NCBI GenBank assembly: GCA_031372065.1
Contig: JANMKN010000342.1
Location: 1-26,256 of the forward strand
DNA: 26,256 nucleotides
Reading direction: 5' to 3'
From: Abditibacteriaceae bacterium
Lineage (GTDB): Bacteria; Armatimonadota; Abditibacteriia; Abditibacteriales; Abditibacteriaceae
The translations under genes and the position numbers were made by a program. The notes beneath the pieces are model-generated. The model saw only the letters and a program-made list of their open reading frames with translations. It did not search any database and had not been told where the DNA came from. Positions 1 through 26,256 of this stretch are shown here, one piece after another; the stretch's first letter is position 1, and the number at the start of each line of letters is the position of its first letter.

Positions 1-762
1 CGCTTCGTCGTTACCCTTCCCGCTCCAACGGGTGAGTCTTATATATCACTGGGCCTTTACATTGACGATGAATTAGAATCTGAGCAGACCGCAGCCTACG
101 ATTTGACTTACAAAAGCCCTAAATTGCTCTGGACACTGAATGAAGTGGTTGGCGTGGCGCGCTTTGAGTTGGAGCGTCTCATGATCGCCTGCGCGGAAAA
201 ACTTTATTCGACCGCTGATATTGCCGACGCGCCCACATTGCTGCATACGTTCGGCGACGAAATTGTGAGCCTTGGCTTTAGCGATGAAACGTGGCTGGTC
301 GGTCTGGCAGATAACCATGTTTGGGCATTAATTGGCGGCGAGTGGATTGATCGCGGTGCGATTGCCACACCTGCCTTAGCGCTGTCCGGTTGGGAGGGTG
401 CAGGGGAAGACTTCTACGATGTGGCCGGCGGCGATTCCCCGCAGTTGTTCCAGCGCGTTCTCGCGGGTGGCCTGTGGTCGGATTTGCGCACCATCGAAGC
501 GGCTGAGGAGGAAGATGTCGAAGTTACTCAGATTACGGCTTTGGCCCGCTACGAAAAAATTACGCGCGAGGCATTGGGCACGCCGGGACAGCTGGGTTTT
601 GTGCCTGAAGAAAAGATCATCGGTCTGCTGATCGGCACCGCCCCGGACGGCGCGCTTTTGCTGCTGGAACTCTCGCCGATCACTGCTTCATCAGCGCTGC
701 TGGCCTCAAAAATGTCGCATTATGCGCTCGAAGGCTTTGAAACGCCGATGAGTGTTGTTTAG
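1..762 (+). CDS. Hypothetical protein, 5'-partial; acidic, possibly a phage structural or beta-propeller-like C-terminus
   Basis: Frame of ORF 103..762 is open back to base 1 (RFVVTLPAPTGESYISLGLYIDDELESEQTAAYDLTYKSP...), so the gene starts outside the window. The functional guess is weak. Confidence 0.6.
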   Translation, partial: RFVVTLPAPTGESYISLGLYIDDELESEQTAAYDLTYKSPKLLWTLNEVVGVARFELERLMIACAEKLYSTADIADAPTLLHTFGDEIVSLGFSDETWLVGLADNHVWALIGGEWIDRGAIATPALALSGWEGAGEDFYDVAGGDSPQLFQRVLAGGLWSDLRTIEAAEEEDVEVTQITALARYEKITREALGTPGQLGFVPEEKIIGLLIGTAPDGALLLLELSPITASSALLASKMSHYALEGFETPMSVV

Positions 763-795
763 AGAACACAAACAAAACCTCCTTGATAAGTATTC

Positions 796-1353
796 TTATC
801 CGGGAGGCTTTGGAGTCTTTTTGGGATTCGGCTTGGGAGTCTTTTTGGGTGTCGCGGTTACTGGCGGCTTGGGAGGCTTTTTTGGCTCATCTGTCTTTAT
901 TGGTGGCTGCCAGATAATGGCGAGGGCACTAAATACTCCTACCGCGAAAAAATATCCGCCCCTCACCAAATATTTAATAGTGTGCTCATAGATTTGTGTC
1001 AATTCTGCCTCTATAAGGTCAGAATCTATTTGAGCAAAGAAACCTAATTTGGATGGCTGTATGGGGTTGGATGGTGGTTTTCTGTAAGGGGGCAAATAGC
1101 CCCTTAAATATGTTCCTGCCGCACTGATAAAAAAAACGATAGGAAGAATTTGCACCAAATTTTTCGGCTTGCCATCCGCTTGTCCCAAAAGAGCAACATA
1201 AGCAGCGATGGCAGTAACAGCAATGGCAAGTAGCTGTTTACAGGCTTCCTGACGATTTTTGATAGCATCAAGGGCTATTATTTTCCCTGCGTCATAAACG
1301 GCCTCTTCTCTTGTGTTTTTTGGCTCCTCCAAAGTTCCCGGGTCGTTGCTCAC
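796..1353 (-). CDS. Hypothetical membrane protein (3 predicted TM segments, Pro/Lys-rich tail)
   Basis: 185-aa ORF; AAGGAG RBS before GTG; hydrophobic stretches LLAIAVTAIAAYVALLG, ILPIVFFISAAG, YFFAVGVFSALAIIW; AT-rich. Confidence 0.75.
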   Translation of the reverse strand: MSNDPGTLEEPKNTREEAVYDAGKIIALDAIKNRQEACKQLLAIAVTAIAAYVALLGQADGKPKNLVQILPIVFFISAAGTYLRGYLPPYRKPPSNPIQPSKLGFFAQIDSDLIEAELTQIYEHTIKYLVRGGYFFAVGVFSALAIIWQPPIKTDEPKKPPKPPVTATPKKTPKPNPKKTPKPPG

Positions 1354-1426
1354 TTGTTTCTCCTTGTTTGCGGTTGGGTCACCATAAATTTATACAAAAG
1401 TTGGTCTGGCTTCGATAGGAAATAAT

Positions 1427-1461
1427 AAAAACGCCGCGCTTTCACCAAGCGCGGCGTTTTT
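1427..1461. terminator. Intrinsic terminator, potentially bidirectional
   Basis: AAAAACGCCGCGCTT-tcacc-AAGCGCGGCGTTTTT perfect hairpin with T-tract on both strands, downstream of 1494..1715(-). Confidence 0.85.
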
Positions 1462-1493
1462 GTGGTCTTCACGGACGGCCCTAATGGGCGGTG

Positions 1494-1715
1494 CTAATTC
1501 GTCTGCGGTTCTATCCGCAGCTTCCGCCTGATCGCTGCTTGCTGGTCATACAGAGCGCCCAATTCGCGGAGCAAATCCGGCATGAGGGCTTTGGAATTGG
1601 GCACGGCTGCTACGGCAATTTTGTAGCGGATATGACCGATTTCCTTCTTGATTGTTTGGGCCGCCAAACCGGGGTTGTCCAACTTGTGATTGTCTGACTT
1701 GTGGCTGTCCGACAT
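1494..1715 (-). CDS. Small hypothetical protein (73 aa, helical)
   Basis: Within ORF 1494..1820; AAGGAG RBS precedes ATG at 1715 (MSDSHKSD...); terminator follows. Confidence 0.6.
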   Translation of the reverse strand: MSDSHKSDNHKLDNPGLAAQTIKKEIGHIRYKIAVAAVPNSKALMPDLLRELGALYDQQAAIRRKLRIEPQTN

Positions 1716-1833
1716 TTTTGAGTCTCCTTTTGGTGATGCGGTGTTTTGCATCTCGTTTTTGCGGCTTTTGATAACGCGCAAATAAGAAGCCGCTTTATGT
1801 CTAAAACCTATGGGGGTCAATTCTCCAATGCTG

Positions 1834-2364
1834 TTAGGCGCTGGCAGAGCGGATCGCTTCTATCGCTGCTTGATAATTTGGCTCTTGCATCTGGTCAGCG
1901 ACATAATCCGCATAAGCGATGCGGCCATTGCGGTCAATCACAAAAACAGCACGTTGCAATAAGCGCCACTCTTTGAGAAGCACACCGTAATCTTGGCCGA
2001 ACTGCTCGCTACAGTGGGAGGAGAGCGCTTGATGCGAGACACTTTCCGAGGCACTCCACCGGGCCTGAGCAAACGGTAAATCCATACTGATCGTATAAAT
2101 AGTGACATTGGGCGGCAATTCGGCACTCAGGTCACTCCAGCGGCGTGTCTCTACATGACAGACCGGCGTATCAAGCGAATTGATGACGTTGAGAAGCCGC
2201 ACTTGACCCGCAGAGTCTGCCAATTGCACGCTTTGCATCGCTGAATTGGCGGCATCAAAGTGATCCAAAACAAAAGAGGGCGCCGCATCGCCCGCTCGCA
2301 GTTTCCGGCCCATTACGGTTAATTTCTCATCGAACTCAAAGGCTTCGCCGACTCTTTCTTCCAT
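1834..2364 (-). CDS. tpx: Thiol peroxidase (Tpx-type peroxiredoxin)
   Basis: SLDTPVC peroxidatic motif (C69), ISMDLPFAQARW, RAVFVID, EPNY; GGGAGAG RBS. Confidence 0.9.
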   Translation of the reverse strand: MEERVGEAFEFDEKLTVMGRKLRAGDAAPSFVLDHFDAANSAMQSVQLADSAGQVRLLNVINSLDTPVCHVETRRWSDLSAELPPNVTIYTISMDLPFAQARWSASESVSHQALSSHCSEQFGQDYGVLLKEWRLLQRAVFVIDRNGRIAYADYVADQMQEPNYQAAIEAIRSASA

Positions 2365-2541
2365 TGCTGAAACTCTCCCTGTTTACCCTCTTAAATTTGT
2401 GTTCGTCCCAGCCAGCAGTGTGACGCGGAAGGAAACAACAAACAAGCGGCGTGGCGTGGAAGATGGTTATGTGCGACTGGATAGGGCACAGGCGCTCAAG
2501 GTGTTGGAATTTATGGAGGGGAGGCGGCGGAGGAGGCGGTA

Positions 2542-4548
2542 TTAATGCCTCTCGCCTTCCCCACTTATGTTGTTGAATCCTTCAATATGGGAAGGACATA
2601 TAATGCGATACCCCTCTGGGTCTAATATTGCACCTAAAAAAGTCTGTGTAAATGCATAAAGTGCATTTACACGTCGCCACCGCTCGAAATTCCAACGTCG
2701 GCGATATTCTGTATCAGTGGGCTCCACTTGATTTAGATAGAGCGTGCCTTGGGTATTTAGAGAGTCGCGCAATATGCCGATTTCCTTAACAATTCTTGTT
2801 AATCGTTCGTCTTCTGTGCTATCCCCGTCACCTAATTCCAGTGGTTTAAGGTTTAATGCTTTACACATTTCAATGAGAGTTAAGACAAATTCATTTGTTG
2901 TTAGCATTGTTTGCGGCAACTCCTGTTCTGATTTCTGTTGCCTATAAGCATGCATTAGCATGGATAAACATTGAATGATTATACAGCCCTTCATCTCAAG
3001 GAAAGCGTCATTACTTATTGATTTGGAAAGTATATTCATTGCTCGGCGCAAATTCCATTTGTCTTCTACAAGGGGCAAATTGGCAAACATTTTAGGTATA
3101 GAATGCTCAAGATTAGTAAAAGTCCAAATTCCGTTAAAATTTGGTTCACAAAAACGACCAATGATTCTATGAGCACACTCACTCGAAATAACACGATTAT
3201 CAGCTCCGATTAGATCGTAACTCAGCCAGTCAACACGCGACCCATGAAGTAAAGACAGGAGATCACAAACCTTGTTCATGGTGTCTGTGACTTCATCGAT
3301 TTGAGACATGGAGGTAATTTCTATATCAGCACAACAAGTAACCTCAACTCCACCGGCCTTGCCTAATTTCTCCAGTGTGTTTGCGTGCTCCTTTTTCGTG
3401 CCAATTCTGGTTAATAAAATGGGAAAAGGCAGTGGCTCAATTTGTATAGGTTTGTCGCTATCAAAAGTGTCTGTAGGAAAATCCATATTAGCAATGTAAA
3501 ACCTTACCTTTTTGACTAGGCCAGCTTGAAATATTAGATTTACTTTCTTGGTGGGACGCAGGTAAAAATTGAGCATTCCTCCACTACCAATAGAATCTTG
3601 TCTTATCTCAATTGCTTGTGTTTCTTTAGAAGAAACGACACAATTGCTGCCAAATTCAGGCACATGAACTTGCCCCTCAAACTCAATGCTATTGTTACCT
3701 GCAATATACTTAACGGCATCCAGTTCGCTTTGATTCGGAGATATTAGTGACATATATGAGCGCACGAATATTTGTATTTCTCCATCGGAAGACTGGAAAA
3801 ATTCAAAGTCACAATCAAGTCCCGTTTTATCCGCAATTAAGCGCCCTATACCGAATCCATTCCTCGAAGGATTCTGGAATCTGGGAAATTCAAATTTCGT
3901 TGGTCTAATCCCTTGATTAGAAAGCAAGCATAGTCCGTGAAGTTGTTGTTTGACATGGGGTAGTCGTATGAACACAGATGTTTTGCTAAGTTGCTTCGCC
4001 GCATACATTGTATCATCGGCTTCCCGAATTATTACTCGTCCTGCCGATGCATTATCTGCGTCATATTTTTTTCTATCGTCGCAGAAAACCACCCCGATGC
4101 TGGGGGCGATAGAGTGCTGTCCTTTTGTAGCAACGTATGGCAGTGTTAACTTACTGCGTATGGCCTCTGCATGGCTCATTGCTTTGTCAGAATCGTTACA
4201 TTTAGGCACCAAAACAACAAATTCATCCCCACCCAAGCGAAATGACATATCCGGATAAGATTTCCTTAGTCTTTGAGCTACTTCTTTAAGTAATTCATCA
4301 CCAACCTCGTGAGAATGCTCGTCGTTTACCGCCTTAAAACCATTTAAATCCATGAACAGTAAGGCGAAGGCATTTTCTGGGTTTTCATACAGAAGCTGCA
4401 ATTGATCGATTAGAGTATCTTCTAAAGCTGCACGGTTTAATAACCCTGTTAATGAGTCATGGTAAGCACGAGTCCACAAATCCTCAACATCATTTTTTAA
4501 GTTGTCCCGCCTCTTTTTAAATGTTTGTGATGGTTTTTGTTCAGACAT
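2542..4548 (-). CDS. GGDEF diguanylate cyclase domain fused to a C-terminal ApeA/HEPN-like region
   Basis: HDSLTGLLNR, MDLNGFKAVND and RLGGDEF (GGDEF codons 4219-4233) are clear. The C-terminal ~470 aa carry CDLLSLLHG, LRRAMNIL..FLEMKG..QCLSML and LRDSLNTQG, resembling ApeA-type HEPN proteins (inference). Start at 4548 (GAGGA RBS) or 4560; the 4647 start is unlikely. Confidence 0.8.
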   Translation of the reverse strand: MSEQKPSQTFKKRRDNLKNDVEDLWTRAYHDSLTGLLNRAALEDTLIDQLQLLYENPENAFALLFMDLNGFKAVNDEHSHEVGDELLKEVAQRLRKSYPDMSFRLGGDEFVVLVPKCNDSDKAMSHAEAIRSKLTLPYVATKGQHSIAPSIGVVFCDDRKKYDADNASAGRVIIREADDTMYAAKQLSKTSVFIRLPHVKQQLHGLCLLSNQGIRPTKFEFPRFQNPSRNGFGIGRLIADKTGLDCDFEFFQSSDGEIQIFVRSYMSLISPNQSELDAVKYIAGNNSIEFEGQVHVPEFGSNCVVSSKETQAIEIRQDSIGSGGMLNFYLRPTKKVNLIFQAGLVKKVRFYIANMDFPTDTFDSDKPIQIEPLPFPILLTRIGTKKEHANTLEKLGKAGGVEVTCCADIEITSMSQIDEVTDTMNKVCDLLSLLHGSRVDWLSYDLIGADNRVISSECAHRIIGRFCEPNFNGIWTFTNLEHSIPKMFANLPLVEDKWNLRRAMNILSKSISNDAFLEMKGCIIIQCLSMLMHAYRQQKSEQELPQTMLTTNEFVLTLIEMCKALNLKPLELGDGDSTEDERLTRIVKEIGILRDSLNTQGTLYLNQVEPTDTEYRRRWNFERWRRVNALYAFTQTFLGAILDPEGYRIICPSHIEGFNNISGEGERH

Positions 4549-4556
4549 ACTTTTCC

Positions 4557-4670
4557 TCATTTCAACGGCAAACCCTTCTTCTGCCGATACCGAATCGCCC
4601 TCCCACGCGGACACCCTGCCTTGTGTTCTAAACCCTTGACACCACAATTACATTCAAATGTGGCTTTCAT
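4557..4670 (-). CDS. Small basic CCHC (CxC-x6-H-x3-C) peptide, 37 aa
   Basis: Hand-translated MKATFECNCGVKGLEHKAGCPRGRAIRYRQKKGLPLK*; absent from the ORF track; its TGA overlaps the ATG at 4560 (ATGA). Confidence 0.55.
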   Translation of the reverse strand: MKATFECNCGVKGLEHKAGCPRGRAIRYRQKKGLPLK

Positions 4671-4737
4671 TGGGCTATGCCTGTGTCATCTATTGATTTT
4701 AACCAGATTCTGCCGAGAATTCGCCGTAAAGCCCGTT

Positions 4738-5604
4738 TTATTCCGTAGGCGGATTTGGTTTTTCTTTAGGCTTCGGCCTTCTTTTTGGAGGTGATTTTTT
4801 TGTAAGGCGCACAGCAAGGGCTGTTCCAATGGCAGGCAGCAAAATCATCAACATGGCTTTTAGTGGTTCTTCAAGCACACGTTCTACGAAGGTCTTATTT
4901 TTCGGTTCGTCAGATTTGCCTGAAGCCGGACTACTGGTAGTTGCGCCATTACCCACCGCAGCACTTGGAGCGGCAGGGGCTGCAGCGGGAGCAACAGAGG
5001 CAGTGGCGGGGATGTTAGACGGGTCTACGTCTATATTGATCTGGCGATGAAATGGTGTGTCTTTGGCAATGGGCTTACCGTCGCTTCCCTTCACTAAATT
5101 ACCCTTTTTGTCAGTCAAAAGAATGCTGGCAATCAAAGTCAATTCGCGGTTCTTACCAACTCGCTTAGGCGTTACATTCCATGACCAGTAGGCAGACTCG
5201 TCTTTCGTGACAATCTTTTCCATGCTGCCGGTGCCCTGATACTCAATATCGAAATCCAGCCTGCTACCTTTTAATTCAGCGCGCATTTTATCCCGACCAT
5301 TGGCAGGAATTCCGATCTTTTTTACTTGAGGCAGACGAATCAATTCTTTGCGCATCTCCTCCGTGATTTTTTGCCCGATCCTTACCTCAATAACTTGAGA
5401 TTGGCTCACATACATTTGTGATGGTGGATCGAAGGCAATCTCGCCGGAAACATAAGATCCCGCCGTTGACGGGGCTGTTGCTTGAGGCAAACTTAGATCA
5501 GGCGAGACTGATTCACTGGATCTGCGAAAAGCGAATTGATTAAGTGCAATAGCAGCTAATACCACACTACCTACGCCTAAAAAGCCCCAGTCCTTGGATG
5601 TCAT
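4738..5604 (-). CDS. Hypothetical protein anchored at both ends, with an extracytoplasmic beta-rich (Ig-like) domain
   Basis: N-terminal hydrophobic helix; GEIAFDPPSQM..IEVRI..MRAELKG..WSWNVTP core; Ala/Pro linker; C-terminal TM followed by a basic tail; AGGGA RBS. Confidence 0.75.
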   Translation of the reverse strand: MTSKDWGFLGVGSVVLAAIALNQFAFRRSSESVSPDLSLPQATAPSTAGSYVSGEIAFDPPSQMYVSQSQVIEVRIGQKITEEMRKELIRLPQVKKIGIPANGRDKMRAELKGSRLDFDIEYQGTGSMEKIVTKDESAYWSWNVTPKRVGKNRELTLIASILLTDKKGNLVKGSDGKPIAKDTPFHRQINIDVDPSNIPATASVAPAAAPAAPSAAVGNGATTSSPASGKSDEPKNKTFVERVLEEPLKAMLMILLPAIGTALAVRLTKKSPPKRRPKPKEKPNPPTE

Positions 5605-5801
5605 AATAATTCCCTGTTTGCTCTGTCCTGCGGTTCAAGTTTTATTTGGCTTATGTGGTCTGGAGTAGCAGCTTTTTAATGCTAATCCCCATCAACCCTC
5701 ATACGCAGCGATTTTATCAAAAAACTATTAGGAATGTTCCAAGAATACCGGCTTTTTGTCCCTTGCCTATTTCATTGTCCCAGAAATATTCAGCCTACGA
5801 T

Positions 5802-6350
5802 TTATAATGCAGAAATCTCTTTGGCCTTACATTTAAGCGCCTCACAAAGCCACTGCAAAGTTTTCTCTGTCACGGCTGTCACCAATCCCTTTTCAATCTT
5901 GGCTAACTGGCTAATGCGCGTTTTATTGCCATCACCGGCAGCCTCGAAGGTGAGACCCAATTTCAGGCGACGGGCGCGAATCTTCGGGCTGTCTATCGGT
6001 ATGAGATGCGCGCCGCGTGGTCTGTCGCGCATTTTGCAGGGAGGTATGCCCAATGCCTTGCGCCGCGCATAGATGGTGCTGGTAGGAATGCCGATTACTT
6101 TCGCCAATTTACGGTCGGGCATCGTGCCCAGCAGCTTTTCCTTTTCGGGCGTCCAGTGTTTTAGTTTGGCGCCCACATTGGCGAGCGCCTCAATCCCCGC
6201 GTCGCGTCGCCACTTGTGCGCTGTCTGATGGCACACACCGGCGCGGCGTGCAATTTCCAGATCGGTTACTTTGCCAAGCAGGGGCAAATACTCCTCGCGC
6301 AATCGTGCTATTTCACGATTGGATTTACGAGGTTTTCGAGAGCGGCGCAT
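5802..6350 (-). CDS. Multi-HTH transcriptional regulator (two LLGxxxDxxxA HTH repeats plus C-terminal XRE-like HTH)
   Basis: LLGKVTDLEIARRAG, LLGTMPDRKLAKVIG, then IRARRLKLGLT..LAKIEKG..LCEALKC. Start reassigned to ATG 6350 because the longer ORF overlaps the divergent gene. Confidence 0.8.
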   Translation of the reverse strand: MRRSRKPRKSNREIARLREEYLPLLGKVTDLEIARRAGVCHQTAHKWRRDAGIEALANVGAKLKHWTPEKEKLLGTMPDRKLAKVIGIPTSTIYARRKALGIPPCKMRDRPRGAHLIPIDSPKIRARRLKLGLTFEAAGDGNKTRISQLAKIEKGLVTAVTEKTLQWLCEALKCKAKEISAL

Positions 6351-6416
6351 TATGCTGATTATAAACCATAGAGGGAGGGTGGGGTGAGAATGCCGGAACT
6401 GATTTATAATTAGGCT
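6351..6416. promoter_or_regulatory. Back-to-back promoters, both apparently leaderless
   Basis: Minus strand: TATAAT (6358-6363) 7 nt before ATG 6350. Plus strand: TATAAT (6405-6410) 6 nt before ATG 6417. No clear -35 boxes. Confidence 0.65.
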
Positions 6417-7409
6417 ATGAAAGATTTGGCAAAGCGCTTTCGATTTCCTGTCCTGTTTTTTGCTTGCTTTTTGCTGCTGGCCTCGCCATACGCTTCGCCA
6501 TACGTCCCGCCCCACGCGGCAAGCGCCGCAATTGTGGCAGACGGCGACGACCATATACGGCCCGCAATACAACCCGAACGTGGCGCTCCGTCCGCTCCTT
6601 CGGCTGGATCGGTGGGTTCGGCGGTGCCAGCCAGCGCCAAGGTCTTGGTTTACTTTTCGCCCAAAGGCGGCGCGCAAGAGGCCATTATTCGCGAAATCGA
6701 CGCGGCCAAAGTCTCAATCAGGATGCAAGCCTACAATTACAGCAGCGAACCGATTGGCGCCGCGTTGCTCAAGGCCAACCAGCGCGGTGTCAAAATTACC
6801 GCGCTCTTGGACGACAGTAACCAAACAGCGCAATATACCGGCGCGACGTTTTTGCAGAATCAGGGCGCGCAAGTCTTCACCGATGGCAAACACAAAATCG
6901 CGCACTCCAAAATTATGATTTTGGATGGTAACACACCTAATGGCACGATTATCACCGGATCGTTTAATTTCACGAAAGCCGCCGAAGAAAGCAATGCGGA
7001 GAATCTGCTGGTCATTAAAGACTCGCTCGAACTGGTCACAGCCTACAATGCCAATTTCGACGCGCACATGACACACGCAACTCCCTACGAGCGCAAAGGT
7101 GCCACGACGCTGCCAATGCCCGAAGATGACGACGAAACGACCACACTGCCACCAATAACAACGACAACGCCACCAATTACGCTACCAACTACGCCGCCGG
7201 TTGTTGTCACCAGCGGCAAAACCAATATCAACACGGCGACGGCCAAAGAACTGGAAAAACTGCCCAACATCGGCAAAGTGACGGCAGCGCGCATTATCGA
7301 ATACCGGCAAGCCAAAGGCCCGTTTAAGAGCGTGCAAGACTTGGATAAGGTGCAAGGCATCGGCAAGGCGACGCTGGAAAAATTACGCGATTTGGTGACA
7401 GTTGGATAA
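6417..7409 (+). CDS. Secreted PLD-family (Nuc-like) endonuclease with C-terminal ComEA-type helix-hairpin-helix domain
   Basis: Signal peptide; VYFSPKGG; single HKD motif HSKIMILD..GSFNFT..NAENLL; Thr/Pro linker; NINTATAKELEKLPNIG..VQGIG HhH pair. Confidence 0.88.
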   Translation: MKDLAKRFRFPVLFFACFLLLASPYASPYVPPHAASAAIVADGDDHIRPAIQPERGAPSAPSAGSVGSAVPASAKVLVYFSPKGGAQEAIIREIDAAKVSIRMQAYNYSSEPIGAALLKANQRGVKITALLDDSNQTAQYTGATFLQNQGAQVFTDGKHKIAHSKIMILDGNTPNGTIITGSFNFTKAAEESNAENLLVIKDSLELVTAYNANFDAHMTHATPYERKGATTLPMPEDDDETTTLPPITTTTPPITLPTTPPVVVTSGKTNINTATAKELEKLPNIGKVTAARIIEYRQAKGPFKSVQDLDKVQGIGKATLEKLRDLVTVG

Positions 7410-7420
7410 CAACAGGCAAG

Positions 7421-7624
7421 ATGCAAAAATTCTCTGAACAACAGCAAGCCGCCCATCAAGGCATCGCTGAAATGACTGCCGACTTGGGGCCAACATTTGT
7501 GCTCGAAGCCTTAGCCGATGCTCTGTATCATCAGGCGCGCACGGAAACTGGCGGGCGCGGCGACAATCTCACCCAAGCCGTTGGCATCCTGCGGCAGTTG
7601 GCTGAGGTGCTGGAAGAAAAATAA
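7421..7624 (+). CDS. Small hypothetical protein (67 aa)
   Basis: ATG 11 nt after the nuclease stop, AGG RBS, helical composition. Confidence 0.55.
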   Translation: MQKFSEQQQAAHQGIAEMTADLGPTFVLEALADALYHQARTETGGRGDNLTQAVGILRQLAEVLEEK

Positions 7625-7656
7625 GGCCCATAGGACACGATTTTTGAATAAAAACT

Positions 7657-8232
7657 GTGTCCTACACCGATGAATGGGACGTGGCAAAGGTGGCCAACAA
7701 AAAATATGGCGATGTGCCAATTTCGATTAAATTCACCAAATATGGCACGTCGGTGGATTTGGGCGATGCCATGCGGCAGTTTTCGGTTGATGAAAAATTC
7801 ATGATTATCATCGGCTACTGGAAGCAGGAAGGTGACCGGAAGCGCGTGGTGAATATTGTGGCGCCGGTGCTGAGTCCGGAACAGTGGCACAAAATGTTTG
7901 AGCCGATTACCAACGAGGGCCTGCAAAAATTGGATTCCACAGTGAAAAACCGCGATTTAACACCGCGACAAGCCGCATTGGAAGCCTCGAAAATCAAACG
8001 CGCCGCGCCGTTTACCGAGGCGCTGATGACCATGAATCCGAAAATTGACAGCAAAACGCAGCGTCGCTTGCAGTGCAGTTTGCGTTTTGACTACGTTTTC
8101 AAATATTTAGCGCCCGATGCTGATCGCGCGGTGCAGGAAAACCCCAAACTATTCGGCGTAGAAGCGCCGCCGCCTTTTGTTTCCAATCCGCGACAGTTCA
8201 AGAAAGAGTTCGAGAAAGACGAAGAAAAATAA
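7657..8232 (+). CDS. Conserved hypothetical protein, restriction-endonuclease-like fold suspected; possibly 5'-truncated
   Basis: YTDEWD..PISIK..VDLGDAMRQ..NPKIDSKTQRRLQCS; host-like codons; GTG start with no RBS and an in-frame TGA at 7645-7647. Confidence 0.6.
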   Translation: MSYTDEWDVAKVANKKYGDVPISIKFTKYGTSVDLGDAMRQFSVDEKFMIIIGYWKQEGDRKRVVNIVAPVLSPEQWHKMFEPITNEGLQKLDSTVKNRDLTPRQAALEASKIKRAAPFTEALMTMNPKIDSKTQRRLQCSLRFDYVFKYLAPDADRAVQENPKLFGVEAPPPFVSNPRQFKKEFEKDEEK

Positions 8233-8267
8233 AAAGGCCCCGCTTCCAAAAGGAAGCGGGGCTTTTT
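8231..8267. terminator. Bidirectional intrinsic terminator between convergent genes
   Basis: GCCCCGCTTCC-aaaa-GGAAGCGGGGC flanked by A- and T-tracts. Confidence 0.85.
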
Positions 8268-8285
8268 CGTTGCAATTTCACTTGC

Positions 8286-9824
8286 TTAATGATCGGTTTT
8301 CTCTCCATCGCCGGGACTGTATTCGATGTCATTGGCGCGGTAGGAGTCCAGCAATTCGGTTTTGCTGGTGGACTTGACATAACCTTCGTGCGCCGAAACG
8401 CGGCCTGCTTTGACAAAGGTCATAATCGCGTCGTTCATGGTGACCATGCCCATCTTTTTGCCGATTTGCATTTGCGAGGGCAATTGGAACGTTTTGCCTT
8501 CGCGAATGAGGTTGGAAACCGCAGGCGGAATCAGCAAAATTTCGTTAGCGGCCACGCGCTTGCCATCCGTAGTGCGCAAAAGCGTCTGTGCGATAACGCC
8601 CTTGAGCGATTCGGAAAGCATAACGCGAATTTGCTCTTGCTGGTCGGCGGGAAACTGGTCAATGATGCGGTCAACTGTTGAGGGCGCCGTTGTGGTGTGC
8701 AGCGTGCCGAAAACCAAGTGACCGGTTTCAGCGGTTTCGATGGCGATGGCGATGGTTTCCAAGTCGCGCATTTCACCAACCAGAACAATATCCGGGTCTT
8801 CGCGCAAAGCGGCGCGCAAGGCTCGTTTAAACGATTGCGTGTGAACGTGAACTTCGCGCTGGTTAATCAGACATTTGATGTTGTTATGAACAAATTCCAC
8901 CGGGTCTTCGATGGTAATAATGTGTTCGTCGCGGTTTTTGTTGATGTAGTCAATCATCGCCGCCAGCGTGGTAGATTTGCCTGAACCCGTCGGGCCGGTG
9001 ACGACAACCAAACCTTTCGACAAATAACATAAGTCGAGAATGGATTGCTTTAGATTGAGTTGCTCGGCGGTGAGAACTTTGGAGGGAATCAAACGAAAAA
9101 CAGCGCCGATGCCTTTGCGGTCTTCAAAATAGTTGCACCGAAAACGTGCCAGTTCGGGCACTTCGTAAGCAAAGTCGCTGTCCCGATCACTTTCCCATTC
9201 TTCCTTGTTGCGCTCAGGCGCGATGTCCCACAGCAATTTTTTTAGGTAATCCGGCGAATTGACTTCATATTGTGTCAACTGCTTCATGACACCATGCTGG
9301 CGCACCATCGGATATTCATCCGAAGACAAATGCAAGTCGCTGGCTTCCATGTCGTTCATCAAATGGAATAGTTCGTCAATATGCGGCACGCGTTTGCCAC
9401 CACCGGGCGCGGCAGGCGTAGCAGCGACAGGCGTAGCAGCGACAGGCGTTGGCGCGGCGGGAGCAGGCGCGGTCTTTTCCGGTGCGGTTTGCGGGGCAAC
9501 CGCTACTTCTGGGGCTGCTTTGGCGGGATCGAACGTGGTAATGGTGATTTGCAAACTGCCGTTGGCCCGTCCGACGCCAATTTCAAACGCACCATGCGGC
9601 GACTGATAGGGAAAATTGAACCCACCATCCTGTGACAACTGGCCTTTCATATTGGCCGGTGTGATTTCGGCCACGACCTGCTGTAACTGCGCACCGGGAA
9701 TCGCTGAACCGGCTTTTTCCTGCCCATCTTCCATGTAAAAGTGCATCGGCTTATCGTTGACGATTAGCACTCTTTTGACATGGCTTTGCACCATTGAACC
9801 GATTAATGCATCAATTTGAGCCAC
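8286..9824 (-). CDS. pilT: Type IV pilus retraction ATPase PilT with an extra N-terminal domain
   Basis: GPTGSGKST Walker A, TIEDPVE Asp box, LREDPD..VGEMRD Walker B, GHLVFGTLH His box, AVSNLIRE (AIRNLIRE-like); AAGGAG RBS before GTG. Confidence 0.92.
   Translation of the reverse strand: MAQIDALIGSMVQSHVKRVLIVNDKPMHFYMEDGQEKAGSAIPGAQLQQVVAEITPANMKGQLSQDGGFNFPYQSPHGAFEIGVGRANGSLQITITTFDPAKAAPEVAVAPQTAPEKTAPAPAAPTPVAATPVAATPAAPGGGKRVPHIDELFHLMNDMEASDLHLSSDEYPMVRQHGVMKQLTQYEVNSPDYLKKLLWDIAPERNKEEWESDRDSDFAYEVPELARFRCNYFEDRKGIGAVFRLIPSKVLTAEQLNLKQSILDLCYLSKGLVVVTGPTGSGKSTTLAAMIDYINKNRDEHIITIEDPVEFVHNNIKCLINQREVHVHTQSFKRALRAALREDPDIVLVGEMRDLETIAIAIETAETGHLVFGTLHTTTAPSTVDRIIDQFPADQQEQIRVMLSESLKGVIAQTLLRTTDGKRVAANEILLIPPAVSNLIREGKTFQLPSQMQIGKKMGMVTMNDAIMTFVKAGRVSAHEGYVKSTSKTELLDSYRANDIEYSPGDGEKTDH
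9413..9449. repeat. 15-bp tandem repeat (2.5 copies) encoding TPVAA linker
   Basis: CAGGCGTAGCAGCGA x2 plus CAGGCGT. Confidence 0.8.
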
Positions 9825-9842
9825 ATTAGTCTCCCTTTAGGA

Positions 9843-9920
9843 GAGTTAAGAGTCTTGAGTGAGGAGTTTCGAGTTAAATCCGCTTTTAGCTCAAAACTCC
9901 TCACTCAAAACTCTTAACTC
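9843..9920. repeat. 36-bp-arm inverted repeat built from GAGTnnn heptamers
   Basis: Arms 9843-9878 and 9885-9920 with 3 mismatches; GAGT at 9843, 9850, 9857, 9864, 9871. Confidence 0.9.
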
Positions 9921-9924
9921 ATAA

Positions 9925-10998
9925 TTAATCTGCCGTGCGCCGCAGCATTTGGCGCAGTTCGGAACGTTTGCCGGCATTTTCCAACGCGACTTCTTCGGAA
10001 ATAACGCCTTGTTTGTAATAAGCGTCCAGCGCCATGTTCATGGTTTGCATTTTCCACTGCGAGGCGCCTTCTTGGATGGCCTGATAAATCGCGCTGGAGC
10101 GGCCTTCTTCGAGGTATTGCGCGACAGTTGGCGACACGTTGAGAATTTCAATGGCGCACTTGCGGCCTTTGCCGTCAATGGTTGGCACCAGCTTTTGAGA
10201 CAAAATGCCTCGCAGAGTTTTGGCAAGGCGTTGTTGCACGAGGTCTTTTTCGTGCGGCTGAAACATCGAAAGAATACGCTCCAATGATTCCGCCGCCGAT
10301 GCGGTGTGCAATGTCGAGAAAACCAAGTGACCCGTTTCTGCGGCTTGCAAGCAGATTTGCATGGTTTCTTGGTCGCGCAATTCGCCGACTAAAATTAAAT
10401 CGGGCGCTTCGCGCAACGCGGCACGCAAGGCGTCGCCGAATTTGGCAGTATCAAGACCAACTTCACGCTGTGAAACAATACAGCCTTTGTCGGGATGCAC
10501 ATATTCAATTGGGTCTTCGATAGTAACAATGTGGCCGCGTTTTTCTTGATTGTAAAGGTCAATCATCGCCGCCAAGGTGGTAGATTTGCCCGAACCTGTT
10601 GGACCGGTGACCAGCACCAAGCCATCGTGCGGGCGCGTGAAATCGGCGATGACTTCGGGAAGGCCCAAGTCTTGAAAGGTGCGAATTTTTAGTTGCACCA
10701 CACGTAAACACAGCGCGACGCTGCCGCGCTGACGGTAAACATTAACGCGAAAGCGCGCCACATTAGGAATAATGTAAGCGCAATCGTGATCGGGATGCTC
10801 CAAAAACTCTTGCCACCGTTTGGGCGGCATAATGTGTTGGGCAATTTGATCAAGGTCTTCCGGCGTGAGCGGCGGCATATCCAGCTTGCGAATCGAGCCG
10901 TTCAATCGCAAAACCGGCGGCGCATCCTCCTTGAAAAACACGTCCGAAACATTTTGCTGCGTGGCAAAAGTTAGCAATCCATCAATGTCCAAAGCCAT
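9925..10998 (-). CDS. PilT/PilU-family type IV pilus ATPase
   Basis: GPTGSGKST, TIEDPIE, LREAPD..VGELRD, GHLVFSTLH; the AIRNLIRE position reads TVAQYLEE. Confidence 0.9.
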   Translation of the reverse strand: MALDIDGLLTFATQQNVSDVFFKEDAPPVLRLNGSIRKLDMPPLTPEDLDQIAQHIMPPKRWQEFLEHPDHDCAYIIPNVARFRVNVYRQRGSVALCLRVVQLKIRTFQDLGLPEVIADFTRPHDGLVLVTGPTGSGKSTTLAAMIDLYNQEKRGHIVTIEDPIEYVHPDKGCIVSQREVGLDTAKFGDALRAALREAPDLILVGELRDQETMQICLQAAETGHLVFSTLHTASAAESLERILSMFQPHEKDLVQQRLAKTLRGILSQKLVPTIDGKGRKCAIEILNVSPTVAQYLEEGRSSAIYQAIQEGASQWKMQTMNMALDAYYKQGVISEEVALENAGKRSELRQMLRRTAD

Positions 10999-11040
10999 AA
11001 TTCAACCTTTTAGTAGTTTTTTAGGTTTTTGGCCTAAAAA

Positions 11041-11520
11041 TCAATCAATTTCACCGCGCCTTGCGGCATTAGCCCAAGCGCGGGCCGAGATAATGGCGCC
11101 GACCAATAAGGCCGCAACTCCGGCTACCAAGAAAATCAAGGTAACTTGCGATTGGCCGGGAGTTTCGATGAGGGTGCCCAAGTCACGAGCGCGCAAGTCG
11201 TTAGCGAGCGCCATGTGTTTGGCTAAGAGCGCAATAAGAATGCAGCCCCAGCCCACAGAAGAAATCAATAGTCCAGTGTCTTGCGCCGCTTCGGTTACAC
11301 GCAGGAATCCGTAAGCATACCACAGTGTCGGAGCCAAACAAGGCAGGGCCATAAGCAAATAGGCGAATTGAAATGGCACCAGCCGCGCCAACAAGCCCCA
11401 GCCCAACAGCAGCGTGTAGAGCATTGAGATAATAACCAGAGCAGTCAGAAAGTGATCAGTCGCGTGATTGCGCCGACCATTCGGCGTTTGACGCGATGCA
11501 TTAGATGATGCTGGGAGCAC
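11041..11520 (-). CDS. Hypothetical membrane protein (4 TM)
   Basis: Four hydrophobic segments; TAGAAT (11528-11533) 7 nt before the GTG start. Confidence 0.7.
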   Translation of the reverse strand: MLPASSNASRQTPNGRRNHATDHFLTALVIISMLYTLLLGWGLLARLVPFQFAYLLMALPCLAPTLWYAYGFLRVTEAAQDTGLLISSVGWGCILIALLAKHMALANDLRARDLGTLIETPGQSQVTLIFLVAGVAALLVGAIISARAWANAARRGEID

Positions 11521-11608
11521 GGCTCATATTCTAACGAAAATAGGCGCTTCTCAAAAGCGTTTTTCGCAGCATTTGCGAAAACTGGCTTGTAAAACGGGAG
11601 ACAAATCA

Positions 11609-11643
11609 CAAAAAGGCCAAGGAATGGTTCCTTGGCCTTTTTG
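11609..11643. terminator. Intrinsic terminator after the tadG-like gene
   Basis: CAAAAAGGCCAAGGAA-tgg-TTCCTTGGCCTTTTTG. Confidence 0.85.
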
Positions 11644-11664
11644 ATTTCGCTAAATTGTTGCTGA

Positions 11665-13101
11665 TTATTCTACCAACTTGATCTCACCCGGTTTACCGGC
11701 AGAGCCACCCGTGTAAGACATTTCCCACACTGAAGTGTCATTTGCACCAGCAGTGTAGGTCGCGCTCCATGTGCCACCGGGATAACTCAGCGGCAACGAA
11801 ATGAGGTCGGTATAAAACGTGCCGTTGGTTGAAAGTTGACCCCGGATGGGCGCGCTCACTGTGCCATCGGGGGCTTTGTAGGTGTAGTCCACATTGAGAC
11901 TGCCAACATCCGTATCGAACTTGCGGATAGACAGTTGATGGCCCGCTGCATCAACGGGCACATTCCCTAATTCAATGGTGGAATTACCACTGGCATTAAA
12001 GTTCATAGGCAGAAAGCCATCTCCGCTGATGGAAGTGCCGTTTTGAGGATCAAAGGCAACCCCCGCAGGTCTCGCACGCAAAACGAAGGCATTTTCACTG
12101 GCCCCCGATATGGTTGTGACGTTAAGAAGAAAGCTGCCACCTGCATAATTGGCTCGATTGAAGGTAAATGTGGGATCCCATGTCATGTCTGTCGTGACAT
12201 CATCTCCAAACGTTTTTTCATCAATTAGCTGCAATTGGGACGGATCACCATTGCCTTTTGGGTCATGGTAAAGCGTGTAGCGCGTTGTGGTAATGTCGGA
12301 CGGCACGATAGCATCACTCTGATTTTGATTATAAGGCTTACGCAGTTCATCAATGCGCACTCCGGCTTGAACGAACCGACCTCCGTTGTTGTGACAATCG
12401 GGGTCGAAAATCTCCAAAACCGTGTCTGTGTAGGAACTCGGCACATTAACAGTGAAATTATAGCCTTTGCCTGTGTAATCAGGATTTGCTTGACCATTCA
12501 GCAAGTATTTTGCGCTACGAAAATCACCATAATCATAGCGCGCGTCCGGCCCAAAAAGAGAAAGGTTTGTCGGGCCATCGGGTTGACCATAATTTCCGCC
12601 ACCTCCACTTGTGCTAAGAGGAGATAGTGTTTCATATTCCGCTGTCGCAGTGCTGGTAACAGGGCGACTGGGCAGACCAAAAATGCGCGCAAAGAACAAA
12701 GGCTCGTTACGGCTCACTTTCGCCCGAAACTGCTTTGGTTGGCTTGGAACCGGATTCGTAATGATGACTGTCACACCCGGCTGGTAATTCGGAGCGTTGG
12801 GGTCGCTGACGTAGCCATTGGCGCCCGCTGCATTCCGAGCCGCTGTATTGGCATTGCTGCTGCGAAAATTCGCCATTTCATAAGCACCCGCTAAAGCTGC
12901 CGCATCAGCAGCAAGCTGAGATTTAGCTTTGCGACCATAAAGATTGCCCATATCCACCGACAAAGCAGCTGTGCCGATAAAAACGGTGAGGCCAAGTGCC
13001 ACATAAACCAACACTGAACCATGACGACGCGTTTGACGGTTATGCCAATTGCGACGGGCAGTAATGCTCTTCGAATGGGGCGTCAAAAATTTTTGATTCA
13101 T
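11665..13101 (-). CDS. tadG: TadG-like pilus-associated protein with large beta-rich C-terminal region
   Basis: RRHG|SVLVYVAL..ALSVDMG..QLAADAAALAGA Tad N-terminal motif; PLFFARIFG; AGGAG RBS before ATG 13101. Confidence 0.8.
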   Translation of the reverse strand: MNQKFLTPHSKSITARRNWHNRQTRRHGSVLVYVALGLTVFIGTAALSVDMGNLYGRKAKSQLAADAAALAGAYEMANFRSSNANTAARNAAGANGYVSDPNAPNYQPGVTVIITNPVPSQPKQFRAKVSRNEPLFFARIFGLPSRPVTSTATAEYETLSPLSTSGGGGNYGQPDGPTNLSLFGPDARYDYGDFRSAKYLLNGQANPDYTGKGYNFTVNVPSSYTDTVLEIFDPDCHNNGGRFVQAGVRIDELRKPYNQNQSDAIVPSDITTTRYTLYHDPKGNGDPSQLQLIDEKTFGDDVTTDMTWDPTFTFNRANYAGGSFLLNVTTISGASENAFVLRARPAGVAFDPQNGTSISGDGFLPMNFNASGNSTIELGNVPVDAAGHQLSIRKFDTDVGSLNVDYTYKAPDGTVSAPIRGQLSTNGTFYTDLISLPLSYPGGTWSATYTAGANDTSVWEMSYTGGSAGKPGEIKLVE

Positions 13102-13134
13102 AATCAACTCCTACAAAAACTGCCACAAGTGGCT

Positions 13135-13662
13135 TTACTCAAGCACCATTGACCCACTCACCTGAGTTGTCCCAATACCGCTTAAACCCGGAAACCCGGA
13201 TGGCAGGATTAATTTATTTCGCAAGTTATAACTCACAGTGACCGTAACCAAGGAACCTTTCTGTCGTGCGGTCTGAACCGGCGTGATGGTCACATCGGTA
13301 TTGGGATCAAGGTTGCTTAGAGTGGTTTTCGCAGCCACATCTCGAATGCGACATCGGATGATGTGGTTTCCTGCGACAAGACACGCCGCTGTGCTGGCAG
13401 CGTCGTCGGCATCGGTGTCTTTTCCATGCAACGCTGCGTAACGGGCGCCTTCGCGGGCGATATTGGTCAGCGTGATTTTGGCGTTGGCGATGAGGCCATA
13501 TTGAATCAATCCCAGCGTCAGAAAGAGCAACACGATGACCACCATTGCCATTTCTATGAGAGCTTGACCTCGACGCACGCTGTTTTTCGGTGTGTAACGC
13601 GCACCGAAAAACTTCGAAATGCCCTGTAATGTGGCTTTGCTTATCATTTTCTGTTGAATCAT
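13135..13662 (-). CDS. tadE: TadE-like pseudopilin
   Basis: RRG|QALIEMAMV (Glu at +5), hydrophobic helix, AREGARYA; AAGGAG RBS. Confidence 0.85.
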   Translation of the reverse strand: MIQQKMISKATLQGISKFFGARYTPKNSVRRGQALIEMAMVVIVLLFLTLGLIQYGLIANAKITLTNIAREGARYAALHGKDTDADDAASTAACLVAGNHIIRCRIRDVAAKTTLSNLDPNTDVTITPVQTARQKGSLVTVTVSYNLRNKLILPSGFPGLSGIGTTQVSGSMVLE

Positions 13663-13924
13663 GTAAATCTCCTTTGAACTGTGGTAAGAACAAGTTATTT
13701 TGTCTTATCTGTGACAGTCCATAGTTGGCCGTTTCGGGAGGCATCGTTGTTGCCAAATGACAACTAAAACGGCTGTCTTTTGCAGTTTGATGAGAAGTTT
13801 AACCTTTAACAGCCCGTATTTCTTTTGTAAGAGCGCAATATATGCCAAAGAAATTGTTTTGGCTGTCTAAAACGTGCCTGACAACAAACGCGTGGCAATT
13901 TGTCCCGCTTCCTAAAATTACAAA

Positions 13925-13970
13925 ACAAAAGGCGAAATCTCGCTTCAACTCGCGAGACTTCGCCTTTTGT
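13925..13970 (-). terminator. Intrinsic terminator for the sigma/anti-sigma/VIT-vWA operon
   Basis: ACAAAAGGCGAAATCTCGC-8nt-GCGAGACTTCGCCTTTTGT; the single mismatch is G.U on the minus strand. Confidence 0.8.
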
Positions 13971-13988
13971 GGCATCAAATCGCCGAAA

Positions 13989-16334
13989 TTACGGCTCAAT
14001 CTGCACGACTTTGTCGGGGAGGACGATAATCACTTTATCGCCCACACTCAACCATTTGGCGATCTTTTTGTCCTTTGCGAGAGCGAAATAATCAGCCGAA
14101 GCGAATTTGATAGTGACAGGTTTCGGCGATTTTTTCCCGTCGTAAGTGCCATCTATCCAAACATCGTCACGCAGGAAAAACGCCTTGCCTTCGACATAGC
14201 GCACTTTGTCGTTGTCCGTGACTTTAGCATTGTCTTTCAGTTGCTTGCTTTCTTTCGCCAAACGCACCGCTTCGGCTCCCGAAGTGGGAGCAAGCGCGTC
14301 GAAAGCGGGAACTCCGCCAGGGCTTGCTTCTCCTCTTGGCCCAGCAGGGCCGCGTGCGCCGACAGCCGAGCCGCCAAAACCTCCGCCAAAACCTCCAAGC
14401 GGGCCGTTTGTGCCGCTGCGATTCATAACTCCTTGGCTCGAAGTAAAGGGTGGTGCTTCGCGGTCATCTTCAGTGATTAATCCCGCCGTGAACTGCGTGA
14501 CGATGCCGTATTTTTTCGATAATTTGATAATTTCCTCGCGCACTTCGGGGTCAACAGTGCGCCCGCTACGGCGTGCATCGTCCAGTAGATAGGCCACTTT
14601 GCGGGTGGCCCACAAGCGCGGCAAGGTGTCGTTCAGATTGTCTTTGTCTGTCCAATCGCCCTGACTTTGGATGCGTTCTTCGCGGCCCATGCTATCGCCA
14701 ATGAGTTGCACTTTCGCGCCGTTGGTTTTACCAGCGTAACGGCCAAAAATGACAACTTGTGAGCCTTTGAACAAATCAGGCAGACGACGCGGATAAACAT
14801 CGAAAACCTTCATGTCGCCGAAATCAAGACGCGGATTTGCCAACACCGGATACGCAATTTTGGAATAAAGCGCGCCGACTTTTTGTTCAATGTCTTCTTG
14901 CGGTAAAACGTAGTCGCTGCTGCCGCGATTATCTTCGGCCAATGTGTCAAGCAGGCGCGTATTCACGTCAAAACCGACGCCGAAGGTGAATAATCGCGCT
15001 TTGGTATCAAGCGGAGCCTCGCCTTTGCGCTCAATAGCTTCGTTTCTCGCGTTGGCGCTGCGCGCATTTTTGATGATTTGCTCAATGCTGGTTTCCCCGA
15101 CGGTTGGCAAGCCGTCGGTCATGAAAATAACTTGTTGCGGGCGATCTGCTTTGGGCAGCATTTTGAGAGCTTCTTGCAGGGCTTCGTTGATATTTGTGCC
15201 ACCCACGGCTTTGATTTCTTTGGTCCAATCGCGCGCCGCATCAAGATTTTCTTTGGTGGCTGCCACTGGCGCATCTCGAAAAGTGCGCACATCCGAGGAA
15301 AACGTCACAATGCCGAAGCGGTCATTGGGATTGAGATTGCCAATGAGCGTCAGCAAGGCGCGACGCGCTTGTTCGATTTTTTCGCCTTCCATCGAACCGC
15401 TGGTATCCAGCACGAAAATCGCGTCTTTGGCGGCGATTTCTTTGGGCGCCACAGCACTATCCGGCGCGGCGAGCAGCATGAAATAGCCGTCGTCGCCAGC
15501 GACTTGCTGCGTAATGAGATTTACGCCCACACGCGCTTTGTCAGCGGTGTAATACAACACGAAATCGCGGTCAGCGCCGGAATTATCGCGCGTATCTGGA
15601 GCGCGGAAGGCCACATTTTGCGGTTGCGGCGGATATTTCCAGCCCCATTCGCCCGTAACGCGCGCTGTGGTTTCGTCGCGTTTAATATCCACGTTATGCG
15701 TCGGCGAATACACAGCGCGAATGCCGAGCGGCGTTGAGATTTTTATGTCCACATTGGCATTTTGCGCCGCGCCACCAACAGGCAGGCGCAATGGCAAAAC
15801 ATAACGAAAACTGCCCGCGTCGGCTTTGAGCGATTCGGAATATTCAATTTCGATTTTTTGCTCGGCGCGTGGTTCAATCGGGAAAATTCTGGCGCGAATT
15901 AAGTTGCGATCAATAAATTCAAAAATCGCCGGGTCGCGCATTTTCGCCACGATTCCCTGATAAATCTCGCGTGCCTTGTCGCCATTGAGAATTTCGGCTT
16001 CGGTGCGCTTGCCGTTGATCAGCATCGCAAAACCCGTCACTGCCGCGCCTTCGGGCAACGGAAAAACGTAAGTGCCTTCGATGCGATTGTTGGTGGTGTT
16101 GAGAAACGTCTGTGTCAGATGCGTTTTTGCCACCGCGCCGTTGATTTCCACGCGTGCCGATTCAGTTTGCAGTTGCAATTCCTGATTGAGCGCCGGACGT
16201 GGCATCGGGCGCGGCATCGGCGGATAAATGATGGGGCGATCTATCGGTGGGCTAATTTGGGCGTGCGCGCCAAAACACACGACAAAAGTGAGGCTTGTAA
16301 CGGCACTTTTGTCCCTCAAAATTGATTTTTTCAT
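13989..16334 (-). CDS. Exported VIT + von Willebrand A domain protein (inter-alpha-trypsin inhibitor heavy chain-like), copy 1
   Basis: Signal peptide ending AHA; VIT motif EGTYVFPLPEGAAV; MIDAS DTSGS, GGTN, MTDGLP; LWA..LSKKYGIVT; AGGAGG RBS. Confidence 0.9.
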   Translation of the reverse strand: MKKSILRDKSAVTSLTFVVCFGAHAQISPPIDRPIIYPPMPRPMPRPALNQELQLQTESARVEINGAVAKTHLTQTFLNTTNNRIEGTYVFPLPEGAAVTGFAMLINGKRTEAEILNGDKAREIYQGIVAKMRDPAIFEFIDRNLIRARIFPIEPRAEQKIEIEYSESLKADAGSFRYVLPLRLPVGGAAQNANVDIKISTPLGIRAVYSPTHNVDIKRDETTARVTGEWGWKYPPQPQNVAFRAPDTRDNSGADRDFVLYYTADKARVGVNLITQQVAGDDGYFMLLAAPDSAVAPKEIAAKDAIFVLDTSGSMEGEKIEQARRALLTLIGNLNPNDRFGIVTFSSDVRTFRDAPVAATKENLDAARDWTKEIKAVGGTNINEALQEALKMLPKADRPQQVIFMTDGLPTVGETSIEQIIKNARSANARNEAIERKGEAPLDTKARLFTFGVGFDVNTRLLDTLAEDNRGSSDYVLPQEDIEQKVGALYSKIAYPVLANPRLDFGDMKVFDVYPRRLPDLFKGSQVVIFGRYAGKTNGAKVQLIGDSMGREERIQSQGDWTDKDNLNDTLPRLWATRKVAYLLDDARRSGRTVDPEVREEIIKLSKKYGIVTQFTAGLITEDDREAPPFTSSQGVMNRSGTNGPLGGFGGGFGGSAVGARGPAGPRGEASPGGVPAFDALAPTSGAEAVRLAKESKQLKDNAKVTDNDKVRYVEGKAFFLRDDVWIDGTYDGKKSPKPVTIKFASADYFALAKDKKIAKWLSVGDKVIIVLPDKVVQIEP

Positions 16335-16361
16335 ACGGCCTCCTGTAACGACTGTGGGTGA

Positions 16362-17879
16362 TTATTTGTCTTCGGCCACGGGCGGTGTTTTCGGGTTTTC
16401 CGTGGGCCGTGGTTCCTGCACTTGAAAAACGATGTCTTTGTTTTGCAGTTTTTGGCCGTCCATATTTTCTAAAGTAAGCGATGCTTCTTTCAAACCGTTC
16501 GAAAATGCTTTCAATTCGACGGCATTTTCGATGGGCGTGTCTTTTTGGGCCGCGCCACGCCAGATAATGCGGTTTGTTTCCGGTTTGTCTTTAGCGGCGT
16601 CCGCGAATTGCAAGCCGTCAGGCAAAGTCAGGCGAACTTGCGCCAGTTCAATAGCTTGCTTTGGCACTAATGATAAGGTGAAAGTCTGCGTTGTATTGGG
16701 CGCGATATTATAATCCGCGCGCCGCACCATCATGATATGTGGCCCATGTAGACCTTGCGGGCCTTGTGGGCCGACAGACCTCATGGCAGCAGAAGGCGGT
16801 GCCGATAGCGCTTCACTTCCTCCAAAACCGCCGCCTCTTTGTTTTGCAGACATGATGTTTGGTGGCAAAACATTGGGGTTTGGTGCGGTGTCCACTCCCA
16901 TCGTCGCGCTGGGCAGCAAGGGCACTTTTGTCTCGGCGCCGGGCGATAATGTTGGGCCAACATCGCTTTGGGCGCCTTGAATCGGTGCAGGAGTGCCATG
17001 ACGATATAAAAAGCCCGGAACACTCTCGAACTTAGGTGGCCCCACTCGCACTGGCTTGGATTCGTTCGGGCCGCGCTGCTCGACATTTGCCGACCCTTGC
17101 GTTTTGAGCGCAGGCGTTGGCACGCTGGCATCGGCGGCCATCGTTTTTTCTTGGGCAACACTCGCGTTATTGCCTTTTGCGGGCGCGTCAAATTTCGGTG
17201 ATGGTAGCGAGGAAAGCGGAGATTTGTCGCCTTTAGTTATTATAGGCAGAGCCGATTTCTCGAAAATTCTATGGGACTTTGCGCGTGGCACCAGATCGCG
17301 TGAGGCGGGTTGTTTGCCACGATGCACTGGGTTGTCAATGGCCGGGGGCGAGACTGCGAAATGAGGTGATTTTGCGGAAACCTTGGGCTGTTTCGCTGTG
17401 CCCGCGCCGCCCGATGCCTTGTCTTCTTTGGGCGTTGCCTCAAAGGCTCTGTCGTGCAATGCGAAGTTTCTCATCGTTGGCGGCGCTGTGCTGGCATCGT
17501 TTGGCGGAGGAGACAACGAAATTTGGTATTGCGAGGAGCGCACTACAAGTAGTAGGCAGCAAGCGGCCAACAACGCGCCGCCTGAAAGCGCGAGGCGCGG
17601 CTGACATAGCGAGAACAGCGGCGCTTTGGCTTTTAGCGAAGGCATTTTTTCACCGATTAACTTGGTGCGCACTTGAGCGCGCAAATCGGTGGGAGTCTCG
17701 GCTACGCCGAAGGAACGTAAATCGTCCCGAATGGCGCGCAGAACAGCTAATTCGCGCTGGCAATCGGCACAATTTTCAAGATGGGCACGCAATTCCGCGC
17801 GAGTGGCTGCCTCGTTGGAAGCAAAATTGTCTTCCAGTAGGTCATTGAGCCTTTCGCGGCAATCACGGCAGTTAATCAT
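16362..17879 (-). CDS. Zinc-binding (ZAS/zf-HC2) transmembrane anti-sigma factor with long Pro-rich extracytoplasmic region
   Basis: NCRDCRERL..HLENCADC (HxxxCxxC), TM LALSGGALLAACCLLLVV; directly downstream of the ECF sigma gene. Confidence 0.85.
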   Translation of the reverse strand: MINCRDCRERLNDLLEDNFASNEAATRAELRAHLENCADCQRELAVLRAIRDDLRSFGVAETPTDLRAQVRTKLIGEKMPSLKAKAPLFSLCQPRLALSGGALLAACCLLLVVRSSQYQISLSPPPNDASTAPPTMRNFALHDRAFEATPKEDKASGGAGTAKQPKVSAKSPHFAVSPPAIDNPVHRGKQPASRDLVPRAKSHRIFEKSALPIITKGDKSPLSSLPSPKFDAPAKGNNASVAQEKTMAADASVPTPALKTQGSANVEQRGPNESKPVRVGPPKFESVPGFLYRHGTPAPIQGAQSDVGPTLSPGAETKVPLLPSATMGVDTAPNPNVLPPNIMSAKQRGGGFGGSEALSAPPSAAMRSVGPQGPQGLHGPHIMMVRRADYNIAPNTTQTFTLSLVPKQAIELAQVRLTLPDGLQFADAAKDKPETNRIIWRGAAQKDTPIENAVELKAFSNGLKEASLTLENMDGQKLQNKDIVFQVQEPRPTENPKTPPVAEDK

Positions 17880-17913
17880 GTCGTCCTTCGTGTTGTTCCA
17901 AAAACAGTCCTAC

Positions 17914-17939
17914 GACCCGGCTATGCATCAAAAAGTTCC
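17914..17939 (-). promoter_or_regulatory. Putative ECF promoter GGAAC-N18-GTC upstream of the anti-sigma gene
   Basis: Minus strand GGAACtttttgatgcatagccggGTCgta, overlapping the sigma stop codon. Confidence 0.6.
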
Positions 17940-18526
17940 CGGCTCAATTTGAGCTTGTCGCGCAACGCGGCGCGGGCGCGATTGAGGCGGCTTTTCACAG
18001 TGCCGATTGGCAATTCCAACACTTGGGCGATTTCTTCGTAGGAGTAGCCTTGAATGTCAAATAAAACCAAAACCAAACGATGATGCTCGGAGAGTTGATT
18101 TAACGCATCTCGCACCACACGTTGGCGTTCATTGCGCGTTAAAGTTTCGAGGGGATTCTCACGCAAAGGCGCGGCTGGTTCGGGCGCAGGCGAATCCTCG
18201 GTTGCTAATTCCGAAAGTGGCTGTGGCGTTTTCCGGCGCCGAGTGGATGCATCGCCCGACACATTCACGGCGATGCGATGGAGCCATGTCGAAAAAGCAC
18301 AATCGCCGCGAAAATTGCCGATGGCTCGATAAGCGCGAATAAAAGTCTCTTGCGCCGCATCATTGGCCGCATCGTGATCGCGCAGCAGCCACAAGCACAA
18401 ATTAAAAACGCGCTGCTGATGGCGTGCCATCAAGTCGTCAAAAGCATCCAAATCGCCCGCCCGGCAGCGTTCGAGCAATTGAGCTTCGGTCAAATTTTTA
18501 TTGCTCGACAAAAACGGAAGGCGCAT
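17921..18526 (-). CDS. ECF-family RNA polymerase sigma factor
   Basis: DAAQETFIRAY..FSTWLHRIAVN (region 2); GYSYEEIAQVLELPIGTVKSRLNRAR (region 4). Confidence 0.93.
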   Translation of the reverse strand: MRLPFLSSNKNLTEAQLLERCRAGDLDAFDDLMARHQQRVFNLCLWLLRDHDAANDAAQETFIRAYRAIGNFRGDCAFSTWLHRIAVNVSGDASTRRRKTPQPLSELATEDSPAPEPAAPLRENPLETLTRNERQRVVRDALNQLSEHHRLVLVLFDIQGYSYEEIAQVLELPIGTVKSRLNRARAALRDKLKLSRELFDA

Positions 18527-18775
18527 GACAAATAATGATGAATCAAGACACAGATGGCATTATGAATTTAACATGATGCCTTGGGGCGCGTAAAATCGCC
18601 CTCCTCATTTATAATAATTTTGCCAAATTATCAGTTGTTTGACATAATTTGCTGGAAAATAACGCGGTGCATTGAAAACAAGGCTCTTTGGGCCGAACGT
18701 TTGGCTCCAAAAATTTATCACCGTAAAGAGAAAATCTAACGGCGATAGCCGAGTTTAGTCGGTAAAATAGGCTTC

Positions 18776-19642
18776 ATGCTTAAAACACAGACCGGAAATT
18801 TTTCCATTGGAATTCGTCGTGGTGGAGGCTGGCAAAGCGATTTGCCAGCGCTTTTGGAGTGGGCCAAAAGCGAAGAATTGGGCGTAGTTGATATCGGACG
18901 CAACGCCGACGAGATAAAGCAAGTGCGCGAAGCTGGCTTGCAAGTCGGCTCGGTAGATTTGCTGGAATGGCAACCGCTGTTTTCGCCGGATGCCGCCAAA
19001 CGCAAAGATTCCGTGCAGAAAAACGCCGAATACATCGCCAAATCGTGTGGCCTCGGTGCGAAAAAATTCTTCCTGGTGGTTTTGCCCGAAGACCCGACCA
19101 AATCACGCTCCGAAAACTTTGGCTACGCCGTTGAATCGTTTGGCGCTTTGGCGCCGTCGCTCGAAGCGGCGGGCGGACAACTTGTTATCGAAGGCTGGCC
19201 CGGCCCCGGCGCCTTGTGCTGCACGCCGGAAACTTATCGCGCGTTGTTCAATGAATGCGGCTCGCCCGGCATCGGCATCAATTACGACCCGTCGCACCTT
19301 TTGCGCATGGGCATTGACCCGCTGCGTTTCTTGAAAGAATTTGCGCCGCGTGTCGGCCACGTTCACGGCAAAGACACCGAAATTTTGGTCGAAGACCTCT
19401 ACGAATACGGCACCGAACAGCCTGCAACTTTCAAGGAAAGCCCGGCTTTTGGCGCTTCAGCGTGGCGTTACACCATTCCTGGCGCAGGTGGCACCAATTG
19501 GGGCGAAGTGTTTCGCATTTTGGAAGCCAATGAGTATCAAGGTGCGGTTTGCATCGAACTTGAAGACAAGGATTATAACGGCAGCGAAGCGGGCGAGAAA
19601 TTAGGCTTTGTGCGCGGCGCGCGGTTTTTAAGCGCCCGCTGA
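18776..19642 (+). CDS. Sugar phosphate isomerase/epimerase (xylose isomerase-like TIM barrel)
   Basis: VIEGWP, NYDPSH, HVHGKD, CIELED metal-ligand motifs; TAAAAT (18763-18768) 7 nt before ATG. Confidence 0.85.
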   Translation: MLKTQTGNFSIGIRRGGGWQSDLPALLEWAKSEELGVVDIGRNADEIKQVREAGLQVGSVDLLEWQPLFSPDAAKRKDSVQKNAEYIAKSCGLGAKKFFLVVLPEDPTKSRSENFGYAVESFGALAPSLEAAGGQLVIEGWPGPGALCCTPETYRALFNECGSPGIGINYDPSHLLRMGIDPLRFLKEFAPRVGHVHGKDTEILVEDLYEYGTEQPATFKESPAFGASAWRYTIPGAGGTNWGEVFRILEANEYQGAVCIELEDKDYNGSEAGEKLGFVRGARFLSAR

Positions 19643-19673
19643 AATTCGTAATAGCAAGAAAAATAGCCGCCAC

Positions 19674-20624
19674 TTAACTGTGGCGGTTATTTTTCTTGCG
19701 GTTTTGCAGCACGGTCAGCGCGTTGCGTTTCAGGCCGCGCCGTTTGGGGCGTTTGAGTGGACTGCCTTTTAAGCGCCGCGAAAATTCTTCTTGCGGCATC
19801 GTTAGAAATTCGGGCAACGTCGGAAAATCGTCGCGTTGCCAAAGCTTTATTTCATCACTCATCGCCTGACTTTTATTGTTCCACGGGCAAACTTCCTGAC
19901 AAATATCGCAGCCGAAAAGCCAGTCGCCAAATTGTTCTTTCAGTTCGCGCGGCGGGCTTTCGCGGTTTTCGATGGTGTGAAACGAGATGCATTTGTTGGA
20001 ATCAAGCACGAAAGGCGCCACGAAAGCATCTGTCGGGCAAGCATCCAAACAGCGCGTGCAACTGCCGCAAAATTGCGTGCTGTGCGGCGCGTCGTAAGCC
20101 AATTCCAAATCTAAAACGATCTCGCCGAGCAGAAAATATGAGCCTAATTCGCGCGACAAGAGCATGGTATTTTTGCCAACCCAGCCGATTCCGGCGCGTC
20201 GCGCGATTTCGCGCTCTAAAAGCGGGCCGGTATCCACATAAACGCGCCCATTGCACGGCCAATTTTCCTGAATCCAGCTTTGCAATTCGCGCAGCCGCGC
20301 TGTGAGAACGTCGTGATAATCCACGCCGCGCGCATAACGCGCCACTTTGCCGTGTTTTTCGTCGTTCCAATGCTCATTTGTGCGATAATGCAGCGCCACA
20401 CAAACCACTGATTGCGCGCCGGGCAGCACTTTTTGCAAGTCGCCGCGTTTTGCGATGGCATCTTCGCGCGCTATCCAACGCATTGACGCGTTGTAGCCAT
20501 TCATCAGCCAATCCAGCAAATGCCCGTGCGTTTCGCTGGGCACGGCAGGCGCGATGCCACACGCGGCAAAACCCATTTCATGAGCGCGTTGTTTAATGAG
20601 CGTGGAAATTTCGGCGGGTAACAT
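19674..20624 (-). CDS. queG: tRNA epoxyqueuosine(34) reductase
   Basis: ARYARGVDYH, VDTGPLLERE, GIGWVGKN, CGSCTRCLDACPT, CISFHTIE, FGCDICQEVCPWN; start may be 20624 or 20645. Confidence 0.93.
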   Translation of the reverse strand: MLPAEISTLIKQRAHEMGFAACGIAPAVPSETHGHLLDWLMNGYNASMRWIAREDAIAKRGDLQKVLPGAQSVVCVALHYRTNEHWNDEKHGKVARYARGVDYHDVLTARLRELQSWIQENWPCNGRVYVDTGPLLEREIARRAGIGWVGKNTMLLSRELGSYFLLGEIVLDLELAYDAPHSTQFCGSCTRCLDACPTDAFVAPFVLDSNKCISFHTIENRESPPRELKEQFGDWLFGCDICQEVCPWNNKSQAMSDEIKLWQRDDFPTLPEFLTMPQEEFSRRLKGSPLKRPKRRGLKRNALTVLQNRKKNNRHS

Positions 20625-20658
20625 AAAAAGCGCCGGAGCGATCAACGCCCCGGCGCTT
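20625..20658 (-). terminator. Terminator-like hairpin after the NYN gene, abutting the queG start
   Basis: Minus strand AAGCGCCGGGGCG-ttgat-CGCTCCGGCGCTTTTT followed directly by ATG. Confidence 0.65.
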
Positions 20659-20684
20659 GAAAAACGGCATTGATGACCAGAAAA

Positions 20685-22313
20685 CTACTCGGCTTGTTTC
20701 TTCTTTGCCGCAGGGCGGCGGCGCGGGGCCGGACTGACAATGCGTCGCCTTGCTTTTGGCTTTTCGTCGCTTGCGCTTGACGTTGAAACAGCGCTGTTTT
20801 CGAGCGCGACTTCGGGCGTTGAAACTTCGTCGCTGCTGGCGTCGGTTGCCTGAACTTCAGCGGGCGAAGGATTGTCGGTGACAGATTCCACCGTCGCTTC
20901 GGCAGTTTCTGTTTCCCCATCCGCTTTTTCGGCAGTGGCTTTTTTGCCTTTGCCGCGTCCGCCGCGCCGTGTGGCGCGCTTTTTCGTGGCGGGTGCTTCC
21001 TCAGTAGTTTCGGTGGCAGCTTCTGTTTCTGACGGTGCCATATCTACTAATTCAGGCGCCAATTCGACGGCTTCGGCGATCAATTCAGGCACTTCTTCGA
21101 CGGTAGCGGCCTCGATAAGAGTCTCGTCCGCCTTGACAACCATTGCCTCAGACGTGGTTTCTGGCTCAACGATAGCCATTTCTGGCGCGGCGTCTTCGGC
21201 AGGAGCAGCCACTGATGCCACATTATTCGCGGCAATTTGAGCGCGGCGTTCTTTGCCGGAAAAACGCAAGCGTCCCCGGCGCATTCCGCGATTGAGCAGA
21301 TGTTCCGATGACAGCGGGCGCACTTCCGCGTCTTTAATCGTTGGAGCGGGCAGGGCAGGAGACTCTATTTCACTGGCCGCCGATGCGCCCAATTCCACAG
21401 GCGAAATGGGCGCAGTTTCTGCCGGTTCGTCGGATGCGGGCAACGTTTCAGGCGTTTCGTCTTTAGCGCCGCGACGCGGACGACGTTCGCGAGTTGGGCG
21501 TTTTTCGGACGCAGCAACCGGCGCTTTGCCGCTGGCGATCACTTCGGGCGCGCCGTTTTCATCATCGAAATCGCCCGGCAGAAAGACCATAAATTCGCCG
21601 GATTGTGTATCGCGTCCGCCCAATTTCACGATGCCCGCTTTGACGGCTTTGTCCAGAAATTGCTTGAACTGTGGGCACGAGAAATTGCGCTCACTGAAAG
21701 CCGGATTGAGTTGCAGCATCATTTGCTTGACGGTGGAAGATCGCACTTCCATACCGCGCTCGTGCAGCGTCAGAATGCCGCGTGAGAGCAAGGCAAACGA
21801 GCCTTCGAGCGTGCTGACATCTTCGGTGGCGCCCAAACTTTCGGCCACTAAATTCTCGTAGGAAATAAATTCGTTGCAGTTGCGGCGCACAAGGTCGCTT
21901 GTGAATTTATTGCCCGAAACGACGATGACGTGCTTGCCGAGATATTGCAGCTTTTTGATGAGAGGCAGAAAATCGCTATCGCCCGACACGAGGCAAAACG
22001 CATCAATATGCTGCTGAAGCATGGCGATTTCAAAGCCGTCCAGCACGATGCGAATGTCCGCCGAGTTTTTAATAACGGGGCCGAATACGGGTGTTTCCAC
22101 CAGTTCGATACCGTGTTCCATCAGCTTGCGCCGATGGCGATTGTGCCGATACCAGTCGCCGTAAGCACGGCCCATCACGACTTGCCCACGACTGCGTAGT
22201 GCGTTGACGACCAGTTCGACATCGAAGCCGGGGTCATCTACACCCAGAATCACGTTATCGAAATCAATCAGCAACGCGATTTTATAGCCTTGCAGGCTAT
22301 GCGTTGGTTCCAA
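20685..22313 (-). CDS. NYN (LabA/DUF88 PIN-like) ribonuclease with OST-HTH/LOTUS domain and long disordered tail
   Basis: LLIDFDNV, RAYGDW, KNSADI, LVSGDSDF; LOTUS-like VKQMMLQLNPAFSERNF; GGAG RBS before TTG. Confidence 0.88.
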   Translation of the reverse strand: MEPTHSLQGYKIALLIDFDNVILGVDDPGFDVELVVNALRSRGQVVMGRAYGDWYRHNRHRRKLMEHGIELVETPVFGPVIKNSADIRIVLDGFEIAMLQQHIDAFCLVSGDSDFLPLIKKLQYLGKHVIVVSGNKFTSDLVRRNCNEFISYENLVAESLGATEDVSTLEGSFALLSRGILTLHERGMEVRSSTVKQMMLQLNPAFSERNFSCPQFKQFLDKAVKAGIVKLGGRDTQSGEFMVFLPGDFDDENGAPEVIASGKAPVAASEKRPTRERRPRRGAKDETPETLPASDEPAETAPISPVELGASAASEIESPALPAPTIKDAEVRPLSSEHLLNRGMRRGRLRFSGKERRAQIAANNVASVAAPAEDAAPEMAIVEPETTSEAMVVKADETLIEAATVEEVPELIAEAVELAPELVDMAPSETEAATETTEEAPATKKRATRRGGRGKGKKATAEKADGETETAEATVESVTDNPSPAEVQATDASSDEVSTPEVALENSAVSTSSASDEKPKARRRIVSPAPRRRPAAKKKQAE

Positions 22314-22715
22314 GTTGTCTCCACCTTTGGGAATTTGAAATGAGGCGCGGTTCGCGCGGGGGAGAATTGAGAGAAGGCAGGAGGGGAAGCTGAATTGCGC
22401 ACCGTGTTCAAATTCATTCGCGCGCGGAGATTCTGAGGCAGTCGAAAATTCGCTTTAACAAAAAGGCGCGCGAGCCACGGTGCGCCGGGAAGCCTGTCCT
22501 GTCAGTAGTTCTCAAAATCTCACCACCAGCAGCGCGGCATGGCGCCTACTAATTTTTACCGTCTGCCAGTTTAGCAAGGTTGCAAGAATGCTGGCAGAAA
22601 CGTCAAATTTGGCTTTTTACGCGCCGCCAAGAGCAAAAGGGGCTTTTCGCCGATATTAAAGGCTATTTTATCAATATTAAGAGGCTGTTTGGCGATTTTG
22701 CCTGCGTTTTCACGC

Positions 22716-22741
22716 GGAACAATTAAACTCTCTCATGGGTC
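22716..22741 (+). promoter_or_regulatory. Putative ECF promoter GGAAC-N18-GTC upstream of VIT-vWA copy 2
   Basis: GGAACaattaaactctctcatggGTCaat, 30 nt before ATG 22772. Confidence 0.6.
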
Positions 22742-22771
22742 AATGCCCCCAACTTGCCGAGGAGAACTTTT

Positions 22772-25342
22772 ATGCATCGCCTAACCTTGCGCCGCACTTT
22801 AATTGTCGCTGTTTTGTTGACAGGGGCCGCCACTTTGCGCATGACCGCCGCACCCTCGCCGCCCCTGATTGCTCCGCCGACATCCAACACTGACTCAAAG
22901 AAAATTTTGGATAAGACGCAAGCCGCGCCGGGCGCCTTGGTTTTACGCACTAAAGAAGGCAAGGAAGTGGGCCTGTGCCCGCTCAAACACACCACTGTCG
23001 AAGCGAATATCGCCGGCTTTGTGGCGCGCGTTCATGTGCAGCAGACTTTTCAAAACACCGCCACGACGCCGGTTGAAGCCATTTACACCTTTCCCTTGCC
23101 CGCTGATGCCGCCGTGGACGAGATGACGATGAAAATCGGCAAGCGTCTGATTAAAGGCCAAATCAAAAAGCGCGAGGAAGCGCGCCAAATCTACGAAGCC
23201 GCCAAAAACGCTGGACAAGCCGCCGCGCTACTCGATCAAGAACGCACCAACATTTTCACGCAATCCGTCGCTAACTTGATGCCCGGCGAAGATGTGACGA
23301 TTGATATCGCCTTCGTGAATCTGCTCAAATACGACGAGGGCCAGTATGAATGGGCTTTTCCCACCGTCGTCGGCCCGCGTTATACCGGCGGCAGCAGTGC
23401 CGGTGAAAATCCCGACAAAATCGCGCCGCCCATAACGCCGCCGGACACGCGCGCCGGTCATGACCTTTCGATTGCGGTCAATCTCGACGCTGGTTTGCCG
23501 CTGCGCGAAGTCACTTCGCCGCTGCATCCGATTGATGTGGAAAAACAAGGTGTTAAGCGCGCGAAAATCAAACTGCGCGACGTGGCGAGTTTGCCCAACA
23601 AAGATTTCATTTTGCGCTACAAAGTGGCGGGCGAGGAAGTGCAAAGCGGCGTTATCGCTTATGCGCCCAGCGGCAACGATGGCGGCTATTTTACACTGAT
23701 TTTGCAGCCGCCCAACGCGCCCAAAGCCGACGAAATCGCGCCCAAAGAAATGGTTTTCGTGATTGACCAAACTGGCTCGCAGCAAGGTTGGCCCATCGAA
23801 AAAGCCAAAGAAACGATGAGTTACTGCATTCAAAATCTGAATCCGGGCGACACGTTTCAATTAATCGGCTTTACGACAGAAGTGTTTCCGTGCTTCAAAG
23901 CGCCGGTGCCCGCGACCAAAGAAAACATTCAAAGCGCGCTGGATTGGCTCAAACCGTTGGCCGGAGCGGGCGGCACCGATATTCTCAAAGCCGCCGATTA
24001 CGCCCTGAAAATTCCCTCCGACCCGAAGCGTCCGCGCATTATTTGTCAGATGACCGATGGTTATGTCGGCAACGAGCAGGAGATCATCAAGCACGTCGCG
24101 GCGCATCGCGGCGAGGCGCGGATGTTTCCCTTTGGCGTCGGCAACAGCGTCAATCGCGCCCTCATTGACGGCATGGCGCGCGAAGGTCGTGGCGTGGCCG
24201 AATACGTTTTATTAAGTGACGACGGAAAAGCGGCGGCGAAAAAGTTCTACGAGCGCGTGGCGCAGCCGCTTTTGTTAGATGTCAGCGTGGATTGGGGCGG
24301 TTTGCCCGTCGAAGATGTGCTGCCGCGCCAGATTCCCGATGTGTTTTCGAGCGCGCCGATTATCTTGAAAGGCCGCTACACGCGCGGCATGAAGGGCAAA
24401 ATCACCGTGCGTGGCCTGCTTCGCGGCCAGAAATGGCAAGAAGCGATTTCCGTGACTTTGCCCGAAGAACCCACACAAAGCGCCGAAGCGTTGCCGTCGT
24501 TGTGGGCGCGCGAAAAGATCAACGATGTCGAATACGAAGGCTGGAAAGACAATAAAGCGGGCGAAACTCCGGCGAAAATCACCGATTTGGCGCTGGAATA
24601 TCGCCTGATGAGCGCCTACACCAGTTTCGTGGCCGTTGAGCAGCGCATCGTCAACATCGGCGGCGTGCAGCGCACTGTCAACGTCCCCGTAGAAATGCCC
24701 GATGGCGTCAGCTACGAAGGCATTTTCGGCGACAAAGCCGATGGCACTGTTGCAGTGGGTTTGTCTGCGCTCGCAACCACGCTTAGTCGAGGCGTGGCGC
24801 CACCCCGCTTTACAACAAGCATAAGATCGCTTTATCGCGGCGGCACTAATGGGGCCGTTGGGGGTGGCGTTCCTAGCCCGCAAGGGCCGCAAGGTGTGCC
24901 GGGGCCAGTCATTAGTAATCCGGTGCCTGCTGCCAAGCCAGCAACAGCGGCGCCTGCTGTTAGCCGGCCAGCCCTTGAAGAAAAAGCCAAAGACAAGAAT
25001 CTCTCTGAATCTGAAAGTTTGAAACTGGATGTCGCCGATTTCACCAAGAAACTCGACGCCATGAAGCCCGAAGAGCGCAAAGCGACGCTGCGACGCCTGA
25101 AACTGGCGCCCGCGCTGCAAAAAACGCCGCTGCCAAACGTGAAAAACGGCAAGATCGAAGTGCAAATCTGGCTCAAAGATTTGCCCGCCGATGGCATCCA
25201 AAAGCTCAAGGCCGCCGGTTTTGACCTCGCCGCCACGCTGACACCCACCAAACTGCTGCTCGGCACGTTAGATGTGAGCAAACTCGACGCGCTGCTCGAA
25301 CTTTCCTTCGTGCGCCGCGTGGAAACGCCGAATTTCTCGTAG
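22772..25342 (+). CDS. Exported VIT + vWA domain protein, copy 2
   Basis: GAGGAG RBS then ATG 22772; signal peptide; PLKHT..EAIYTFPLP VIT motif; MIDAS variant DQTGS, GGTD, MTDGY; YTSFVAV. Confidence 0.9.
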   Translation: MHRLTLRRTLIVAVLLTGAATLRMTAAPSPPLIAPPTSNTDSKKILDKTQAAPGALVLRTKEGKEVGLCPLKHTTVEANIAGFVARVHVQQTFQNTATTPVEAIYTFPLPADAAVDEMTMKIGKRLIKGQIKKREEARQIYEAAKNAGQAAALLDQERTNIFTQSVANLMPGEDVTIDIAFVNLLKYDEGQYEWAFPTVVGPRYTGGSSAGENPDKIAPPITPPDTRAGHDLSIAVNLDAGLPLREVTSPLHPIDVEKQGVKRAKIKLRDVASLPNKDFILRYKVAGEEVQSGVIAYAPSGNDGGYFTLILQPPNAPKADEIAPKEMVFVIDQTGSQQGWPIEKAKETMSYCIQNLNPGDTFQLIGFTTEVFPCFKAPVPATKENIQSALDWLKPLAGAGGTDILKAADYALKIPSDPKRPRIICQMTDGYVGNEQEIIKHVAAHRGEARMFPFGVGNSVNRALIDGMAREGRGVAEYVLLSDDGKAAAKKFYERVAQPLLLDVSVDWGGLPVEDVLPRQIPDVFSSAPIILKGRYTRGMKGKITVRGLLRGQKWQEAISVTLPEEPTQSAEALPSLWAREKINDVEYEGWKDNKAGETPAKITDLALEYRLMSAYTSFVAVEQRIVNIGGVQRTVNVPVEMPDGVSYEGIFGDKADGTVAVGLSALATTLSRGVAPPRFTTSIRSLYRGGTNGAVGGGVPSPQGPQGVPGPVISNPVPAAKPATAAPAVSRPALEEKAKDKNLSESESLKLDVADFTKKLDAMKPEERKATLRRLKLAPALQKTPLPNVKNGKIEVQIWLKDLPADGIQKLKAAGFDLAATLTPTKLLLGTLDVSKLDALLELSFVRRVETPNFS

Positions 25343-25346
25343 CGCC

Positions 25347-25380
25347 AAGTTCAAGGTTAGGATTCAACTTTGAACTTTTT
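25347..25380 (+). terminator. Hairpin/terminator after VIT-vWA copy 2
   Basis: AAGTTCAAGGTT-aggattc-AACTTTGAACTT then T-tract; AT-rich stem with one G.U pair. Confidence 0.55.
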
Positions 25381-25411
25381 CCGAAAAGTATGATTTTCGG
25401 CTCCCCAAAAT

Positions 25412-25621
25412 TGCCTCCGACGGCGTCGGAAGCATTTTAGGAGAGTGGAAAAATGCCTCCGACGGCGTCGGAAGCATTTTGGGAGAGTCGGAAAACCGCG
25501 CCGACGCCGTCGGAGGCACTTTGGGAGAGTGGAAAACCTCTGCCGACGCTGTCGGAGGCACTTTGGGGAAGCCAAAAAGTGTTCCCGACTACGTCGGAGG
25601 CATTTATAGAGAGTGAAAAAG
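25412..25621. repeat. Five tandem 42-bp palindromic (REP-like) repeats
   Basis: Units start at 25412, 25454, 25496, 25538, 25580; each has CCGAC-nnn-GTCGG followed by a conserved AxGCAxTT..GAGAGT.GAAA-like segment. Confidence 0.9.
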
Positions 25622-25778
25622 TGCTGGTAAGCTGCTGATCTGGCAGAAACTCCCAATCCTGCTCAATCCGTAGCAAGTTGCGGCAATACGAAGTTTCAAG
25701 CGCGTTTCTCCCTACGAAGCGCGCTTTTTATTGGCTGCAACTTGAACTTTCAACCTTGAACGCCCAAACTCAGGGGCG

Positions 25779-26256
25779 ATGTCTGAAATCGAAATTGTCC
25801 CCGCTGTTAATTCCAACGCCGCTTTGAAAGAATGGGCTGTCACCTGCCGCGCTTTGCAAGAAGGACGGCAGGTTTTACTGCTGCGCAAAGGCGGCATCGA
25901 AGACGATTACGGCGTGTTTTCGCTGGAACAGCAAACGTTCTGGTTGCAGCCGACTTACGAGCATCAAAGCGAAGAGCGCGTGAAACTTCAAGACCGCGAT
26001 TTATTTGAAAGTGTCGCGGCTTTGCAGCGCGATGGCGAAAATCTCGACTTCATCGTGCTGGGTTTGTGGGCGCAAGTGGCGCAGGTCTGGGCTTTGCCGC
26101 CCGGCGACGAAAACAACCTGCAAAAACTGCTGGACGCGCCGCATATTTATGAAGAATCGTATTTGCGTTTGCGCCTCGATTACAAGCCGCAGCATCCCTT
26201 GCTATGCGTGGCGTTGCGCGTTTATCAAGCGCCGCAACCCGCTGTTATCACCATGC
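25779..26256 (+). CDS. DUF1802 family protein, 3'-partial
   Basis: Hand-translated MSEIEIVPAVNSNAALKEWAVTCRALQEGRQVLLLRKGGIED..PTYEHQ; open to the window end; not in the ORF track. Confidence 0.8.
   Translation, partial: MSEIEIVPAVNSNAALKEWAVTCRALQEGRQVLLLRKGGIEDDYGVFSLEQQTFWLQPTYEHQSEERVKLQDRDLFESVAALQRDGENLDFIVLGLWAQVAQVWALPPGDENNLQKLLDAPHIYEESYLRLRLDYKPQHPLLCVALRVYQAPQPAVITM

Follow-up and report, generated by a model that had tools for sequence, protein, structure and literature searches.

A GGDEF domain joined to an ApeA-related module with a degenerate HEPN site: a small protein family and a candidate for signalling in defence

The locus and its gene

The window (the whole stretch of 26,256 nucleotides that was analysed) carries one open frame on its minus strand, read from 4548 to 2542, that encodes a protein of 668 aa, here called P0001. 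The features of the gene and of its surroundings are given below in window coordinates.

2542..4548, minus strand: whole gene of P0001, a GGDEF–ApeA_NTD1-like–HEPN-like fusion of 668 aa (domain searches, alignment, model)
4462..4530, minus strand: N-terminal helix, residues 7–29, running into a DSLT motif; predicted short coiled coil (5/5 fusions)
3982..4467, minus strand: GGDEF domain, residues 28–189 (Pfam, alignment, fold)
3898..3981, minus strand: linker, about residues 190–217, of low model confidence, behind AKxLSK[TA]S, an end motif specific to the clade
3529..3897, minus strand: split beta-barrel, about residues 218–340, which opens the ApeA_NTD1-like region (model, fold comparison, profile)
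3154..3528, minus strand: alpha/beta middle domain, about residues 341–465 (model, alignment)
2584..3123, minus strand: HEPN-like helical domain, about residues 476–655 (alignment, fold comparison)
2752..2769, minus strand: degenerate HEPN site R594-DSLN-T599, with Thr in place of His (alignment, profile)
2671..2685, minus strand: clade-specific ERxRR motif, residues 622–626 (6/6 covering clade rows; rare in stand-alone relatives)
763..5800, no strand: accessory stretch of about 5 kb with the P0001 gene, boundaries approximate (in G001:C728 the matching neighbours lack it between them)
4563..4727, minus strand: broken remnant of a small Cys/His-rich ORF with one internal TGA (precedes variable cargo in relatives)
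2454..2532, plus strand: downstream flank, with 87 % identity to sequence that flanks a different cargo in G001 (DNA comparison)

The ATG at 4548 has a GAGG 6 nt upstream, and the homologues of P0001 begin at most 5–6 residues from it in the alignment. A TTG start at 4647 was rejected, as it falls inside the broken upstream ORF. At 40.6 % GC (genome 53.2 %) the gene is AT-rich, as had been noted in a first-pass annotation; a GC content as low is found in 3 of the 1830 genome frames of at least 400 aa.

The fusion is real and no accident of assembly, because its junction recurs in three other full-length proteins and is bridged, with zero differences, by a 5318-nt contig among the sequencing-run contigs, from the run of which the window itself may stem. 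Three DNA runs from a single study matched P0001, and the sequencing-run search listed no RNA runs holding it. Run contigs covered the cassette in patches, with no joint across it among those listed.

The GGDEF domain

PF00990 matched residues 28–187 of P0001 (E 3.7e-33; 115 bits, cut-off 23.8), and the modelled fold was aligned with 4yme at Z 20.7 and rmsd 1.6 over 151 residues. D67, K72, N75, D84, R104, the GGDEF signature at 106–110 and K185 are invariant in all five fusions; we presume for them the catalytic and guanine-binding roles of the same positions in PleD-type cyclases. The RxxD I-site is missing in all five, P0001 having SYPD at 97–100 instead; the window's own genome has 17 other GGDEF-like frames, and 13 of these carry it. 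Domain searches gave no match to PAS, GAF, REC or EAL in P0001. The earlier description of this half, which named a short N-terminal coiled coil (the helix at residues 7–29 of the model), an intact active site, a missing RxxD and no PAS, GAF, REC or EAL partner, was borne out on each point. Judged by its sequence, the domain is likely to make c-di-GMP, with an intact-looking active site, and would lack a brake by the product.

The C-terminal module

Residues 200–668 had no match in Pfam, NCBIfam, PADLOC or PHROGs, P0001 was not matched by the canonical ApeA models (PADLOC; ApeA_NTD1 and HEPN_Apea in Pfam), and PDB sequence searches returned nothing significant. Over its last 450 aa, P0001 shares homology with stand-alone proteins of about 450 aa of the ApeA_NTD1/HEPN_Apea type. 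A profile of stand-alone proteins only, the rows of which had been picked with a profile of P0001 and P0002, matched P0001 collinearly, at 220–542 (E 1e-37) and weakly at 553–651. The 106 rows that were scanned gave matches to HEPN_Apea (19), HEPN_RiboL-PSP (13) and ApeA_NTD1 (3), all of them weak. In the ESM Atlas, the clusters nearest to residues 200–668 were ApeA_NTD1/HEPN_Apea and YopA_M/YopA_C (0.95); such a cluster was also nearest to the model of the homologue P0121 in the structure search, at a TM of 0.69 by target, which is below the bar for naming a family.

AlphaFold models of full-length P0001 (pLDDT 85.7, with the linker at 187–217 low) and of the module alone (pLDDT 87.5, pTM 0.87) fold into a split beta-barrel followed by an alpha/beta and a helical domain. 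The middle domain is the part best conserved with the stand-alone relatives (F350, N354, T404, C428, G436 and W441), and the insert of the HEPN-like domain is about 38 residues shorter than theirs (28–30 residues in the clade against a median of 66). Nine of the 50 VIA rows fell on the helical part, and all nine are HEPN or HEPN-like (Z 6.9–8.3, a range that is ambiguous for helical bundles by the tool's scale); they include Csm6 (Z 8.3, rmsd 3.4, 119 aligned), AbiA and HepT-type toxins. The case for a HEPN fold thus lies in the agreement of middling Z values with the sequence evidence. The other 41 rows (Z 6.7–8.1) belong to the barrel and comprise flavin reductases, Hcp and tail tubes, and PilZ proteins; the viral structure matches of the C-terminal model are tail-tube barrels. 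Foldseek found no match to this model in the PDB at E ≤ 1e-3, and a solved ApeA entry was absent among the fold rows listed, from a library that may not contain such entries. Homodimer predictions for residues 218–659 scored 0.36, 0.29 and 0.39 against a mark of 0.42, with controls at 0.00.

Profile searches, ESM Atlas and fold comparison concur with the ApeA/HEPN homology that the first-pass annotation had proposed, and its fold check came out for a HEPN-like helical part rather than another fold (9/9 rows). The motifs that it quoted are all found, namely LLSLLHG (430), LRRAM (500), FLE (516) and CLSML (527). In the ApeA-type order that it had drawn from them, the beta-rich N-domain (the barrel) and the motifs stood, but the HEPN RxxxxH did not.

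The HEPN site and residues specific to the clade

Strings of the form R-x4-6-H occur in P0001 at positions 381 and 648 only, and neither is conserved in the other fusions; the true site is RDSLNT (594–599), so that the RxxxxH claimed earlier was misplaced. The string at 648 (RIICPSH) was rejected as the HEPN site for its location in the C-terminal tail and this lack of conservation. In the alignment RDSLNT is the counterpart of RNxLVH in the stand-alone relatives, the consensus of which ends RNxLVHxG and which keep both R and H in 100 of the 101 rows that cover the site. In the four full-length fusions the His column reads T, T, Q and Y (the Y from P0122/P0269), and R594 is retained in all six clade rows. 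The fragments P0123 (RHSLQH) and P0169 (RDSLRH) retain the His; in P0002 and P0269 a His stands one position ahead of the column, and P0001 and P0121 have none nearby.

Invariant residues specific to the clade are W475, C458, those of ERxRR, and R236. Position 225 is K or R in four of the five fusions (Q225 in P0001) against G in 74 of 86 stand-alone rows; K/R225 gives [KR]xxx[RK] just ahead of the barrel, which in P0001 reads QxxxR. PilZ receptors of c-di-GMP carry two motifs on a split barrel, RxxxR and (D/N)xSxxG. The second of these is not in the fusions, where the turn reads QxxDG, the same as in the stand-alone proteins. [quoted passage not shown] As far as can be read from the sequence, the module of P0001 is likely to be an ApeA-related RNase that was disarmed by loss of its catalytic His.

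Family, distribution and phylogeny

In a whole-protein search P0002 was found at 97 % query cover and 31 % identity, the only such match among the best 120 of 3216. A C-terminal profile (P0001 plus P0002) was run over 1.84 billion representatives; it gave 188 matches at E ≤ 1e-3, nearly all stand-alone, and the best 150 of the 188 were examined. Among these 150, P0001, P0002, P0121 and P0244 together with the fragments P0122, P0123 and P0169 form a close group, and the cluster of P0122 contains a full-length member, P0269. Four full-length fusions of 658–669 aa, with 31–39 % identity to P0001, a common junction and a single clade, are therefore in hand; their C-terminal domains are 24–41 % identical in pairs, with more than 60 invariant residues past the cyclase. 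P0244 (locus L062) has the junction and ends at 322 aa, 86 nt short of the contig end. The search for homologues of the same architecture, as the first reading had advised, thus yielded three other full-length fusions and P0244, and the fusion is no singleton.

The GGDEF motif was found in none of the other 143 matches listed, most of which have about 400–500 aa; 102 of the 143 were used in the stand-alone alignment, with 41 shorter ones (≤427 aa) omitted. A quick tree of 51 rows (with the first 45 stand-alone rows of at least 400 aa, and with P0169 and P0244 omitted) separated the fusion clade from the other rows by a long branch (length 1.91; SH-aLRT 100). Such a branch, together with conserved residues of the clade's own, is expected after a change of role. 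The His-bearing P0123 splits first in the clade, with a support of 89 that is under the tool's mark. These data fit one event of fusion or divergence with the RNase lost afterwards, an order of events that is only tentative.

No fusion was found in other genomes, among 61 relatives or 401 of the phylum (one fusion in 401); G008 holds a stand-alone relative with an intact RDHLTH, and G230 a match in a 472-aa frame. Word-index protein searches with the C-terminal part returned the query alone (1 of 6415; 1 of 6704) and are insensitive here, because they missed members that are known to exist. In full-alignment locus scans, ordinary GGDEF genes accounted for all of the viral (17) and genome (80) loci listed and for 79 of the 80 listed metagenome loci; L062 was the only member of the fusion family among them. 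Phage and plasmid collections gave no match to P0001, and singleton clusters occur among the fusions. The family is real, rare and very small, and has a conserved new architecture.

Genomic setting

Homologues of window positions 1–762 and 5802–7409 adjoin in G001, and the stretch of about 5 kb with the P0001 gene is therefore an insertion. Both immediate flanks of the gene recur in G001:C650, where they enclose different cargo that is also AT-rich, an unknown gene with a Ser/Thr kinase. The upstream flank has three matches at the DNA level, all ahead of cargo in the same orientation: the unknown-plus-kinase pair, a Pycsar system (PycTIR, E 4e-103; PycC, E 3e-68) and an ABC-three-component system (CTD12 with HNH, MC8 and DUF2326). 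The small Cys/His-rich ORF, which was taken as a marker, was found in 13 of 31 genomes; 13 of its 16 loci were examined, the partial matches L034–L036 being omitted. At the 12 marker loci other than that of P0001, the cargo was a complete defence system twice, conflict-type genes five times (kinase pair, REC-TIR, HNH and two toxin-antitoxin pairs) and neither five times, counts for which no background rate was computed.

Genomic context is in hand for two of the five junction-bearing members, P0001 and the fusion at L062. The latter has a GC content of 58 % against about 66 % in its surroundings and has its transcription running away from a Druantia/Dpd-like operon, the helicases of which are DruE-like (E 2e-97) and DpdE/DrmD-like (E 1e-259). 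These helicases, and the Pycsar system, ABC-three-component system and kinase pair after the matching flank, agree with the accessory, defence-like setting that had been supposed for the gene. Domain searches of the window revealed no effector or c-di-GMP receptor gene adjoining P0001, and the gene is not surrounded by integron-like or terminal repeats. PHROG matches were zero for window positions 1–759 and four G001 neighbours; the left neighbour is prophage-like in appearance alone.

Relation to known systems

P0001 shares with ApeA the plan of a single protein with N-terminal and middle domains and a C-terminal HEPN domain. Canonical ApeA is gated by a deoxydinucleotide, the pocket for which lies between its HEPN domain and an alpha-helical N-domain (10.64898/2026.01.26.701840, in part), and Ec1ApeA and Ec2ApeA are described as oligomeric and ligand-gated in passages of 10.64898/2026.01.26.701840 and 10.64898/2026.03.20.713152. 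It has an intact Rx4H and no cyclase, whereas P0001 has a beta-barrel, a lost His and a GGDEF domain in front. The ligand of ApeA is not simply transferable to P0001, because the N-domain of the pocket is alpha-helical and that of P0001 is the barrel. A 467-aa minimal ApeA homologue has been tested, and Bm1ApeA, apparently that protein, protected against DNA phages in the published excerpt; it may or may not be of the P0001 subfamily.

The stand-alone proteins with ApeA_NTD1 (PF18862) and HEPN_Apea (PF18739)/YopA are collinear with P0001 over 220–651, and an N-domain of the ApeA_NTD1 type is defined as 'mostly beta' in a passage of PMC3710099. They differ in keeping RNxLVH (100/101), in their longer helical insert and in the rarity of ERxRR. 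As its residues read, P0001 falls outside canonical ApeA and the active HEPN RNases; it is likely to descend from the ApeA_NTD1/HEPN_Apea group and to work like a sensor-coupled diguanylate cyclase. With PleD, WspR, DgcB and YfiN/DgcN it has in common a helix and GGDEF fold (Z about 18–21) and a complete signature; in contrast to these, its putative input module lies at the C-terminus and stems from a defence RNase, and the I-site is absent.

The mCpol protein of Panoptes resembles P0001 in that a palm-fold nucleotide cyclase is coupled, or in predicted proteins fused, to HEPN in defence. Its GGDEF motif is nearly absent, its product is c-di-AMP or cGAMP and its HEPN partners are described as RNases (PMC12657218, in part), whereas P0001 has a canonical GGDEF and a degenerate HEPN. 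Searched by the Panoptes criteria, the neighbourhood of P0001 has no 2TM-beta, CARF or SAVED effector gene and no mCpol cyclase. GGDEF is a rare signalling domain in the vWA-MoxR-VMAP ternary conflict systems (passages of PMC7159879), which share with P0001 a canonical GGDEF predicted to act in conflict; they are multi-gene NTPase systems, for which these passages mention no HEPN/ApeA partner. An August 2026 preprint (PMC13640721) says, in the part available, that exaptation of GGDEF for antiphage systems may be shown in future work; another of 2026 (10.64898/2026.08.10.743927, in part) already has GGDEF-like folds in its list of defence cyclases, on the level of the fold, and in the available part of PMC11364771 GGDEF is found only in a reference. 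The literature searched, supplements not included, contained no description of a GGDEF–HEPN/ApeA fusion.

Interpretation

P0001 may be a disarmed ApeA-like sensor of infection or damage that switches on an unbraked diguanylate cyclase, a tentative reading of the residues and domains to which we give a little short of an even chance. Among the options offered by the first-pass annotation, that of a HEPN module repurposed as a sensor that would drive the cyclase fits the data best. A diguanylate cyclase requires two GGDEF domains near one another. The HEPN-like domains would pair, as HEPN domains typically do, and bring two GGDEF domains close; a ligand, probably derived from nucleic acid as in ApeA, would bind near R594 or the ERxRR patch and shift the pair, and the N-terminal helices would then zip. 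With the I-site missing there would be no product brake, c-di-GMP would surge and GTP fall, and the output would pass through the c-di-GMP network of the host (17 other GGDEF-like frames) to growth arrest or to remodelling of the surface or pili. The cyclase would take the place of the RNase as effector.

That the protein is a one-gene defence design, with an ApeA-type RNase turned into a sensor of phage infection and a feedback-free GGDEF as output to c-di-GMP, is doubtful as yet. If it were so, a canonical GGDEF cyclase would have been exapted for anti-phage immunity, a defence protein would have undergone an inversion from effector to sensor, and there would be a handle on the ligand of beta-barrel ApeA-type proteins. 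The family is a single-gene, directly testable candidate for exaptation of GGDEF in defence; as a counterweight, GGDEF-like folds are already listed among defence cyclases and the family is very small.

Without any sensing of infection, P0001 would be a constitutive cyclase on a mobile cassette, with the dead ApeA-like module as a dimerising scaffold; host c-di-GMP would be permanently raised, and biofilm, pili or the display of phage receptors altered. The absence of the I-site in all five fusions and of any known sensory domain, the lost catalytic His and the 17 other GGDEF-like frames of the host all suit this account, as does the control of phage receptors by c-di-GMP that is published in PMC8669472 (in part). 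We consider it unlikely, since a three-domain module of 450 aa with clade-specific invariants exceeds the needs of a scaffold, an always-on, unbraked enzyme would probably be costly, and the equivalent slot holds defence genes in relatives.

A Panoptes-like guard in a single chain is also conceivable, in which steady c-di-GMP would restrain a toxic, non-catalytic HEPN-like module through the barrel or ERxRR, and phage proteins that sequester or degrade c-di-GMP would free it. The barrel resembles PilZ proteins (1yln, 5vx6, 7mie and 3kyf; Z 6.9–7.2), though these rows are no better than those of Hcp, tail tubes and flavin reductases; K/R225 supplies [KR]xxx[RK] before the barrel in four of the five fusions, though P0001 has Q225 and the second PilZ motif is absent. 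Guards with decoy nucleotides and mCpol–HEPN fusions are published (PMC12657218, in part). As the module has no evident toxic activity without the His, and depletion of c-di-GMP would presumably be masked by the cyclases of the host, such a guard seems quite unlikely.

Very unlikely is a signal and its effector in one protein, the GGDEF product activating an RNase in its own chain, which the first-pass annotation had entertained. R594 is kept in six of six rows, P0123 and P0169 hold the full motif, P0002 and P0269 have their His one position early, and the alternative residues thought to be used by some HEPN domains (PMC3710099, in part) could be invoked. The option is weakened because the His of the catalytic column is missing in all four full-length fusions, with three different replacements, while 100 of the 101 stand-alone rows retain it; P0001 and P0121 lack any nearby His, P0123 and P0169 may not be fusions, and the loss of catalysis typical of enzyme-fused HEPN domains (the same passages of PMC3710099) also speaks against it. 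A chance fusion of neighbouring genes that is in decay and serves no joint purpose, which its single occurrence in 401 genomes, the singleton clusters, the broken flanks and one truncated member might suggest, is most improbable, as the junction and more than 60 invariant residues are kept in four divergent full-length proteins, for which long purifying selection is needed.

Marker ORF, cargo and a stand-alone ApeA-type protein in related genomes

A small Cys/His-rich open reading frame, of which a broken remnant persists in the upstream flank of the fusion gene, was found in 13 of 31 related genomes and was without a match in Pfam or PHROG. It is a possible marker with which new defence cargo could be mined. 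Loci of note (L) are listed below with their genomes (G) and contigs (C).

Window 4563–4727, minus strand (remnant); L025:1501–1737; loci L025–L040: small Cys/His-rich marker ORF
L014:7955–10332 (G001:C650): AT-rich cargo of two genes that shares both flanks with the fusion
L042:9127–11670 (G005:C12): Pycsar (PycTIR and PycC), followed by a third gene
L033:664–1485 (G021): response-regulator receiver-TIR fusion protein
L003:5372–15340 (G008:C2): stand-alone ApeA-type protein and neighbours

The cargo of L014 consists of a 404-aa protein, for which no family matches were obtained, and a Ser/Thr kinase; the two are a candidate undescribed defence pair. The third gene after the Pycsar genes gave a weak match to HEPN_RiboL-PSP (E 9e-5). 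Defence or toxin-antitoxin genes were often located downstream of the marker ORF, and the receiver-TIR fusion follows it immediately.

In the stand-alone ApeA-type protein of G008 the RDHLTH motif is intact. On the same strand as its gene lie those for a helicase (DEAD/ResIII), for a CoiA-like protein and for a protein of 1266 aa that matched no family.

Remaining features of the window

1–762: C-terminal end of a protein
796–1353, 1494–1820 and 4738–5604, same strand as the fusion: three accessory frames
1427–1461: inverted repeat, perfect over 15 bp, that encloses a loop of 5 nt
6417–7409 and 7657–8232: PLD nuclease-ComEA-type HhH fusion and adjoining gene
8286–13662: two T2SSE-family ATPases and Tad/TadE pilin-type genes
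9843–9920 and 25394–25620: palindromic repeats

The protein at the left end, whose G001 homologue (1221 aa) carries fibronectin-III repeats, looks like a prophage tail module; no PHROG match was obtained. Contigs C124 and C231 each begin with a copy (90–93% identical), and the genes that follow the two copies differ (HNH, DUF6338).

The three accessory frames gave nothing above the cut-off in a family search of four libraries. The terminator-like inverted repeat has a similar copy on contig C228.

To the right of the insertion, the PLD-HhH nuclease has a paralogue on contig C270, and the adjoining gene matched a type II restriction enzyme weakly (E 7e-5) as well as phrog_6892. The pilus-type genes, with ATPases that are PilT-like by appearance, are kept in relatives and are probably core genes unrelated to the insertion. 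Copies of the palindromic repeats occur on several further contigs of the same genome.
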